Part shown: one piece after another, positions 1 through 64,000 of the stretch
Layout of the letters: each line of letters begins with the position of its first letter
Position numbering within the stretch: the first letter of the stretch is position 1
Origin: Candidatus Hydrogenedentota bacterium
Lineage (GTDB): Bacteria > Hydrogenedentota > Hydrogenedentia > Hydrogenedentales > SLHB01
Length of the DNA: 64,000 nt
Assembly (NCBI GenBank): GCA_045863295.1
Contig: BTWA01000012.1
Coordinates: forward strand, 64,001 to 128,000
Direction of reading: 5' to 3'
Notes under the pieces: model-generated
Database searches by the model: none
Told to the model about the DNA's origin: nothing
What the model saw: only the letters and a program-made list of their open reading frames with translations
Translations under genes and position numbers: made by a program

Positions 1-95
1 GTTATATTTAACAGGTGCGTCTGGGGGAAGCCTGACAGGTATACCACCTGTTACGATTTGGCGTGAAATTGTCAGTTACGTAAGGATGGGTAATC

Positions 96-1217
96 GTGGC
101 AGAAAAGAACTCGGCGCAACTTGAAGAGTATCTGTACGTCGGCCTTGCCACGTTGTTTGATCCCAACGCACATCATGGTGGAGCTTCCCGGTTCCGTACG
201 CTTGTTCGAGGTTGGCAACGTGATCGATTCCTCATGATGGATTGGCCAAGCGTTGAAGAGAAGGTGCTGCTGCTGCGCCCGGATAAACAATGTGTGGTTC
301 AGTTTTTCAACAAGGGGCGTGCGTGTGGATTCAACACACAAATCCTGGATACAGGCAGTTCTCGGCAACCTTGCTTTCGAATTGAATGGCCAAGCACGTT
401 TGAAGTTGTAGCCATCCGGCAGCATGAGCGGGCTCCAGTCAACGTCTCTTGTTGGATAACGGATACACATGGCGCGACCTTTGCCGGTATCCTGCGTGAC
501 TTGAGTGCTGGTGGTTGTGGCGTGGTGATGGATACGCCGCTAGCCAAAGGGGCGTCAGCCAAGTTACGTTTTGCACTCAATAAAGTGACGGCCTTTGACG
601 ATGTAGAAGTGGTCGTACGCAGCTTTGCCGAGGTTTCGGACGGTACGATGTTGGGCATGCAGTTTGTTAATATGTCCGAGGTCGTGGCCGATCAAATCGA
701 GCTTTACGTTGCGATGGCGCTCGGTCAGTTGAGAAATATGACTTCAACCGCGCAGCGCGTGCTCATCTTCGAAGGACCTGGTGCCGCCGACAACCCGGTT
801 CGCGATCAATTGGAAGCGTTAGGATATGAGGTCACTAGCTCCTCCAATTTGGTGGACGGATTTTACCAATTGAAGCTGCTTTTGCCCGATCTGCTGATTA
901 TCCGCCAAGATATGCCGGACATGACCGGCGACGCAATTTGCAGGATAATTCGCAAGTCGCACGGATGCGAGGCGCTGCCGCTCTTGGTGCACGGCGCCTC
1001 CAATCCTACAGCGAAAACGAAAGCAGAAGAAGCAGGTGCTACCGGATACCTGTCGGATATCGCCGCATTGGTTCAAAAGACCGCAGCGATATTAAAGGAG
1101 GCGGCCCCGGCCGGGCCCGTGCCGGTGGAACCGGAAAATGCCGCCGAAGGCGACTCGATGATCAACACAGCGATGCCGGCGGAAGCCGAATCGGCCGCTG
1201 TCCAGAATGCAGAGTAG
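96..1217 (+). CDS. YcgR/PilZ-domain c-di-GMP effector with C-terminal atypical receiver domain
   Basis: PilZ motifs RQHER and DLSAGG; N-terminal YcgR-like beta region; C-terminal REC-like segment (RVLIFE...PDLLIIRQDMPDMTG...AGATGYL). Confidence 0.8.
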   Translation: MAEKNSAQLEEYLYVGLATLFDPNAHHGGASRFRTLVRGWQRDRFLMMDWPSVEEKVLLLRPDKQCVVQFFNKGRACGFNTQILDTGSSRQPCFRIEWPSTFEVVAIRQHERAPVNVSCWITDTHGATFAGILRDLSAGGCGVVMDTPLAKGASAKLRFALNKVTAFDDVEVVVRSFAEVSDGTMLGMQFVNMSEVVADQIELYVAMALGQLRNMTSTAQRVLIFEGPGAADNPVRDQLEALGYEVTSSSNLVDGFYQLKLLLPDLLIIRQDMPDMTGDAICRIIRKSHGCEALPLLVHGASNPTAKTKAEEAGATGYLSDIAALVQKTAAILKEAAPAGPVPVEPENAAEGDSMINTAMPAEAESAAVQNAE

Positions 1218-1223
1218 ATCTCT

Positions 1224-2288
1224 ATGGATCCCGAGGCTGTTGAAAAGTTCTTCCATGTCGGACAACTCGCATTCTTCCATCTTGAACCCCGCGATCCTGC
1301 ACAGTTGGGAGTCAAATGCTACATTCGTGGCTGGCAACGGGGTTCCTATGTGCTAGTGGATATGCCTGATCCTGGCGAACACCACCTGCGAACAGGACAG
1401 GGGTGCAGCATTCGATTTGTGACGGACGAAGGATGCGCATGCCGGTTCGTGTCAAAAATCGGGGATTTGGGCTCGGGTATCTGTTTTTCGTTTGCTCGAG
1501 TTGCATGGCCGAGCATGGTTGCCAATATGCCCATACGCCGGCATCAGCGGTTGGCGTTCTCGTGTCCATGTACGGTTTTTTCCGACGAGGCAACCTCGGT
1601 TCCAGCAAATATCATTGACTTGAGCCGTGGCGGCTGTAAGATCGATTGCGCCATGCCGTTCGCCAAAGATACACAGCTTCATCTATCTTTTCGTTTGCCA
1701 GACGGTTCGATAATTGACGGGATTCCTGCTTCCGTATTAAGTATTTCGCGAGGAAAGCATACTCAAACGGTTCGTTGCCTTTTTGTAGATCCCGAAGAGA
1801 GCCATATTTACGACATTGAGTTCTACATCGCATCGACCTTGGCGCGTCAGCGTGGTTCAATGGATGCGATTCGTCGGGTGTTACTCGTCGAGCCGAACGA
1901 ACGCGAAGCCGAGCGCATCTGGGTGATGCTGCGGGATCGGGGATTCGAAGCATTTATTACGCATAACCTGGTAGACGCGTTTTTTCAATTGCGAAATCAG
2001 CCGCCGGCAGGCGTATTAATCAACGCGTCTATGCCTTCGGTAAGCGGAGTGCAGGCTTGCCGGACATTGCGCGGAATGAGGCAGTTTAAAAACCTTCCCA
2101 TCGTTATCTATGGTCCAGATGTGCCGAATCTGAAGAAAGAAGCCGTGGATGCAGGAGTCACAGCCTACGTAACGGATATGAGCACAGCGCGTGAGTTGAC
2201 AAGTCACTTCGCGGACGAACCAAATTCGAATCTGGAACCTACCCATAGCCATTCCATTCATGAAGCCGCCGGCGCCGCCGATTCGTAG
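1224..2288 (+). CDS. YcgR/PilZ-domain c-di-GMP effector with C-terminal atypical receiver domain (paralog of upstream gene)
   Basis: RRHQR and DLSRGG PilZ motifs; shares RGWQR and NLVD.F.QL with 96..1217; REC-like C-terminus. Confidence 0.8.
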   Translation: MDPEAVEKFFHVGQLAFFHLEPRDPAQLGVKCYIRGWQRGSYVLVDMPDPGEHHLRTGQGCSIRFVTDEGCACRFVSKIGDLGSGICFSFARVAWPSMVANMPIRRHQRLAFSCPCTVFSDEATSVPANIIDLSRGGCKIDCAMPFAKDTQLHLSFRLPDGSIIDGIPASVLSISRGKHTQTVRCLFVDPEESHIYDIEFYIASTLARQRGSMDAIRRVLLVEPNEREAERIWVMLRDRGFEAFITHNLVDAFFQLRNQPPAGVLINASMPSVSGVQACRTLRGMRQFKNLPIVIYGPDVPNLKKEAVDAGVTAYVTDMSTARELTSHFADEPNSNLEPTHSHSIHEAAGAADS

Positions 2289-2312
2289 TATGCACGCGAC
2301 AAAATAATTGGA

Positions 2313-3437
2313 TCAGAATACGCGCAAGGTCACACAGGTGAGGTAGTCCGTTTCCGGCATACTCAGCAACACCGGATGATCGCGTGAGGCGCCCTTGCGG
2401 GAAAGTACCCAGACTTCGCGCCTTGCCGCCCTCGCCGCTCGTTTAATCATCTCCATGAATGCAGCCATGTCTACGAAGTGCGAACATGATGACGTCACCA
2501 GGATTCCACCCGAAACCAGAGACTTCATGGCTTCGCGATTGAGTGCTTGATAAACCCCGAGTGACTTTTCCACATGAGCACGGCTTTTCGCGAGCGCGGG
2601 TGGATCCAATACGACCACGTCGTACTGTTCGCCCCGGCGGAGCACGGTCTGAATGTCTTCACATTCAAATTTGATGATGCCTTCCAACCCGTTCGCCACG
2701 GCATTCATCATGGCAGTCTCGATTGCCGGCCTGGAAGAGTCGACGGCAAGTACTTTTGAAGCTCCCCCAATAGCTGCGTGACAACTCCAGAGTCCATTAT
2801 AGCAATGACCGTCCAGCACCCGCGCACCGCCCGAGTAAGCTGCAATATCGACGCAGTTCTCGCGTTGATCCAAGTAGAAGCCTGTCTTCTGTCCGCTCTC
2901 GACATTTATGGAAAACTGAAGATCGTTGATCGTAACAGACACGGGATTCACCGCTTCGCCAAACCACTGAATATCCTTGCCGACTGCAATGCGTACGGAG
3001 TGTACGCTGGTATCCTCCATAAACGCATTGGCCAACTCGGCTCGTACATGACCATAGAACGCGCAAGGTGAATGAACCGTAACGACCGATCCAAAGCGGT
3101 CTGCTATCAAACCGGGCAGTTCGTCACTTTCGCCGTATATCCAACGGTACACATTGGAGGCGGGAAAAAGTCGTTCACGAAAAAGTCTCGCTCGCTCTAT
3201 GCGTCTGCGCAGGAACGGCCCATCAATGGCATCGGCGTGCCGGGTAAGCAAGCGTACGGCAATTCCGCCGTCGCTCTGATAGAAACCCCTTCCGACCAAC
3301 TTCTTGGTGTCCGAAAGCACTTCAACAATTTGACCGTCTGCCAACGGCGGTAACGGTTCAAATTCATTGCGAAAGGCCCAAAGATGTCCACGCGCAAGTC
3401 TTCGGTCTTCTTTTTGTTTGAGACGTACCTTTTCCAT
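2313..3437 (-). CDS. RlmI/RlmK-family class I SAM-dependent rRNA methyltransferase
   Basis: PUA-like N-terminus (GHLWAFRNE), GESDELPGLIADRF, GQKTGFYLDQR, VVLDPPA; start moved to ATG 3437 (AAGGGA RBS). Confidence 0.85.
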   Translation of the reverse strand: MEKVRLKQKEDRRLARGHLWAFRNEFEPLPPLADGQIVEVLSDTKKLVGRGFYQSDGGIAVRLLTRHADAIDGPFLRRRIERARLFRERLFPASNVYRWIYGESDELPGLIADRFGSVVTVHSPCAFYGHVRAELANAFMEDTSVHSVRIAVGKDIQWFGEAVNPVSVTINDLQFSINVESGQKTGFYLDQRENCVDIAAYSGGARVLDGHCYNGLWSCHAAIGGASKVLAVDSSRPAIETAMMNAVANGLEGIIKFECEDIQTVLRRGEQYDVVVLDPPALAKSRAHVEKSLGVYQALNREAMKSLVSGGILVTSSCSHFVDMAAFMEMIKRAARAARREVWVLSRKGASRDHPVLLSMPETDYLTCVTLRVF

Positions 3438-3509
3438 TTCAAGTCCCTTGCAAATAGGAAAACCCGGCAGAAACGCATAACGGCGCCGCACCGGGTATAC
3501 AAAAGTCGA

Positions 3510-4418
3510 CTACAATTGCGACCATGCAGCGTTAAGCTTTTGCTTGGATTCCGCGATGATTTCGCCGGGGGTCTCACCCTTCATTGGTTTAACTTCAAAA
3601 CTTACAACGCGAGGAGAGCCGGACACCAAGTAGCCTGCGTTCATGAGTGCTCTTAGATACTCAGTCAGTTCAGGAACGTCGTTTCTCGTGCCGGGGGCGC
3701 CAAAGCGCGGATGATTGTCACCGTATGCTGGATGCTCAGGATCATCCATAGCGCAATTACCGATGTGTGCATGAATCAGGTGACTGCCCGCAGCTGGAAT
3801 GGCGTCGGCGCTCGACTCGTACTGAAGCGGTAGATGGCTCAAATCGAGCATAATGCCGAAGTCAGGATAGTCTTGGCGAACCTGTTCCGAAACAGCCACT
3901 GCGTCCGCGGTGGGACCGATTAGACAGTTTTTACCAAAGGGAACCTGGTCGAAGACTTCCAGTACGAGTGGCAAACCGTACATATGTGCATGTGCGCACA
4001 ATGTGGTAAGCGATTCCACCAGACGAGCCATGGAAGCCTGCTTGTCCGGATAGACTTTGCCGCTCAACACGGCGACGCCCTTGGCCTCCAATTCGGCCGC
4101 CTGATCGATTGCGGCCTTCACGGCCTCAAGCGCTTTAGCCCGTTCCGTTGATTCTGGGTGATTCAAGTCGAGCGCGCCTCCAAGTAAGATTGGCTGCGCG
4201 CCGAAGTACAGGTCCACGCCATTGTCCTTGGCAAGGGTCTTTATAGTTCTGCGATTTGAAGGGTCAGTAACTCGCGTGATTTCAAGCACCTGGAAGTACG
4301 GGTCCTCGGCAAGTGACCGGACGGTCTCCACCACCGGGCCTTCGCCTGCCATACAGGCCGGATATGCCATAAAATGGACAATGCCAACTTTCATGTAATC
4401 AATGAGTGGCGTATTCAC
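3510..4418 (-). CDS. Sugar phosphate isomerase/epimerase family (xylose-isomerase-like TIM barrel)
   Basis: LVLE, MLDLSH, HAHIGN, SFEVK metal-binding pattern; starts 2 nt after gnd stop. Confidence 0.75.
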   Translation of the reverse strand: MNTPLIDYMKVGIVHFMAYPACMAGEGPVVETVRSLAEDPYFQVLEITRVTDPSNRRTIKTLAKDNGVDLYFGAQPILLGGALDLNHPESTERAKALEAVKAAIDQAAELEAKGVAVLSGKVYPDKQASMARLVESLTTLCAHAHMYGLPLVLEVFDQVPFGKNCLIGPTADAVAVSEQVRQDYPDFGIMLDLSHLPLQYESSADAIPAAGSHLIHAHIGNCAMDDPEHPAYGDNHPRFGAPGTRNDVPELTEYLRALMNAGYLVSGSPRVVSFEVKPMKGETPGEIIAESKQKLNAAWSQL

Positions 4419-4420
4419 TT

Positions 4421-5869
4421 TTATACCGTATAGGTCGTGGCAGATGTACTGCCGCCCCGCCCGGTCCAGTTTGTGTGAAAGAACTGCCCGCGAGGTTTGT
4501 CAATCCGCTCGTAGGTATGGGCGCCGAAGTAATCGCGCTGTGCCTGAAGCAAGTTTGCCGGAAGCCTTCCAGTGCGATAACCGTCAAAGAATGCCAGAGC
4601 GGATCCAATAGCAGGCACTGGAATGCCCATACCGACCGCGGCCGTGACTACTCGGCGCCAAGCGGCTTGAGCGTTTTGCACCTCTTTCGCAAAAAATGGG
4701 TCGATAAGCAAGTTGACGAGGTCGTGATTCTTATCAAAGGCTTCTTTGATTCTACCCAGGAACACGGAACGTATGATGCACCCTCCACGCCACATCAAGG
4801 CGATACCGCCATAATTGAGATTCCATTTGTACTCCGTCGCGGCGGCGCGCATGAGCTGATAACCCTGTGCATAACTGACAATCTTCGAGGCATACAAGGC
4901 CTGTTCCAGGTCAGCAAGAAATGCGCTTTTATCACCGTCAAAAGTCGTGTATGTACCGGATAGGACCTTGTCAGCGGCAACTCGTTCTTCTTTAAGAGCC
5001 GACAGGCAACGAGCAAATACGGCTTCTGAAATCAGTGTCAAGGGTTGACCGGTGTCCAGCGCGGAAATGACTGTCCATTTGCCCGTGCCTTTCTGACCCG
5101 CCGCATCCAGAATGCAATCGACCACATACGTACCATCTTCATCTGTGTACCCGAGTATGTCCCGCGTGATTTCAATGAGGTATGAGTCCAGTTTGCCTTT
5201 GTTCCATTCCGCAAAGACCTTGTGCATCTCCGCGTTCGTCAATCCGAGCCCGTCTTTCATGATCTGATAGATCTCGCAGATCATTTGCATGTCGCCATAC
5301 TCGATTCCATTGTGAACCATTTTGACAAAATGTCCGGCGCCGTTTTCGCCCACCCAGTCGCAACAAGCCTCTCCTTCGCTGGTCTTGGCAGAAATGCTTT
5401 GAAAGATGGGTTTGACGTGTTCCCAGGCTTTAGGTGACCCCCCGGGCATGATCGATGGTCCCTTCAACGCACCTTCTTCGCCGCCCGAAACCCCGGTACC
5501 TATATAGAGCAAGCCTTGGCTTTCCACGTAGGCCGTACGGCGGATACTGTCGGTGTAAAGAGAATTGCCTCCGTCAATGATTATGTCGCCGGGTTCCATG
5601 TGGGGAAGCAACTTTTCAATGAAGTCGTCCACGGCTTGTCCCGCTTTCACCAGCATCATTACCTTGCGCGGACGATTCAGATTCCTACACAACTCTTCAA
5701 TGCTATGACAGCCAATAAACTTTTTGTTCTTACCACGTCCATTGACAAAGGCATCGACCTTGTCCAAGGTGCGATTGTAGACCGCCACGGTATAGCCGTG
5801 GCTTTCCATGTTCAAAACCAAATTCTCACCCATTACCGCAAGGCCGATAAGGCCAATATCTGCAGACAC
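4421..5869 (-). CDS. gnd: NADP-dependent 6-phosphogluconate dehydrogenase, decarboxylating
   Basis: IGLAVMG, VSGGEEGA, HFVKMVHNGIEYGDMQ, QAQRDYFGAHTY; GTG start 5869 with AAAGGAG RBS. Confidence 0.97.
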   Translation of the reverse strand: MSADIGLIGLAVMGENLVLNMESHGYTVAVYNRTLDKVDAFVNGRGKNKKFIGCHSIEELCRNLNRPRKVMMLVKAGQAVDDFIEKLLPHMEPGDIIIDGGNSLYTDSIRRTAYVESQGLLYIGTGVSGGEEGALKGPSIMPGGSPKAWEHVKPIFQSISAKTSEGEACCDWVGENGAGHFVKMVHNGIEYGDMQMICEIYQIMKDGLGLTNAEMHKVFAEWNKGKLDSYLIEITRDILGYTDEDGTYVVDCILDAAGQKGTGKWTVISALDTGQPLTLISEAVFARCLSALKEERVAADKVLSGTYTTFDGDKSAFLADLEQALYASKIVSYAQGYQLMRAAATEYKWNLNYGGIALMWRGGCIIRSVFLGRIKEAFDKNHDLVNLLIDPFFAKEVQNAQAAWRRVVTAAVGMGIPVPAIGSALAFFDGYRTGRLPANLLQAQRDYFGAHTYERIDKPRGQFFHTNWTGRGGSTSATTYTV

Positions 5870-6085
5870 GATTCCGCTCCTTTGCTTGTTGCCCACCAAT
5901 CCAATCCGGATTCCGAATGGCTGTGTAGGTTAGGATGTCCCGAAGCTATTCAATGGAAAGAAACTTGATTCTGTGTCGACAGGCATACGCGATTTGAAGC
6001 GCGTCATCGCCATTTTCGATGAATCCCAATTCTCGTATCATAGCATTCAAGGCAAGCCATGCTCCAACCCAGCGCACCTGTTCGG

Positions 6086-6715
6086 TTATTGGTCGGCGTT
6101 ATGGGGGAGGTATTCGCTGTCGTACGTCTGGCGTTCGGCCTTCAAATACTCGTCGACTCTGCGTTCACGTCTTTCCGAGGCCAGCCTGGCTCGTCGTTGC
6201 CGTGCCAGGGAGAGCCTCCGAAGTGCAGACACTCGTTTACGATGCAACCGGGCCATTGCCATCGAGGCGAGCATTACAGCGCAGAGAGCGGCCGTGCCCG
6301 CGAACCATGGGAAGTGCGTTTCAACGACGTAGGGCGGCCGATAGGTGAGGAGTGCAGGGGGACTCTCCTCAAATCCCCGGCCTGCGGTGACCCAGACCTT
6401 GGTACTCTCCGTGATGCCCGGCAGTGCAGGGGGGATTACGCGAATTGTCCCGGGACCTGCAATCTTAATTCTGGTCTCCGCTACGATTTCTTTTCGGTCA
6501 ATCGGGTCGTCGGAGAATCCGAAACCCACCCAATCGGCCTTATCAAGCCCGGCGCCGGTGATTGTAATCTCCGGCGGCTTGTCTGCTCTGACAACCTGGG
6601 GAGCGATTTGTTCGATGCTGAACTGCGACCCGACTTCTCCACGGCCGCATCCCTGTATCGAAACGGCTCCACAAAGAGCAATCAGCGCGATACTGGAATA
6701 CAGCCCAGCATTCAT
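6086..6715 (-). CDS. Hypothetical lipoprotein/membrane protein with IPT/TIG-like domain
   Basis: Signal peptide ending IQGC, ITITGAGL..TIRVIPP Ig-like pattern, C-terminal TM and Arg-rich tail; ATGA overlap with the pfkA-like stop. Confidence 0.6.
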   Translation of the reverse strand: MNAGLYSSIALIALCGAVSIQGCGRGEVGSQFSIEQIAPQVVRADKPPEITITGAGLDKADWVGFGFSDDPIDRKEIVAETRIKIAGPGTIRVIPPALPGITESTKVWVTAGRGFEESPPALLTYRPPYVVETHFPWFAGTAALCAVMLASMAMARLHRKRVSALRRLSLARQRRARLASERRERRVDEYLKAERQTYDSEYLPHNADQ

Positions 6716-8010
6716 TTCTTCTTCTTTCGAATAGCTTCGAGTTGGTACGGAAGTAGTTTCTTGCTCGCGAACACGGGCTTAAACTGCGTGAATCGCTGTC
6801 GGCCATTGACTACCGGAACGCTTGCCCAGTCTTCGCCTACTAACGGCTTTACATACCGAAGAAAATCGTCGGAGACGTCAATCTTATTCGAGGTGATCCA
6901 ATCCTTCGGGAACGTCCGTTCGGAATTAGCTACTTTATCCAGTGGTACTTTGTCGTATCGTACATTGTAGATAGTGCCGGGTTCGCGGAGAATCGTCGCC
7001 ATCCACCCATTCTCACCGGAATGCGCGATCAGGGCCGCTTGCTGACCAACTTTGTACGCTTCGTCCAAGTCAACAATGGACGCGTAAACTGCGGTTGCAC
7101 GTTGATCGGTGCCTGAGACCTGGCCACGGGCGGCGCCCGGCACAGGCAGTCCGCGCTCGTTTAACATAGCCACTACCTGTGCTTGTACGCTCATTTTGGC
7201 GGAACCGTAATTTTTGTGGCCGAAGCTGTCGCGGACTTCGCCGCCGTCCGATCCAACCTCAAATCCTTCACTGACAACCACGATGCAGCGCCCGTCTTTC
7301 TTGAGCTGGTCGTTGACCCGGTCACACATTTCCGTTGCAGTCACGTCGGACTCGGCGAGGTAGATCTGGATCGGCAAATCCCTTTTAGGATCCGCCAGTC
7401 GCGCAGCTGCGGGAATGTAACCAATTTTGCGTCCCATCGCCTGGAGCACCAATACTGGGTCCGCCGGACACGAGCCCGCGTTTTCCTCGTTGGCATTTTG
7501 CACGACACTCATCCAGTAGCGAGCAACGCTGCCATATCCGGGAGTATGGTCAATGAGCTTGAATTCGGAATCGCCAACATCGTTGTCAATGGTCTTGGGC
7601 ACGCCCACGGCAACCAGATCCAGCCCTTTGTCGTGCGCCATTTTTGCTACCTTGTGGCACGTGTCCATGGAATCGTTGCCACCGGTGTAGAAAAAGTATC
7701 CCACGTTATGCGCCTTCATAACCTCGATGACGCGGTCAAAGTCTTCTTGCTGATCATTTTTCAGTTTGTAACGGCAGGTGCCTATAGAACCGGCAGCCGG
7801 AGTGTATCGCAACAAAGCGATTTCCTCTTCGGTCTGTGCGGACAGATCCAGCAGTTCTTCCTTCAATACACCTTCAATTCCGTGCCAACCGGCATAGATG
7901 GTCCCAAAAGTACTTGGAAACATTTTGCATGTTTCAATGACGCCACGCAGCGAACTGTTGATTACCGGGGAAGGGCCGCCCGATTGCGCCACAATTACGT
8001 TCTTACTCAT
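6712..8010 (-). CDS. PfkA-family kinase with PPi-dependent signature
   Basis: QSGGPSPVIN, GGNDS, PKTIDND, MGR motifs; ATG 8010 with GAAGGA RBS. Confidence 0.88.
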   Translation of the reverse strand: MSKNVIVAQSGGPSPVINSSLRGVIETCKMFPSTFGTIYAGWHGIEGVLKEELLDLSAQTEEEIALLRYTPAAGSIGTCRYKLKNDQQEDFDRVIEVMKAHNVGYFFYTGGNDSMDTCHKVAKMAHDKGLDLVAVGVPKTIDNDVGDSEFKLIDHTPGYGSVARYWMSVVQNANEENAGSCPADPVLVLQAMGRKIGYIPAAARLADPKRDLPIQIYLAESDVTATEMCDRVNDQLKKDGRCIVVVSEGFEVGSDGGEVRDSFGHKNYGSAKMSVQAQVVAMLNERGLPVPGAARGQVSGTDQRATAVYASIVDLDEAYKVGQQAALIAHSGENGWMATILREPGTIYNVRYDKVPLDKVANSERTFPKDWITSNKIDVSDDFLRYVKPLVGEDWASVPVVNGRQRFTQFKPVFASKKLLPYQLEAIRKKKK

Positions 8011-8063
8011 TCGCGCTTCCTTCATTCTCTTGTCGAAAGTACCCGTACGTTTTCCAAACTCGA

Positions 8064-9332
8064 CTACTTCACTGAGGCCGATTCACGTAGTCTATGCAAG
8101 ACCTCGCCTGCGTGTTCCACCAGGAGGAGTCCTTCGTCCTCTCGATCACGCCAGTCATCCGGATTTATTGAATCCGGATTGCGGAATCCAAGGTTAATCG
8201 CCCGGCACTCTGATTCCGGGATTGCCGTTGCGAGCGTTACCTGTACTCGCGGCGATTCAATACCGTTCTGATACGATCCGATGCCACGAACATGTGTTGA
8301 GTGTGCGAGGATTCCGCCCGGGACGTCCTTGAAGCGATCCATTTGTGCGAGAAAGTAGTCGCGCGTGTGGTATCCGATTCGTTTGATAAGACTGCCGTGT
8401 GTGATGCTGACTTCGCGGATGTGTGGACCGTAAATAATGAGCTCACCTCCGTCGGCAACGACCGGCTCCAGCTTGTACATGCACTTTCCGGCTACCCAGA
8501 TTTCGTCGTACATTTCGGGAGCCATGGCCAGTACGCTCGCAAATGGCTTGTCCTTGTAGATAACGTGAGTTTCGGCAGCCAGATCCGCCGCAGGCGACCA
8601 AGCATCTTCAGGTGTTCCGTAAAAAATAGCGCGGGTCCTGCTTCCGGACACGTTGAAGCAAAACGCCCGCTTTTCTTTGTGGATCATGGCTGCGCATGTG
8701 TCAACCACTGCCCGCACCGGGGTATATTTCGTACCGTTTATCAATGGGTTGGTAATCAGTGCTCCAAGCCAGTGGAATACATTCAGTATGTCCGCGCCTG
8801 CTATTCCGGGGAAGAAGTACTTATTCCCGCCACTGTACCCGACCACCTCATGGGGAAATACCGGTCCCGCGATAATGATAATATCGTAATCGAAGATTCG
8901 CTTATTGACCCGGACAGGTGCTTCGTCTCGCATGAGGCCGCTAGATAGTTCGGCCAGTTTCTCGCTAGTGAGGATCCCAATCTCCGCGAGTGCGTCCGGG
9001 TTGTCCCATTCGTGATTGTAAATGTCAATATCTGCGTACTGGGAATGCCGATCGGACTTCGAAAGTCCCAACAACTTCAAAATGCCATTTTCATTCATCG
9101 GTGGGTGGGTGCCAAGTGCGATGAGGAAATCGGTTTTTGCCGCGCGCCCCCGTGTGGCTTCGCAGGCTGCACGAAACAGTGCCGGCATGGGCATGCTTCG
9201 TGTGTTGTCTGGAATTATGAACAGCACGCGCTTGCCGTCCAGAGTTTCGCTTTCCAGGGCCTCAAGCACAAACGCGTGGATTTCGAGGTCGGACAAAAAA
9301 CCTTGCGTCTTAACTAGTTCCATTGGTTGCAC
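8064..9332 (-). CDS. LarA-family (DUF2088) nickel-pincer-dependent 2-hydroxyacid racemase/epimerase
   Basis: IIPDNTR, ALGTHPPM, HEVVGYSGGNKYFFPG, GGELII motifs. Confidence 0.88.
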   Translation of the reverse strand: MQPMELVKTQGFLSDLEIHAFVLEALESETLDGKRVLFIIPDNTRSMPMPALFRAACEATRGRAAKTDFLIALGTHPPMNENGILKLLGLSKSDRHSQYADIDIYNHEWDNPDALAEIGILTSEKLAELSSGLMRDEAPVRVNKRIFDYDIIIIAGPVFPHEVVGYSGGNKYFFPGIAGADILNVFHWLGALITNPLINGTKYTPVRAVVDTCAAMIHKEKRAFCFNVSGSRTRAIFYGTPEDAWSPAADLAAETHVIYKDKPFASVLAMAPEMYDEIWVAGKCMYKLEPVVADGGELIIYGPHIREVSITHGSLIKRIGYHTRDYFLAQMDRFKDVPGGILAHSTHVRGIGSYQNGIESPRVQVTLATAIPESECRAINLGFRNPDSINPDDWRDREDEGLLLVEHAGEVLHRLRESASVK

Positions 9333-10491
9333 TTTCCCACTGACTGGCCACCTGAAATGAGAGACCCTGCAAGGTGGCCGTAACTTCGGGGTTTGGATGC
9401 TTCAGGCGCACCGTCGTGCGCGAAAACTCACGGCGGCGAGGATATTCCTTGCGCAGGCGATCAAACATCTCCGCACGCTGACAAGCATCTGCTGCCATCA
9501 GCCTTCGCATGGCTTGATCATCCGTTCGAATAGAATACACGGCTTGGACTGCTTTGCGAGCGGCAGGTATAATGTGTGTATCTTCCACATCCACGAATCC
9601 ACATTCAGGCTGGGGAAGCAGAGGTGTTGGATCCCAATCTGACTTCTTGCCCAGGAATCGTGCAACGGCCGAGTGCAACATTCGCGTGCCGTTTACCTTG
9701 CCGTCGAACGAATACCCGGCGATGTGCGGCGTGCCAATAAAGACTTTCCTGAGAAGACGCATGTCTACGTCCGGTTCTGCATTCCAGACGTCCAGGATGG
9801 CGGCAAGAAGTTCGCCTGATTCCAACCCCTCCAGGACACACTGTTCGTCCATCACGGGACCACGGGCCGTGTTGATGAATATGGCCCTGGGTTTCAGTTG
9901 CTCGAAAAAACGCCGCTCGGCCAGCCGGAAAGTGGCATCGGGTCCGTCATACGTAAGCGGCACGTGAATGGTGACGATGTCACACTCATAGATTTCCTCG
10001 ATCGACCTGTACAAGGGATCGCCCGTCAAACGGGCCAGTGGAGGGTCGTTGAGCACACACTCCATGCCGAGGGCTTCGCAACGGATGGCGACCCGGGAAC
10101 CCACATTTCCCACGCCGATGATACCTATGCGCTGGCGAGGAAGGTCAATGCCAAAGTGGGCGCCCAATTCCAGCAAGGCGGCGGTCAGGTAGTCAGCCAC
10201 GCTGTCCGCATTGGAGCCGGGGGCGCTGTCGAAGCGGATGCCTTCCTTGGCCAGATACTCTTTATCGATATGATCTTCACCGATGGTGGCCGTGCCCACA
10301 AATCGGACACGGGACCCCGCCAGAAGAGCCGCATTGACCTGGGTTACCGAGCGAACAAGCAAGATATCCGCGTGCTGTATGGACGCGGAAGACATGCCCC
10401 GGCCAGAAAGTGTTGTCACGTCGCCGAATTGGGAGAAGGCATCCTTCACATACGGGATGTTTTCATCAGCGACTATGTTGAGCGTGGCCAT
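9310..10491 (-). CDS. pdxB: 4-phosphoerythronate dehydrogenase
   Basis: IVADENIP, LLVRSVT, TATIGEDHID, GVGNVG, TPHIAGYS, FDRLRKEYPRRREF. Confidence 0.93.
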   Translation of the reverse strand: MATLNIVADENIPYVKDAFSQFGDVTTLSGRGMSSASIQHADILLVRSVTQVNAALLAGSRVRFVGTATIGEDHIDKEYLAKEGIRFDSAPGSNADSVADYLTAALLELGAHFGIDLPRQRIGIIGVGNVGSRVAIRCEALGMECVLNDPPLARLTGDPLYRSIEEIYECDIVTIHVPLTYDGPDATFRLAERRFFEQLKPRAIFINTARGPVMDEQCVLEGLESGELLAAILDVWNAEPDVDMRLLRKVFIGTPHIAGYSFDGKVNGTRMLHSAVARFLGKKSDWDPTPLLPQPECGFVDVEDTHIIPAARKAVQAVYSIRTDDQAMRRLMAADACQRAEMFDRLRKEYPRRREFSRTTVRLKHPNPEVTATLQGLSFQVASQWESATNGTS

Positions 10492-10523
10492 TGTCACTTA
10501 TGTCCGTGTATGCACTTGGACCA

Positions 10524-11411
10524 CTATTTCCACGGCGGCGTCGAAGGAAGTTCCAAATTGAATTCTTTGACAAGAGCGTCTTGGTAGGCGCCGCCAAAGG
10601 TGCCGCCAAAGAATTTGTCGAGTCCTTCCTGGAATAGCCGTTTCCAACTTTCGTCTTCCCGACCGGGAATGATGGGAAAGAAGTGTGCCCCATTGTCCAC
10701 GGCAGCCTTGTGATCGCCTGGTGCATCCCCAATCATGAGCATATTCGACTTTTTGTACCGTCCTGCAGAGGCTAAGTGAATGTGTTCGGACTTCTTGCCG
10801 AGTTCCTGGCCCGCAATCGCGAAAACAAATTCTGCGATACCCTGTTCGTCCCATTCCCGTTGGAGTGCCTCCGTGGGGGTTTGCGAGCAAACAAGCATAT
10901 CGGCATTTGATCGGGCTTTTTCAAGCGATTCGCGCACATAGGGAAAAGGAGGGAGTCCGTCCTTTACGATTTCTGAGACGACCTTATTCACTTCTTTACT
11001 CCAAGCCAGCGCACGATGCATATCTTCCTGATCGTGTGTCTTGCAGTACGCTTCAAGTACAGGGTTGCCCAACTTGGATTCCGTGGCAATCCACTGCCGC
11101 ACATTGGGTGCCTCCGGTACGACAAACTTGCGGTCCCGCACCTTGTCCCACTCCTTCAACAAATCAAAGGTCATGGTAAGCGCAGGAAATCGGTTGATGC
11201 CCCGCCATTGCGAATAAAGATTAACAAACTCGGCCGCAGCCCGCGCGAATTTCGAGATGGGTTGCAGGTCCCAATGCTTGATGATTTGCGGTATGAAGCA
11301 CTCCTTGTGCTTTACTTCCATCGTATCGAAAGCACAACCGTCGGAGTCGATTGCGATCAAAAACTCATGGGATGGCTGATGGTTTTTTAGTATGGACGTA
11401 GGGTCGGACAT
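10524..11411 (-). CDS. HAD-family hydrolase (phosphatase)
   Basis: IDSDGC motif I, MIGDAPGD motif IV; ATG 11411 with AGGAGG RBS. Confidence 0.85.
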   Translation of the reverse strand: MSDPTSILKNHQPSHEFLIAIDSDGCAFDTMEVKHKECFIPQIIKHWDLQPISKFARAAAEFVNLYSQWRGINRFPALTMTFDLLKEWDKVRDRKFVVPEAPNVRQWIATESKLGNPVLEAYCKTHDQEDMHRALAWSKEVNKVVSEIVKDGLPPFPYVRESLEKARSNADMLVCSQTPTEALQREWDEQGIAEFVFAIAGQELGKKSEHIHLASAGRYKKSNMLMIGDAPGDHKAAVDNGAHFFPIIPGREDESWKRLFQEGLDKFFGGTFGGAYQDALVKEFNLELPSTPPWK

Positions 11412-11439
11412 GGCTGAGACTCCTCCTTGAACAACGGCG

Positions 11440-12273
11440 TCACACGCCGGAATAGGCCGAAAAACCACCGTCAACTGGAATGACCGTTCCCGTTACGAAA
11501 CGCGCAGAATTGGAAGCGAGCCATATCGCGACTCCCGTAAGATCGCCGGACACGCCAAATGCACCCGCCGGAGTGTGGTCTATGATCTGCCTGCCCCGCT
11601 CGGTTAAGCCGCCGGTGCGGTCATTAGTCAACAGAAACTGGTTTTGTGGCGTCAGAAAGAATCCGGGTGCAATCGCATTCACGCGCAAATTTGGAGAGTA
11701 TTCTTGCGCCAGATGTACAGCAAGCCATTGTGTAAAATTGTTAACCGCGGCCTTCGCTGCCGCATAACCCACTATGCGGGTTAAAGGCCGAGTCGCCGCC
11801 ATGGACGAAATATTAATGATGGACCCGCCTTCCGGATTGTCTTTCATGCGTTTGCCGAAGATTTGGCATGGCTTGACTACTGAATTCAAAAAGTTTAAAT
11901 CCATGACTTTGCGGATGGCGTCGAGGGAAAGGTCGAAGAAAGGCATATCGGCCGTGACCGTGGCCTCTTTCATATTGCCTCCCACGCAATTCACAAGAAT
12001 ATCAACTTTGCCAAATTCCAAGTATACGTCATCGCAAAACGCTTCCACGGCACCATCTTGCATCATATCCAACGCATACCCTTTGGCGTGGCCGCAGGTT
12101 TCCGCCAGCTGTCGCGAAATCATCGCAGCCTTGTCCAAGGTAATGTTGGTCACAGCACATTGTGCACCAGCGCGGGCCATGCCGCAGGCGATCGCGCTAC
12201 CCAACTCGCCGCCACCACCGGTTATTACGGCTACCTTGCCGGATAGGTCAAAAAACTCCTGAATATCTGACAC
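11440..12273 (-). CDS. SDR oxidoreductase, D-mannonate/fructuronate oxidoreductase-like
   Basis: TGGGGELG, IINISSM..RPLTRIVGYAAAKAAVNNFTQWLAV, IPVDGGFSAYSGV C-terminus; GTG 12273 with AAGGA RBS. Confidence 0.8.
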   Translation of the reverse strand: MSDIQEFFDLSGKVAVITGGGGELGSAIACGMARAGAQCAVTNITLDKAAMISRQLAETCGHAKGYALDMMQDGAVEAFCDDVYLEFGKVDILVNCVGGNMKEATVTADMPFFDLSLDAIRKVMDLNFLNSVVKPCQIFGKRMKDNPEGGSIINISSMAATRPLTRIVGYAAAKAAVNNFTQWLAVHLAQEYSPNLRVNAIAPGFFLTPQNQFLLTNDRTGGLTERGRQIIDHTPAGAFGVSGDLTGVAIWLASNSARFVTGTVIPVDGGFSAYSGV

Positions 12274-12449
12274 AGTCAATTCCTTCCCCACAGGGCAATT
12301 CGGAGGAGTAAACGAAGTTCGATTCCCGACTGACAATTGGACGGGGCGAAGTGACGCCAATACTTGAAACGGCCATGGGAAACCCTCTATTTGGGAAGCG
12401 CCCAACGATTAATAAGCTCGTTTCAGAATTGCCCAAACACAAACATCGA

Positions 12450-12478
12450 ATCGTATCACATATAAGCTAAACCTTCAA
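12450..12478 (-). promoter_or_regulatory. Putative sigma70 promoter for the sugar-acid cluster
   Basis: Minus strand TTGAAG-N17-TACGAT with TG extended -10. Confidence 0.5.
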
Positions 12479-12528
12479 ACAGTGATGGGTTACTTAGAAC
12501 AAATCAAGACACCTCAAAAACGTGCAGG

Positions 12529-13515
12529 TTAGACCTGTCCGGGTTCGCGAGGGTCCCCCATTTGAGGACGATTGCGTTTGAACCAAATGGCGGTCCCCAC
12601 AAGTCCTCCTACGATTAAGGAACCAACACCAATCCACTGAGATGTAGACAAACCGAATGCACGATTGGCTTCGACAAGGGGGGCTGCGTCAAGGACAACT
12701 CGCATCAATCCATATAAGACAAAAGTCAGTGCGAAAGTGGCACCCGGTGCTCGAATGCATCGGTAGAAGATCTCAACCGTCACCCAGAGTACCAGCCCCG
12801 CGGTCGTGTAGGCAATTGGCAAGGGAAACACCGGCATCGTTCGGTTCTTTTGAGCCATCAGCAGTGCCTCTTCACGTGTCATGCCGTGCGTGACGAGATG
12901 GCGTTTTAATGCGAGCGGCAGGCGGGAGTCGTCCATTGCAAGCAAAGCGACATGACAAATTGGAATGCGTTTCCCGTCTTCCAGCGAGAGCAGAAGCGGA
13001 TCTGGAGGATCGAGCATTCCCAACGCGTACTGACGGTTGTAAACGATGCTGCCAAACGGGTACGTGATGCCAACCGCCGGCCTACATTCGATCCCCGCGC
13101 AACATCCAGACGACAGACATGCAAATTTCGCCACGGCAATCGAAATAAAGATTGACGGCGCCAATGCATCAAGGTAAGTCAGAGATTTCGACCCAAAGAA
13201 CAGGACGTAACTAAACAAAATTACAGATGAAAACGCGAGAAAGATGGAAATGGAATACGGCGCTCGCGCAAAAGGAGAAAGCAGTGCCCATTCAAACCTG
13301 GGAGACGATCCGGAACTCAAGTCATGTACAATTCGCCCAGCCAGCCAACCGGCCACAATTGCAATAATAAACCCAGGAACCAATTTGCCAACGTCGATTT
13401 CCCGCCGCCGGGTACGGCCAATTAACGTGGCAACGCCTGCCAGTGCCGCCAAGAGGATGAAGAACGGATAAGCATTCACATCCATCCGGCCTATGGATAG
13501 GAGTACAGGTTGCAC
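12529..13515 (-). CDS. Divergent prolipoprotein diacylglyceryl transferase (Lgt)-family membrane protein
   Basis: Lgt-like N-terminus (MQPVLLSIG...Y), GRI, DALAPSI, KFACLSSGCCAG, YGLMR, GLSTSQWI; several canonical residues altered. Confidence 0.8.
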   Translation of the reverse strand: MQPVLLSIGRMDVNAYPFFILLAALAGVATLIGRTRRREIDVGKLVPGFIIAIVAGWLAGRIVHDLSSGSSPRFEWALLSPFARAPYSISIFLAFSSVILFSYVLFFGSKSLTYLDALAPSIFISIAVAKFACLSSGCCAGIECRPAVGITYPFGSIVYNRQYALGMLDPPDPLLLSLEDGKRIPICHVALLAMDDSRLPLALKRHLVTHGMTREEALLMAQKNRTMPVFPLPIAYTTAGLVLWVTVEIFYRCIRAPGATFALTFVLYGLMRVVLDAAPLVEANRAFGLSTSQWIGVGSLIVGGLVGTAIWFKRNRPQMGDPREPGQV

Positions 13516-13616
13516 GGGCTGGCTGGGCGAAATGCCGTCATTGCCGGGATTCAGGTTTTGCTATCAACACGAATACTGAAACCCAAACAAGACGGTGCAA
13601 TGCATGCCCAATCTTG

Positions 13617-13772
13617 TCAGTGCGTTAAGGCGTTGTAGCATTCGCCCCAGCCCGGCGTCGGATATTCCACAGGCACATCATCTGCATACGATACCAAGGC
13701 CGGTGCAAACAGGGTGGCAACTATGGCGACCGCGGCCGCCCACCAGATCACGCGCTTCGAAAACCGTTTCAT
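13617..13772 (-). CDS. Small secreted peptide, 51 aa: MKRFSKRVIWWAAAVAIVATLFAPALVSYA|DDVPVEYPTPGWGECYNALTH
   Basis: Translated by hand (below the ORF-track cut-off); AAGGAG RBS 8 nt upstream; Sec-type n/h/c regions ending S-Y-A; same strand, about 100 nt upstream of the Lgt-like gene. Confidence 0.75.
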   Translation of the reverse strand: MKRFSKRVIWWAAAVAIVATLFAPALVSYADDVPVEYPTPGWGECYNALTH

Positions 13773-14103
13773 TTCCTGTTCTCCTTGCTTTCTTGCCTTG
13801 CGACCTGCAAGACATATTTGTGGCGCACTCCGGCTCGGGATGTGGACTGCGTAAGTGCATTACCAACATTTCACGTGCCGGAACATACGCGCAATGGATG
13901 CAGACGAAAGCGAATGGGAGAGAATGCGTTCTCACTCGCAGCGCTTACAACCGGTACCGAATATACAGGCACAAGCCTTAAGCGTGTCCAACGTGTACAA
14001 ATACATGGGGTTTGAACGAGGCTGGAGCCCGAAAGGTGACGTCCACTCGAGTCCAATCAGCCGACGCCAAACGAGAAGCAACTGCAACAACCAGGATTTA
14101 ATC

Positions 14104-14132
14104 ACTTTATCAATAACCATTCATCTTGTCAA
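14104..14132 (-). promoter_or_regulatory. Putative sigma70 promoter facing the peptide/Lgt-like genes
   Basis: Minus strand TTGACA-N17-TAAAGT with TG extended -10. Confidence 0.55.
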
Positions 14133-14250
14133 TGGTATTGTGCATGAGAAAAGTGTGTTCAAATATCTCGATGTAGCAGTAAGACCAGTTATGGGGTGTA
14201 GAGGTTCGAATCTTGAAGAGGTGGAGTAGAACGTCGGCGGCCCCGATGCA

Positions 14251-14733
14251 TCAAGTCAGAATCGAAGGTAGTGAGTCCGGGGCTCCCTCTACCAAATTGC
14301 GTATGCCGTCAATAGAGGAAAGGCCTCTCTTTTCGCCAATGCGGCTCATGATCCATGCCAGACATTTCAACCAAAATGGAATGGGAGCATTCGATATGCA
14401 CAATTCATGACGCAATCTTACTTGCTTTCCATTTTCAAGAGCATCCAGATGAAATGTCTCATCCACGTGGCGGCCTTTGTGCGTTGATTCAAGTATATAC
14501 CGGAAAGTAATTCTGATTCGCGGATCCAACGCCACCACTTCGCAGGAGGCCCTTGAGGCAGGTCCGGACATCTTGAACGTGGCACTGAACCGGAGTCCGT
14601 TGTATGCCTTCGTCCCCCGAGCGTCGCAGGCAACACACTTGTGATTCCAGAGCGGCATTAACTCTACGTCTTCCAGAACGGACCAGACGCGATCAGGACT
14701 GCCTGAAATGAAGCCCTCGTCATAAAGCACCAT
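14251..14733 (-). CDS. SRPBCC/polyketide-cyclase-like protein
   Basis: ISGSPDRVWSVLEDVELMPLWN pattern; start moved to ATG 14733. Confidence 0.75.
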   Translation of the reverse strand: MVLYDEGFISGSPDRVWSVLEDVELMPLWNHKCVACDARGTKAYNGLRFSATFKMSGPASRASCEVVALDPRIRITFRYILESTHKGRHVDETFHLDALENGKQVRLRHELCISNAPIPFWLKCLAWIMSRIGEKRGLSSIDGIRNLVEGAPDSLPSILT

Positions 14734-14756
14734 TTCGAGAATTGTCACCGTTGTAG

Positions 14757-15938
14757 TCAGTTCAATACCGATGGATCCCAAATGGTGGCGCCAATATACC
14801 GTTCGGGACCGGTCGTTGCATCGTTGAAGTAATACACGACAACCACTTTTCCATCAGGGCGTTGCACGCTTCGTGGATAGCCGATGTCTCGACTTGCGCC
14901 GTCCTTGCGCAGGACGATTTCTTTACCCCAGGTTCTACCGCCGTCGTCGCTCAACTTGGCGCACATGGAGAAAGGTTCCGCCCTGTATCCATAGGTCAGA
15001 CAGAGGCGGCCATCTTTCAGTTTGATTAAGCTGGGAGGGTTTCCTTCGCCCAGTGTTTCCATTGGGTCGTTAGAGTACGTCCATGTCTTGCCGTTATCGG
15101 CGGAGTGATAGGTCGAATTAAAGCGGCGATCAGGCGTGCGCACGCGCACGACACTCACCAATTCAGTTTCGGACAACCGAACGCTTGAGGGCATAATGGA
15201 GAATTCGTCAATCTCAGGCCCGATGAACGAGAGAAATTCCCACGATTTCCCGCCATCGGTTGTGCGCATGCAGAAAGGCCGGCCCTCCCGGCCATTGCTT
15301 TTGGCCGCGGTCGAAAAGACGGTGCAAATGCCGGGTCCATCCACAATATAGTCGGTACGAGCCGCGGTGCCCTGCAAATCAAAGTTGGGGAGACGAAATG
15401 GGCCTTGCCAAACATGGCCTCGATCATAGGAGTAGTAAAACCGAGACACCCCCGCATGAACGCTGTTCATGCGCGTGGTAAAGGCAAAATCCGGATGAGT
15501 AAAGTCAATTCCTCCCGGGCATTCTTCCAGCGGTGGAATGGCGACTCCTGGAATCTCCGTGCCATGCAATGAATCGCCTTCAGGCATCAGCATGCCCTTG
15601 GAGTTCGGATCTTCAATCGCCCAACTCTCCCCGCCATCTAGGCTTCGGGCGAGCATGTGCCGTTCTGGTTTGTCGCGGTCGATGTGATGACGATCTCCCA
15701 GGTTCAGATAGTGACCTTTGCTAAATCCCACCAGGATTTCGTTGCCCCAAATCCATATGCCATGGTTGGCGGGCCAACCACCAAACATGCCCGGCTCGTA
15801 ATAGACTTTTACATGAGATGCCTGCACGGGTTCACCTTGCGCCTGCTCCTGTCCGTAGGAGGCGCATGCCAAGAATACGATCCAAATGACTAATGACAAG
15901 ACATCGTAGCGGACAAACGAACGCATTGAGGTCGGCAT
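14757..15938 (-). CDS. Secreted BNR/Asp-box (sialidase-like) beta-propeller
   Basis: Asp-boxes SLDGGESW, SYDRGHVW, TTDGGKSW, SADNGKTW, SDDGGRTW; signal peptide; CAGGAG RBS before ATG 15938. Confidence 0.85.
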   Translation of the reverse strand: MPTSMRSFVRYDVLSLVIWIVFLACASYGQEQAQGEPVQASHVKVYYEPGMFGGWPANHGIWIWGNEILVGFSKGHYLNLGDRHHIDRDKPERHMLARSLDGGESWAIEDPNSKGMLMPEGDSLHGTEIPGVAIPPLEECPGGIDFTHPDFAFTTRMNSVHAGVSRFYYSYDRGHVWQGPFRLPNFDLQGTAARTDYIVDGPGICTVFSTAAKSNGREGRPFCMRTTDGGKSWEFLSFIGPEIDEFSIMPSSVRLSETELVSVVRVRTPDRRFNSTYHSADNGKTWTYSNDPMETLGEGNPPSLIKLKDGRLCLTYGYRAEPFSMCAKLSDDGGRTWGKEIVLRKDGASRDIGYPRSVQRPDGKVVVVYYFNDATTGPERYIGATIWDPSVLN

Positions 15939-16307
15939 GTGCGGCTCCTGGTTGATGGAACAGCATCGTACTGGGGCGGGAGCACCTCCTTCAAGGTCAC
16001 CGTAACCGATTGTGTACGAGTCCAATTGTGACCTCAGGTCGCGCGTGCGCGGGCCATGTCATTCGATGGTCTGTCGGTTTGGAGGTATACGGCTAGAGTG
16101 GGCAGGGTTTCATTCAAGCCCAGAGTACGGTGACGTAATCCAGGAGTATCGCCTGACGTTACGGACTATTTCGCCGAATGGTGAGGGCTACAACCGCGTA
16201 CCGATAACTAGCAAATAGGTCACCATGGAATGCGATGCACAATAATCGCCTCCATCCACTCGAATCACACGCGGGTGTGTCTCGTTTGTACCGGCAAGAT
16301 AATTCTT

Positions 16308-16748
16308 CTATTGTACCGACGCTACTGGTTTCTGCGGTATCTTTCGGGGACGCGGCGCTGGTTTGGGAGACTTGCCGGGAACTCGCTGCTCATCCTCTTG
16401 CACCCGTTTGATGAACGCCGTGACCAAGTCAAAGCTCTTATCCATCGTGGATTTGAAGTCCTTGCGGCTTCTCCTCACCATTTTCGCCCATTCAGTGGCG
16501 ACTTTCTTGCCCTCCGCCGGCATCCAGCGACCGTTGGTCAGAATCTCCATAATCAACTTCTCAGCTTGATCCTGAATGCCTCCCACAACTTTGATGGTCG
16601 TATCAAACGTGGTCTTTTGAAACTCCACCAAATTGAGGGCAAGTTTCACCGCTTTTTCCCGGGTTACGTCACCAGTTTTCGCCAGGCTGTTTCGCAATCC
16701 CCTTTTTCCTTTCTTCGTGGCTGCGGATTTCTTTTTTGTTTCCACCAT
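16308..16748 (-). CDS. Hypothetical basic helical protein, phasin-like
   Basis: EFQKTTFD...QDQAEK...WMPAEGKK..EW helical core with Lys/Pro-rich termini; GGGAG RBS. Confidence 0.5.
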   Translation of the reverse strand: MVETKKKSAATKKGKRGLRNSLAKTGDVTREKAVKLALNLVEFQKTTFDTTIKVVGGIQDQAEKLIMEILTNGRWMPAEGKKVATEWAKMVRRSRKDFKSTMDKSFDLVTAFIKRVQEDEQRVPGKSPKPAPRPRKIPQKPVASVQ

Positions 16749-16884
16749 GGTACTGACTCCCAATTGTCAACCCAACGTGTGCAACAGCCGCTTTGCCTTG
16801 CACATGGTCAGGTACCGATCGATAGCTCATCCCATGTCTCGCTGGCCGTTCAATCTTGCTGTCCAATTCCAATTTCGTCGTATT

Positions 16885-18027
16885 CTATGCGGTTACGCTC
16901 AACTTCTTTGAATTTGCGGCCTTCTGATCCATGACGGACTGCCATTTTCTGGCAACGGCGTGCGACATTATGCAATCAAGGTAGGCAGGATCCGTGCATG
17001 GAAATGGCTCGGAATCGTCAAGCACAAAGTCAGTATTGGAGCGGTCAAAGACCGCTTCCGCAAACATATACGGTCGCAGGGGCAGCATTGATTTCAAGGT
17101 GCGACGTTCTACCGGAGTCGCATCGCCATTCAAACGGGGGACATCCGCAAGCCGCCCTGGCGATCCCCGACGGGCACAGTATCCATTCGCCCACCCCATC
17201 ATGTGCCGGTGCGTCAACGGATTGGGATTCGTGAGATGAAACGTCCTGCCTGAAGGCCCGTCGCGGTCAATGATGGTCCACATCGCCCTCGCTACCCAGT
17301 CCACGGGCACCAAGTTCTGAGTTGAATGAGGATTCGCTTCAACGCGAATGGGCCTGTCACACGGAATTCGGCGTTCGGCCAACAGGGCTACCAAACGCAT
17401 AAAACCGTAAAAGTTCAGGAACTGGCAGATGGAACCATCCCCGGTTGCGCCTGTAATGATAGAAGGCCGGAATATCGATCCCTGCACTCGGCCACTCGCG
17501 ATCGCGTCTCGTACCATGCGCTCCGCCGTGAGTTTGCTCTTTTCATAGGTGTTCTTGAAGATCTGCCCATGATCGAGATCGCTCTCGCGCACAATACCTA
17601 CTCGAGTGCCTGCAACATACGCCGTGCTGACGTGGTAGAGCGGGATTCCCGTTCCTTCCAGAAAGTCAATGACGTTAGCCACACCCCAAACATTGGTATC
17701 CCAAATCACCTCATCCATCGAGCTATCGAAACTCGTACACGCGGCACAATGAATCAAGGCAGTCAACGTTCGCCGAAGTTCATCTCGTTGCCGGGAGGAG
17801 ATGCCAAGGTTGGGCAGGCATGCATCGCCATGCACAATGCGGATTCGTGACGTAAGGTGTCCCCGACCCGTAATAGACATGACGGCCGTCAAGCGCCTTC
17901 TAGCCGTGCCAGGGTCCGCGTCACGCATTAGGACGACCGGTTTGAGTCCGCGGTCCAGGCTTTCAGCCAGGACCCAACTTCCCATAATGCCCGTTGCGCC
18001 CGTCAGCAGGATGGAGCGGTGCCGCAT
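16885..18027 (-). CDS. Extended SDR / NAD_binding_4 (fatty acyl-CoA or thioester reductase-like)
   Basis: LLTGATGIMG, HVSTAYV, YEKSK, RPSII, NLVPVDWV. Confidence 0.85.
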   Translation of the reverse strand: MRHRSILLTGATGIMGSWVLAESLDRGLKPVVLMRDADPGTARRRLTAVMSITGRGHLTSRIRIVHGDACLPNLGISSRQRDELRRTLTALIHCAACTSFDSSMDEVIWDTNVWGVANVIDFLEGTGIPLYHVSTAYVAGTRVGIVRESDLDHGQIFKNTYEKSKLTAERMVRDAIASGRVQGSIFRPSIITGATGDGSICQFLNFYGFMRLVALLAERRIPCDRPIRVEANPHSTQNLVPVDWVARAMWTIIDRDGPSGRTFHLTNPNPLTHRHMMGWANGYCARRGSPGRLADVPRLNGDATPVERRTLKSMLPLRPYMFAEAVFDRSNTDFVLDDSEPFPCTDPAYLDCIMSHAVARKWQSVMDQKAANSKKLSVTA

Positions 18028-18123
18028 GGGATCCCCCTAAAATTGGCTGGTGCCGTTACCCCTCGAATCCGGACGCCAAAACTAAGTCTCGACATCGACA
18101 AACATACTAACCCGTCCAACCGT

Positions 18124-18140
18124 AGCACACCTTGTGCCAA
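18124..18140 (-). promoter_or_regulatory. Putative sigma54 promoter upstream of the reductase
   Basis: Minus strand TTGGCACAAGGTGTGCT, GG-N10-GC spacing, about 100 nt upstream of ATG 18027. Confidence 0.6.
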
Positions 18141-18450
18141 GCAACCGTAAGTTGTGCGCTCAGCATAAAGTCTTTAGCAGGAACCAATTGAGTAGGCGAG
18201 TCTCCATTCGGTTGGGCGAAAGGAACGTATCGTGGCGTTGCACTGAACGGGAATGCGCAGGACAGGAGTGCGCGTCGACTGCACCTTTCTTGTGAAATTA
18301 CGGTCTTTCCGCCGGGCAAATTGATGCTCCTCCGCAGATTTACAGGAATGCCATTTACTCAAAATGGGTACAGAAAATGCTGCAATTAGCCGGCGGTGCA
18401 CTATGGCCCTCTTTCTTATGGGAGGTCCACGAGACCTTCGGAGCCTGGTC

Positions 18451-19206
18451 ATGACCGTGATCGACGTCGCCATGCGGCATGCAGTTATCGACGCCTACCG
18501 CGTTGAGCTACAACATCGCTATACCACACGAAATGTCCGCCGGTTTGTCGACCGAACCGCCTTTGACGAAGCTGTGCTGAAAGCGTTGAGGACGTTCTTC
18601 CTAAACCATATTTATCCGCCCGCGAAAGAGCGGGAAAAGCTGGATGCCGCCTGCGACCACGTTGCCGAGATTCTGCGGACCCCAAAACAAGTTATGCCCC
18701 TACTGGGCACCGCTCTGAAGACCCTGATCGCACTTGGCACAAGCCTGCCTGCCGCCGCCTCCATGACAGTTACCACGTTGGAGGCCCTGAAGGAAACTCG
18801 CCGATTTGAGAGTGAATTGGTCAAACTCGCCTTGAGGTCGAGCCATGCTCCAATCGATTTGAAGGAACGAGCCGTCTGCCGGGCACTCGTGGCGTTACTA
18901 CCCAAAAAGGAAGTCATTCGTTTCCGGACCGACGTTATCAAGCTTTTTGATTCCATGAACAACGTCAAACTGTTGCGAACTGGAGTCCGCGTCATGGAAC
19001 AAGCGATGACTACTATGCGGGGCAGGCCGGACAAATTCTCGGATCGTGACATACAAGGCTTTGAACTGGGTCGAACATTGCTTCATGCCAGCCAGCAACT
19101 CTACGAAATGTTGAAACCGGGCGAAGCCAGCCAAATCGTCGCTGTCATAGAAAGAATCGAAATCGACTGGTACGAGGGGGTAATTGCGGAAGCCCACAAC
19201 CGGTGA
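18451..19206 (+). CDS. Hypothetical helical protein
   Basis: Long ORF (track start 18364; ATG 18451 has a GGAG RBS); operon-like spacing with the next gene. Confidence 0.65.
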   Translation: MTVIDVAMRHAVIDAYRVELQHRYTTRNVRRFVDRTAFDEAVLKALRTFFLNHIYPPAKEREKLDAACDHVAEILRTPKQVMPLLGTALKTLIALGTSLPAAASMTVTTLEALKETRRFESELVKLALRSSHAPIDLKERAVCRALVALLPKKEVIRFRTDVIKLFDSMNNVKLLRTGVRVMEQAMTTMRGRPDKFSDRDIQGFELGRTLLHASQQLYEMLKPGEASQIVAVIERIEIDWYEGVIAEAHNR

Positions 19207-19218
19207 GGAGGAAGCGCA

Positions 19219-19695
19219 ATGGCGTTCACGGTCGATGTGCAAGCGTCGAAGCGATTCAAGACGAAGGCACCCATCAAAAAAGTATATGAATTGGTGTCTG
19301 ACGTGCCAAAGTCCGCGGGCCACTTTCCAAAGCGGGAAAAGCTCATCGACCTGGGCGGAAACGCATATCGGTGGGAAATGGAGAAAATCGGTCTAGAGCG
19401 GTTCTCTATTCAAACCATCTACGCTTGTCAGTATGCAGCGAGCAAGAAAGACTGGACAGTTGCTTGGACGCCGATCGAAGGCGTGGGCAATGCGCGGATT
19501 AAGGGAAAATGGTTGCTGAAAGCCGCCAAGGACGGTGGAACGCAATGCAGTTTTTCCACATCCGGCGAATTGTCAATGCCGCTCCCCGGCATGGTCAAAT
19601 ACTTGGTGTCCGGTCTGCTCGAGCGTGAATTCTCGTCGCTAATCGAAGAATACTTGGACAATATAAAATCCGCTTTGGCGAATTCGGGGCAGTAG
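19219..19695 (+). CDS. SRPBCC/CoxG-like lipid-binding protein
   Basis: APIKKVYELVSDVPKSAGHFP pattern, GNARIKGKW; GAGGAGG RBS. Confidence 0.75.
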   Translation: MAFTVDVQASKRFKTKAPIKKVYELVSDVPKSAGHFPKREKLIDLGGNAYRWEMEKIGLERFSIQTIYACQYAASKKDWTVAWTPIEGVGNARIKGKWLLKAAKDGGTQCSFSTSGELSMPLPGMVKYLVSGLLEREFSSLIEEYLDNIKSALANSGQ

Positions 19696-19704
19696 CGAGC
19701 AAGT

Positions 19705-20010
19705 CTATTCTTCAGTAAACCGGATTCGACGCTTTTCTTGCTCCGCGTGCTCGCGATAAAGCATGGCCACGTGCCCAATGATACCCGCTACTGCACTGTG
19801 TGTCCGGGTCGCTAATTCGTCCACAAGCGCTCGTTTCTCATCCTTGTGGTCCACAAACCGGATCTTGATCAATTCGTGGGCGGCCAACGCCTTGTCTGCC
19901 GATTCCACCAATTGGTCGGTTATCCCGTTTTTGCCAATGAAAACAATGGGCTCCAAATGGTGTGCAAGACTGCGCAAGTATTTCCGATCACCGCTTGAAA
20001 GCTCTCGCAT
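19705..20010 (-). CDS. yhbY: YhbY/CRM-domain RNA-binding protein
   Basis: YLRSLAHHLEPIVFIGKNG, HELIKI, IGHVAMLYR. Confidence 0.92.
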   Translation of the reverse strand: MRELSSGDRKYLRSLAHHLEPIVFIGKNGITDQLVESADKALAAHELIKIRFVDHKDEKRALVDELATRTHSAVAGIIGHVAMLYREHAEQEKRRIRFTEE

Positions 20011-20094
20011 AGTTCCTCTTTGGGGTTATTTGTCCGCTCACTGTATTCGCGACGACTCTCCGAATCAACTTCTGAAGCATTTTTGGGGCCGCCC

Positions 20095-20124
20095 TTGACA
20101 GAGTGGCATTGTTGTCCGTATAGT
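20095..20124 (+). promoter_or_regulatory. Putative sigma70 promoter of marR-like gene
   Basis: TTGACA-N18-TATAGT. Confidence 0.65.
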
Positions 20125-20150
20125 TAATATGTGAACGGATAGGAAGATAT

Positions 20151-20630
20151 ATGCCGCTCAAAGAAGAACTGGGACTGCGCGAGTCCTTCAAACACCGGGA
20201 GCACGAAGTGCTGCTCGGCATCTATTACACGGCATCAATTCTGAAGAAAAAGGCGGACGAGTTTTTCCGTACAAGGGAACTTACAGACGTACAGTTCAAC
20301 GTTCTCATGCTGTTGAAAAGCCAGTGTGGGGAAGAAGGTGGACTTACCCAGGTGGAATTAAGCCGGATGATGTTGGTCAATCGTGCCAATATTACATCAC
20401 TGGTCGATCGCATGGAAAAGGCAAATCTGGTGACCCGCGTCGCTACGCCCGGTGACCGTCGGTATAACCTCATCAAGATGACCAAACGGGGAGAGCGCAT
20501 TTTCATGGCCGTGGCGGAGGAATATCATCATGCGGTGGATGAGGTCATGGGCGCATTGAATGACTCTGAAAAGAAGACGCTGAGCGGGTTGCTCGAAAAG
20601 TTGCGCAAACACCTTCCGGACCAAGGCTGA
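20151..20630 (+). CDS. MarR-family transcriptional regulator
   Basis: LTDVQFNVL, LTQVELS, ITSLVDRMEKANLVTR, DRR..IKMT..G. Confidence 0.93.
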   Translation: MPLKEELGLRESFKHREHEVLLGIYYTASILKKKADEFFRTRELTDVQFNVLMLLKSQCGEEGGLTQVELSRMMLVNRANITSLVDRMEKANLVTRVATPGDRRYNLIKMTKRGERIFMAVAEEYHHAVDEVMGALNDSEKKTLSGLLEKLRKHLPDQG

Positions 20631-20657
20631 TTACTTAACCCGACAGGAGCCATTGCC

Positions 20658-21950
20658 ATGTTTCGTGTATACGTGCAGTTTAGATATAAACAGCTTATGT
20701 ACATACTAAAACGGTGGCTTCTGAAAGCTACGGCACTCGCCGCCATCGCTACCTTCGTCTCCGGATGCCTAACCGTGTGTTGGACCGTAATGCTTATCCC
20801 TCTATGTCTGGTTGGCGTTATCTTTTTGCCGTTTTACCTCGTCATGCTACCCATCTACTATGCGAACGAGGGTGCGCCTGACACGTTCGGGGTCCAGCAA
20901 ATTGCAGTGGCGCCCGATGGCCGTTCCATCGCGGGAACGGTGCTCGAAAACGGCAAAACACGCCTGGTCCGATTTCCAGTGGAGGGCGAATCTACGCCGA
21001 TTCTGTTGACCGACGGAAACCATTCGGATTTCGATCCTGTATACACGCCTTCGGGCGATAGCCTCTTGTTCGCCCGCAACACAGGGCGGGACGAGTCAAA
21101 CCTGTTTGCAATGGAGCCAGACGGATCGAACCTCCGGCAGTTAACCCATACCAAAGGCAATTTGTGGGGTGTCAACCTATCGAAAGACGGCCAGTGGGCG
21201 GTATTCAGCTATTCTGAAAAGGGGAAGCAAGCAGACATCCATCTGCTGAATCTAGTGACATTGGAACGTCTGACCGTTACCAACGACGAAGACTCCCATG
21301 ATATCAATCCCATTCTGCTTGAGGATGGTGAAACGATCCTCTTCGCTCGAGGAACATGGTTTGGCCACTATTCCCCGATTGCCGCATCGGCTTGGCACGA
21401 TTTCGACCTTTTCACCGTCCAAAAAGACGGTACCGATCTCCGCCAGCTCACCCGTCAAAGCAGCTACGGAACAAGCCGTATGGAACGAACTTCCGATCGG
21501 AATCGTGTTCTCTATTCGTACGGGGGCTTTGTATCACTGGAAGACGGACAGATTGCCGACATACTTCCCAAGGGTATTCGCTACACGGTGTTGAGTGAGA
21601 CAGACCTTCCAGTAAATGACCCAGGCCGGTTTCGAATTTCAAGGGATGGCAAACGCCTCGCGTTTCTAATGAGCGAAGAGACGAGCGAAGGAAAGGACAT
21701 CGACACCCTTCACATCATGGATGTTGAAGACCAAACGCCCAGGGAAATCGCACGGCATGAATCCATACACTCCGTTTCATGGATGCCTTCCGGCGATGCA
21801 GTTGCTTTCACTTCCAGTCGTTCAATAACCAAAACCCAACAAAGGCTCGAACTGTGGCTGGCTATGGTCGACGGTTCGCCACCTCGGCGTTTGGATTACG
21901 CTCTGGAAAGCGGATCAGAAGAAAAGGAGCACCGCGATGAAGACGAATAA
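20658..21950 (+). CDS. TolB-like PD40-repeat beta-propeller, membrane anchored
   Basis: APDGRSIA, TPSGDSLLF, DGSNLRQLT, SRDGKRLAF, WMPSGDAVAF repeats; hydrophobic N-terminus. Confidence 0.8.
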   Translation: MFRVYVQFRYKQLMYILKRWLLKATALAAIATFVSGCLTVCWTVMLIPLCLVGVIFLPFYLVMLPIYYANEGAPDTFGVQQIAVAPDGRSIAGTVLENGKTRLVRFPVEGESTPILLTDGNHSDFDPVYTPSGDSLLFARNTGRDESNLFAMEPDGSNLRQLTHTKGNLWGVNLSKDGQWAVFSYSEKGKQADIHLLNLVTLERLTVTNDEDSHDINPILLEDGETILFARGTWFGHYSPIAASAWHDFDLFTVQKDGTDLRQLTRQSSYGTSRMERTSDRNRVLYSYGGFVSLEDGQIADILPKGIRYTVLSETDLPVNDPGRFRISRDGKRLAFLMSEETSEGKDIDTLHIMDVEDQTPREIARHESIHSVSWMPSGDAVAFTSSRSITKTQQRLELWLAMVDGSPPRRLDYALESGSEEKEHRDEDE

Positions 21951-23133
21951 ACCTGTGGCCGTTCTGGCCTTGATGCTCGCTGTGGGGTGCGCCCACAGCC
22001 GGACTCAGCCGGGTATGGATGGTGTGCAATCAGCCGTCGTTTCGCCCTGCACCGGCACAATCGTCATGGAATACCGATCGCAAGGAGTACAGAACCTTTT
22101 GGCCATCGCCCCGGACAGCGTAACGGCAAAACCGCTGACCACAGGCAGCGTGTACGACTTCGGTCCGACCTGTTCGCCAACCAAACCCCTGATTGTCTTT
22201 GCCAGAAAGACGACCGATCACAAGGCCGCCCTGTGGACGGTGGCAATGGATGGAAGCAAATTGAACAGGATCACCAGCGGCCAAACGCGCGACTGGATGC
22301 CACGGTTTACGCCCGACGGCGAGGAGGTGATCTATTGTTCCGCGACCGGCGATGACACCAGCTTATATGCGATAGGCGAAAACGGGACAAACCGGCGACC
22401 GGTTGCCATCGCATATCGATCGTCTATCCGGCCTCAGCCGCTGAATGACGACGGGCAGATTTTGTTTTGGCGCGCCTGGAACCGTGCAAAGGGAGGCTCG
22501 TTTGAAGAACCTGCATGGGATTACCACGGCCCATACCTTTTAGACCCTGTCACTGATCTCTGTACCCGGCTTCACGAGGATTTCTACGCCCGGCCCATTT
22601 CGGTGAGCGCTTCCCTGCGGTTAGGCATCGTGGCTGTGTGTGTCCCCGACGATTCGAATGACGACGCTCTGTTGTTGTACTGGCGAGAAGAACCGGCGAG
22701 ATGGCGGTACTTGAGACCCTCTAGCGAAGGCTATGTAGATCTGGATGAGTACAAAAAGAACACGATCGATCTGCGCTATCCTTGTTTCTCTCCGGAAGGT
22801 GCAATGCTGGTTTTCACGCGAGTGGAACGGGGCAAGAACCAAAGTACCTTGCATGTGATGGACATGAACACGGGTACGGCAAGACAAGTGTATGGGCAGG
22901 GGAATTGGATTGAATCGCCTTGCTTTCTACTTGGGGAGGAGAAGATCATTTTCATTGCCGTGGAGATGGAGGGAGGGCAGGCATGCCGCCAACTTTGGAT
23001 GGTAGACACGGACGGTACGAACGCCAAACGGTTGGACGCCGGGATCGGAACTACTGCGTCAGAATCGATGGCTACTCCGCCTCGGAAGCCCGGGAGGGTT
23101 GCGGGACCAAAAGTAGTAGTCCTCCGCCAATGA
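21937..23133 (+). CDS. TolB-like PD40-repeat lipoprotein
   Basis: Lipobox AVGC; PRFTPDGEEVIY, PCFSPEGAMLVF, DGTNAKRL repeats. Confidence 0.8.
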   Translation: MKTNKPVAVLALMLAVGCAHSRTQPGMDGVQSAVVSPCTGTIVMEYRSQGVQNLLAIAPDSVTAKPLTTGSVYDFGPTCSPTKPLIVFARKTTDHKAALWTVAMDGSKLNRITSGQTRDWMPRFTPDGEEVIYCSATGDDTSLYAIGENGTNRRPVAIAYRSSIRPQPLNDDGQILFWRAWNRAKGGSFEEPAWDYHGPYLLDPVTDLCTRLHEDFYARPISVSASLRLGIVAVCVPDDSNDDALLLYWREEPARWRYLRPSSEGYVDLDEYKKNTIDLRYPCFSPEGAMLVFTRVERGKNQSTLHVMDMNTGTARQVYGQGNWIESPCFLLGEEKIIFIAVEMEGGQACRQLWMVDTDGTNAKRLDAGIGTTASESMATPPRKPGRVAGPKVVVLRQ

Positions 23134-24316
23134 GGAACAAAACGATCAGGCTCAATACACCGGACTGCACGCGCCCGCTGACCTGCGTGAATATACCAAC
23201 CAATAGCGGTCCAAGCACGGCGGCAAATTTGCCGAAAATGTCGTAGAAGCCAAAGAACTGCGCTGCCTTCGTCTTCGGCACGATGGCTGCAAAATAGGAC
23301 CGGCTTAACGCCTGTATGCCTCCCTGCGCCGTGCCCACCAGAATCGCCATGATCCAGAACTCGGTGGCGCTGGTCACAAAGTAGGCGAAGACTGTGACAC
23401 CCAGATAGATGACGAGACCGAACAGCAGCATGTTTTTGCCGGTAAACGTTTTGGCCAGCATGCCGTAGATGATGGCGGAGGGAAACGCCACAATCTGAGT
23501 AACAAGGAAGATCATCAGCAATGTGTTGTCTGTCAGACCAATGTCCTTGCCAAACACCGTCGCCATTTTGATGATTGTATGCACGCCATCGATATAGCAG
23601 AAATAGGCCAGCAAGAAGAGAAAGACATGCCGGTAATGCCGGATTTCGGATAGGGTCTTGAACAGTCGGGCAAAGCTCTCCGTCACCGGATTTCCCGAAC
23701 TCTCCAAGAAATGCTTTTGGCGGACGTTTAACAACAGGGGAACAGTCAACAGCAACCACCAAGTAGCCGTAATTACAAACCCGATGCGTGTCGCCGTCAC
23801 AGTTTCAATTCCTAACTGAGGCGCCATCCGGACAATTCCCAACACGAGGATAAACGGCAATACACTTCCGATGTAGCCCCACGCGAACCCGGATGCGGAA
23901 ATCCAGTCCATGCGTTCGTCATCCGTCACATCCACCAAAAACGAATCGTAAAACACGACTGCCCCGTAAAACCCAATCGAAGACACGGCATAAATGATCG
24001 CGCACGTCAGCCACGCGCCTTCCTGAACCGCCACCAGGGCCAGCGTCGAAACAATGCCAATGGCAAAAAACGCCATAAACAGGCGCTTCTTGAAGTCCTT
24101 CAAATCCGCCATCGCCCCAAGCACAGGCGCCACCAGCGCCACGCACAACGAGGCCGCTGTGTTGGTGTACGCCCAATATGCTGTCGAAGTCTCGCTGTCC
24201 AGCCCCTGAGCCGCCACGTTCTTAAAGAAAATGGGGAGGACCGTCGCCGTTATGATTAGGGTATACGCCGAATTCCCCACATCATAGAGAATCCAGCTCC
24301 GCTCTTGCTTGGTCAT
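23072..24316 (-). CDS. MFS transporter, UMF1/Atg22-like
   Basis: SWILYDVGNSAY, GFAWGYIG, GGIQALSRS, FFGFYDIFGKFAA; about 12 TM. Confidence 0.9.
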   Translation of the reverse strand: MTKQERSWILYDVGNSAYTLIITATVLPIFFKNVAAQGLDSETSTAYWAYTNTAASLCVALVAPVLGAMADLKDFKKRLFMAFFAIGIVSTLALVAVQEGAWLTCAIIYAVSSIGFYGAVVFYDSFLVDVTDDERMDWISASGFAWGYIGSVLPFILVLGIVRMAPQLGIETVTATRIGFVITATWWLLLTVPLLLNVRQKHFLESSGNPVTESFARLFKTLSEIRHYRHVFLFLLAYFCYIDGVHTIIKMATVFGKDIGLTDNTLLMIFLVTQIVAFPSAIIYGMLAKTFTGKNMLLFGLVIYLGVTVFAYFVTSATEFWIMAILVGTAQGGIQALSRSYFAAIVPKTKAAQFFGFYDIFGKFAAVLGPLLVGIFTQVSGRVQSGVLSLIVLFLIGGGLLLLVPQPSRASEAE

Positions 24317-24573
24317 GCAAACGCCCCTGAAGTTATTGCGGAATTGTGACTACCTAAATTGTGGTAATCAAGCGGACCATCACCCGGTGGACGCCAATAG
24401 GCCACAATACGCCTCCCAATAAGCAACCGACCGAAGTCCGGACCATTGAATGCAATTTGATCCTTCTCTACAATCCCATTGGACAGTTAGGTACCGGCTG
24501 GGTCCAAGAGAGGCGCCGGGAGCCGTAGCGACTCACTGGAGTCCGCCCATCAGGTGCAGATACCGGGAACGGA

Positions 24574-26520
24574 ATGAGAATCCGAACAAAAACCGGGCTG
24601 GTGTTTGTTGGCGTCGTCGCGCCTTTGGTCTGCGCGGTATACGCGATTTCACAAATCATACTGCTGCGTCACTTCTCTCAAATCGAAGTGGCCGACGCCC
24701 GACGCACCATAGTACAGGTGGAAAACGTCCTCAAAGCTCGTGTGGAAGACCTCTCTGTACGGGTTGCGGACTGGGCGAATTGGGACGAAACGTACCGCTT
24801 CTTGCAAGACGCAAATCAGAGTTTCGTCGTCCAAAACCTGAATTCGGAGTCATTTGTCTACGGGTTGAATGTAAATTTTGCCGTTTTTCTTGACACGGAA
24901 CGTCGTGTAGTGCGCGTGGCTGGATTCGATTTGGAATCCGGCGAACCCATGGATCCCCCCGCAGAATTCCTGCACTCCCTCACTCCTGAAAACCCGTTAC
25001 TGACGGCAAGGCCTTCGGATTCGCCTGCGGCCGGATTTGCCTTTCTTGATGCCGGATTGCTGATGGTATCCGGATTGCCCGTATTGAAGAGCGATTTCAC
25101 GGGGCCGCCCACGGGGTACCTTGTCTTTGCCGTGCTGATGGACAGTCGGTACGTACGCAGTCTGGGTGATATGTTGGGACACACCATTGAAGTCTTAGCA
25201 CCCGGAGCCGGGATCAACCAAGGTGAGTATGATGCTCTCTTCGCGGAATTTAAGGCGAACAATGCCCCGCCGGTTTCGGTTCTGGACGACCGGCAAATCG
25301 CCGCATATTCATTTCTCACAGATGTTCACGGAAATCCGGGGTCCATACTACGAGTAAGTGTGCCTCGAGATACCTATCCACAAGGCGTGCGCGCTCTGAA
25401 TTTGCTGATGTTTGCACTGATTCTCGTGGGCGTATCCGTTTCCGTCGCCTCAATGCTGTTATGGGATCGTTTTGTACTGGCACGAATCGCGAGACTGAGC
25501 GCGGAAATTGCCGCGATCAGTCAAAGACGCAACACAGCGCAACGCGTCACCGTAAGCGGTAACGATGAAATCACCTCCTTCGAAACCATGATTAACGAGA
25601 TGTTGGAAACCGTGCATTCGGCAGAATCCGCACTAATGGAGAACGACGCCAGGCTTCGTGCCATTTTATACACGGCGGTGGACGGTATAGTTACAATCGA
25701 TGGAACGGGCGCTATTCAAAGTCTCAATCGGTCCGCGGAAGTCACTTTTGGATATGCACCCAACGAAGTCATCGGCCGGCGATTCGACATCCTTGTGCCG
25801 GACATCGATCCAGAACCACATACAAACCAGCCGGCAATGAATATGCAAGAGTATCTTGGATCGGGCCGGGAGGTTGTGGGACGCCGCAAGAATGGCGAAT
25901 CATTCCCATTGTATCTGGCCGTGAGTGAAGTACCCTTAAAGAACATGCACATATACTCCGCAATCATGCGGGACATCACGGTCGCGAAACGCAATGAAGC
26001 AAAACTAACGGAATTGGCCACAATTGACTCGCTCACAGGATTGAACAATCGAAGATATTTCCTGGAAAGACTAGAATTCGCCGTGGAGTCCAAGAAGCGA
26101 TTCGGCCATGCCATGTGTGCGGCGTACCTCGACGTTGACGAGTTTAAACAGGTCAATGACCACTTCGGCCATGCCGTAGGCGACGACGTTCTGGCGGCTC
26201 TGGGAAAGATCATTCAGGCCGAAGTGCGGAAAATCGATATCGCCGGCCGTTTGGGCGGCGACGAGTTTTGTATCGTGTTCATTCAAACTACGGCCAAAGC
26301 GGCATTATTAAGTGTGGACCGTATCCGGAAAGCCATAGAGGCCGTATCCTTTGGGCACGATGCCGCACGGCCTGTCCGAGTGACCATTACGGCGGGGCTA
26401 GCCGATATGCCGCAGGGTGAATGCAGCGCCAAATCACTTCTGGAAGCGGCGGATTCGGCCTTGTATAAGGCAAAAGAACTTGGCAAGAATCGTTGCGGTG
26501 TCTTCAACGAGCAATCATAG
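24574..26520 (+). CDS. Diguanylate cyclase (CHASE4-HAMP-PAS-GGDEF)
   Basis: DWANWDETY CHASE4 motif, second TM and HAMP, PAS ending RDIT, DSLTGLNNRR, RLGGDEF, I-site RKID. Confidence 0.92.
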   Translation: MRIRTKTGLVFVGVVAPLVCAVYAISQIILLRHFSQIEVADARRTIVQVENVLKARVEDLSVRVADWANWDETYRFLQDANQSFVVQNLNSESFVYGLNVNFAVFLDTERRVVRVAGFDLESGEPMDPPAEFLHSLTPENPLLTARPSDSPAAGFAFLDAGLLMVSGLPVLKSDFTGPPTGYLVFAVLMDSRYVRSLGDMLGHTIEVLAPGAGINQGEYDALFAEFKANNAPPVSVLDDRQIAAYSFLTDVHGNPGSILRVSVPRDTYPQGVRALNLLMFALILVGVSVSVASMLLWDRFVLARIARLSAEIAAISQRRNTAQRVTVSGNDEITSFETMINEMLETVHSAESALMENDARLRAILYTAVDGIVTIDGTGAIQSLNRSAEVTFGYAPNEVIGRRFDILVPDIDPEPHTNQPAMNMQEYLGSGREVVGRRKNGESFPLYLAVSEVPLKNMHIYSAIMRDITVAKRNEAKLTELATIDSLTGLNNRRYFLERLEFAVESKKRFGHAMCAAYLDVDEFKQVNDHFGHAVGDDVLAALGKIIQAEVRKIDIAGRLGGDEFCIVFIQTTAKAALLSVDRIRKAIEAVSFGHDAARPVRVTITAGLADMPQGECSAKSLLEAADSALYKAKELGKNRCGVFNEQS

Positions 26521-26552
26521 AAGCCCCGTAGGGTAGACCTCTGAATATTCGC

Positions 26553-26723
26553 TCATAAAGGCTGCTTTGGCACAAGTACTTGCGCTGATGTCGCGTTTCC
26601 GTCTTCAACATTCGTTGACACTTTGGGGAGATACGATTCAGGCGGTGCGTTCGTTGAAGTGAAGACGAGGAAGAGAAGGGCTAAAAGCAATGCAAGGCCT
26701 ATCCGCTTTGCCAAAGTGTTCAT
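26553..26723 (-). CDS. Possible small membrane/secreted protein, 56 aa (MNTLAKRIGLALLLALLFLVFTSTNAPPESY...)
   Basis: Basic N-terminus plus hydrophobic helix; 38 nt downstream of the sulfotransferase; weak RBS. Confidence 0.45.
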   Translation of the reverse strand: MNTLAKRIGLALLLALLFLVFTSTNAPPESYLPKVSTNVEDGNATSAQVLVPKQPL

Positions 26724-26761
26724 GAGAACAGTAATCCCTGAACCCTCGGCAGAGTTGCCGT

Positions 26762-27775
26762 CTATTCGCGCAACAAAACATCGCAGACCAGACGGGCCTT
26801 GCTCAGCACTCCCCGGAACATGCCGCCCTTCTGCGCCTGCGCACGGAGCCCCACGATGAGTTTGCGTTGCAGCCGGTAGCGCGTGAGGCCTGATGCGCGG
26901 CTGGCGACGCTCTTTCCTTGGACCTGTTCCAGTGCTTCCCAGAAACTCGCCGGAGGATATCCCCAGACGGTCAGATCCTCTTCGGCCAGCCGGTCGACAA
27001 TAGCCCGCATCATCGAGAGTTTCAACGGATCGGCCACCAATTCCGATGCCCACTTTTCGATAGATCCGGTCTGTGGCCGATCGTGCTGCGTGACGCCAAT
27101 GGGATCTCCCAGACCGTCTGAGTGCGCGGTTCCCGGCCGTTCGCCGTAATTGACCATCGCCGGTTCATACGGCACGCCGATGTAGGCACAGATTTCCTGC
27201 ATCCAAAGTTCGGGTTTCCGAACCAAATCCTCGTACCGCACATGAAATACTTGCGGATAGTCCCTCCGCAGAAAGTCCGCGATGGCGGGAACATACCGGT
27301 TCAACAAAGGATTGTAATTCTGTGCAGCCTGATAATTTCCATCAAAAAACGAATTGGCATACGATGAAAATACCGCCAATGGATGCCGAGTCAGTACAAC
27401 GTACTTCGCATCCGGAAACACCTTGGCGATAAACGGCAAAATGAGCGCGTACGCAGGCGTCTTGTCCAGGCAAATGTGCTTTCCGCTCCCCGCAATATAC
27501 GCTCCATATAGAGTGTCGCAATATGCGCGGCATGCTTTCCAATAGTCTGATTCGCCACCGGGCAACTTGCTGATGAATAGCTTTTGTGATTCCGCCGCCA
27601 GTACATGGTCATATGGGGCTTTGTCCACGTTGGCCCATACCCCCAAGTGCGCCAACGGGGTCAGCAAGTGCGGCTCGGGGCCGCCATGAATAAGGGAATG
27701 GCCTTCCAGCATGCGTTCCAGCATCGTGCTCCCCGATCGAGGGGCACTTATCACGAAAACCATGGGAACACTCAT
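26762..27775 (-). CDS. PAPS-dependent sulfotransferase family protein
   Basis: SAPRSGSTML (5'-PSB), LDKTP, RHPLAVFSS (3'-PB), VRYEDLV. Confidence 0.9.
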   Translation of the reverse strand: MSVPMVFVISAPRSGSTMLERMLEGHSLIHGGPEPHLLTPLAHLGVWANVDKAPYDHVLAAESQKLFISKLPGGESDYWKACRAYCDTLYGAYIAGSGKHICLDKTPAYALILPFIAKVFPDAKYVVLTRHPLAVFSSYANSFFDGNYQAAQNYNPLLNRYVPAIADFLRRDYPQVFHVRYEDLVRKPELWMQEICAYIGVPYEPAMVNYGERPGTAHSDGLGDPIGVTQHDRPQTGSIEKWASELVADPLKLSMMRAIVDRLAEEDLTVWGYPPASFWEALEQVQGKSVASRASGLTRYRLQRKLIVGLRAQAQKGGMFRGVLSKARLVCDVLLRE

Positions 27776-27977
27776 TGAATAAACGGCCCTTCCTAGTCGT
27801 CAACAGAGTAGCTGGAAGCGTAGTCACTGGGGCGAAGCATTTCAAATTGCACAGTGTTTCAATCGGCAGTGCAGAAGATCCCGTGGCTTTTGATATAGTC
27901 TGTCGCTTGTGACCGGAAAAGGCCATTGCCGATCCGGGAGTCCTGGTAACTTCAAGCATTGAACGGGCGGATGTAGT

Positions 27978-30900
27978 GTGAAAAATGTAAAACGTGTCGT
28001 CGTCAAGGCCGCCGTGTTTGGACTAAAGCTGGCTGTCGTTGTAGGCCTCTTTGTGTTCATTTTCCGGCCAGAAACCTTTGGATTTCGCGCTGACCTCTTC
28101 AAGAATATTACTCCGTGGACGATTGTCGAGACGTGCAAGCAACTCGATCCGGTCAACGTTCTTTTGTGGCTCGGCTTTGCTTCCATCGCCAAACTGACCG
28201 GAATAACCTGCGGTATTCTCCGGTGGAACCTTTTACTGAGAGGGCAGGGTCTCAAACTTCCTATGCTCTATTTGGCGAAATGTTGGTTCTGGGGGCGGGC
28301 CATTGGTTTGTTCCTCCCGGGCACCGTGGGATTGGACGGATACAGGCTTGTCGAGTCGTCCACCTTCACGCGCGAACCCATTAAATGTACATCCGTCATC
28401 GCCGTGGAAAAGCTTACCGGGTTCATTGCATTGTTTGGTCTGGTCTTTTTGACGGTTCCACTGGGACTTCGGGTATTCAACTTCAATCTTGCCATGCTGA
28501 CTCTGGTCCTACTCTGCCTCGCAGCATTCGTGTCGGTCACACTCATGTTGCTCATGAATCCACGAGTCATACAGGTATTGGCGGCAGCATTTCCCGTGCC
28601 AGCGCGTATCCGGGACAAAGTAAACAAGTTGGGCTTTGCCGTAACGGCCTACAGCGGTCAGCGCGCGAGATTGTTACTCGCTCTGTTGCTTGCCTTTGGC
28701 GTGCATCTTGGCATTTGTTTTATGTATTTCGGCACGGCCATGGCCATCAAAGCGCCAAACACATCGTTGCTGGATATTCTGTTTGCCAGCCCACTCGTGA
28801 TTGTCGCCTCGGTTTTCGGACCCACAGTGAGTGGCGCGGGAGCCCGCGAACTTGTGTTTGGCGCGCTGCTTGGAGATAAGTCCGGCATGGCGAATGCCGT
28901 GCTGTTCGGCCATCTGGGGCTCTGGATTGGCGAAGTCATCCCTCTGATAGTTAGCCTTCCGCTGCTGCTCACGTCTACTCGTCCCAAACGCGACGTGTTA
29001 CTGGAGGAAGTGGCAGACCTCCGTCATGCCATTGATGAGGCGGATCAATCCGTTCACTTGCCCGAGGCCGACGTAATGCGTTATCGAAATACCATCCTGA
29101 GTACCTTGCTTGCTGGTCTTGCGGCTGGCGGAATCGGCGGTGCATGCATCGGCTTTGTGGAAGCTTCCTGGGTAGCCAGCACATTGAGCGGCTTGTCCGA
29201 ATTGGGTGCGTTCTGGTGGGGGACAATTGTCTACGCCGTCCTATTTGGTGGACTCGGACTGGGGGTCGGTGCCGCACTGCTATTCTTCTATTTGATTGCC
29301 GACCGCCTGGGACCGGCTTCCGTTTCTTTTGGCATCACTTTGGGCACCATTCTAGCCGTGGGTGTCTTAATTATCGGCCGCTGGCGTTACCAGCGCGATG
29401 TGCTTATCGAACACGCCCTCAGCCGAAACGAAAACCTCGCTGTATTCGGCGCCGCATTGGCCGTCTTTGCCGTTGGATTTGCTGTTGGAGGAGGAATCGC
29501 ATTCGCGTTGCGCAATCGTACACCTCTCTGGAGTAGAGCGCTCGCGACAGGTGCCCTCATCGCCGTAATTGCCGCCGCATTCTTTCGATCAGCCATGTAC
29601 GTACCTGAGGCGGAACAACGGCAGTTTGATCCACTGCCCTCGGCACAAGGCCCGAATATCATTCTCGTAGCTATCGACACACTTCGAGCGGATTACCTGC
29701 GCGCCTACCGTCCTGACGCCAAGGCCTACACGCCGAACATAGATGCGTTTTTGGGCGATAGCGTCTTGTTTGCCAGCAGTTTCGCGCAATCCTCATGGAC
29801 CAAGGCTTCGTTCGGCACCATTTTTTCAGGAATGCACCCCCAAGCCCACAAAGCAGTCACCAAAAGCGCCTCGTTGCCCAATGACGTCGAGACTCTGGCC
29901 GAAGGATTGTTTGCAGGAGGCTATTACACCCAGGGTTTCCCCAACAACGCCAACATCTTTAGTGTGTTCAACTACGGCCAGGGATTTGTCCAGTACAAAG
30001 ACTTACTGCCTGACCGGTACTGCGGAGCCACTGAGTCGGCCGCCCGCCTTTCCCTGTATGAAGTCGTCCGGCGAGTCGTGGAAACTATAAACGCGAAAGT
30101 TCTTGGCGGACGCATTGTAATCAGCAACTTCTATCAGCCGGGTGAAGTGATTACGAAAACCGCGTTGGAATGGATCGACGGAGACGAGCGTCCGGCCGGA
30201 GCACCATTCTACCTCTTCTTACACTACATGGACCCGCACGATCCATTCCGGGATCCGGAAAGGCCTGGCAAAGGCTATGCACGTGTGCAACGTCCCAACC
30301 CCGATCCGGAAAAATTTCGCGAAGCGTTTATCCGGTCATACAACTATGAAATCGAATACCTGGATGAGCAACTGGGGAAATTGTTTCAAGGGCTGAAAGA
30401 CAGGGGTATCTATGACGATGCTCTTATCGTGTTTACTAGCGACCATGGCGAAGAATTTTGTGAGCACGGAGGTTTTTGGCACGGGCTTAGTCTCTACGAA
30501 GAACAAATCCGGATCCCATTGGCCATAAAGCTCCCTGGCAACAGGCACGCCGGCGCTCGACAGACACAAATCGCAAGACATATCGACATCGCGCCAACGA
30601 TTCTACTTACCGCTGGCCTGCAGCCCTTGCCCGCCATGCAGGGAGAGCCTCTATTTTCCTTTGACGGCAATCCCGTGGATAACAGCGTGTCCGAGACCTA
30701 CGCCCACCTCGATTTCGAAGGAATCCAGCTGAAGGCCGTCCGGACTCCGGAATCGAAGCTAATTACGTCCAACGAAAACAAAAGGAAGTATGCCCCGATT
30801 GAACTGTTTGATCTCCAAACGGATCCGGCTGAGAAAAACAACTTGGCAGGCAAAAACGTACCGTCGGAACAACAACTGCTGGACCTGCTGGATCAATTTC

Positions 30901-30998
30901 AGGAAACTGTCTCAATCGTAGGTGTCGCAAACGAACAGACAACGACGGTGGACAAGGCGACAGAAGAAGCGCTTCGCAGTATTGGCTATGGCGAATAA
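27978..30998 (+). CDS. Fusion: UPF0104/LPG-synthase-TM flippase-like domain + TM region + AlkP-superfamily sulfatase-like domain
   Basis: RWNLLL, LPGTVGLDGYR, SGAGARE; then PNIILVAIDTLRAD, SSWTKAS, HYMDPH, TSDHGE, HG..LYEE.IRIPL. Confidence 0.82.
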   Translation: MKNVKRVVVKAAVFGLKLAVVVGLFVFIFRPETFGFRADLFKNITPWTIVETCKQLDPVNVLLWLGFASIAKLTGITCGILRWNLLLRGQGLKLPMLYLAKCWFWGRAIGLFLPGTVGLDGYRLVESSTFTREPIKCTSVIAVEKLTGFIALFGLVFLTVPLGLRVFNFNLAMLTLVLLCLAAFVSVTLMLLMNPRVIQVLAAAFPVPARIRDKVNKLGFAVTAYSGQRARLLLALLLAFGVHLGICFMYFGTAMAIKAPNTSLLDILFASPLVIVASVFGPTVSGAGARELVFGALLGDKSGMANAVLFGHLGLWIGEVIPLIVSLPLLLTSTRPKRDVLLEEVADLRHAIDEADQSVHLPEADVMRYRNTILSTLLAGLAAGGIGGACIGFVEASWVASTLSGLSELGAFWWGTIVYAVLFGGLGLGVGAALLFFYLIADRLGPASVSFGITLGTILAVGVLIIGRWRYQRDVLIEHALSRNENLAVFGAALAVFAVGFAVGGGIAFALRNRTPLWSRALATGALIAVIAAAFFRSAMYVPEAEQRQFDPLPSAQGPNIILVAIDTLRADYLRAYRPDAKAYTPNIDAFLGDSVLFASSFAQSSWTKASFGTIFSGMHPQAHKAVTKSASLPNDVETLAEGLFAGGYYTQGFPNNANIFSVFNYGQGFVQYKDLLPDRYCGATESAARLSLYEVVRRVVETINAKVLGGRIVISNFYQPGEVITKTALEWIDGDERPAGAPFYLFLHYMDPHDPFRDPERPGKGYARVQRPNPDPEKFREAFIRSYNYEIEYLDEQLGKLFQGLKDRGIYDDALIVFTSDHGEEFCEHGGFWHGLSLYEEQIRIPLAIKLPGNRHAGARQTQIARHIDIAPTILLTAGLQPLPAMQGEPLFSFDGNPVDNSVSETYAHLDFEGIQLKAVRTPESKLITSNENKRKYAPIELFDLQTDPAEKNNLAGKNVPSEQQLLDLLDQFQETVSIVGVANEQTTTVDKATEEALRSIGYGE

Positions 30999-31327
30999 CC
31001 CCAAGTGAACTGCTGTAGTAACGCCCTAAGCCCCAGGGTTTCTATTGTAACCTGTTGTGTCGGCATGTTTTACGAATATGCAGCATGTGAAAAGGAAATC
31101 TTCTTACAAGTGGTTGCAAATTCCGCTCTATCTGTCTATCATTTCCCAAGTGGGCTTGGGGGAGCATGATGCCGTATCTCGCTGTCAGTCAAGAAATCTC
31201 TATTTGCCTGACGATTGCAACATCATGCTCGCCGTGTGGTAATATGATGCAGCTATGATTGGTCGGGGGTCTGGATACGGAACGCGTAACTCTTTGGGAA
31301 CGCGCATCGTAGGGAGAAGCCCAGCGC

Positions 31328-33037
31328 ATGCAGAAATTTAGCAAGCCGGTAGTTTTTTGCACCTTGGTACTGTTGGCCCTTGTCAGCAGTGGGTGCCCGT
31401 TCCTTACGCCCCCGAATTATCTTCCATCATTCCTCGTCACTCCTGACCTGCTCGTTTTCGGGAAAGGCGTGAATACGTTGACCTTTACCGTGGCCAAGTC
31501 GTGGACTTCCACCACGGTACCGCAGTTCACGGTCACTCCAAACCAGCCTTGGATATCGGTTACTCCGACTACCGGAACCAGCAGCGGGCCAAGCAATAAG
31601 GTTACAATTACAGTTACCTTGAATCGGTCTCTGTTGGGCGGGGGAGAGAATTCCGGCCAGATTGTCGTTTCAGCGCCCGGTGTCGCTCAGACAGTGGTTG
31701 ACGTTACCGCGGACTCCGTACTTTCGGCCAACTTCGTTGCCGACAAGACTAGCGCGGCGGTGAACGACACTATTCAGTTTACCGACCTGTCCTTGATCAC
31801 GCCCGAATCTGGACCAATCATCGCGTGGGAATGGGATTTCGGTGATGGTAGCCAGAGCACCCAGCGCCACCCTCGCCATGAATATGCTCTGCCCGGCCTG
31901 TACTCGGTTGAATTGACTGTTTCCACCGCGACTGTGACCAATACTCGCCGTCGAAGCAACTATATTCTGGTCACCGGACAGAAACCGATAGCGTCTTTTA
32001 CCGCCACGCCTCGCACAATCGATTCCGGTGATTCGGTGCAATTTACGGATTTGTCCGTGCCAGGATCTTCGCCCATTATTTCCTGGCTGTGGGATTTCGG
32101 CGACGGAGGCAACAGCACGCTCCAGAATCCGTCACATATCTATAGCGCCTTTGCAATCTATACAACCTACACGCTGTATAATGTGACACTGACAGTGTCC
32201 AATATCATTGGCTCGAATTCGAGACTGGAACCCAACTTCATCCAAGTGAATCACACCACGTCTAAGGCTCAATTTGGAGCAAACCCAACTGAGCCGGCAG
32301 ACGGAGAGACCGTGTTGTTCCAAGATATGTCGGAAGTCCCGGAATCGGCAACCACAGTCAAATATCTTTGGGAATTTGGTGACGGTGGGGTCAGCACGCT
32401 TCAGAATCCCACTCATACGTATGCTTCAACTGGGGCCCCTGCTGCCTACGACGTAAAACTTACAGTCGAAGCAGACGGCGTGTCCAGTTCGGTGGTCAAG
32501 AGCAGCTTCATCAAGACGGGTCCGGACGCTGCGAAGTTGGCCCAGCATGTAAACGCGGACGATCCAAGTTACTCGTTCAGTATTGTTGAAACGATATCGG
32601 CATCGACCTATACGGCCAGTTTGGTTCAATTCACTTCGCAGAAATGGCCAACTCCGGCTGGAAACGAATGGACTCATTGGCTTGTGCTCGTGGAACCAGC
32701 CAACCGCACGTTGGACACGGCGTTGCTGTATATTGGCGAGGCCGAAGGCGAGCCTGACGTGGAAAAGCAATACGTAGATGCCGCCATTGCGGCCCAGACT
32801 CCTGTGGCGGTGGTATACCAAGTACCCAATGAGCCGAACGACGGCTCGGAAGATCTGGTATACCCGATGGTCAAGAGTATCGTTGCGGCCATGGATACCG
32901 TTGACACCCTTGTGGCCTCTGATCCGGTGGACGGTTACATCATCAGCGGCAATGACTTACCGCTCTGGACCACCAGTCTCATCGGCGATTATGGGGACGC
33001 CCGAGTCAAAGGGGTCGAGGAGAATGTCGCACCCTGA
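31328..33037 (+). CDS. Lipoprotein with BACON-like domain, three PKD repeats and a degenerate PqaA-like C-terminal domain
   Basis: Lipobox SSGC; PWISVTP; WDFGDG, WDFGDG, WEFGDG; SQKW...WTHWL and PMVKS..AMDTV. Confidence 0.78.
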   Translation: MQKFSKPVVFCTLVLLALVSSGCPFLTPPNYLPSFLVTPDLLVFGKGVNTLTFTVAKSWTSTTVPQFTVTPNQPWISVTPTTGTSSGPSNKVTITVTLNRSLLGGGENSGQIVVSAPGVAQTVVDVTADSVLSANFVADKTSAAVNDTIQFTDLSLITPESGPIIAWEWDFGDGSQSTQRHPRHEYALPGLYSVELTVSTATVTNTRRRSNYILVTGQKPIASFTATPRTIDSGDSVQFTDLSVPGSSPIISWLWDFGDGGNSTLQNPSHIYSAFAIYTTYTLYNVTLTVSNIIGSNSRLEPNFIQVNHTTSKAQFGANPTEPADGETVLFQDMSEVPESATTVKYLWEFGDGGVSTLQNPTHTYASTGAPAAYDVKLTVEADGVSSSVVKSSFIKTGPDAAKLAQHVNADDPSYSFSIVETISASTYTASLVQFTSQKWPTPAGNEWTHWLVLVEPANRTLDTALLYIGEAEGEPDVEKQYVDAAIAAQTPVAVVYQVPNEPNDGSEDLVYPMVKSIVAAMDTVDTLVASDPVDGYIISGNDLPLWTTSLIGDYGDARVKGVEENVAP

Positions 33038-33182
33038 CGCGACCGAGAATTGAATTTGACGGGGGCAGGTGATCAATGAACCTGCCCCCGTTGTTTTTGC
33101 GATTGGTGTGGGAATCCCCGGTTGCAACGTGAACTGCCCTCGTGGAATACTCCCCCTATCTGGTGACTTGTCCATCACGGAA

Positions 33183-35627
33183 ATGGAATCTGCCGTGAGA
33201 TACCTTTTGATAGCAGCCTGTGGCTTCCTCATAGTCACTGCGTCGTATGCAAAGCCTCCTGAATCGGTAAGCTACAACGCTCACATTAAGCCCATATTAG
33301 CAAACAAGTGCTTCGCCTGCCATGGGCCCGACGCCAAGGCAAGGAAAGCAACACTTCGTCTGGATACCCAAGAGGGATCAAGATCCGCCCTACCTTCAGG
33401 GCTTAAGGCAATCGTGCCCGGCCGCCCGGAGGAATCGGAGATGCTGCGGCGCATCATGCACGCTAACCCCGAAATTAAAATGCCTCCCGCCGAATTTGAC
33501 AAGCCGGTTACGGAACAGGAGAAGGCGTTACTTTCCGAGTGGATTCGATTAGGTGGGGAATACGAGCAGCATTGGGCATTCATCCCTCCGTTAAGGCATG
33601 TACCACCGGGGCTGGAAAATGGGAATCCAGTCGACGCCTTTGTCCGCTCCAAGCTCGCGATAGAGGGAATTGGGCCTTCTCCTGAAGCCGACAGATCCGT
33701 GTTACTTCGAAGGGTCTACCTGGATATCGTCGGCTTGCCGCCACCCGAGGAAAAGTTGAATCAATACTTGGCTGACCAGGACCCGGGCGCGTACGAGCGG
33801 ATCGTCGACGAGTTGCTTGCGTCACCCCATTTTGGCGAACGTTGGGGGCGCCATTGGCTTGATGCCGCGCGATACGCCGATTCCAATGGATACAGCATCG
33901 ACGGACCCCGCACAATTTGGCCCTATCGCGACTGGGTCATTAACGCAATTAATTCGAATATGCCGTTCGACCAGTTTGTTACGGAACAACTTGCTGGCGA
34001 CTTGCTGGAGGATGCCACCCGGGAAAACCGCATTGCCACAGGGTTCAACCGCAATACCATGATTAATCAGGAAGGCGGAGTGGACAAGGAAGAATTCCGC
34101 ATTGAGGCGGTATTCGACCGGGTAAACACGGCCGGCACGGTCTTTCTTGGTCTGACCATGGCCTGCGCGAGGTGTCACGATCACAAATATGATCCCATTT
34201 CGCAGCGCGAGTACTTCGAGTTATTCGCGTTCTTCAACAGCGACGACGAAGTTGACTTGCCGCTTCCAACGACGCAACAAGCCGCAATAAAGGAGAAAAT
34301 TGATGCGCGGGTTGCGGAGGCCAACGATACCCTCAGTTCCTATCTCGCCGAAGCAGACAAGGCGGCCTTGCCAACTTGGGAAGAGTCCCTGACACTCAAG
34401 GAAATACGCACGTTCAGTCCCCAATTGCAAGAGGCGCTCTACACCCAGCCTACGGGGCGTACTCCTGACCAGGTGACACTTGTACGCGACCAGTTTAAAA
34501 AAACCGATCCCGGTGCTCAGGCGATTGTCTCGGAAATCGAGAAGATCCGGGCAGAAACCCCTGACATTATTACCACCCTTGCATTGACAAATCGTAAAGA
34601 TATTCGCCCTACGCATCTCTTCGTACAAGGCGACTTCACACGAAAGGCGGAGGAAGTCTTCTCCAGCGTGCCCGATGTGTTCGGAGATGACAAGACCAAC
34701 CGCAAAAACCGCCTGGATTTGGCTCAATGGCTGGTCGATCGCAATAATCCGTTGACGGCGCGGGTTACCGTGAACCGGTATTGGCAGGCGCTTTTTGGCA
34801 AGGGCCTTGTCGAAACTGAAAATGATTTCGGCACGCAGGGATCTCCCCCAACACACCCCGAGCTCCTGGACTGGCTTGCCGTGGAGTTTATGGAGGGCGG
34901 TTGGGATGTCAAGGCACTAGTGCGATTAATTTGCACGTCGCAAACGTATCGGCAATCGTCGAATGCACGCCCGGACCTGGCGGAGAAGGATCCCACAAAC
35001 AGGCTTCTTGCCCGGCAGAATCGGTTGCGCTTGGAGGCCGAGATCGTTCGCGACATAGCGTTGGCCTCGTCGGGCCTGATGCACGACAAAGTAGGCGGTC
35101 CCAGTGTATTTCCACCCCAGCCCGATGGCGTCATGGATTTAGGACAGGTTAAGCGTGAATGGACTCCGAGCGGTGGACCAGATCGGTACCGTCGTGGCAT
35201 GTATACGCATTTCTGGCGTGCCACTCCCCATCCCGGGTTGATGGTCTTCGATGCGCCGGACGCGCAATTCGCGTGCACAAGGCGTGTGCGCTCGAATACT
35301 CCGCTACAGGCGTTGACCTTGCTCAACGACGAAGCGCATTTTGAGTGTGCTCGCGCCTTGGCCCGGCAAACCTTTTTTTGGGAAGGCGCCTCCGACACCG
35401 ATCGTATACGGCGGATGACCAGGATTTGCTTGGGCAGGGAGCCGAACGCCGTCGAGACCGAGTTGATGCTCACCCTACTGGAGCGCCAAAGAAATCGCTA
35501 CTCAAATGCGCCCGATCAAGCCCGGGCGGTTTTTGCCACCGATGCGGCCATCGCAGCGGAAGGCGCCGCTTGGACCATGGTGGCCCGCACCATCTTAAAC
35601 TTGGACGAGTTCATTACACGGGAATAG
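33183..35627 (+). CDS. Planctomycete cytochrome c / DUF1549 / DUF1553 protein
   Basis: CFACH and CARCH heme motifs, GERWGRHWLD.ARYADS, PTHPELLDWLA, NTPLQALTLLN; start uncertain (33183 or 33195). Confidence 0.9.
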   Translation: MESAVRYLLIAACGFLIVTASYAKPPESVSYNAHIKPILANKCFACHGPDAKARKATLRLDTQEGSRSALPSGLKAIVPGRPEESEMLRRIMHANPEIKMPPAEFDKPVTEQEKALLSEWIRLGGEYEQHWAFIPPLRHVPPGLENGNPVDAFVRSKLAIEGIGPSPEADRSVLLRRVYLDIVGLPPPEEKLNQYLADQDPGAYERIVDELLASPHFGERWGRHWLDAARYADSNGYSIDGPRTIWPYRDWVINAINSNMPFDQFVTEQLAGDLLEDATRENRIATGFNRNTMINQEGGVDKEEFRIEAVFDRVNTAGTVFLGLTMACARCHDHKYDPISQREYFELFAFFNSDDEVDLPLPTTQQAAIKEKIDARVAEANDTLSSYLAEADKAALPTWEESLTLKEIRTFSPQLQEALYTQPTGRTPDQVTLVRDQFKKTDPGAQAIVSEIEKIRAETPDIITTLALTNRKDIRPTHLFVQGDFTRKAEEVFSSVPDVFGDDKTNRKNRLDLAQWLVDRNNPLTARVTVNRYWQALFGKGLVETENDFGTQGSPPTHPELLDWLAVEFMEGGWDVKALVRLICTSQTYRQSSNARPDLAEKDPTNRLLARQNRLRLEAEIVRDIALASSGLMHDKVGGPSVFPPQPDGVMDLGQVKREWTPSGGPDRYRRGMYTHFWRATPHPGLMVFDAPDAQFACTRRVRSNTPLQALTLLNDEAHFECARALARQTFFWEGASDTDRIRRMTRICLGREPNAVETELMLTLLERQRNRYSNAPDQARAVFATDAAIAAEGAAWTMVARTILNLDEFITRE

Positions 35628-35632
35628 TCTGC

Positions 35633-37066
35633 ATGCACGTCGATCAGGCCAAAATGTTACACCAGATTACTCGCCGCCATTTTTTCCGGGATTGCGGCGT
35701 GGGTCTGGGTTCCATCGCATTGGCCAATATCGTGGGATCTCCAAAGTCCGGCGCGGCACCGTTTCTAGCCAACCTGCACCATGCGCCAAGGGCAAAGAAC
35801 GTCATTTTTCTGTTCATGGCCGGTGGGCCAAGCCAACTGGAACTGTTTGATTATAAGCCGGTATTGCAGAAGTACAACGGACAGCCCATTCCTGCTTCCT
35901 ATATGGAAGGCAAACGCTTTGCCTTTATGGATACGTTCGCAAAAGAAACCCCCAAACTACTGGGCACCCGGCGTCAATTCAAACAACATGGTCAATGCGG
36001 TGCGTGGGTATCGGAGTGTCTGCCTCATACAGCCTCCATCGTAGATGAAATTGCCTTCATAAAGACCATTGCTACTGACCAGCCGAATCACGCGCCGGCG
36101 AAGATTTTCATGAATACCGGTTCCGCGCAATTTGGCAGGCCCAGCATGGGTGCCTGGATCGATTATGGTATCGGAAGCGAATCGAGCAGTCTGCCCGGCT
36201 TCATCGTGCTTCAATCCGGTCCACGTGGGCCTCGCGGTGGAGCGCCGCTTTGGGGAAGCGGCTTTTTACCCAGCGCGCATCAGGGAGTTCCCCTCCGGTC
36301 GACAGACGATCCCATTCTAAACCTTAGCAACCCCGACGGCGTGAGCGAAGGCGCGCAACGCGATGTTGTGGACACCGTAAACGCCTTGAATCGAGAACAT
36401 TTGGAGGTGACAGGCGATTCCGAGATCGCGGCGCGAATTTCCTCCTACGAAATGGCGTTCCGGATGCAGACCAGCGGGCCGGAATTGCTCGACTTTTCTG
36501 GTGAATCCGATGTGATAATGAATGCCTACGGGGCTAAGCGAGGCGAGCCTTCATTTGCCTATAATTGCATTCTCGCCCGGCGGCTTGTGGAGCGAGGCGT
36601 ACGGTTCGTACAGCTTTATCACACCAATTGGGATCACCACGGAAGCAAGACCGAAAATCTGACGACTCACTTGGATGAAGTCTGCCACGACGTGGACCAG
36701 GCAAGTGCGGCGCTGGTGATGGACTTAAAGCAACGCGGTCTGCTTGAAGATACGCTGGTCATTTGGGGTGGCGAGTTTGGCAGGACGCCGATGGGCGAAG
36801 TCCGCGACACAATTGGTCGCAATCATCATATACAGTGTTCCACTATGTGGATGGCGGGCGGAGGTGTAAAATCCGGTTTCACACTCGGCGAAACCGATGA
36901 ACTTGGATTCAACCCCGCAGTCGATCCCGTTCACGTGCATGATATCCACGCAACGATTCTCCATATCCTGGGAGTCGATCACCTCAAATTGACCTACCGG
37001 TTTCAAGGCCGGGAGTTCAGACTGACCGATGTGGCCGGAAACGTCTTGCATCCGCTTATCGCCTGA
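35633..37066 (+). CDS. DUF1501-domain protein (Tat substrate)
   Basis: TRRHFF Tat motif, FMAGGPSQ, ARRLVERGVRFVQ, WGGEFGRTP, RLTDV. Confidence 0.9.
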   Translation: MHVDQAKMLHQITRRHFFRDCGVGLGSIALANIVGSPKSGAAPFLANLHHAPRAKNVIFLFMAGGPSQLELFDYKPVLQKYNGQPIPASYMEGKRFAFMDTFAKETPKLLGTRRQFKQHGQCGAWVSECLPHTASIVDEIAFIKTIATDQPNHAPAKIFMNTGSAQFGRPSMGAWIDYGIGSESSSLPGFIVLQSGPRGPRGGAPLWGSGFLPSAHQGVPLRSTDDPILNLSNPDGVSEGAQRDVVDTVNALNREHLEVTGDSEIAARISSYEMAFRMQTSGPELLDFSGESDVIMNAYGAKRGEPSFAYNCILARRLVERGVRFVQLYHTNWDHHGSKTENLTTHLDEVCHDVDQASAALVMDLKQRGLLEDTLVIWGGEFGRTPMGEVRDTIGRNHHIQCSTMWMAGGGVKSGFTLGETDELGFNPAVDPVHVHDIHATILHILGVDHLKLTYRFQGREFRLTDVAGNVLHPLIA

Positions 37067-37069
37067 GGC

Positions 37070-38689
37070 CTACCGGTTTCGTTGCCACGCAATCGTCAAT
37101 GGAAGCGCGGCAAAAGGCGCCAGCGGCACCATGAACCAAAATGCCACCAACCACGAGTTCTCCAACGGAATGTAACCTCGGAAATATAATGCGCATGAGG
37201 CCAGCACCAGTGCGGCTAACAGGGCAGCACCGGCTTTCGCCGCAGTCAGAATTCCTCGCCACAAGGCAACCCCATACGACCCAACTAAACCAACAAACGC
37301 GACCGCGGTGAGTGCAATCGCAAACGTCGAAATCACGGGAGACGACGTGTCGCCGCCCTGTACATCGTATAACTGGCCAACACGATAATAATGAACAGCG
37401 GCCGCAAAGCCCGCCAACCAAATCGCCACACCGGCCACGCGACCGAGCCAGAATATGCTCCAAACCGCAAGCAGCACCGTAAACGCATAAAATCCAAGCA
37501 TCAGCAGTCCGTCGGCGTATGAACCCTCCGTGACGGTCGTTTCGCGAAGGTCTGACACGACCGTGGGATGCAACGGGCTGTCCGGAAAGAGAATCCAGTG
37601 CCCAAGAACATACGTGACAATCAACATCGCGTATCCGATGGCCAGTGCTTTTACACTGGCGGCAATACGAGCCGCCCCGATGGACCTGTTGGCAATCGGT
37701 TTCGCACCCACAAACCAGTCGTACATCGCGTCTTGCCTTGTCAGCAAGTATCCCATGAGACAGGCTACCGCTCCCGGTGCAAGTCCCAGCATGATTAGAA
37801 GAAATTGAAACCGAAGATGCATGCCCGTTAGCGATGAATTCATGGCCACGGAGAGAATCAGACCCGCCGCCACGGAAACCCACGGATAAAGATAAGTGCC
37901 TCTGCGCCATTCGTACCAGCGTTGGGCCGCCTCCTTCGAGGCAAAATCATGCTCCGGCCGTTCGAACCGCGCGATGGTGCCTGCCGTGCGCATCCAGAAT
38001 CCCACGCGATCCTCCGGCACCTCGTTGCGTGCCCTCCGAGCAGCCATGACAGCAGTGGCCCACCAGACGCCAACCAGACTGCAACCCGCCATGGAAATCG
38101 AAGTGACCGGCAGAACAAACAACTCCGGTTCGCGCCGGATAGACAACGTCGATCCCGCCGCACCAAATACAATGGCGGCGAGGGGAGACGTTAGTAGAGC
38201 TATACCCAAGCCAATGACAATACCGGTACCTCCACCGAAGGCCATCGCGAGAAAGACCACCGCCTGAAGCATCGTTACCCAGATCGCCGCGGCAAAAAGC
38301 TGCGGCCAAAACACAAACTCCGGATAAATGAGATACCGGCACATCAGGCCCGACGCCAACGTGAGCATCAGCAGCGCCGCCAGCTTATATCCCATTTGAG
38401 TTGATACCAGCACCCACGTCCGAACCGGATGGATAAACATCCGGCGCGGATAATCGAACCGGATCACGTTCCGGTTCTCGTTTAGAAACAGAATGGCCGT
38501 CGCTCCCAGAAGCGGCAGATACGCAACGGAAAAAGTAAGGGAATCGCTGCGCGCAAATATGCGCATGGTCAGATCGAGCACAAAGTAAAGCATCAAGCCA
38601 TACACAGCCATGATCGCCGCTATGACTGCCAATCCGCTTATCGTGTTGCGGCACTGTTCCCACAGAATGGTATGAATCTTGCCCAACAT
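37070..38689 (-). CDS. Polytopic membrane protein, probable ABC permease
   Basis: Many TM helices in two similar halves; 3 nt downstream of the ABC ATPase. Confidence 0.7.
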   Translation of the reverse strand: MLGKIHTILWEQCRNTISGLAVIAAIMAVYGLMLYFVLDLTMRIFARSDSLTFSVAYLPLLGATAILFLNENRNVIRFDYPRRMFIHPVRTWVLVSTQMGYKLAALLMLTLASGLMCRYLIYPEFVFWPQLFAAAIWVTMLQAVVFLAMAFGGGTGIVIGLGIALLTSPLAAIVFGAAGSTLSIRREPELFVLPVTSISMAGCSLVGVWWATAVMAARRARNEVPEDRVGFWMRTAGTIARFERPEHDFASKEAAQRWYEWRRGTYLYPWVSVAAGLILSVAMNSSLTGMHLRFQFLLIMLGLAPGAVACLMGYLLTRQDAMYDWFVGAKPIANRSIGAARIAASVKALAIGYAMLIVTYVLGHWILFPDSPLHPTVVSDLRETTVTEGSYADGLLMLGFYAFTVLLAVWSIFWLGRVAGVAIWLAGFAAAVHYYRVGQLYDVQGGDTSSPVISTFAIALTAVAFVGLVGSYGVALWRGILTAAKAGAALLAALVLASCALYFRGYIPLENSWLVAFWFMVPLAPFAALPLTIAWQRNR

Positions 38690-38692
38690 GGC

Positions 38693-39583
38693 TCACACCG
38701 CCTTGGCGCGCGCTTGCGCCGCGCTGTGAGCTATGAAGATCTCATCCAACGATGGCGGCGAAAACTCGACCCCATTCAATCCCGCCTGCGCCGCGGCCGC
38801 GCGAAGCGCATCCGGTTCGCCGTAACAGACCGCTTGCCACTGAGAGTCCTTCTGCTCCCACAACAGCACGCCATCGAACATCGGCGGCTGTGTCGCAGCC
38901 CGCACCACGACGCGCGCGTGTTTGCCCATCACGTCCTTCTTGGGACTATCGAGGACAATACGGCCCGTGTGCACCATCACAACCCGATCGGAGGCCAACT
39001 CAACCTCGTCCAGCAAGTGGGAAGAAAAAAGGACCGTGCGTCCCTCATCGGCCACGGTCCTGAACACCGCCGCCAATATGTCCCGCCGCACGATTGGGTC
39101 GAGTCCCCCCGAGGGCTCATCCAATACCAGTAGTTCGGGCCGGTGCGCCAAGGCACAAAGCAGCCCTGCTTTGGCTGTTTGCCCAAGAGAGAGCGTCTTA
39201 AGTTTCGCCGTTGGATCGAGTTGAAACAGCTCCCGCAACTCCTCCGCATACCTCGCGTCCCACCGGGGATAGAATCCCTTCGTATACCGCATGAGCTCGC
39301 TCACCCGCATCCATCCCGGCATATCCCGGTTTTCGGAAAGATAACCGATGCGCCCAAGCACCTCTTCCGGATGCCTCGTGGGATCCAATCCAAATACGCG
39401 CACGGTACCCTCTTGCGCGCGCAACAGCCCGAGCACATGTTTGATCAGCGTCGTCTTGCCCGCGCCGTTCTCACCCACAAGACCGATGACTCCCCCGCCA
39501 GGAATCGATAAACTGACACCGTCCAGCGCGACGGTCCGGCGGTACCGGCGGCGCACATTCTCGATTTGAATCAGATCAGGCAT
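38693..39583 (-). CDS. ABC-2-type ATP-binding protein
   Basis: GENGAGKTT, LSLGQ, LVLDEP, SSH. Confidence 0.93.
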   Translation of the reverse strand: MPDLIQIENVRRRYRRTVALDGVSLSIPGGGVIGLVGENGAGKTTLIKHVLGLLRAQEGTVRVFGLDPTRHPEEVLGRIGYLSENRDMPGWMRVSELMRYTKGFYPRWDARYAEELRELFQLDPTAKLKTLSLGQTAKAGLLCALAHRPELLVLDEPSGGLDPIVRRDILAAVFRTVADEGRTVLFSSHLLDEVELASDRVVMVHTGRIVLDSPKKDVMGKHARVVVRAATQPPMFDGVLLWEQKDSQWQAVCYGEPDALRAAAAQAGLNGVEFSPPSLDEIFIAHSAAQARAKAV

Positions 39584-39776
39584 TTAGTACCCCCTACATG
39601 CATGGCCCGGCGACAAAGGCACAAGTATTCCGCCCTATCGCTCGCGATTCAAGAGCAATGATGCCCCCCGGCCCCAACCATCCGCCCATTGCGAATTGAA
39701 CCCGGCTTTGGCGTAGAATTCCTTGGAAATCACGCAACCGAATCCGCTCCAATCCAACAACGGAAACACCCCGGCC

Positions 39777-40796
39777 ATGAAAGAGATCGTAGACCTGCGC
39801 AGCGATACCATCACCCGGCCCACCCCCGGTATGCGCGAAGCCATGGCTAAAGCGGAAGTGGGGGACGACGTCTTCGGCGAGGACCCCACCGTCAATACCC
39901 TGCAACAACGCTGCGCCCAGTTGCTGGGCAAGGAAGCCGCGCTGTTCGTGCCCTCCGGCACCATGGCCAATCTACTGGCAGCCTGTTCCCAGACCACCCC
40001 AGGAGACACCGTCATCCTTTCGCGCGACGCCCACATGTTCCACTACGAGTCCGGCGGCGTCGCCCGCATCGGCGGGCTCATGACCAAACTAATTGACTCG
40101 CCCATTCTCGATCCCGATGCCGTCACGGACGCGATCAACCTCTCCGATGACGACCACTTCTCGCACACCACCCTCATCGAAATCGAGAACACAATGAACC
40201 GAGGGGGAGGCGCAGTCTATCCGCTCAAGACCGTGCAGGCGTTGGGCGCCATCGCCCGCGAAAACGGGATCCGCCTTCATTGCGACGGCGCCCGGCTGTT
40301 CAACGCAGTCATTGCGGAAGGCGTCAGCCCGGTCGAATACGCCGCGCCCTGTGACACCGTCAGTTTCTGTTTTTCAAAAGGCCTCGGGTGCCCCGTCGGG
40401 TCCATCCTCGCCGGCTCGCGCGAGACCATCGTGAAGGCTCACCGCTACAGGAAAATGGCGGGAGGGGGCATGCGCCAGGCGGGCGTCCTCGCCGCGGCGG
40501 CCCTATACGCGCTCGACCATCACATCGACCGCCTTGCGGACGACCATCGCCGGGCAAAACAAATTCGAGAAGCCATGGCCGCAATTCCCGGCGTCTCATT
40601 CCCCCTCGACAGCCCCACCAACATGGTCTTTTTCGACGTACCCGCCGCCCCGCGCATCGTGACAAGAGCCGCCGAACAGGGGGTCCTCGCGTTCGACGTG
40701 AGCCCAACCCGCATCCGTGCCGTCTTTCATTTAGATGTGGATGATTGTGATATGAATTGTGCCATCGAAGCCTTTCGGCGGGCCGTTAACTGTTGA
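39777..40796 (+). CDS. ltaE: Low-specificity L-threonine aldolase
   Basis: DLRSDT, PSGTMAN, ENT, HCDGARLFNA, SKGLGCPVG, GGGMRQAG. Confidence 0.92.
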   Translation: MKEIVDLRSDTITRPTPGMREAMAKAEVGDDVFGEDPTVNTLQQRCAQLLGKEAALFVPSGTMANLLAACSQTTPGDTVILSRDAHMFHYESGGVARIGGLMTKLIDSPILDPDAVTDAINLSDDDHFSHTTLIEIENTMNRGGGAVYPLKTVQALGAIARENGIRLHCDGARLFNAVIAEGVSPVEYAAPCDTVSFCFSKGLGCPVGSILAGSRETIVKAHRYRKMAGGGMRQAGVLAAAALYALDHHIDRLADDHRRAKQIREAMAAIPGVSFPLDSPTNMVFFDVPAAPRIVTRAAEQGVLAFDVSPTRIRAVFHLDVDDCDMNCAIEAFRRAVNC

Positions 40797-40803
40797 ATGA
40801 AGT

Positions 40804-40836
40804 AAAAAGCCCCGTTGCAAATGGTTCGGCGGGGCT
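40804..40836 (-). terminator. Putative intrinsic terminator of the nucleoside permease
   Basis: AGCCCCG/CGGGGCT stem followed by TTTTT on the minus strand, between convergent genes. Confidence 0.55.
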
Positions 40837-40858
40837 GTAGGTTTGCCATTCAGTTTTA

Positions 40859-42079
40859 CTACGCAGCCGATTCCACATTCGGTTTGCGCTTGTCCCAGAA
40901 TGTCAGAGCAAACACCACGGTCACGGCAAATGCCATTGCTGCGGGCACCAGCCAGATCTGATTCCAATTGTGCAACACGGTTCCATCTGATTCCGTTTTC
41001 GAAAACATGTCCACAATCGGGCCGCAGACAAAATTACCGATCAACATGCCAATGCCGTAAGTCACCAGCGCGATAAACCCCTGAGCGCTCGCGCGAATTT
41101 CGCGCGGCGCGGCCTCGTCCACGTAGATATGGCCGGTCATGAAGAAGAAGTCATAGCAGATGCCGTGCAACAGAATGCCGCCATACAACATCCACACGGC
41201 ACTGTCCACGTTGCCATAGGCAAACAGCACATACCGGGCCACCCACGCCAACATGCCGATGATCAACATCCACTTCACGCCAAGTCGCACCAGCAGAAAA
41301 GGCATGATCAGCATGAAGCCCACTTCCGACATTTGCCCCATCGTCATCTTTTCGGCTGCTTTTTCCATACCGATTTCATTCAAGAAGGGATTCGTGAATG
41401 TGTAGTAGAAGGCAAGCGGGATGCAAATAAGCAGCGAACTGATGGTGAACACGGCGAAGGCCGGACGTTTCATCAGGGTGATAGCTTCCAATCCAAGGAG
41501 GTCCGAAACATTAACCTGTTTGCCGGCACCTTTAGGTGGCGTACTCGGAAGAAAGAAAAGGGAGTAGATGCCCATCAAGACGGAGAGACCCGCCGCAAGA
41601 TACATAGGCGTGACCGAGGATTCGACGCCCATGCGACTAATAATGATGCCTGCGACAATCCAGCCCAATGTACCGAATACGCGAATTCCGCCGAATTGTT
41701 TCTCGACATCGGACATTTGGCTGAACGACACGGCATTGACCAATGCCAACGTCGGCATATAGCACATGGTGTAAGCCAGCAGGAGCACAAAAAATGGGAT
41801 AAACGACGTCTGGGTGGACGCAAGATACATCAGAATTGCGCCTAGAAAATGCATGGCCGCCAGCACTTTTTCGCCGGGGAAGAAGCGGTCGGCTATCATT
41901 CCAACAAAGAGCGGAGAAATTATCGCAGCCCACCCGGTTGTAGTGTACACCCATCCGATCTGCGTGCCGCTGAAATTGATTGAACCCAAGTAGGTGCCCA
42001 GTGTAACGAACCACGCCCCCCAGATAAAAAACTGCAAGAACATCATCACCGACAGCCGGATTCGAATTCCCATGTTCAT
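40859..42079 (-). CDS. Nucleoside:H+ symporter family MFS permease (NupG/YegT-like)
   Basis: MMFLQFFIWGAW, GMIADRFF, IRVFGTLGWI, LHGICYDFFF; start ATG 42079. Confidence 0.9.
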   Translation of the reverse strand: MNMGIRIRLSVMMFLQFFIWGAWFVTLGTYLGSINFSGTQIGWVYTTTGWAAIISPLFVGMIADRFFPGEKVLAAMHFLGAILMYLASTQTSFIPFFVLLLAYTMCYMPTLALVNAVSFSQMSDVEKQFGGIRVFGTLGWIVAGIIISRMGVESSVTPMYLAAGLSVLMGIYSLFFLPSTPPKGAGKQVNVSDLLGLEAITLMKRPAFAVFTISSLLICIPLAFYYTFTNPFLNEIGMEKAAEKMTMGQMSEVGFMLIMPFLLVRLGVKWMLIIGMLAWVARYVLFAYGNVDSAVWMLYGGILLHGICYDFFFMTGHIYVDEAAPREIRASAQGFIALVTYGIGMLIGNFVCGPIVDMFSKTESDGTVLHNWNQIWLVPAAMAFAVTVVFALTFWDKRKPNVESAA

Positions 42080-42250
42080 GGCGTGGCTCGTCCTTATTCG
42101 ATTGGATTGAATTGCGGTACCGCCGCTCAATTCGACGCGGCCGTGATACACCCCCAAAGTCGGAATGCCGCTTCCACTCACGGCCGCCAACGGCTCCCCG
42201 TCATGGTAGGAAATGCCCGGCGATCGTTTCAAGCGATTCTGGAGCCAAAA

Positions 42251-43603
42251 CTACCCAAATACGCGTTCCACCGCGCTCATGATCCCCGATGCCGTCGCCA
42301 CGCGCGGCTCAACCGCGGCCTCCAGCAATTGTTCGAGTTCATTCAAGGTGGCGAAATCCATGGGATCGGCCATGGCCACGATAACCTGACCCACAATCCG
42401 GCAAATGGGCAGGCACTTGTGTGACTCGCAAAACACCCTAGGAATACTCTTCGCCAATGCAACGTCAAAACTGCGGGTTTCGAATGAAGCCCGTGGTACG
42501 GCCATCTGGTCCGACAGGGCATTCGCGATCAGTTCCTCGTCCGCGAATCCCAACCGAACCAGCGTCATACCCAACCGCTCTTGGCCCTTGCGCTGCTGCT
42601 GCAGTGCCATCTGCAGTTGCTCGTCCGTGATGACACCCGCTTCCACCAACAAATCGCCGATGCGGCGCCCAGTCACCACCTTGGGCGGCGACAAAAGCAC
42701 GGTCTCGTTCTGCGGCGAAGTCTCGCCCCACGAGATGGACGAATCGGTTCCCTTCTCCGGGACATCACCTGCCGCGATGTTCCCATCCACCAGCGTGCCC
42801 GCCAATTCGGACAAGAATGCAAGGCAATCGGTTTGGCGTTTCTTCGGATTCTTGCGTAGCGCTCGCAACAACACCCCGTTCAGTTCGTCGCTGCAATTTG
42901 GAATGGGAGGGGGATCCTGGTTTTGGATCTGATTCAGGATTGCACCGCGATAAAACGGCGGGTGGCCGCGAAGCAATTCGTAAATCGTGGCCGCCAGCGA
43001 GTACAGGTCACTCCGCTGGTCCAACGACATTCCCAAAAGCTGCTCGGGACTCATAAACAAGATCGTGCCGCTCGTCACATGGCCGGATATGCGATCCCTC
43101 GCTTCTTGCGCGGTGCGCGCAATGCCAAAGTCGGCCAACCGAACCCGGTTTCGCCCATCGATCAAGATGTTTCCCGGTTTGATGTCCCGATGGAGCACTT
43201 CCTGTTCGTGTGCATGATGCAATGCCTGACAAAGTTGCTCCGCCCAAGGAAGGATCTCAGCGGCCGCGAATGGCGCCTGTCGTTCACGCAACAGTCCCGC
43301 GAGATTGCCTCCCTTCACGTATTCCATCGTGATAAACCGGTGTTCGCCCGCATCCCAAAACGTGTGAATGGCCACAATGTTGGGGTGCCGCAACCGTCGC
43401 GTTAACAGAACTTCGCGTTTCAGGTCAGAAATGGCCTGCGGATCATCGGTGAAGGACGGGTTGAGGATCTTTACCGCAACTTCCTCATTTTCGAGATGGG
43501 CATCCTGCGCCTGCCATACCATGCCTACCGCGCCACTGCCAAGAGGTCGAACAAGATGGAACCGGTCGGCAAGCACAGTGCCGGGTTGAAGTGGATTTCC
43601 CAT
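42251..43603 (-). CDS. Hanks-type Ser/Thr kinase fused to a MshEN/T2SSE_N domain
   Basis: GSGAVG, VAVK, HRDIKPGN, DFG, SPE; C-terminal RIGDLLVEAGVITDEQLQMALQQQ..RLGMTLVRLG and VAMADP. Confidence 0.88.
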   Translation of the reverse strand: MGNPLQPGTVLADRFHLVRPLGSGAVGMVWQAQDAHLENEEVAVKILNPSFTDDPQAISDLKREVLLTRRLRHPNIVAIHTFWDAGEHRFITMEYVKGGNLAGLLRERQAPFAAAEILPWAEQLCQALHHAHEQEVLHRDIKPGNILIDGRNRVRLADFGIARTAQEARDRISGHVTSGTILFMSPEQLLGMSLDQRSDLYSLAATIYELLRGHPPFYRGAILNQIQNQDPPPIPNCSDELNGVLLRALRKNPKKRQTDCLAFLSELAGTLVDGNIAAGDVPEKGTDSSISWGETSPQNETVLLSPPKVVTGRRIGDLLVEAGVITDEQLQMALQQQRKGQERLGMTLVRLGFADEELIANALSDQMAVPRASFETRSFDVALAKSIPRVFCESHKCLPICRIVGQVIVAMADPMDFATLNELEQLLEAAVEPRVATASGIMSAVERVFG

Positions 43604-43849
43604 GGGTCCTTTCTTCAGGGAGTGGCCCGCTAAAGCTAATAATCTGACCGATTTTGTAAAGAGTAATTCTATTTGCGCTCTTTCACTTTTTCAACCTTGC
43701 GGCCCCGATTCTGCCATCAAGCCCGATTTCCCCGATTAGAATGAATGCCACGAATGCCCCTTCGTCTAGTTCAGCGAGTCGGAGCGGAAACAGATCGGCG
43801 ACGCTTCCCCGGCGCCCAATCTGTTGCATACATTTTGGAGGAAGCACAA

Positions 43850-46585
43850 ATGAGTTACCACCGTCTATTTCAGGCGACGCTTCCGGTAGCTGTCTTGATC
43901 CTGGCAGGGGCCGTAAGTGCGGCGCAAGAGGCCGGCCTATTGCACGCCCGTGTCAGCTACGAGGGCGGAGGAGGGCTGGTTAAAGGACCCGATGATTCCG
44001 AATGGAGTTACGCGGTGACTAATTCGCTGATCCTGCCAGGCGACACCCTTTGGGCCGACAAAGGCGGCACCATGGAAATCGAATTCGCGGGGGGAAACTT
44101 TCTGCGAATGGCCGACGGCAGTAAAATCGAAGTCAAACAAGTCTCGCCCAGCCTTTCGCTTAACGGCTGGCTCGGGTCTTTTTACGTTCAGCGCGTGAGC
44201 CGGAGCACCGGCGATGTCACATTCCGCACTCCCGCGTCCGTAGTCGACGTAAAAGACGACTCGCACGTCCGGGTGGACGTGCTCGAAGACGGGTCTACCA
44301 CGGTGTCCGTGCGTTGGGGGCGCGCTTATGTGCGAACCGACGTCGGCTCCCCGGTCCTTCTGACCGGCGGCATGCGAACCTACATTGATCCTGGCCTATT
44401 GCCTTCCACCCCCATGCCGTTCGACAAGGCTGCCGAAGACGACTTCGATGCGTGGTGCCGTGAGAGGGCACGCCTGCTCGCTTTGGGCGATTCCGCTGTT
44501 CCTACGACAGTAGCACCTGCGCCCGCCACACTGGGATTTCGTGACCTCACCGCGTACGGCGAGTGGGTGACTCTGGACAATACGCCTTACTGGCGGCCAA
44601 CCGTGGTTGTGAACTACGTCCCGTACCGCTACGGTCACTGGAGCTACGTCCCGGCCTACGGTTACAACTGGGTCGGCGATTATCCGTTTTGCTATGTGAC
44701 GTCTCACTACGGCCGTTGGTCCTACAAGCCGGCCTATGGCTGGTTGTGGTGCTATGACTCTGCGTGGAGTCCGGCATGGTGCGTTACTGTGCGCACGGGC
44801 TCCCGTTATATGTGGTGCCCGGTGGATTTCTACGGGTATCCGGTCAGCTACGGCTCGGCTTCGTTCACTGTGGGTGGCGTCCATTTCAGCATCGGTGCCA
44901 GCACATACTGCAACGCCGCGGACCTATACTACGGTCCCTGCGCCACATACCCTGTTTACGGCAACTATGCCAATGATTGCGACGTGACCAACGTAAACAT
45001 CTGGAACATCTACACCGGCGACTACTGGAACCGCCAAGGCCGGCACCGCAATCCGTATTCAAATCTGAATTCGCCAATGACGGTGCGAAATTATGCGCCC
45101 CAACGCGTCATTCGCGGACCGGAATTGCGAGGCAATCAGTCGGAATTGGCCTCCGTGCGCCACCGGTCGCTGGAATCCAGCATGTCCCGCACACAGTTTT
45201 CATCCGCGCAGGCCACCGGCGGACGTGCGATCCGCACGGGCACCCAGTCCAGCAATCGTTCATCCCAGGTGCGTACCGCGTCCATTGAGCGCAACGTGTT
45301 AAATGAAACAACCAACACCATCGAACGGGTACAGCGCCGCTCGAGCAACAGTATCAACGCGGGCGCATCGGTCGTCGGATCGACCGCACGCGCCGGATCC
45401 ACCGACAGGGTCTCGCGTTCAGTCCGGCGCACCAACACCGATTCTTCCGACAACCCCTTGCCGCTCGGCGAACGAATCACTACGTTGCCAGGTACAACAG
45501 ATTCGAGTGACGGACGCATAGTGCTACGCGGTCGAGGTCGCGCGTCAGAGGATACGCAGGAAGACCGGCAGAACACCGAGATTTCGCGCACCATTCCGCG
45601 AGACAGTACCTCCGTGAGCGCCCGCGAACGCCGGATTACGATTGACCCCAACGAAGTCAACGCCAACCAGAATGAGCCAGCGACAGACGATGCGCCAAGT
45701 ATTCGGCACACCGAACCGGACAGTGCATCAAGTAATGACGACGGCGAATCGGGCAGGGTTCGCCAGACCACGCCACGTGACAATGATCGGGAAGACGGTA
45801 TATCGCGCCAAGTTCGCGATATAGTCCGCAACGACGACTCCGGCGCCAACAACAGGTCCTCAAGCCAGACCGACGACTCACCGCGCGTTCGCCAGACTGT
45901 CCCTCCAGCGGAAACAGGAAACAACACAAATCAAGAGGTCAACCGGGTTACTGAAATCTCGCCCAGAATTCGCGAGACGGTACCCGACGTGGACAACTCG
46001 TCACGGGAACGTTCACAGCGTTCGTCTCGGATAACCGAAGTGCGGCCCACGCTGCCTTCCTCGGTTACTCGTTCAACCGACGATCAACCCAGGCTTCAGA
46101 CCCGGCGGACCTTGCCAAGCACGTATACCTCTCCAAGGTCCATCGGCCCGTCAACGCCTCAAGCATCCGTCACGACTCGCTCAACCAACCGTGAAATCTC
46201 GTCCCCACGGATTTCTACGCCGTCGGCACGTATTCAGTCGCCTCGGATGGATACCAACTCCACACCAGTGAATCGGTATTCGCCTCCGGTTCAATCAAAT
46301 CGCGTGACACAGTACTCGGCACCGGTTCAACGGCAGGCGCCGTCCCCGCGTATTTCGACGCCCTCGGCCCAGCCTCGCATCTCGACGCCACAGGTCTCAC
46401 CGCGGATTACCACACCGTCGGCGCAGCCAAGAATCTCTGTCCCGCAAGTGTCGCCTCGTGTGCAAGCGCCATCAACTCCGAGAATCACTGCGCCGAGTAG
46501 CCCGTCATTCAATCGCTCGGTCGGTGTTCCCAGTTCCAGGTCCAGCGTGAACAGCAACAGTGCGACACGCGGACGCTCGCGGTAA
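43850..46585 (+). CDS. Secreted FecR-like + DUF6600-like protein with long R/S/T/P-rich disordered tail
   Basis: Signal peptide; PGDTLW...EIEF...LRM FecR-like part; YGEW...WRP...PYRYGHW...HYGRW...WSPAW; GGAGG RBS before ATG 43850. Confidence 0.75.
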   Translation: MSYHRLFQATLPVAVLILAGAVSAAQEAGLLHARVSYEGGGGLVKGPDDSEWSYAVTNSLILPGDTLWADKGGTMEIEFAGGNFLRMADGSKIEVKQVSPSLSLNGWLGSFYVQRVSRSTGDVTFRTPASVVDVKDDSHVRVDVLEDGSTTVSVRWGRAYVRTDVGSPVLLTGGMRTYIDPGLLPSTPMPFDKAAEDDFDAWCRERARLLALGDSAVPTTVAPAPATLGFRDLTAYGEWVTLDNTPYWRPTVVVNYVPYRYGHWSYVPAYGYNWVGDYPFCYVTSHYGRWSYKPAYGWLWCYDSAWSPAWCVTVRTGSRYMWCPVDFYGYPVSYGSASFTVGGVHFSIGASTYCNAADLYYGPCATYPVYGNYANDCDVTNVNIWNIYTGDYWNRQGRHRNPYSNLNSPMTVRNYAPQRVIRGPELRGNQSELASVRHRSLESSMSRTQFSSAQATGGRAIRTGTQSSNRSSQVRTASIERNVLNETTNTIERVQRRSSNSINAGASVVGSTARAGSTDRVSRSVRRTNTDSSDNPLPLGERITTLPGTTDSSDGRIVLRGRGRASEDTQEDRQNTEISRTIPRDSTSVSARERRITIDPNEVNANQNEPATDDAPSIRHTEPDSASSNDDGESGRVRQTTPRDNDREDGISRQVRDIVRNDDSGANNRSSSQTDDSPRVRQTVPPAETGNNTNQEVNRVTEISPRIRETVPDVDNSSRERSQRSSRITEVRPTLPSSVTRSTDDQPRLQTRRTLPSTYTSPRSIGPSTPQASVTTRSTNREISSPRISTPSARIQSPRMDTNSTPVNRYSPPVQSNRVTQYSAPVQRQAPSPRISTPSAQPRISTPQVSPRITTPSAQPRISVPQVSPRVQAPSTPRITAPSSPSFNRSVGVPSSRSSVNSNSATRGRSR
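46200..46500 (+). repeat. Coding tandem repeats of about 9 aa (PRISTPSAQ / PRISTPQVS)
   Basis: PRISTPSAR...PRISTPSAQPRISTPQVSPRITTPSAQPRISVPQVSPRVQAPSTPRITAP, conserved in protein but with varied codons. Confidence 0.75.
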
Positions 46586-46606
46586 GATCGAAAGGAGGTA
46601 CATGCC

Positions 46607-47527
46607 ATGTGCCCGCTAAAGGTGTACTCGACCCAAAAAATGGTTAAATTCACGGCATTGCTACTTGTGGCGGTTGCGGTGATGGGCTGTCCCATGTCTC
46701 CAGGTGGGCAGACCGACTACGACCTTGGATTTGAAGATGGATTCGCCGAAGATGCCTGGTACTGGGATGGATATGACGACGGCTGGTTTTCCGTGGACGC
46801 GACGAGTTACTACGACGACAGCGAAATCCCATACCTGGATTCGCCTCCCTATGATGCAGGCTATTGGGATGGCATCTGGTATGCCTACAACGACGGCTAT
46901 TTCGTCGACTACCACTATGCGTTCATCATCGGTTTCAGTGAAGGATACGACAACGCATATTGGTCCGACTACCTCGACTTTCTTGACGACGATCAACACA
47001 TCGAGTTTCGGAACGGCGGATGGGGAGATGGTTACCACGACGGGTATTCCGAAGGCCGTGTTTTCGGTGCCAATGACTATGAGCAGGGATTGCCATTCGA
47101 TTGGTTTGACGCACTGCTCGACTACGAATCCGGTACGGACCTCTATTTTGAAGAAGTGGATGTCGGAACGGGCATCTACGGTCCGGTCGAATTGTACGAA
47201 TACGGCGCGAATCCCAACGCGAAGTCGGCCGCGAGGTCGAATCGAATTCGATTCGACAAAGCCCAGCCCGCCATTCGTGACTACGGTGTACCCAAGGCTG
47301 TCGATGTCGACAATCGGTCAATCTACAGACCGCTGGATAGTGTGGCGCAAAATGACCTGAACGTTATGCCTGACGAAAGTCTGCGAGACGCGACTCCACT
47401 GCGCCTTACGACCTCGTGGCTGGATCGCGTGAACACCTACCTGGGCACAAAGGTGAACAGCGGGCAAAAATCCGAAACCTCAGGATCGGTAACGATTAGA
47501 AACCGCACGAAGACAGCCATACCGTAG
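46607..47527 (+). CDS. Tyr/Asp/Gly-rich hypothetical lipoprotein
   Basis: AGGAGG RBS; lipobox VMGC; repeated G(Y/F)xDG. Confidence 0.75.
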   Translation: MCPLKVYSTQKMVKFTALLLVAVAVMGCPMSPGGQTDYDLGFEDGFAEDAWYWDGYDDGWFSVDATSYYDDSEIPYLDSPPYDAGYWDGIWYAYNDGYFVDYHYAFIIGFSEGYDNAYWSDYLDFLDDDQHIEFRNGGWGDGYHDGYSEGRVFGANDYEQGLPFDWFDALLDYESGTDLYFEEVDVGTGIYGPVELYEYGANPNAKSAARSNRIRFDKAQPAIRDYGVPKAVDVDNRSIYRPLDSVAQNDLNVMPDESLRDATPLRLTTSWLDRVNTYLGTKVNSGQKSETSGSVTIRNRTKTAIP

Positions 47528-47550
47528 ATTCCAAATGGTCCCGTTAACGG

Positions 47551-47588
47551 CTCACCCCTTGACGTCAACTCAAGGGGTGAGATTTATT
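47551..47588. terminator. Hairpin terminator between convergent genes
   Basis: Perfect 12-bp stem CTCACCCCTTGA/TCAAGGGGTGAG followed by ATTTATT. Confidence 0.75.
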
Positions 47589-47618
47589 CAGGTAAGCGTT
47601 GCCCACTGAGCGGGTCAG

Positions 47619-48593
47619 CTACGATTTGAAGTGGTCAAATCCGCTCGAGTCAACAGCCTGGCCATCCAGCCTCACGCCGTTCCACGAGTCCGTAAATTCT
47701 CCAATGATGTGAACTTCGGTGCGAAACTCCCTGCGAAAGGCATCCATTACCTCGCCCGCGGCGTCCGCATCGAGAGCGAATGCCAATTCATAGTCCTCGC
47801 CTCCGGTCAAGGCCAATTCAAGCGCGTTCAGCCCATGGCTCTGACAATAGCCGTCAAGTTCGTTAGCCAAAGGAATCAGGTCCGCCCGCAAATTGACGCC
47901 GACTGCATGGTTCGTCATATGCCCGCAATCCTGCAGTAGTCCGTCGGTGATGTCTATCAGGGCATGCACCGAAGCATGGTTGCAGAACCACTGACCTTCC
48001 TCAATGAGCGCACGCGGATACAAGTGCGCATGTATAAGTGCATCGGACTCCTGCCCATTTCGCAACGCGTGCAGGCCGCCGGCAGATCCCCCCAAACGGC
48101 CCGTGACCGCAAGCAAATCGCCAACTCGCGCGTCTCGCCGCGTGATATAGCGCCCCGTGTTTGCATGGCCTATCACGGAAACATCTATGGAGATTCGGCT
48201 GTGACTCCGGGTGGTATCCCCACCTACAATAGCCGCGCCATGAGTGCTTACCGCGCTCGAAAGGCCGTGATATAACTCCTCCACAAAAAGAGCCGTGGTA
48301 TCGCCGGGGCAGGCCAACGACACCAGACAAAACAACGGCGCCCCGCCCATCGCGCCAATGTCGCTCAAGGCCGCGGTGGCTGCCTTCCAGCCGATCGCAT
48401 TGGGCGGACTATAGGCCCGATTGAAGTGCACATCTTCGACAAAGAGGTCACTGGTGGCAAGCAACAGGTGATCGAACAGCCGAATCACGGCACAATCGTC
48501 GCCGATACCTTCTTCCACAGTGTTTGTCGTGGGCAACAGCTTCCGGATATGTTCGATGAACCCGAACTCGCCGATGTCGTTCAGTGTCCGCAT
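47619..48593 (-). CDS. thiL: Thiamine-monophosphate kinase
   Basis: GEFGFI, GIGDDCA, LSDIGAMGG, GGDT, DITDGL, GGEDYEL, GFDHF. Confidence 0.93.
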   Translation of the reverse strand: MRTLNDIGEFGFIEHIRKLLPTTNTVEEGIGDDCAVIRLFDHLLLATSDLFVEDVHFNRAYSPPNAIGWKAATAALSDIGAMGGAPLFCLVSLACPGDTTALFVEELYHGLSSAVSTHGAAIVGGDTTRSHSRISIDVSVIGHANTGRYITRRDARVGDLLAVTGRLGGSAGGLHALRNGQESDALIHAHLYPRALIEEGQWFCNHASVHALIDITDGLLQDCGHMTNHAVGVNLRADLIPLANELDGYCQSHGLNALELALTGGEDYELAFALDADAAGEVMDAFRREFRTEVHIIGEFTDSWNGVRLDGQAVDSSGFDHFKS

Positions 48594-48598
48594 ACGCG

Positions 48599-49483
48599 TC
48601 AATGAGCCTCCAACCGGCGCCACGCATCCGGAATGGCACCCACGATATCGCGGGCTATCATGCCACGTTCGGTCATACGCTCGGCGGCAATGTCGCCGGC
48701 CAGTCCATGTAGGTATACGCCTGCGATTCCAGCGTCTTCGACCGAAAGGCCTTGCGCGACAAGTCCGCCAATCAACCCGGCAAGAACGTCGCCGCTGCCG
48801 CCGGTGGCCATGCCGCTGTTCCCGGTGGGGTTGATCCAACAGCCGCCGGCCGGAGTCGCTACAATTGTTCTATGTCCCTTGAGTACCACAACGCATTTAT
48901 ACTCGCGTGCAAAGTCCACAGCTGTAGATTCCCGCCTCGACTGGACCGCTGCGACGGATGCGCCCGTAAGCCGCGCCATTTCCCCAGGGTGCGGCGTGAT
49001 GATGACCGGCGACTGGATCTGACGAAGTAGCGAAGTGGCCACGCTCACACAATTCAATCCATCCGCGTCTATGACCACCGGAACCGGACATCGTACAAGG
49101 AACGAATGGATGAATCGCCGCGTGTCGGCATGTTGGGAAATGCCCATTCCCACGACAACGGCATCCATGTCTTTGGCCCGGCCAATCGCTGGAGACGCCG
49201 CTTCGTCGGAAAACGATCCGTCGGCGTTTTCCGGAAGGCCGAATGTCATTGATTCCAGCGTGCCGGAAGCGATGATGGCGGCGGAACTCTCCGGCGCCCC
49301 CACGGTAACGAGACCTACCCCTGATCGGCCGGCTGATTCTGCCGCCAGACGTGCTGCACCAGTCATACCTCGGCTGCCTGCCAGAACAAACAAATGCCCG
49401 TACACACCCTTGTGTGCGTCAGGAAACCGTTTTGGAAGGCGCGGGACAATACTGTCTTTTGTCAGTTCATTTGCCATACCCAT
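48599..49483 (-). CDS. nnrD: ADP/ATP-dependent NAD(P)H-hydrate dehydratase (YjeF C-terminal domain only)
   Basis: HKG.YG, GAARLA, IDADGL, TPHPGE, LKG, GGSGDVLAG. Confidence 0.9.
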   Translation of the reverse strand: MGMANELTKDSIVPRLPKRFPDAHKGVYGHLFVLAGSRGMTGAARLAAESAGRSGVGLVTVGAPESSAAIIASGTLESMTFGLPENADGSFSDEAASPAIGRAKDMDAVVVGMGISQHADTRRFIHSFLVRCPVPVVIDADGLNCVSVATSLLRQIQSPVIITPHPGEMARLTGASVAAVQSRRESTAVDFAREYKCVVVLKGHRTIVATPAGGCWINPTGNSGMATGGSGDVLAGLIGGLVAQGLSVEDAGIAGVYLHGLAGDIAAERMTERGMIARDIVGAIPDAWRRLEAH

Positions 49484-49580
49484 GAATACCCCGGAGCAGA
49501 GAGACGTGCCTGCATCGTAAGGGGTGCCCATGGCACAATCAAGTTGCATTCCGTTATCTGCGAGTGCCAAAGTGCTTGAT

Positions 49581-50822
49581 ATGCAAGCAAACGGCACAGG
49601 TACCCCGAATAGGGCTGCAAACGCGGCGATTGCCACTCTATGTCCGCATTTTGGAGAATGTGGCGGTTGCCAGATGCAAGAATTGCCCTACGAAAATCAG
49701 TTGGGCCGCAAACAGCAGGCACTCGAGGCCCTGTTGTCTGGGTTCTGGGACGGCGGAATAGACATAATCCCATCACCAGCAATCTGGCATTATCGAAACA
49801 AAGTCGATCCCGCGTTTGACCGCATGCACTATCCCGAAGCGCCTCCAAAGGATTTCGTGAGAGATACTGCCCTCGGGTTCAGGCGCAAAAATCGTTGGAA
49901 CATTACGCTCGACATTCAAACTTGCCGCATTGGACCGGAAGGGTTGGATGAGCTCATGAGAGCGGTGAGAGTCTGGTACAGGAAAAATCAATTGCGCCCC
50001 TTCAACGCAAGATCCGGGCAGGGATACCTGCGGTTTCTTGTTGTGCGTGATGGCAAGCGCACCGGACAGAAAATGGTGGTCCTCATTACGGCCCCCGGCC
50101 AAACTCCGGGCGATGGCTTCGTTGAGGCGGTGCAATCTTCATTTAACCCGACTTCAATCATCTGGGGCACGAACGCAGCAAAGGCGGAAGTCGCCATTGC
50201 CGACTCATTCACCGTGCTGTCCGGCGAACCGTCTATCGACGAGGAGTTACATATACCAGACGTACTCGGGGAGGTGAAGTTGAAATTCTCTCTCTCTCCG
50301 TTCAGTTTCTTTCAGACCAATTCCCTTGGCGCGGAGCTATTGTACGGGATCATTCGAAAGTGGGTTCGAGATGCAAACGCTGGATTTCTGTATGACCTCT
50401 ACGGCGGTTCAGGAGCCATTGGATTGGCATGCGCCGATATTGTTGAGGAAATCGTGACTGTGGAAAGTGTGGCTTCCGCATCCTCCGATGGACAAGTAAA
50501 CGCAAAAACGAACATGGTTCAAAACATGCGGTTCGTCAGGCAGGAAGTGGAGCACTATTTGCGGCAACCCAACGGCGAAAGCCTGATTCCGGATGCAGTC
50601 GCCGTACTCGATCCGCCGCGCGCGGGACTGCACCCCAAAGCCCTCGCCGCATTTCTGGATTGGAGACCGCGGGAAGCAATCTACGTGTCATGCAATCCCG
50701 AAGCGTTTGCGCGTGAACTTCCCGCCTTTCTGCACCAGTATCAAATTAAAGATGTTGCCGCGGTCGACATGTTTCCGCACACTCGCCACGTGGAACTGTT
50801 GGCAAGATTAGCTCGCAAGTAG
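49581..50822 (+). CDS. rlmD: 23S rRNA (uracil-5)-methyltransferase RlmD/RumA family
   Basis: CPHFGECGGC, YRNK, FFQTN, LDPPRAG, YVSCNP, DMFPHT.HVE; start uncertain. Confidence 0.88.
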   Translation: MQANGTGTPNRAANAAIATLCPHFGECGGCQMQELPYENQLGRKQQALEALLSGFWDGGIDIIPSPAIWHYRNKVDPAFDRMHYPEAPPKDFVRDTALGFRRKNRWNITLDIQTCRIGPEGLDELMRAVRVWYRKNQLRPFNARSGQGYLRFLVVRDGKRTGQKMVVLITAPGQTPGDGFVEAVQSSFNPTSIIWGTNAAKAEVAIADSFTVLSGEPSIDEELHIPDVLGEVKLKFSLSPFSFFQTNSLGAELLYGIIRKWVRDANAGFLYDLYGGSGAIGLACADIVEEIVTVESVASASSDGQVNAKTNMVQNMRFVRQEVEHYLRQPNGESLIPDAVAVLDPPRAGLHPKALAAFLDWRPREAIYVSCNPEAFARELPAFLHQYQIKDVAAVDMFPHTRHVELLARLARK

Positions 50823-50835
50823 CCCAGACGCACAG

Positions 50836-51570
50836 TCAAAGCCGGAAGCCGCATTGCGCAAGCGCCTCGTCGGCCAACCTGTCCCACCCCCGATTCGAGG
50901 CCGGACTTGCTGGGCTCGGATGGGGCATTACACCAATGCATACATCCGATTGAATGAGCGCCTCCGTGGCACGCTTGCGGGCAAATTGCCCCACACCAAT
51001 GACATACTTCGGATTCAGTACCGCGATCATTTGGCGTAAGGCTTCGTCGCACATCGCAGTCAACGCACGGCGTTCTTCCACAGGCAGTCTATCGGGAGTA
51101 AAGTTTTTCCCGCTCGTTTCGATAAAGGCCAGAGGACAGTAGTTCATAACAAAGAACCGTTCAAAAAAACGGTCCGGAGTGTGAAATCGAGCGCGAGCCC
51201 AGCCCCAAAGCCGGCTGCCGCTCACCTCACGGCGCCCGCAGTTAAATCCCTCCACCGGACGCTTCGGATGCTCTGGACGGGGCTTTTGCACCTCCGCTTC
51301 AATGCACAACCATTCGCGCACCAGCACTACGTCGCCAAACGGGATCCCCGTTTGAGCCATGCCAAAAGGCCCCGGATTCATGCCCAGTAGTACCGCTTCT
51401 TTTTCCCCGGCCCCGTAGCGTTCAAGATACTGTCGATGCGCCTCCCAGGCATATTGCAGGGGGTTGTACACATACGCCACCGGTTCACCAAAGCTAAGAC
51501 GGTCCATATTGCAGGCGAGAAGGCGGCTTATCGAAACCAGATTGGAGGCGGAATTCCTCGGCGGGCTCAT
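50836..51570 (-). CDS. SMUG1-type (family 3) uracil-DNA glycosylase
   Basis: GMNPGPFGMAQTGIPFG, EVSG.RLW, NYCPL, HPSP. Confidence 0.92.
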   Translation of the reverse strand: MSPPRNSASNLVSISRLLACNMDRLSFGEPVAYVYNPLQYAWEAHRQYLERYGAGEKEAVLLGMNPGPFGMAQTGIPFGDVVLVREWLCIEAEVQKPRPEHPKRPVEGFNCGRREVSGSRLWGWARARFHTPDRFFERFFVMNYCPLAFIETSGKNFTPDRLPVEERRALTAMCDEALRQMIAVLNPKYVIGVGQFARKRATEALIQSDVCIGVMPHPSPASPASNRGWDRLADEALAQCGFRL

Positions 51571-51660
51571 GATCCTCCTTCGGCGTCAGTTCTGGGCATA
51601 CTCTCAATCCAGTAGGTTTCAATCCTTCGTACTGCCATGAGCTACGATTTCGAATAGACA

Positions 51661-51702
51661 AAGAATACGGGCGGGAATCGGAGACTACTTGATTCCCGTC
51701 CG
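51661..51702 (-). terminator. Putative terminator downstream of the aminotransferase
   Basis: 12-bp imperfect stem CGG(A)CGGGAATC/GATTCCCG(C)CCG followed by TATTCTT on the minus strand. Confidence 0.5.
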
Positions 51703-51800
51703 CATTAGATAAATTCGGTTCAAGAGAGAACGAAGATTATTCCAATGGTGACCTCGTAACCATGAAGCGGGATCGAGCTCTGAGAAATATCCTGTCCTCT

Positions 51801-53009
51801 TTAGGAGCGAAGCTCGGAGACGTTATCCTTCACCTTTTGAATGATGCGAATTACGTCCTGCATGTCCGACTCCGACGTCAGAAGAATCGAATGGTGAAAC
51901 CACATGCCGCTTTTGTAACAAAGGTCTTCCGTCACAGGACAGTGGACCATGGAGTAATCAAAACCCTTCACCTGTTTCATAAATGGCTGCTTGTAGAGCG
52001 GCACCGGATATCCTGCTCCTATGGGAAGACCCTCGGCCTTGCACGCCTCGCAGAATTTCTCTCGGCTGCAACCAAAAGCCACCTCATCGATCCGGAGAGG
52101 GTAGAGGTGGTAGGCCCGGCGTGTCATGCCGGGGTTGCCGGGTTGTGGGGTAATCCCCTCGATCTGGCTCAGTGCCTGCGTCAGAATCGTGGCGTTCTTG
52201 GCTCTCACGTGCAGTTGCTCTACAAGCCGGGTCAATTGACCCGAGAGAACGGCCCCTTGGAACTCCGTAAGGCGCGCATTTGTACCCAAGTGCCTGTGTT
52301 CGTACCACACCCCGCCTTCCCAACGGCCGCAGTTCGTCATCGATCGGCAAATATCCGCAAAATCCTTGTCATTGGTTACAATGGCGCCGCCCTCCGCGGC
52401 AGAGATGTTTTTCGACTGTTGAAAGCTGAAAACACCCGCTTTACCCAGTGTACCCGTGCCCTTGCCTTGCCATTGGCTACCCCACGAATGACACGCATCC
52501 TCGAAGAACAGTATGCCGTGCTTGTCCGCTACAGCCTGTACAGCCGCTACATCGCATACCGAACTGCCGAAGTGTACAGGCATTATTGCCTTGGTGCGCG
52601 GCGTGATCGCGGCCTCAATCAACGCCGGATTCAGGCACCAGGTATGATCTACATCCACAAATACAGGAGTTGCACCGACCCGTGCCACTGCGCTGGCCGT
52701 CGCATAAAAGGTATAGGGAGGTACGATTACTTCATCACCCGCACCGATTCCCGCCGCTTGAAGTATAATCTCCAGCGCTGTCGTCCCGCTTGTGCAGGAT
52801 ACGCAATAGAGCCCCCCTTGGACAGCCGCATACTCGGCCTCAAACGACTTGACATGTTTGCCGTACCACCAATCGCCGGACTCGAACACTTCGTACAAGC
52901 GGTTCCGCTCGGCATCGTCGAAAATGGGCCATTTCGGCCACGATTTGCTGGCTGGCCGGACAGGGTCGCCTCCCAAAAGGGCAAGCTTCTCATTGGCTAC
53001 TATTGACAT
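51801..53009 (-). CDS. DegT/DnrJ/EryC1/StrS PLP aminotransferase (AHBA-synthase-like subgroup)
   Basis: LALLGG.P..WPKWP, SGTTAL, EDACHSWG, FSFQQSKN...EGG, NARLTEFQGA. Confidence 0.88.
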   Translation of the reverse strand: MSIVANEKLALLGGDPVRPASKSWPKWPIFDDAERNRLYEVFESGDWWYGKHVKSFEAEYAAVQGGLYCVSCTSGTTALEIILQAAGIGAGDEVIVPPYTFYATASAVARVGATPVFVDVDHTWCLNPALIEAAITPRTKAIMPVHFGSSVCDVAAVQAVADKHGILFFEDACHSWGSQWQGKGTGTLGKAGVFSFQQSKNISAAEGGAIVTNDKDFADICRSMTNCGRWEGGVWYEHRHLGTNARLTEFQGAVLSGQLTRLVEQLHVRAKNATILTQALSQIEGITPQPGNPGMTRRAYHLYPLRIDEVAFGCSREKFCEACKAEGLPIGAGYPVPLYKQPFMKQVKGFDYSMVHCPVTEDLCYKSGMWFHHSILLTSESDMQDVIRIIQKVKDNVSELRS

Positions 53010-53119
53010 GGATGTACTCTCCAAATGGGTTAATAACAGGGCTCATATTCTACAGTCCGCCCAATAGAGAATTCCATTCGTCCGAGACGACGAAATCGCG
53101 ATGTTCTATTTCCGGACGG

Positions 53120-54268
53120 CTATCTGGCCGGCGCGGCGCGTAGCGATGATGGCATTCCCGGCGTCTTTACACGTACCCCAGTATCTGTGACCAATCCGTT
53201 CGTCACTTCAAATATCCAAATCTCACGCGCGGGGTGACACTGCACAAGAACGAACCGGCCATCGGACGTAAACGCAACGCCTTCCGGGATCGCGCCCGTA
53301 GGCACGACCTGTACCTTCTCAAATGTCCGGCCTCGACGCGCCAACAATACAAGTTCACCATTCTTACTCAGGCCCGGAGTGCCCGGGGCAAGGTTTGAAC
53401 CCGCCATCATGACCGCCGCCAAAAGTTTGCCATCTGGACTCAGTTCAATGGACTCGGGCACCGACCCAATTTCAACAAATTCCGTGACTCGAGGCGGCTC
53501 TGCCCTGAGGTCGACGACACTCAGTGCATCCATGTCAGGGAAACCATATCCGGTCCCGCCCGTCAATGCCAGTTCACCGTCCGGCGTGATGAGACAGCGG
53601 TACGGCTCGCCAAACACGGAGAACTTTCTCTCCGTCGGCACCAAATGACCGCCTTCTATGCGGATCAGCGCTAGAAATCGTCCCTTTTGAACGCTCGCAA
53701 TAGCGAAGCGGCCGTCCGGGCTGATCGCCACGTCCGACACGCTCTCTTCTGGCTTGCACACGCTCACCGTCTCTTTCACCGATACGTTTTTGCCGTTTAT
53801 CGCCAACAAGGAAAGTGTGCCGGCCGCGCGGTTGGCCACGATTGCAAAGTTTCCATCCCGGCTGATTGAAATGCCGGAGGGCTGTTGATCACTGTGAATA
53901 GTCTCGATTACCTTCGGCTCCGCCTGTGTCAAGTCGAGTACATGAATCACATCAGAGGGAATGTATCCAGTATCTGATTGCACGTCTGCCTTGATGGAAT
54001 CGCATATGAGGGCAATCGAGCCATCCGGAACAATCGCGATATTCGATGGCGGACCGATTACGCTGTTGCTGATTCCTTCCACATGCCTCACAGATGGCGG
54101 ATACGACGAAAAATCCAGAAGCGTAATGGAGTCCGGAGCGGCATTCGGCACAGCGCGAGGCTTACCGCTCGTAAGGTCGATTTTGTTCTCGTTGCCCGAC
54201 AATACCAACTGAGCATCAGAAGATGCGATAACTGCACAAGCGACTATTATAAACGGTAGTTTGCTCAT
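53120..54268 (-). CDS. Secreted YncE/lactonase-like beta-propeller
   Basis: Signal peptide; repeats P..IAI.PDG, ISRDG, ISPDG, ITPDG, LSPDG, FTSDG. Confidence 0.78.
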   Translation of the reverse strand: MSKLPFIIVACAVIASSDAQLVLSGNENKIDLTSGKPRAVPNAAPDSITLLDFSSYPPSVRHVEGISNSVIGPPSNIAIVPDGSIALICDSIKADVQSDTGYIPSDVIHVLDLTQAEPKVIETIHSDQQPSGISISRDGNFAIVANRAAGTLSLLAINGKNVSVKETVSVCKPEESVSDVAISPDGRFAIASVQKGRFLALIRIEGGHLVPTERKFSVFGEPYRCLITPDGELALTGGTGYGFPDMDALSVVDLRAEPPRVTEFVEIGSVPESIELSPDGKLLAAVMMAGSNLAPGTPGLSKNGELVLLARRGRTFEKVQVVPTGAIPEGVAFTSDGRFVLVQCHPAREIWIFEVTNGLVTDTGVRVKTPGMPSSLRAAPAR

Positions 54269-54422
54269 ACTTGGTCCCCTGAGTTGTACCCACACCATCC
54301 TACTCAAGCCATGACCTCGTGACAACACGCTGGTCGTCTGCAATCTCCACCTCCACGTGGTTCAAGGTCTCTCACATATGCTACGATCCAGGAACTAGCG
54401 AGATACGTCTCAAGGAGTGTGC

Positions 54423-55790
54423 ATGTCCTCAGAATCGATGCCATGGGTGGATCGCCCAAAGGTGATTCCAGGCCCCAAACGCCTGTTTCCGCCAATGAAT
54501 CTTCGTGATCTCGCAAAAGACACGTTCGGGTATCTGACCCATCTCAGAGAAACGTACGGACCTATCTCGGTGATATCCACCGGCGTACTAAACATTTACT
54601 TCATGAATGACCCGGAAATCATCCGGGAAGTTCTGGTTACCAAAGACGCTGACTTCCAAAAAGGCCTCAGTTTCCGCGTAGCTAAGCGCTTATTGGGCGA
54701 CGGTCTACTTACCAGCGAGGGCGAGTTTCACCGGCAGCAGAGGAGACTCGCACAGCCCGCATTCCATCGGCAGCGTATTGCCAACTACGCCATGATTATG
54801 GAAAATTACGCCCGGGCAAAAGCGGAATCCTGGTCCAACGGTGACATCGTAGACATGGACCTGGAAATGATGAAACTCACCCTCTCGGTGGTTGCAAAGA
54901 CGCTCTTCGATGCAAATGTCGAAGAAGAGGCGAGAGCTGTCGGTGATGCACTCTCAGCGGCAATGGTGATATTCGATCGTACGGCATGGCCCATGGAACC
55001 ACTGGTTCACCGGTTGCCACTTGAGTCGAACCGTCGATTCAACAAGGGAAAGCAGGACCTCGACAACATTGTATACCGGATTATTCGCGAACGGCGCGCC
55101 AGCGGGGAAGACCGGGGCGATCTCCTTTCCATGCTCCTCGCAGCACAAGACGAAGACGATGGCCACAGCATGACGGACCTGCAAGTGCGTGATGAGGCAG
55201 TCACCATTTTTCTTGCCGGCCATGAAACCACTGCCAACATCCTCGGTTGGACCTGGTACAACATTGCGCGCAATCCCGAAGTCGAAGCCCGAATTCACAC
55301 CGAAGTCGATGCGGTCATACCCAAAGGGTTGCCAGCGTTCGAAGCATTTGCACAACTACCCTATACCCGCGATGTCTTCAGCGAAGCGTTGCGCATGTAT
55401 CCGCCGGTTTACTTGGTCGGCCGCCAGGCGATGCGCACCACAACCGTTGGCCCTTACCGGATACCCAAATGGTCCATCATTCTCATCAGCCAGTTTTTTA
55501 TGCACCGCGATCCCCGGTTCTGGGATCGCCCGAACGAATTCGAACCGTCCAGATGGACCGATACCATGCGCGAGAGGCTTCCAAAATTTGCCTATTTCCC
55601 GTTTGGCGGCGGACAACGCTTCTGCCTGGGCGATCAGTTCGCCTGGATGGAAGGCGTCCTCATTCTCGCCATACTCGCACACAAATGGAAAATGCGCCTT
55701 GTTGACAGTGCACCCATCGAACCCCACCCACAGGTTACGCTACGCCCGTCCAAGCCAATTCGTATGCAGCTTGAGGCACGCAACCCCTGA
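54423..55790 (+). CDS. Cytochrome P450
   Basis: AGHETT, EALRMYPP, FPFGGGQRFCLG; AAGGAG RBS. Confidence 0.95.
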   Translation: MSSESMPWVDRPKVIPGPKRLFPPMNLRDLAKDTFGYLTHLRETYGPISVISTGVLNIYFMNDPEIIREVLVTKDADFQKGLSFRVAKRLLGDGLLTSEGEFHRQQRRLAQPAFHRQRIANYAMIMENYARAKAESWSNGDIVDMDLEMMKLTLSVVAKTLFDANVEEEARAVGDALSAAMVIFDRTAWPMEPLVHRLPLESNRRFNKGKQDLDNIVYRIIRERRASGEDRGDLLSMLLAAQDEDDGHSMTDLQVRDEAVTIFLAGHETTANILGWTWYNIARNPEVEARIHTEVDAVIPKGLPAFEAFAQLPYTRDVFSEALRMYPPVYLVGRQAMRTTTVGPYRIPKWSIILISQFFMHRDPRFWDRPNEFEPSRWTDTMRERLPKFAYFPFGGGQRFCLGDQFAWMEGVLILAILAHKWKMRLVDSAPIEPHPQVTLRPSKPIRMQLEARNP

Positions 55791-56083
55791 TCCAGTAGAT
55801 TCGCGCAAAGCGGTGCACGATGAAATGGGGCACCTCAAGCCATAACACGTCTGACTAAAATAGGGCCGTCGAATGCCGAACCTCGCGTTCCGGCTCCGAG
55901 AAGACCTTTCGAACCGCCGCTGCCAAATCGCCAAAGGCTATGGGTTTCAAGAGTAGAGCAGGATAAAGCCAGTATTGTTCCATTCCAACTATTGTGGACA
56001 GGAATTTGCCGGGTTGACGCGTATTCATGAAAAGTATTCCTCACTGACGTCCATTTGAGACGACAGGAATTCGATGATTACGT

Positions 56084-58108
56084 CTAGAAATCCGCCAGAC
56101 CGTTTCCGTTCAGCGAGGACATGGGGTCGGAACTGTCTCCACCGGTATGAGCGGGGATCAGCGAAAGGCCGTTACCCGCTGCTGACTTAAATGTAAGTGT
56201 TTTCTTGGAGACAGGAGCCATCCGTTGCACACGCACGCTGTCGCAAATGGGTTCTTCCGAGTCATCCCGGTGGTGTAAGTGGGATGTTTCACCACCCACG
56301 AGTGAAAGCAATGTGGAAGCTACACCCGCGAGCTTTCCAGCCTCAGAAGACGGTATCTCACTGGCCAATGCAGTCTCCTCGGAGTTGGCCGCGTTGCTTT
56401 GAGTAACGTGGTCGATCTGCGAGACGGCCGTGTTGATCTGCTCGATTCCCACGGAAGTCTCCTTGGATGCCGCGGCAATTTCCGCGATCAACTGCGCTAC
56501 GGAAGAGGCACTGGATTGTATGTTCGCAAACGCTTCGGTTACTGTCTCGCTCACTGCGACCCCGTGATGGGCACTCTTTTGAGATTGCTCCAAAAGCGCT
56601 GCGGTGTTCTTCGCCGCCTCTGCACTCCGTTGCGCGAGGTCCCTTACCTCATGGGCTACCACGGCAAATCCTTTGCCTGCGTCGCCCGCACGGGCGGCTT
56701 CCACGGCGGCATTGAGTGCCAACAGGTTTGTTTGAAACGCGATATCATCGATCGATTTTACAATCTTGGCCGTCTTATCGGCCGATTGTTTAATCTCGCC
56801 AATGGCGGAAGACAGCAGGTGTATCGATTCATTCCCATCGGCAATCAATTTCTTGGCTTTGTCCATGAGACGGTCGGCCTCAGCGGCATGGTCCGCATTC
56901 TGGCGCGTCATGGAAGCCATTTCCTCCAACGACGCCGAGGTCTCCTCCAACGACGACGCCTGCTCCGAGGCCCCTTCCGCAAGATACCGGCTCGACTCGG
57001 CTATCTGATCCGCAGCCGCATCTACTTGACGGGATCCATCCGAAAGGGCGGTCACGGCACTGTGCAAGGGCCGGGCGATGCCGCGAACAACGGCGTATAC
57101 CGCTGACAAGAGGACGAGCAACATTACCAATCCAATCCCAATAGTGGTCCACATGATCCCGTGTGCCTTGGCCAATACCTTTTCAAAGGGGGCAACCACG
57201 GCAAAGGACCATGGCGTGGTAGTGTCGCCAATGTGAATCGGAACATAGGACACGTAACTCGGTTCGCCCGTCAGTACGGACGCAATCTGCCCCTGGATTT
57301 CTCGGCCTCCACGTACAGCCTCGACAATGTCGTCTGTCGCGCCATACGCCTTCATATTCTGACCCGCAAGCTCGGTCTTCGGATGTCCCACAAACGTACC
57401 GTCGTTCGCTACCAAAAACGCATACCCTGTGTCATAAGGCTTAATCTCACCCACCAGGGCCGACATTTTCGTCAGTACAAGATCAATACCGACAACACCC
57501 ACCACCCGGTCACTTTCAAGGATCGGCACGCAAACACTGGTCATTAGACTGTTATCAGCGTCCGGTTCTACATAGGGCGACATGATGCACTCATTGCGAG
57601 TCTCTTTTGGGATCACGTAGTAGTCTTCCGCTAGATACTCCGCATAGGATCCAGTACTGCCGGTCAGCGTTATGCTATCGCCTTCGCGTTTCGCGTAGGG
57701 CATGAAACCCCCTTCTTCGCCATACTCCTCGCTGCCGGCAAAATGGGCATCTTTTCCATCAAATTGGTTCGGCTCGAATTGTACCCACGCTCCGAAGTAG
57801 AACTCCTTGGATGCGACGACGTTGGAAAGCGCGTCCAAATAGCTCTGCCGGTCGATGGTTTCGCGTCGGCCAATTGCCCCTTCAAATACATTGCCTAGCG
57901 CACGGGCGGCTGACAGGGCATCCGTAAGTTCCGTCGCAATCCGTTGCCCATTATGAAAAGCGATCTCGCGCGTCTTCTCGTACGCCTCCGCCCGCAACAC
58001 GGTGCGCGCTCGGAAAGACACAAACCCGATCATAAGGCTCGTACCAACAATTGCCACACCGGAAAGCTGCAACAATGTCCGAAACTCCAAACGCATTTCC
58101 TTAAGCAT
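56084..58108 (-). CDS. Methyl-accepting chemotaxis protein with dCache sensor
   Basis: Two TMs flanking a Cache-like domain (YY.IP...PY); [33 protein letters not shown]. Confidence 0.93.
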
Positions 58109-58286
58109 GGCCCGTCCCCTTAATTCCTGGTAGTGCTACTGGCATCCAATTGACTAGCCGAATAGACGCACACCGGTTCCCAATGTACATAGCTGCTTTC
58201 CGGTACCACCCGCACTCGACTTGATCGCGGATTTACCGGGGTACAGTCGCCGGCACTACAGCCGGCTCAGACATCAGTGATGGAAC

Positions 58287-58303
58287 AGCAGCTTTCGTGC
58301 CAG
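58287..58303 (-). promoter_or_regulatory. Putative sigma54 promoter of the MCP gene
   Basis: Minus strand CTGGCACGAAAGCTGCT, GG-N10-GC. Confidence 0.65.
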
Positions 58304-58475
58304 AATGCACAATTCAGCGTAAGGTGCTTTGTGGCAATGACTTGAGGAAATACAGTCCGCCCGAATCAAAGCGAAAGGGGTGTAAAAAAACTTGTCGCTA
58401 GAGAAAGATACGTTTACAAATATCCGGCCTCGATCCGACTTGTCGCCTGAAAACCTCTGCAACCGAAGCGCAGGT

Positions 58476-58994
58476 TCACGGAACGACGCCCGGTCGCCGC
58501 TCGCGGAGCGTAATCGCCTGACGGCTCATGCCCAGAAGGGATGCCGCAAGAGTCTTGTTCCCGCCGGTTCGCTTCAGCGCTTCCGCAATTAACTGATCTT
58601 TGACCTCTTCCATGGTGGGGAGTTTCGCCCCAAACGCCAGACGCTCCCCGTTGCGTGGGACCGTGCCGCGTGGAACAGAATGTGAGGTGGAAGAAGGACG
58701 ATTCAAGATGCGTTCTTTGAACACATCCATGGAAAGTACCGGCGTCTTGTTCAGACTCACCGCGTCATAGACCATTCCATGCAATTCGCGTACGTTTCCA
58801 GGATAGTCGTATGAAGTCAGTAGAGAGATAAGTTCCATCGGGCAATGAGGTACTTTCTTGTCAAGTTGAAGGGACGCTTCCGCAAGAAAATGCGCCAGAA
58901 GGATCGGAACGTCGTCAAGGCGTTCACGTAACGGAGGTATGGAAATGCGGTGGGTCGACAAGCGGTAATAGAGGTCCTTGCGAAACTGTCCGGA
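58476..58994 (-). pseudogene. 3' remnant of an NtrC-family sigma54 enhancer-binding protein (end of AAA+ and Fis HTH)
   Basis: Reads SGQFRKDLYYRL..IPPLRER.DD, YDYPGNVREL, ALKRTGGNKTLAASLLGMSR; in-frame TGA just upstream; no REC, Walker A or GAFTGA. Confidence 0.85.
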
Positions 58995-61900
58995 TTGTTG
59001 ATTTCATGAGCTACACCGGCAACCAGCGTGCCCAGTGAGACCATTTTGTCCGCATGAACAAGCTGCTGTTGACGCAACAGGGCCTCTTCTGCAGCACGTT
59101 TCCTTTCGGTAATATCCAAGGCTGCGACAATAATCCCGTGTTCAAATGTCTGTTCGTCAACAAGCGCGGCGCTGACAAAAACATCTATCACCTCGCCATT
59201 GCGGCGTGACCACTGGGTTTCCACCCCGCCCGATCCCTGTTCTCTCGAAAGAGTAAGCTGCCGCATTCTCTCCGCGCCAACGCGTTCAAACTCCTCATCA
59301 GTCAGATAGAACATCCGGGCGTTACGGCCGACAAGTTCGTCGTGGGAATAGCCGGTCATGTGGCAAAGCGTTTCGTTGGCTTCCAAAATTATGCGATCCT
59401 TGATGAGTGCAATACCTGCGGGCGCCGCCCGGAAAATACTGGTTAACTTGGACTCGCTCAACCGCAGTGCCTCTTCCGCTTGAACTCGTGCAGTTATGTC
59501 ACGGTCGACGCCCCGGAATCCCTGCAGTTCGCCCGACTCACTCACAATAGGAACAGCATTGCTTTCCAGGTAACGCCAAGTGCCATCTTTGTGGCGCCAG
59601 CGTGTCAACACAGCTTGCCATCCGCGCTTTTCCGCAATCCATCCCGCCAAAGATTGTCCGATGGCCGTGCGATCATCGTCGTGCATCAGCTCAAGACCCA
59701 CTTTGCCTTCGATCTCAGATGGCAAGTACCCCAAAATCGATTGGACGGCCGGATTAGAATAGGTATGCACACCGTCTACATTCATTGTCCAAATCCAGTC
59801 GCGCGATGTATCCACTAGAGCACGTATCATCTCCGTTCGCTCGCGGAGTTTCTCATCCAACCGCCTTTGTTCAGTGACATCTCGCTGTACACCCCAAGCT
59901 CGAGTCAACAGGCCGTTTTCGACAAATCCCACGAAACTGTTGATAAAATGGTGAGTCGCGCCGCTTAAGTCAACTCCCGAAGATTCCACATTTTCAATGC
60001 GAAACCCGGATCGGAGATACTGACGAAGATAATCCACATTCCGCGGATCGGCTGCCATCATGTCCTTCAGCCGCATGCCTGTCATGGCTTCGGGATTAGG
60101 AAATCCATACATTCGGGCGAATGCGTCATTGCACTCCGCGAGAAAAGTCCGCTCCATGACCAACTCAAAAAGCGTATCCTCCGGCAAGTGGCTATCGATC
60201 GGAGGCTCGGCCTCCAATCGGTATATGCCATCGGAAGTGTTGTTAAAAAATGCTCGGTACCGCTCCTCGCTCTCATGAAGGCGTTGTTCGGATAGTATGC
60301 GCTCAGTAATATCCACGGTGACGGTCAAAACCATGGGTGGCTCCCCCGCAAGCAGCCGGCAAGAGTAGAGGGACTGGCGAACCTGTCCATCGGGACGGCG
60401 TATCGCGGATTCCACATTATGAACGAATCCAACATCACGCAACTTGTCCATCACCCGATCGGAACGTTCATCCACCCGGATAAGCCCTACCTCTTTCATG
60501 GTGCGGCCAATCGCTTCGTCCGCGGAGATACCTGTGAATTCCGTGAATGCTTGGTTTACGAGAACATAACGTCCGTCCAAATCGTTCACAACACAGGGAA
60601 AGGGAACCAAATCAAATAACGTGCGAAACTGTTCCTCACTCTTCTTCAATGCAAGTTCGGCTTGTCTACGTTTGGTAATGTCACGAACAAACGCCAACAA
60701 CTGTATCTTTCCGTCCTGATTCATCCGGGTAAGGCTTACTTCTGCGTTGAATTCAGTGCCGTCATGGCGGATGTGAAGCCACTCGAACGATTGTGGTGTG
60801 CCGTTCAGCGCGCTCGCGATGAACTCCATAGCCTTGGTCTGGGAGTTGCGGCCATCCGGTTGAACCACCGGGGAGAGCTGCCACGGCACCTGACCAATGA
60901 TCTGTTCCCGTGTACAACCGAATATCTCAAGGGTGCGTGGATTGCACTCCACAAATCGGCCATCCTCCAATACAAAGATGGCATCATTGGCCGCCTCGAA
61001 CAACGTCCGGTATTGCAATTCGCTTTGCAGCACCGCCTGTTCCGCCTGCTTGCGTTCCGTTATATCCCTGCCTTCAGGTATCAATAGCACCACGTTGCCG
61101 GATTCGTCCTTGACCGGTTGCAGCGAAAAATCGATTGTGTGTGTCTTGCCTTCAGCGTCGATGTGAGTTGTCTCAAACCGTACAAACTCCCCCAACGCCG
61201 CTCGTTGAACGGATTCGCGAAGCAAATCCTGTAAATCAGGAGAGTGCTCCCACCAGGGCGTTTCCCAGAAGGGTTTGTCAATGACATCGCTCTCCACCAG
61301 ACCCCTGAACTTCAACGCGGTCTCGTTTGCCGCCAGGATTCTCCCGTCCGGCGACAACATTCCAATTAGCTGAAACGTCTGATTGAAGATGGCTTTGAAG
61401 CGGAGATCGCTCTCTCGTTGTTTGTCATATTCGATCCGCAGTTCGGCGGTGCGCGCCGCCACAATTCTGGACAACCGCCTGTTCCAGTAAGCAATGAATG
61501 CGATGACAATTGCGGAAACCGCCAACACTTTCCATAGGTTGCCGTAGTTGAACTCGCGCGTGTAGTGAATCGGAGCCCACCGGGAAAGTATTTCCTCCCG
61601 CTTGGAATCCGGAATGGTTGCAAGAGACTTGTCCAGAATCCGCGCCAAAACCGGCCAGTCTCTGCGAACGGCCAAGCTTAACTCGTATTCATAGGGCGTC
61701 TCGCCCGAAAAGCGCAAGTTCTCCAACGAAAGCTTAGCCATGGAATGACTTGCGGGTAGAATTGCCTCCACGCACGCATCCACATCGCCATCCACCAGCA
61801 TCGTCAACGCTTCCTCCGTCGATCGCGCCGGCACAAGGTTGATGTCAGGATAGTCTGTAGCAATCCATTCCTGAACAGCATATCCATCCACTACGCCAAT

Positions 61901-63196
61901 GCGTTTTCCGCTCAACTTGTTCAAACCGGAAACGAATGGCGTGTCCTCCCGCGTAATGATCGCCAGCGGTAAATGAGCAAAGGGCTGAGTGAACTGCAGG
62001 TAACCGGTGCGGGCAGGCGTCGATACAATCCCGCTTACCATGTCACAGCCGTAGTTCCGGGCATTTTCAAGCGTCTCCGCCCACGTAGCGCTTTTCACTA
62101 TCTTGAACTGGATCCCGGTGACAGCGCCAATCTCAGAGAGATAGTCGGCCGCAACACCTTGGTGGGTCCCATTAGAGTCCAGGAATTCGAACGGCGTATA
62201 CGCGGGATCCACGCCAACATGGACGACGGGATTGTCTTTTATCCATTTGCGCTCTTCGGGAGTAAGCACCGCCGCCGCAAGTTGGTAGGATCCCTCGTCC
62301 AGATAGGCGTTCCACGTCTTCAAATAACCCTGAATTTCGCTTTTCGGAATGGCTGCGATCGCCTTGTCAAGGGCACTGCGAAGTTCCGGCCAATCCTTTC
62401 GTACAAAAAATGCGGCGGAATACCCTTCCCTGTACATTCGAAAAAGTTGAATATCTGTTATCGAATGCCGATCAAGGAGGTAGGTAACCTCTGAATGCAC
62501 ATCAAAAAAACCGTCCGCTTCTCCACGCAACACTAGATTCAGGCAGTCCAGCATGGTCTTTCCGAATACAAATGAATTGCCCTCCAACACTTCCAAAGAC
62601 GGATTGTTCAGATCCCATCCCTCACACAACGCGATTGTGCGCCCGGACACGGAGTCGGGATGTTCTTGAGCCAAGGATGAGTCTTTCTTGACAAACAGCG
62701 AAAAGGGTAGAAATAGAAAATCTTCCGTCTTTGAATAGTGCACTTCGTAATTCGCGTCCAAAGGGTCATTCAGCGTTGTACAGTCGGCTTCGCCCTTTGC
62801 CACCTGCTCCAAAAGTTGACCGTAACCTACTCCTCGAAACGCTATCCGCACCCCCAGTAACTCCTGTATGCGCATCGCAATATCGGGAATTGCGCCAATA
62901 TATTCGCCGCCATCGCTCAGAAATCCGAACGGAGCCGCCTCGGAGTAACTGGTAATTTCAATTTCGGGATGCGCCGTTAACCACCTCCGCTCTTCCGCCG
63001 TGAGTTCAATACCCTGCGCGAACACTCTCTCCACGGACAAAAGCAAAAACAATAAGAGTGAAATGGTTCGCAATGTAAGACATGAATTCTTCGGGGAGGT
63101 CGAATTACTGAGACGAAAACGATTGGTGTGAAAGGCTGTGTGCGGGTGCTGCACGATGAATTCTCCCGATGCCAGGTCGGACCTACCGGAAGTCAC
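58817..63196 (-). pseudogene. Truncated sensor histidine kinase (2 periplasmic-binding domains, TM, 6 PAS, H-box only)
   Basis: LT.EER.W binding domains twice, WNRRL TM exit, six PAS ending DIT/DVT, KMVSLGTLVAGVAHEINNP then about 55 aa of unrelated sequence; no HATPase; start uncertain (TTG 63073 possible). Confidence 0.82.
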
Positions 63197-63386
63197 GTTG
63201 TATTCCCCAATTCACAAAACAGCAAAAAAATAGAAGTTGTGTTTCCATTTATCGCGGTCGATGCGAACCAAAATTAATATGCGGGAAATGACGACTCCGT
63301 GCAACATTTGTACTTGACGAAGTCTCCCCGAATGCGACCGGCTCGCAGGTTCCCCATCGCTGGAAACTTCTCCGGAAAACCACCCC

Positions 63387-63416
63387 TTGTTACGGGACCC
63401 CGCTTCAACATATAAT
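63387..63416 (+). promoter_or_regulatory. Putative sigma70 promoter of the GT2 gene
   Basis: TTGTTA-N18-TATAAT. Confidence 0.5.
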
Positions 63417-63446
63417 TCGGCGTTTGCCGGGCCGAGGGGAATTCAC

Positions 63447-64000
63447 GTGAAATCTGTAGTTGTCATACCCACATACAACGAAGCGGAAAACGTCAAGCCG
63501 CTCATTGAATCCATACACCAGCACGTTCCGGAAATGGACATTGTCATCGTTGATGATGGCTCGCCCGACGGAACGGCGGACATTGCCGCGGCGATGGAGG
63601 GGGTGTACGTTATTCGCCGCTCGGGAAAACTTGGATTGGGCACGGCGTATGTCACAGGATATAAATACTGCCTCGAGAAAGGCTACGACCGAATCGGCGG
63701 TATGGATGCCGACTTCAGCCACAATCCGTCCGTTCTCCCCGCGCTCTTCGGTTCCCTGGATCACTTCGATATGGCCGTCGGCTCAAGGTATATTCGCGGA
63801 GGCGGCACCCGAAACTGGGGATTACACAGGCAATTGCTCAGCCGGACAGCAAACCTGGTCGCGCGGACGCTGTTGTCATTTCCTGCAAAAGACGTCACAT
63901 CAGGCTTCCGGGCCTACCGGCGCGAAGTGCTGGAGTCCATTGATCTGGACACCATCAAATCCGAAGGCTACGCATTCGTGGTCGAATTCATGTATCGGTC
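63447..64000 (+). CDS. Polyprenol monophosphomannose synthase-like GT2 (runs off window end)
   Basis: Hand translation MKSVVVIPTYNEAEN...VDDGSPDGT...GLGTAY...MDADFSH; GAGGGG RBS; absent from track because it has no stop in the window. Confidence 0.9.
   Translation, partial: MKSVVVIPTYNEAENVKPLIESIHQHVPEMDIVIVDDGSPDGTADIAAAMEGVYVIRRSGKLGLGTAYVTGYKYCLEKGYDRIGGMDADFSHNPSVLPALFGSLDHFDMAVGSRYIRGGGTRNWGLHRQLLSRTANLVARTLLSFPAKDVTSGFRAYRREVLESIDLDTIKSEGYAFVVEFMYR

Follow-up and report, generated by a model that had tools for sequence, protein, structure and literature searches.

A predicted two-gene cassette linking a divergent Lgt paralog to lipobox-free, single-cysteine peptides in Hydrogenedentota

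To our knowledge, the prolipoprotein diacylglyceryl transferase Lgt has been regarded as a single-purpose housekeeping enzyme that follows one recognition rule, the lipobox. Another membrane enzyme with a short peptide partner, AgrB, is a cysteine peptidase of unrelated fold, and the AIP rings are fixed in size. For the Escherichia coli Lgt, PMC4728403 reports that R143 and R239 frame the bond attacked by the acceptor Cys, that R239, Y235, Y26, D129 and G154 line the phosphatidylglycerol site, and that R143A/E/K as well as the H103 and R246 variants fail to complement, R143K being inactive. The arm-2/HGGL element and the head domain are reported in PMC13251419 to determine the protein-substrate specificity of Lgt. 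The closest published system found to the one described here is that of the DAG-RiPPs (PMC13056109, PNAS 2026); their precursors are described there as having a canonical lipobox and as being handled by the ordinary Lgt, LspA and Lnt to give an N-terminal lipid-Cys, and the enzyme of their gene cluster is an MNIO, not an Lgt.

The locus considered here lies in a stretch of 64,000 nucleotides from a Candidatus Hydrogenedentota assembly (GCA_045863295.1, contig BTWA01000012.1, positions 64,001 to 128,000), hereafter the window, to which all coordinates refer. On its minus strand the window carries a precursor peptide gene (13617..13772; 51 aa plus stop, ATG start), the product of which is MKRFSKRVIWWAAAVAIVATLFAPALVSYADDVPVEYPTPGWGECYNALTH. 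An earlier note, made from the letters of the DNA, had described this gene as an ORF with a good ribosome-binding site, encoding a Sec-type leader that ends in S-Y-A and an acidic tail of 21 residues whose single Cys lies outside any lipobox at the cleavage site, and we find each of these sequence features to be present. The ribosome-binding site AAGGAG (13781..13786, minus) is placed 8 nt 5' of the ATG. The leader, residues 1-30 (13683..13772, minus), is made up of a K/R-rich start, W-W, a hydrophobic core, L-F-A-P and finally S-Y-A at residues 28-30, which constitutes an A-x-A-type site. The variable tail, residues 31-51 (13620..13682, minus), holds the sole Cys of the peptide, Cys45 (codon 13638..13640, minus), which is the proposed modification site; it follows W-G-E, which does not form a lipobox, and its column is invariant in 15/15 aligned peptides. 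The same note had placed an Lgt-family gene about 100 nt downstream, and this too is borne out: the gene of the predicted membrane enzyme (12529..13515, minus; 328 aa, GTG start) follows on the same strand after exactly 101 nt. Its GTG start is supported by the alignment of residues 1-10 with homologs.

The spacer of 101 nt between peptide and enzyme genes (13516..13616, minus) has a hairpin followed by a U-rich run just past the peptide stop; its RNA fold is no better than that of shuffled sequences (z -1.18), no Rfam match was found in it, and an attenuator role for the hairpin is only a guess. A terminator-like hairpin overlaps the enzyme stop codon (12525..12537, minus) as a consensus match only. 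On the 5' side, a promoter-like site (TTGACA, 17 nt, TAAAGT; 14104..14132, minus) with 10/12 consensus matches lies about 330 nt from the peptide start, within a 478-nt gap without a known gene. The earlier statement that the pair has its own candidate promoter holds as far as the existence of this site is concerned, but the region has 3 such sites against a mean of 1.9 in shuffles, and these are calls by consensus only in a phylum whose promoters are uncharacterised. The pair was also said to sit among unrelated genes, and it does: upstream are an SRPBCC-like protein and a BNR-repeat protein, downstream a short-chain dehydrogenase and a HAD hydrolase, and none of these flanking genes recurs at related loci. 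The DNA of the pair is present in sludge and bioreactor metagenomes, where it is letter-identical wherever covered, with no variants seen. One low-depth metatranscriptome contig covers 13356..13525 only and is not usable as expression evidence.

The downstream gene belongs to the Lgt family by several criteria, though at a distance from its canonical members. The Pfam LGT domain (PF01790) is matched over residues 3-304 with 46.4 bits against a cut-off of 24.9, and the scores for the NCBIfam lgt equivalogs all lie far below their cut-offs, the best being NF000778 with 54.2 bits against 334; TIGR00544 gives 16.7 bits against 118.9. Aligning the subfamily defined below with the E. coli Lgt and four canonical-type paralogs from the same genome using hhalign yielded a probability of 99.9 and an E-value of 2.3e-32. 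An AlphaFold2 model built from the subfamily alignment (mean pLDDT 82.6, pTM 0.80) recovered the E. coli Lgt structure 5azb as the sole Foldseek match at E<=0.001; with VIA-align the same entry gave Z 19.0, rmsd 3.2 A and 248 aligned residues, the next entry having Z 6.8. The enzyme is thus predicted by the model to have the seven-helix Lgt fold.

A HMMER scan of 1.84 billion representative proteins returned 559 matches at E<=0.001, of which 14 reach E<=1e-30, with a clear gap below these 14. Together with the window protein they (P0002-P0015) form the subfamily alignment of 15 sequences; the 14 are 29-35% identical to the window protein in a full-length alignment with 20 invariant positions. 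Prolipoprotein diacylglyceryl transferase is the name that members carry in the source databases, 3/10 clusters being named. A word-based protein search with the enzyme returned only the self-match, and a degenerate DNA pattern used for a scan of metagenomes matched 5 loci. Within the phylum, full-length subfamily enzymes are encoded in 5/135 genomes by 6 genes, one being a second copy on contig 6 of the window's own genome; DNA context is known for 5-6 genomes from this one phylum, with about 9 more subfamily clusters in metagenomes.

Since the earlier note had raised the question of whether this might be the only lgt of its genome, the remainder of the assembly (6.3 Mb, 88 contigs) is of relevance. 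It contains six PF01790 matches, among which the window copy scores lowest. The best, with 205.6 bits, is on contig 6 directly 3' of one of two lspA genes, and we take it as the housekeeping lgt because of this position; lspA thus adjoins another lgt copy and not that of the window.

Mapping the residues of the E. coli Lgt onto the subfamily separates what is kept from what is changed. Y26, D129, G154 and R239 correspond to the invariant Y17, D116, G141 and R272 of the window protein, Y235 corresponds to Y268, kept in at least 90% of the sequences, and E243 is conservatively replaced by the invariant D276. R143 is replaced by K130, with the Lys invariant in 15/15 sequences, and N146 and E151 by C133 and C138. 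R246 has no counterpart (no Arg at the position), the arm-2 HGGL motif with H103 likewise has none (neither His nor GG is aligned there), and the HPSQLYE motif is missing from the subfamily. The changes include a variant signature motif, K-F-A-C-L-S-S-G-C-C-A-G-I-E-C (residues 130-144; 13084..13128, minus), which replaces the E. coli segment G142-RLGNFINGELW-G154 and in which K130, C133, G137, C138, C139 and G141 are invariant across the 15 sequences, with C144 as an extra conserved Cys in at least 90% of them. Further, an enlarged head region (residues ~157-231; 12823..13047, minus) exceeds that of canonical Lgts by about 50 residues in the profile alignment. The extra residues fall between the fourth and fifth helices, where the E. 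coli enzyme has its periplasmic head domain, and are modeled as helices and short strands with pLDDT of ~74-90; by analogy with the E. coli enzyme, as described in PMC4728403, the head region of the window enzyme would be periplasmic.

Not all these changes set the subfamily apart. The earlier note had spoken of an altered active site, and this stands for the Lys that replaces R143, for the missing HGGL and R246, and for the inserted residues; it does not stand for the Cys residues at N146 and E151, which are common to all six Lgt paralogs of the genome, the housekeeping copy (signature G-R-I-G-C-F-L-N-G-C-C-F-G) included. Several distant Lgts with the Cys-type motif, among the matches listed, also directly follow lspA, and so the Cys part of the altered site appears to be normal for many lineages. 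By the same token, residues found essential in the E. coli work are not universal, given that even the lspA-adjacent Lgt has Cys at N146/E151; nor is HGGL universal, as the housekeeping copy is also without its His. On the other hand, the Arg at R143 is kept in 5/5 canonical-type sequences (the E. coli Lgt and the four own-genome paralogs). On the alignments, what remains specific to the subfamily is an invariant Lys for R143, the absence of the arm-2 motif and of R246, and a larger head. Read against what PMC13251419 reports on substrate specificity, this residue mapping suggests that the altered regions are those that choose the protein substrate, with the donor-binding core largely kept; the Lys for R143 is a genuine reservation.

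The small ORF upstream of the enzyme proved to be a member of a peptide family. A peptide gene of the leader type lies upstream on the same strand at 6/6 subfamily genes (5 of 135 genomes), ~44-125 nt away, which answers in the affirmative the question raised earlier of whether homologs have an adjacent small ORF. Each subfamily locus has 1-5 peptide genes, the extreme being a locus (in genome G011) with five in tandem bearing five different tails. The five enzyme-bearing genomes represent 3 genera and are not 5 independent cases; similarly, a metagenome locus (L118) repeats that of G111, down to an identical peptide, and is not a further independent case. Among the matches listed, 85 distant Lgt-family loci were scanned, and a leader-type peptide is found upstream in 0/84 of those with a located gene. 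A profile of the peptide family recovers the window ORF with an E-value of 7.4e-18 and, at E<=1e-13, finds peptides in only the 5 enzyme-bearing genomes of the 135. It also reveals unlinked, orphan peptide genes, four in genome G110 and one in G111; one of the G110 orphans occupies a locus syntenic with the five-gene G011 array, without an enzyme gene. Of two weaker matches, one, in G013, is a genuine 16th peptide with one tail Cys, 98 nt from a contig end; that genome is fragmented (650 contigs), yielded no subfamily enzyme and counts neither way on pairing. The other (G044) is inside a 944-aa frame and was taken as an ordinary signal peptide. As judged from these sequence contexts, the peptide ORF and the Lgt-family gene form a conserved cassette.

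In all, 16 peptides were collected, of which 15 could be aligned. They share a Sec-type leader with the elements W-x-W/Y, L-F-[A/G]-P and A-x-A: over a 22-residue leader core of the 15 peptides, the L is present in 15/15, the F in 14/15 and the P in 14/15, two positions near the helix start are mostly W or Y, the final leader residue is A in 14/15, and the residue two earlier is A or S in 15/15. All 15 peptide genes checked have an ATG start with a purine-rich stretch 5-10 nt 5' of it. Pairwise differences per site among the 15 leaders amount to 0.435/0.325/0.646 at codon positions 1/2/3; because they peak at the third position, the leader appears to be translated and under purifying selection, and it is from this codon-position pattern alone that we infer translation of the peptides. 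This pattern, taken with the profile match, indicates that the window ORF is more than a chance frame. The family is covered by no Pfam or NCBIfam family; the window peptide itself matches none of them at E<=0.01, and searching the ESM Atlas with it gave no usable match. An assignment to the TatA/E family was considered and set aside: 1/10 peptides matched it weakly and below cut-off (E 9e-4 in NCBIfam, 1.5e-3 in Pfam), and the K/R-rich N-terminus also argues for the opposite membrane orientation.

The tails behave quite differently from the leader. They are 17-34 aa long, hypervariable and unalignable between subtypes save for the Cys column, and exactly one Cys occurs in each of the 16. Thus, the conservation that the earlier note looked for resides in the specific leader and in the one Cys that never varies across the 15 aligned copies. 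As Cys makes up 1.35% of the long ORFs of the window's genome, a tail with one Cys would be expected about 1 in 5 times, and we estimate that single-Cys tails are far beyond chance even if the tails are counted as 8-9 independent types. The distance from the predicted cut to the Cys ranges over 8-23 residues, and that from the Cys to the C-terminus over 2-11; the residue before the Cys is R in many peptides, E in three, and Q, T, N, F or D in others. Testing the 16 peptides for the lipobox [LVI][ASTVI][GAS]C brought out no such pattern, with at most 1 having a small -1 residue and a fitting context.

The best explanation of these observations, to which we give a probability of about 0.5 on the strength of the sequences, is that the two genes constitute a self-contained cassette for making modified small peptides in a leader-guided, lipobox-independent manner, probably by S-diacylglyceryl transfer. 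The putative action of the enzyme on the peptide, the group transferred, the site of cleavage and the biological role would fit together in one scheme. Sec would export the peptide such that its N-terminus stays cytoplasmic and the leader helix lies in the membrane; there the Lgt paralog would recognise the W-x-W/Y and L-F-[A/G]-P elements, which would replace the lipobox as recognition element, the latter being positioned where a lipobox would be. As the leader is of the Sec type, the substrate would be presented at the periplasmic face of the membrane, on which the Lgt active site is located, and there the enzyme would modify the lone tail Cys. The likeliest reaction would be the family's own chemistry, the transfer of diacylglyceryl from phosphatidylglycerol to the Cys thiol. 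Signal peptidase I would probably cleave at the A-x-A site, and the product would be a peptide of 17-34 residues, lipidated at an internal Cys not far from the C-terminus. Such a system would follow the logic of RiPPs, given the conserved leader, the variable cores, the one enzyme alongside several cores and the multiple precursor genes. A part in cell-cell signalling or competition is suggested by how strongly the tails vary, by the tandem gene copies and by the patchy occurrence of the system. What counts against this explanation is that the Cys is 8-23 residues past the cut, well away from the position at which Lgt ordinarily encounters the Cys of a substrate, and that R143, H103 and R246, none of which tolerates change in E. 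coli, are replaced or lost. The earlier note had put forward a dedicated precursor/enzyme pair that lipidates or cyclises the peptide; its first half gains from the pairing, the conserved leader and the separate lgt elsewhere in the genome, but its second half, lipidation or cyclisation of the peptide, is a conjecture, as is modification of the Cys itself. Co-folding of enzyme and peptide gave 0.58, 0.02 and 0.05 in its runs and was used for no reading.

The identity of the reaction is where the evidence pulls in two directions. The same cassette might perform another chemistry, using a different donor, placing some other lipid or a head-group fragment on the Cys, or catalysing a reaction such as cyclisation, and we would rate this as unlikely. 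The invariant Lys in place of R143, the loss of R246, HGGL and HPSQLYE, and the extra conserved C144 in the signature region all speak for it, as does the report in PMC4728403 that R143K is dead for the canonical E. coli reaction; because such changes are intolerable in E. coli, the protein may use another donor or carry out another reaction, or it may have no catalytic activity. Yet the equivalents of the phosphatidylglycerol-site residues R239, Y235, Y26, D129 and G154 are kept, and the predicted fold gives no hint of peptidase or ligase activity. For cyclisation in particular, the distance of 2-11 residues from the Cys to the C-terminus makes a fixed AIP-like ring unlikely.

Two further readings deny that the peptide is a substrate. 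Bacteriocin and immunity genes are usually laid out as a small secreted peptide next to a multi-pass membrane protein, so that the peptide could be an unmodified secreted toxin or signal and the Lgt-like protein an immunity protein, receptor or exporter that has lost catalysis; the alteration of residues essential in E. coli (R143K, with H103 and R246 lost) would agree with such a loss. It is hard to reconcile with the 20 positions, active-site equivalents included, that stay invariant among 15 sequences at 29-35% identity, and with a conserved part that is the leader, which secretion would remove. Moreover, an immunity protein or receptor should track the tail, but one membrane protein faces five unrelated tails and the orphan peptides are unpartnered, and we consider this reading improbable. 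That one enzyme gene serves five tandem peptides and that orphan peptides exist also favours a leader-guided enzyme over the peptide ligand with its receptor that had been offered earlier as an alternative. Small membrane proteins are, further, often encoded beside their partners, and the conserved part of the peptide is a transmembrane helix that could bind helix to helix, as would befit an uncleaved single-pass protein that partners or regulates an Lgt paralog whose lipidation targets are other proteins. Five-copy tandem arrays and orphans are ill-suited to a stoichiometric subunit, and the invariant lone Cys in a freely varying tail, along with the A-x-A site, better suits a substrate; we hold this to be the least probable of the readings weighed here.

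A search of full-text literature returned no description of an Lgt paralog whose gene accompanies private peptide substrates that have no lipobox. The chance that the cassette represents a new lipopeptide class is substantial. The specific proposal of a new class of ribosomal lipopeptides, in which the Lgt paralog reads a private L-F-[A/G]-P motif (with Pro for the lipobox Cys) and diacylglycerylates a distant internal Cys without lipobox, LspA or Lnt, is more tentative, and we would put it at somewhat under even odds; on that reading, this would be the first member of the Lgt family to have substrates of its own linked to it genetically. The application of lipoprotein-type chemistry to dedicated ribosomal peptides, and the mechanism outlined above, are well-motivated readings of the data. 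They would mean that the lipoprotein-anchoring reaction was recruited for secondary-metabolite-like peptides, that the Lgt fold has a wider scope, and that there is a new route to lipidating ribosomal peptides, with leader and enzyme offering a compact two-gene tool for lipidating chosen peptides.

Set beside the systems already known, the cassette shares with the E. coli Lgt (5azb/5azc) its predicted fold, the Pfam LGT match and the equivalents of Y26, D129, G154, Y235 and R239, and by homology it would also share a periplasm-facing active site and Sec-exported, membrane-tethered Cys substrates. It differs in having a Lys for R143, in the absence of HGGL, R246 and HPSQLYE, and in a head larger by about 50 residues, and it differs from the housekeeping Lgt in being encoded beside private lipobox-free peptides. 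The AgrD/AgrB system resembles it in the short precursor beside a polytopic membrane enzyme, in the single Cys near the C-terminus and in the strain-variable core, but the peptides of the window's family have a Sec-type leader and a Cys-to-C-terminus distance that varies between 2 and 11. With the DAG-RiPPs the proposed likeness lies in signal-peptide-bearing ribosomal peptides that would carry diacylglycerol on a Cys through lipoprotein-type chemistry; as compared with what PMC13056109 describes, the window cassette has an Lgt paralog as its sole enzyme, an internal Cys without a lipobox, and a predicted cleavage site of the signal peptidase I-like type.

The cassette enzyme is available in the public protein collection (P0001) as a 318-aa product whose first residue corresponds to residue 11 of our reading. 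When translated from the GTG at 13515, residues 1-10 (window 13486..13515, minus strand) align with the N-termini of homologs, and hence the database gene model probably lacks the first 10 codons. Six Lgt-family genes are encoded by the source genome (L001-L006; contigs 5, 6, 12 and 27), and all six, including the one located directly after lspA, display a cysteine at the positions equivalent to E. coli N146 and E151; not every Lgt family member retains residues found to be essential in E. coli. Two of these paralogs, L002 (G000:C27:15079-15831, plus strand; 283 aa) and L004 (17283-17915 of the same contig, minus strand; 249 aa), lie at most 1.5 kb apart on opposite strands, with the shorter version showing a degenerate signature (A-R-L-A-C-L-F-Q-G-C-C-Q-G).

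A single peptide gene in genome G110 (L119; contig 59, 3120..3266, plus strand) has a neighborhood matching that of the five-gene tandem array of G011 (L008), with an upstream zinc-ribbon gene and a nearby membrane protein common to both. No Lgt-like gene follows the peptide gene on this contig, its place being taken by a gene for a 344-aa secreted protein; the enzyme gene of G110 is found on a different contig with its own peptide. A sixteenth member of the peptide family (L129; G013 contig 42, 1498..1653, plus strand) has a tail ending in W-L-P-E-C-L-E, similar to the G-W-G-E-C of the window peptide. As its gene is placed 98 nt from the contig end, its downstream partner is out of view.

Just upstream of the peptide gene, the L118/G111 lineage alone carries a gene for a 558-aa many-helix membrane protein with no assigned family (L118 1027..2703, plus strand; also at the G111 locus). 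This protein, which is not conserved at the remaining cassette loci, could be an exporter. In the window, an SRPBCC-like gene (14251..14781) and a BNR-repeat (sialidase-like) gene (14757..16025), both on the minus strand, share 25 nt according to the ORF list and may constitute an operon unrelated to the cassette.

Immediately past the peptide stop codon lies a hairpin with a U-rich run behind it (window 13575..13612, minus strand), a region whose fold is not better than that of shuffled sequences. By analogy with some RiPP operons, this hairpin could set the ratio of precursor to enzyme.

Follow-up and report, generated by a model that had tools for sequence, protein, structure and literature searches.

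Known members of the alkaline-phosphatase (AlkP) fold that use a threonine nucleophile are phospho-head-group transferases. LtaS/LtaP, EptA/MCR-1 and PbgA (YejM) carry an outward-facing AlkP domain on an anchor of five transmembrane (TM) helices, and to our knowledge none of them has a fused flippase domain. In MprF, a lipid is modified inside the cell by an enzyme and exported by a fused or partnered PplT domain, the fused aminoacyl-PG synthase domain being cytoplasmic. PplT domains occur fused to many enzyme types, and the available text passages of the preprint describing this contain no occurrence of ‘sulfatase’ that would point to a sulfatase-fold fusion (10.1101/2022.03.11.483950).

Sulfatase-fold proteins that add sulfate are described for archaea. 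Agl30 (VNG1056C) and Agl31 (VNG1057C) of Halobacterium salinarum are needed for N-glycan sulfation and, when moved to Haloferax volcanii, are sufficient for it (Zaretsky et al. 2025, PMC11980604). According to the available passages of that paper, one of them is cytosolic, the other is membrane-associated and has one predicted TM segment, so that they provide no periplasmic precedent; the sulfatase-fold proteins are themselves called sulfotransferases, and those passages name no classical PAPS sulfotransferase (PMC11980604). Compared by this description, they resemble the locus reported here as AlkP-superfamily sulfatase-like proteins that add, rather than remove, sulfate on a lipid-linked uronic-acid glycan, and differ from it in that our locus has a classical sulfotransferase as partner and a sulfatase-fold domain predicted to face outward.

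The window, i.e. the whole stretch of 64,000 nucleotides that was analysed, comes from an uncultured Hydrogenedentota bacterium and contains the following features:

26553..26720, minus strand: hydrophobic ORF of 55 aa, separate from the sulfotransferase (ORF in the window)
26762..27775, minus strand: PAPS-type sulfotransferase (ST), 337 aa, P0001 (ORF call and Pfam)
27776..27977, no strand: divergent intergenic region, 202 nt (gap between the ST and fusion genes)
27978..30998, plus strand: flippase/sulfatase-fold fusion, 1006 aa, GTG start (ORF call and Pfam)
27978..28988, plus strand: MprF/PplT-type flippase-like domain, residues 1-337, eight TM helices (Pfam and structure alignment)
28989..29063, plus strand: acidic linker helix, residues 338-362, predicted cytoplasmic (AlphaFold and charge count)
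29064..29600, plus strand: five TM helices anchoring the AlkP domain, residues 363-541 (hydropathy, AlphaFold and PbgA match)
29601..30998, plus strand: sulfatase-fold (AlkP-superfamily) domain, residues 542-1006, predicted extracytoplasmic (Pfam and structure matches)

The ORF coordinates agree with the divergent gene pair and 202-nt gap given in the initial annotation. Its starting point of 26553 had to be corrected, as the ST gene ends at 26762 and the 55-aa ORF beyond it is a separate one, with no counterpart behind ST in 46 other ST loci. No promoter-like sites were detected inside 27776-27977, their count across 26400-31400 was not above that of shuffled sequence, and no 9-mer was common to more than three of 11 orthologous intergenic regions.

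Domain organization of the sulfotransferase and the fusion protein

The predicted signal-less PAPS sulfotransferase was confirmed as a Sulfotransfer_3 protein (Pfam, E 6.9e-35) with the PAPS loop PRSGST at residues 12-17; its N-terminus lacks a hydrophobic stretch, and it is a cytoplasmic enzyme. A basic C-terminal tail (residues 296-337; 10 K/R versus 2 D/E in 42 residues) is kept in orthologues that are 61-69% identical. The nearest solved relatives by profile were the ST domains of OLS (4gox, 2.3e-22) and CurM (4gbm, 6.1e-20), followed by TPST1/2 (TPST 1e-13), and Foldseek returned the same relatives. A partial match to the NCBIfam model NoeE (E 4.8e-26) reached 91 bits, far under the cut-off of 500, and ST was therefore rejected as a NoeE equivalog. 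Among these closest proteins by profile and fold (the CurM and olefin-synthase domains, the tyrosylprotein sulfotransferases and NoeE/NodH), the former two are parts of polyketide synthases whereas the window's ST is free-standing, and the conserved basic tail is unique to ST. As the CurM and OLS domains and the TPSTs act on acyl-carrier-protein-bound hydroxyacyl chains or protein tyrosine, homology gives no pointer to a lipid or glycan acceptor, which counts against a joint envelope-modifying module.

The fusion had been described as joining an LPG-synthase-TM domain, further TM helices and an AlkP-superfamily domain in 1006 aa, and Pfam and structure matches substantiated this. LPG_synthase_TM matched residues 16-299 (E 1.1e-11, 45.2 bits versus a cut-off of 33.4), and residues 6-337 aligned with residues 26-338 of MprF (6lvf_B; VIA-align Z 24.2, rmsd 3.8 Å, 287 residues aligned), indicating the flippase-domain fold of the PplT/YbhN/UPF0104 family (PF03706). 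The aminoacyl-PG synthase domain of MprF is absent, and whereas the fused enzyme of MprF is cytoplasmic, that of the present protein is predicted outside the membrane. AlphaFold placed a linker helix at residues 338-354, with low pLDDT at 353-359, and residues 333-362 contain 4 K/R versus 7 D/E. In the anchor region, hydropathy peaks at residues 382, 426, 458, 502 and 531 corresponded to AlphaFold helices 363-402, 411-441, 447-475, 483-510 and 516-540, giving 13 TM helices for the whole protein by both methods. Residues 362-984 aligned with full-length PbgA (6xlp_A, residues 1-585) at Z 33.4 over 455 residues, albeit with a high overall rmsd of 14.9 Å. The helix count and the MprF and PbgA matches place the AlkP domain, by prediction, outside the cytoplasm, as the earlier model had anticipated.

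Pfam recognized Sulfatase at residues 559-880 (E 2.9e-39) and SGSH_C at residues 829-961 (E 7.9e-15). The best sequence and structure matches, over residues 554-985, were S1 sulfatases and phosphonate monoester hydrolases (6hr5, 7p24, 4uph, 2vqr), with S1 sulfatases at Z 35-41 (top 6hr5, Z 40.6); PbgA, LtaP and LtaS followed at Z 29-33 (periplasmic domain of PbgA, 6vat, 32.3; LtaP 31.1; LtaS 29.2), then EptA (24.0) and MCR-1 (23.6). The Foldseek ranking agreed, and the NCBIfam LtaS, EptA and YejM models scored far under their cut-offs on the fusion. The soluble domain is thus closer to formylglycine sulfatases, whose C-terminal SGSH_C subdomain it keeps, than to LtaS or EptA, which weighs against a module of the LtaS/EptA type; with the LtaS/EptA/PbgA group it has in common the five-helix anchor, the outward AlkP domain, a Thr at the nucleophile position and the D/D-H metal site.

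Retention of the metal ligands (D567, D822 and H823) and replacement of the formylglycine motif by SSWTKAS, both noted initially, were borne out by alignments with 7p24, paralogues and 22 homologues. Thr608 of SSWTKAS aligned with the Cys/Ser of C/S-x-P-x-R in the solved sulfatase 7p24 and, within the same genome, with the formylglycine-motif Cys of about 20 Cys-type paralogues. S1 sulfatases have the same metal ligands and the same conserved His in P-H-x-P. Unlike them, the fusion is embedded in the membrane, and its motif carries Ala in place of Pro. F612, N656/N657 and H835 occupy the positions of the CxPxR Arg and of two Lys that the Cys-type sulfatases of this genome retain; we take these three replaced residues to be the sulfate-binding residues of S1 sulfatases. 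D567, T608, D822 and H823 were invariant in 22/22 full-length homologues (about 50% identity), as were W607, K609, H749, H754, E825, E826, H830 and H835, which argues for catalysis.

Linkage, distribution and gene neighbourhood

Of 135 genomes, 120 carried ST and 124 a fusion-type match; with each gene present in nearly every member of the order, their joint occurrence tells little by itself. Both were missing from eight in-order genomes (G119, G121-G125, G029 and G046), six of which are small (2.8-3.6 Mb) and come from three genera within a single family, so that these six may go back to one or two loss events in the course of a general reduction of the genome. Two out-of-order genomes (G001, G002) lacked ST, and their fusion match was a soluble sulfatase-domain match only. 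Single genes were found in eight genomes, four of them at least 92% complete: ST without fusion in G090, G031 and G052, and fusion without ST in G015, G058, G060, G065 and G080.

Of 76 loci, 26 had ST no more than 8 kb from the fusion; among the 31 that were fully flanked (7 kb or more on either side of the fusion) the figure was 11, the other 20 having no ST within that distance. Among about 117 species genomes with both genes, hand tabulation gave 25 in which they are direct neighbours and 37 in which they lie no more than 3.5 kb apart. Pairs within this limit spanned seven families (f1, f2, f6, f7, f9, f10, f11), with no such linkage in f3 and f8. Three arrangements occurred: the genes diverge, run in the same direction with ST upstream (G085, L064), or have ST downstream of the fusion with one gene inserted between them (G062, G067, G068, G069, L027, L032, L039); proximity therefore survives rearrangement. 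The expected linkage was thus found to be partial but non-random, recurring across the order while in about two thirds of the genomes the genes are not close. This large distance, the single-gene genomes, the unlinked families and the possibly few losses behind the joint absences all speak against a common module.

Synteny around the fusion was otherwise poor, ST being its sole widely recurring neighbour (24 locus ids including the window, among the window and 76 further loci; the gene family that came next had 11). Genes for a glycosyltransferase, a lipid synthase or an acceptor were not conserved next to the pair, a further point against the module. APS kinase is encoded in the same genome as the window; it lay at most 300 nt from ST in 10 genomes, and APS kinase, ST and fusion stood in a row in four cases (G003, G004, G006, L053). 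In one sub-clade, UDP-glucose dehydrogenase followed the fusion at -79 to 48 nt in 11 loci (one of them on the opposite strand), an NAD epimerase gene also followed, and RmlC flanked ST. A UDP-glucose/GDP-mannose dehydrogenase gene was found in 3 of 20 unlinked ST loci and adjoined ST in L089.

Possible roles of the gene pair

The initial annotation proposed a trans-membrane sulfation relay, in which a lipid carrier would be sulfated inside and flipped, and the group then transferred to a surface glycan, protein or lipid. Spelled out, a sulfolipid made by ST would be exported by the flippase domain, and Thr608 would take over the sulfuryl group as a Thr-O-sulfate and hand it on to the acceptor outside the cytoplasm, standing in for PAPS, which is absent outside the cell. 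The architecture, predicted topology and partial linkage in this model held, and neither of two observations that would have refuted it, an AlkP domain in the cytoplasm or a lack of conserved linkage, was made; its sulfate-transfer part did not fare as well, given the replaced Arg and two Lys, and we regard such a relay as unlikely. Alkyl sulfates are poor sulfuryl donors, and we know of no enzyme that transfers sulfate via a Ser or Thr ester. The relay draws on the same linkage, topology and PAPS-supply evidence as phospho-head-group transfer, on the descent of the AlkP domain from the sulfatase branch and on the role of Agl30/Agl31 in archaeal N-glycan sulfation, but the available passages of the Agl30/Agl31 paper name neither donor nor nucleophile, the terms PAPS, donor, threonine and formylglycine having no occurrence there (PMC11980604). 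A less unlikely, but still doubtful, reading keeps both proteins in one pathway without a hand-over: the fusion would be a self-sufficient transferase of phosphoglycerol or phosphoethanolamine from PG or PE, its flippase domain supplying the donor lipid or recycling diacylglycerol, and ST would separately sulfate the same final polymer or a cytoplasmic precursor, the genes being neighbours through co-regulation. The architecture of LtaS, EptA and PbgA agrees with this reading, the nucleotide-sugar genes that surround the pair in one sub-clade suggest that the product is a glycan, and loose, often lost linkage is expected of accessory decoration steps; it does not account, however, for ST being the one gene that recurs next to the fusion, where a glycosyltransferase or polymerase would be looked for, or for the absence of both genes from eight genomes.

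That the AlkP domain is no transferase at all, being a hydrolase that trims an exported lipid or glycan head group or a PbgA-like lipid-binding sensor with only an indirect link to ST, appears improbable: the anchor and AlkP domain align as a whole with PbgA/YejM and most of the fold's sulfatase branch is hydrolytic, but the invariance of the metal ligands, Thr608 and the eight further residues runs counter to it, and a fused flippase fits the supply of a substrate better than a sensing role. We give equally little credence to the adjacency being an inherited gene order devoid of functional meaning; every linked genome belongs to one order and linkage has been lost in two thirds of the genomes, yet the pair is close in seven families and three arrangements despite the poor synteny, and both genes are jointly absent in eight genomes.

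A putative envelope modification module

The reading that we tentatively prefer, while holding it open to considerable doubt, is a two-part cell-envelope modification module of Hydrogenedentota with LtaS/EptA-like phospho-head-group transfer. It builds on the arrangement of the domains, on Thr608 occupying the nucleophile position, on the topology as predicted and on a linkage that is partial but recurs; the phyletic pattern of the two genes, the APS kinase genes near ST and the nucleotide-sugar genes around the pair also speak for it. Working at the inner membrane face, where its conserved basic tail may keep it, the cytoplasmic ST would transfer sulfate from PAPS to an acceptor bound to the membrane, which would be the head group of a lipid or a sugar linked to one. 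By homology, the MprF-like domain would bring the sulfated lipid into the outer leaflet, in the way MprF handles the product of its own synthase, and such a hand-over from ST to the fusion is plausible. The metal-activated Thr608 of the outward domain, held by a five-TM anchor as in LtaS, EptA and PbgA, would then attack the lipid and pass on its head group, which is probably phospho-linked and may carry sulfate, to an acceptor in the envelope, without hydrolysis of sulfate. The group transferred outside may be a phospho-linked head group rather than sulfate itself, and the two proteins together probably decorate a lipid or sugar of the cell envelope.

The sulfotransferase and the fusion protein

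The window (G000:C12:64001–128000, from a 6.3 Mb source assembly that is 96% complete) carries both genes described in the initial annotation, a sulfotransferase (ST) gene and, at a spacing of 202 nt according to the ORF coordinates, a gene fusing a flippase-like domain to an alkaline-phosphatase-superfamily (AlkP) domain. The left edge given there, 26553, was misplaced, as these coordinates assign it to a separate hydrophobic ORF and not to ST.

Open reading frames of the locus (window coordinates)
26553–26720, minus strand: ORF of 55 aa with one strongly hydrophobic segment, starting 42 nt behind the ST stop on the same strand
26762–27775, minus strand: ST gene (P0001, 337 aa)
27978–30998, plus strand: fusion gene (P0002, 1006 aa)

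The 55-aa ORF was rejected as a conserved third component, since no comparable ORF was present behind ST in 46 other ST loci. Examination of the divergent intergenic region revealed no conserved operator, any 9-mer being common to at most three of 11 orthologous regions, and promoter-like matches were not commoner than in shuffled sequences. A CHASE4-PAS-GGDEF diguanylate cyclase is encoded just beyond ST (24574–26520, plus strand); as it occurs in only two of the 76 related loci among the matches listed, it was placed outside the ST–fusion unit. At 33069–37066 (plus strand), the gene for an 852-aa PSCyt1/PSCyt2/PSD1 protein precedes one for a DUF1501 protein, a pairing characteristic of Planctomycetota-like genomes; DUF1501 itself belongs to the alkaline-phosphatase superfamily.

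ST matched Pfam Sulfotransfer_3 (PF13469; E 6.9e-35; 121.7 bits, cut-off 27) and, as proposed, is signal-less: its N-terminus starts directly at the PAPS loop PRSGST, and the sequence contains neither a signal peptide nor a TM segment. The motif P-K/R-x-G-S/T-T is the 5'-phosphosulfate-binding loop of PAPS-dependent sulfotransferases, and this loop in the orthologue alignment, together with the Pfam domain above cut-off, identifies ST as a member of that class. Its 23 orthologues share 61–69% identity (mean column identity 76%), with P12, R13, S14, G15 and T17 invariant in all 23, and have in common a basic C-terminal tail (RYRLQRKLIV..LR..AQ.GG.FRKLL.K.RLACDVLLRE; 10 K/R against 2 D/E in 42 residues) that possibly takes part in membrane or partner binding. 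Among solved structures, ST is closest to the sulfotransferase domains from the olefin synthase and CurM polyketide synthases (4gox, 2.3e-22; 4gbm, 6.1e-20) and to tyrosylprotein sulfotransferases, in agreement with Foldseek on the ST AlphaFold model (pLDDT 76); the relatives found bear sulfotransferase names, with PAP-bound entries among them. The model of the nodulation sulfotransferase NoeE (NF052394) matched residues 5–139 only and scored 91.4 bits, far short of its cut-off of 500. Homology points to no acceptor for ST.

In the fusion, Pfam recognized LPG_synthase_TM (PF03706) at residues 16–299 (45.2 bits, cut-off 33.4), Sulfatase at 559–880 (E 2.9e-39) and SGSH_C (E 7.9e-15). In the AlphaFold model, computed from 22 homologues (pLDDT 80.4), the first 332 residues contain eight helices; a linker helix (338–354), five long helices (363–540) and an alpha/beta domain come after them. 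Hydropathy analysis yielded the same 13 segments. This model was aligned against 48,161 PDB representatives.

Structural matches of the fusion model
Residues 6–337: MprF flippase domain, 6lvf_B (Z 24.2, rmsd 3.8 Å, 287 aligned)
Residues 362–984: full-length PbgA/YejM, 6xlp_A, chain 1–585 (Z 33.4, 455 aligned, rmsd 14.9 Å, so that no residue-by-residue superposition of the TM part is established)
Residues 554–985: S1 sulfatases, 6hr5 (Z 40.6, rmsd 2.5 Å, 351 aligned; best match for the soluble domain)
Residues 554–985: LtaP and LtaS (Z 31.1 and 29.2)
Residues 554–985: EptA (Z 24.0)

A single-sequence PDB search with residues 1–545 gave no match to MprF, the predicted relationship being visible only by Pfam and structure. 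The MprF flippase domain has both ends in the cytoplasm, and the five helices of PbgA put its domain in the periplasm; from these topologies and the 13 TM helices the AlkP domain of the fusion is predicted to face outwards, in line with the initial annotation. The fusion shares with MprF and PplT proteins a PF03706 domain above the curated cut-off and the MprF flippase fold, whereas the C-terminal cytoplasmic aminoacyl-PG synthase domain of MprF proper is absent according to Pfam, the C-terminal part being a sulfatase fold instead. With the LtaS, EptA and OpgB type the fusion shares a five-TM anchor N-terminal to the catalytic domain and the predicted location of that domain outside the cytoplasm. 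The scores with the NCBIfam equivalogs of LtaS, EptA and YejM were far below the cut-offs (32.9 against 970, 23 against 561 and 26 against 825 bits, respectively).

Active site of the AlkP domain

Alignment with 7p24 bore out the reported absence of a formylglycine motif, Thr608 occupying the formylglycine position and T-K-A-S-F standing in place of C/S-x-P-x-R. The fusion has the alkaline-phosphatase-like fold and the C-terminal subdomain of S1 formylglycine sulfatases but not their C/S-x-P-x-R motif. Among the ~40 sulfatase-fold genes of G000, ~20 have C-x-P/A-x-R in the same columns as T-K-A-S-F of the fusion, and six, the fusion included, have W/L-T-x-P/A-S. An alignment of these six Thr-type with 12 Cys-type G000 paralogues shows, at the level of sequence, a coherent switch between the two types.

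Corresponding columns in the paralogue alignment
Cys-type D-D; Thr-type D-T-L-R-x-D
Cys-type C-x-P-x-R; Thr-type W-T-x-P/A-S
Cys-type Lys of G-K-W; Asn in the fusion, varied among the Thr-type, with Lys kept in the gene on contig C33
Cys-type Lys before Y-E-G-G; Thr-type His
Absent from the Cys-type; Thr-type H-x-x-D-P-H-x-P
Absent from the Cys-type; Thr-type D-H-G-E-E-x-W-x-H

The motif Arg, the G-K-W Lys and the Lys before Y-E-G-G bind sulfate in S1 sulfatases, and the R, K and K of most Cys-type G000 paralogues are replaced by F612, N656/N657 and H835 in the fusion. D567, T608, K609, H749, H754, D822, H823, E825, E826, H830 and H835 are invariant in 22 homologues at ~50% identity. As judged from alignments, the Thr nucleophile position and a single metal site (D567 and the pair D822-H823) are shared with LtaS, EptA and OpgB. 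Based on the invariant residues and the paralogue alignment, the AlkP domain is very probably catalytic; it is no formylglycine sulfatase, and the basic Cys-type residues have been lost from it.

Further Thr-type sulfatase-fold genes of G000 (W/L-T-x-P-S/A)
C59:6324–7373
C33:51172–52059
C5:178486–179862
C29:28024–29199
C7:57973–59202

Three of these five lie in open frames of 680–726 aa, which is enough length for a membrane anchor. The two other Sulfotransfer_3 genes of G000, on C44 and C25, share a contig with none of these five. Source annotations of the fusion family read only 'sulfatase-like hydrolase/transferase' or 'arylsulfatase A-like enzyme'.

Linkage, distribution and neighbouring genes

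Fusion neighbourhoods were compared at 76 loci taken from the best 80 matches of the contig scan; among the matches listed, almost all are labelled Candidatus Hydrogenedentota, and Atlas clusters similar to the fusion are labelled mostly Myxococcota. Again among the matches listed, an ST orthologue lies ≤8 kb from the fusion in 26 of the 76 loci, and in 11 of the 31 loci with ≥7 kb on both sides. All-against-all ORF clustering of these loci and the window found members of the ST family at 24 locus ids, window included, as against only 11 for the next commonest neighbour family and ≤10 for the others, among the matches listed.

At the genome level, ST was found in 120 of the 135 species genomes of the phylum (81 of the 86 of high quality) and fusion-type matches in 124, those of the only genomes outside the order (G001 and G002) being limited to the soluble domain and the best matches of G005 and G047 being perhaps paralogues. 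ST occurs without the fusion in G090, G031 and G052, and the fusion without ST in G015, G058, G060, G065 and G080. Both are missing in eight in-order genomes (G119, G121–G125, G029 and G046; completeness 78–91%), of which six, all small, come from three genera within a single family and may reflect just one or two losses.

Distances were tabulated by hand from the two genome surveys for the ~117 genomes with both genes, which share a contig in 39; the gap is <1 kb in 25 pairs, 1.1–3.5 kb in 12 and 8–14 kb in 2. The 37 close pairs are distributed over families f1 (20), f2 (3), f6 (1), f7 (5), f9 (1), f10 (5) and f11 (2), and none at ≤3.5 kb was seen in f3 and f8 in this tabulation. The orientation is mostly divergent; in G085 and L064 the genes are co-directional with ST upstream, and in f10 (L027, L032 and L039) ST is downstream of the fusion with one gene inserted. 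The conserved linkage anticipated earlier is therefore real in that it recurs in seven families and three arrangements, but it does not extend to the two thirds of genomes in which the genes are unlinked. Proximity that persists through rearrangement, where synteny is otherwise poor, argues for selection. This has to be read with the unlinked majority in mind, with the fact that ST and the fusion are core genes of the order, and with the possibly few losses behind the joint absences. That the synteny is meaningless we consider, given the recurrence, very unlikely.

APS kinase, the maker of PAPS, is encoded in G000 and lies tail to tail with ST at ≤300 nt in 10 genomes (G003, G004, G005, G006, G049, G081, G086, G087, G114 and G115) and ≤1.5 kb from it in two further ones (G050 and G074); APS kinase, ST and fusion form a row in G003, G004, G006 and L053. 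Its presence was rejected as a discriminating marker because 132 of 135 genomes have it, including most of those without ST and fusion, and only its adjacency to ST is informative. In one sub-clade (L006, L007, L011, L013, L014, L016, L022, L024, L030 and others), a UDP-glucose/GDP-mannose dehydrogenase gene is located 3' of the fusion in 11 loci, at −79 to 48 nt and once on the opposite strand. It is followed by an NAD-dependent epimerase gene, a dTDP-4-dehydrorhamnose 3,5-epimerase gene flanks ST, and genes for a nucleotidyltransferase-HAD fusion and a GDSL-like protein are close by. The APS kinase and nucleotide-sugar neighbours point to PAPS-dependent chemistry and an envelope glycoconjugate, and name no acceptor.

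Where ST is not near the fusion (20 loci compared), its neighbours were conserved among close relatives only. A sulfate-type CysA ABC ATPase gene is present in four of these loci, a UDP-glucose/GDP-mannose dehydrogenase gene in three (directly adjoining ST in L089) and a beta-lactamase-fold membrane protein in four loci of one genus. In this genus (g53; L082–L085), ST is divergent, in four genomes, with a 644–726-aa beta-lactamase-fold protein whose C-terminal region is hydrophobic (e.g. L085:8433–10367, plus strand); three of the four have the fusion elsewhere, and none was detected in the remaining one (G049/L082–G056 set, member G052 aside).

Several other arrangements were observed. L011 (6045–6908, minus strand) and L013 (5889–7856, minus strand) have, between ST and fusion, a second sulfotransferase-family ORF or a ~317-aa N-terminal extension of the ST frame, which may be a tandem duplication. 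A 675-aa FGE-sulfatase and BNR protein is encoded a few kb from the fusion in L040, L045, L046, L057, L069 and L070 (e.g. L057:13279–15306, minus strand); a formylglycine-generating-enzyme-like domain is odd beside a 'sulfatase' unable to use formylglycine. Downstream on the opposite strand, L057, L058, L069, L070, L071 and L073 encode an 881-aa Na/Pi-cotransporter and PhoU protein (e.g. L070:1725–4370, minus strand), whose end overlaps that of the fusion by 3 nt in four of seven copies.

Possible function of the pair

The reading that we tentatively prefer, as the best supported, is that of a hand-over module patterned on MprF. ST would take the role of the cytoplasmic MprF synthase and modify a membrane-bound acceptor, the PplT domain of the fusion would export the modified acceptor, and the outward Thr-type domain would transfer the head group via a covalent Thr intermediate, as LtaS, EptA and OpgB do with phospholipids. 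To our knowledge, all characterized Thr-nucleophile members of the sulfatase fold are phosphotransferases, and this, with the replacement of the basic Cys-type residues, favours transfer of a phospho-head group over sulfuryl transfer.

The direct sulfuryl relay of the initial annotation, in which the Thr domain itself passes on sulfate, appears improbable. In its favour, the sulfatase-fold proteins Agl30 and Agl31 were genetically needed, and sufficient in Haloferax, for N-glycan sulfation (Zaretsky et al., 2025; PMC11980604), but that article names neither donor nor nucleophile, and of Agl30 and Agl31 one is cytosolic. Somewhat less unlikely, though still behind the hand-over module, is that ST and the fusion act in parallel on one polymer with no hand-over. 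Complex prediction with alignments for ST and fusion residues 1–545 scored 0.00 in both of two runs, which speaks neither for nor against direct binding. That the AlkP domain is a hydrolase or a PbgA-like sensor seems as remote as a meaningless synteny: the structural match to PbgA would agree with a sensor, the invariant putative catalytic residues would not.

No published account of a flippase–sulfatase-fold fusion was found, nor any paper pairing UPF0104 with a sulfatase. The PplT preprint (10.1101/2022.03.11.483950) gives other PplT fusions, and 'sulfatase' is absent from its text, figures excluded; in the matching passages of PMC10866078, sulfotransferases are listed only as a means of producing sulfated polysaccharides. 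Both PplT-fused enzymes and transferases of the LtaS/EptA type are known kinds, and nothing short of a true sulfate relay would make the module new in category. What is new is the recurrent linkage of the fusion to one highly conserved ST, in some genomes also to APS kinase, across an order; to this come the eight genomes that lack ST and fusion alike, and the structural evidence behind the predicted topology.

As far as we know, PAPS is confined to the cytoplasm, which makes it a puzzle how bacteria could sulfate envelope molecules on the far side of the inner membrane or otherwise alter their charge. The module combines, in one testable unit, a classical sulfotransferase with a flippase domain for lipids and a predicted outward Thr-type sulfatase-fold enzyme, and its two genes are near-universal in a whole uncultured order. 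It is doubtful, though conceivable, that it represents the first bacterial trans-membrane sulfation relay, in which ST loads a lipid, the MprF-type domain flips it and the Thr domain passes sulfate or a sulfated head group to the envelope. If true, such a relay would define a class of lipid-linked donor not described before, comparable to the lipid-linked sugars and phospho-alcohols that serve as donors outside the cytoplasm, and would give a function to a large group of Thr-type 'sulfatases'. Since Thr-type genes (six of the ~40 sulfatase-fold genes in G000) are routinely annotated as sulfatases, sulfated-polysaccharide degradation is overestimated in such phyla, and the function of even one of them would correct many annotations.
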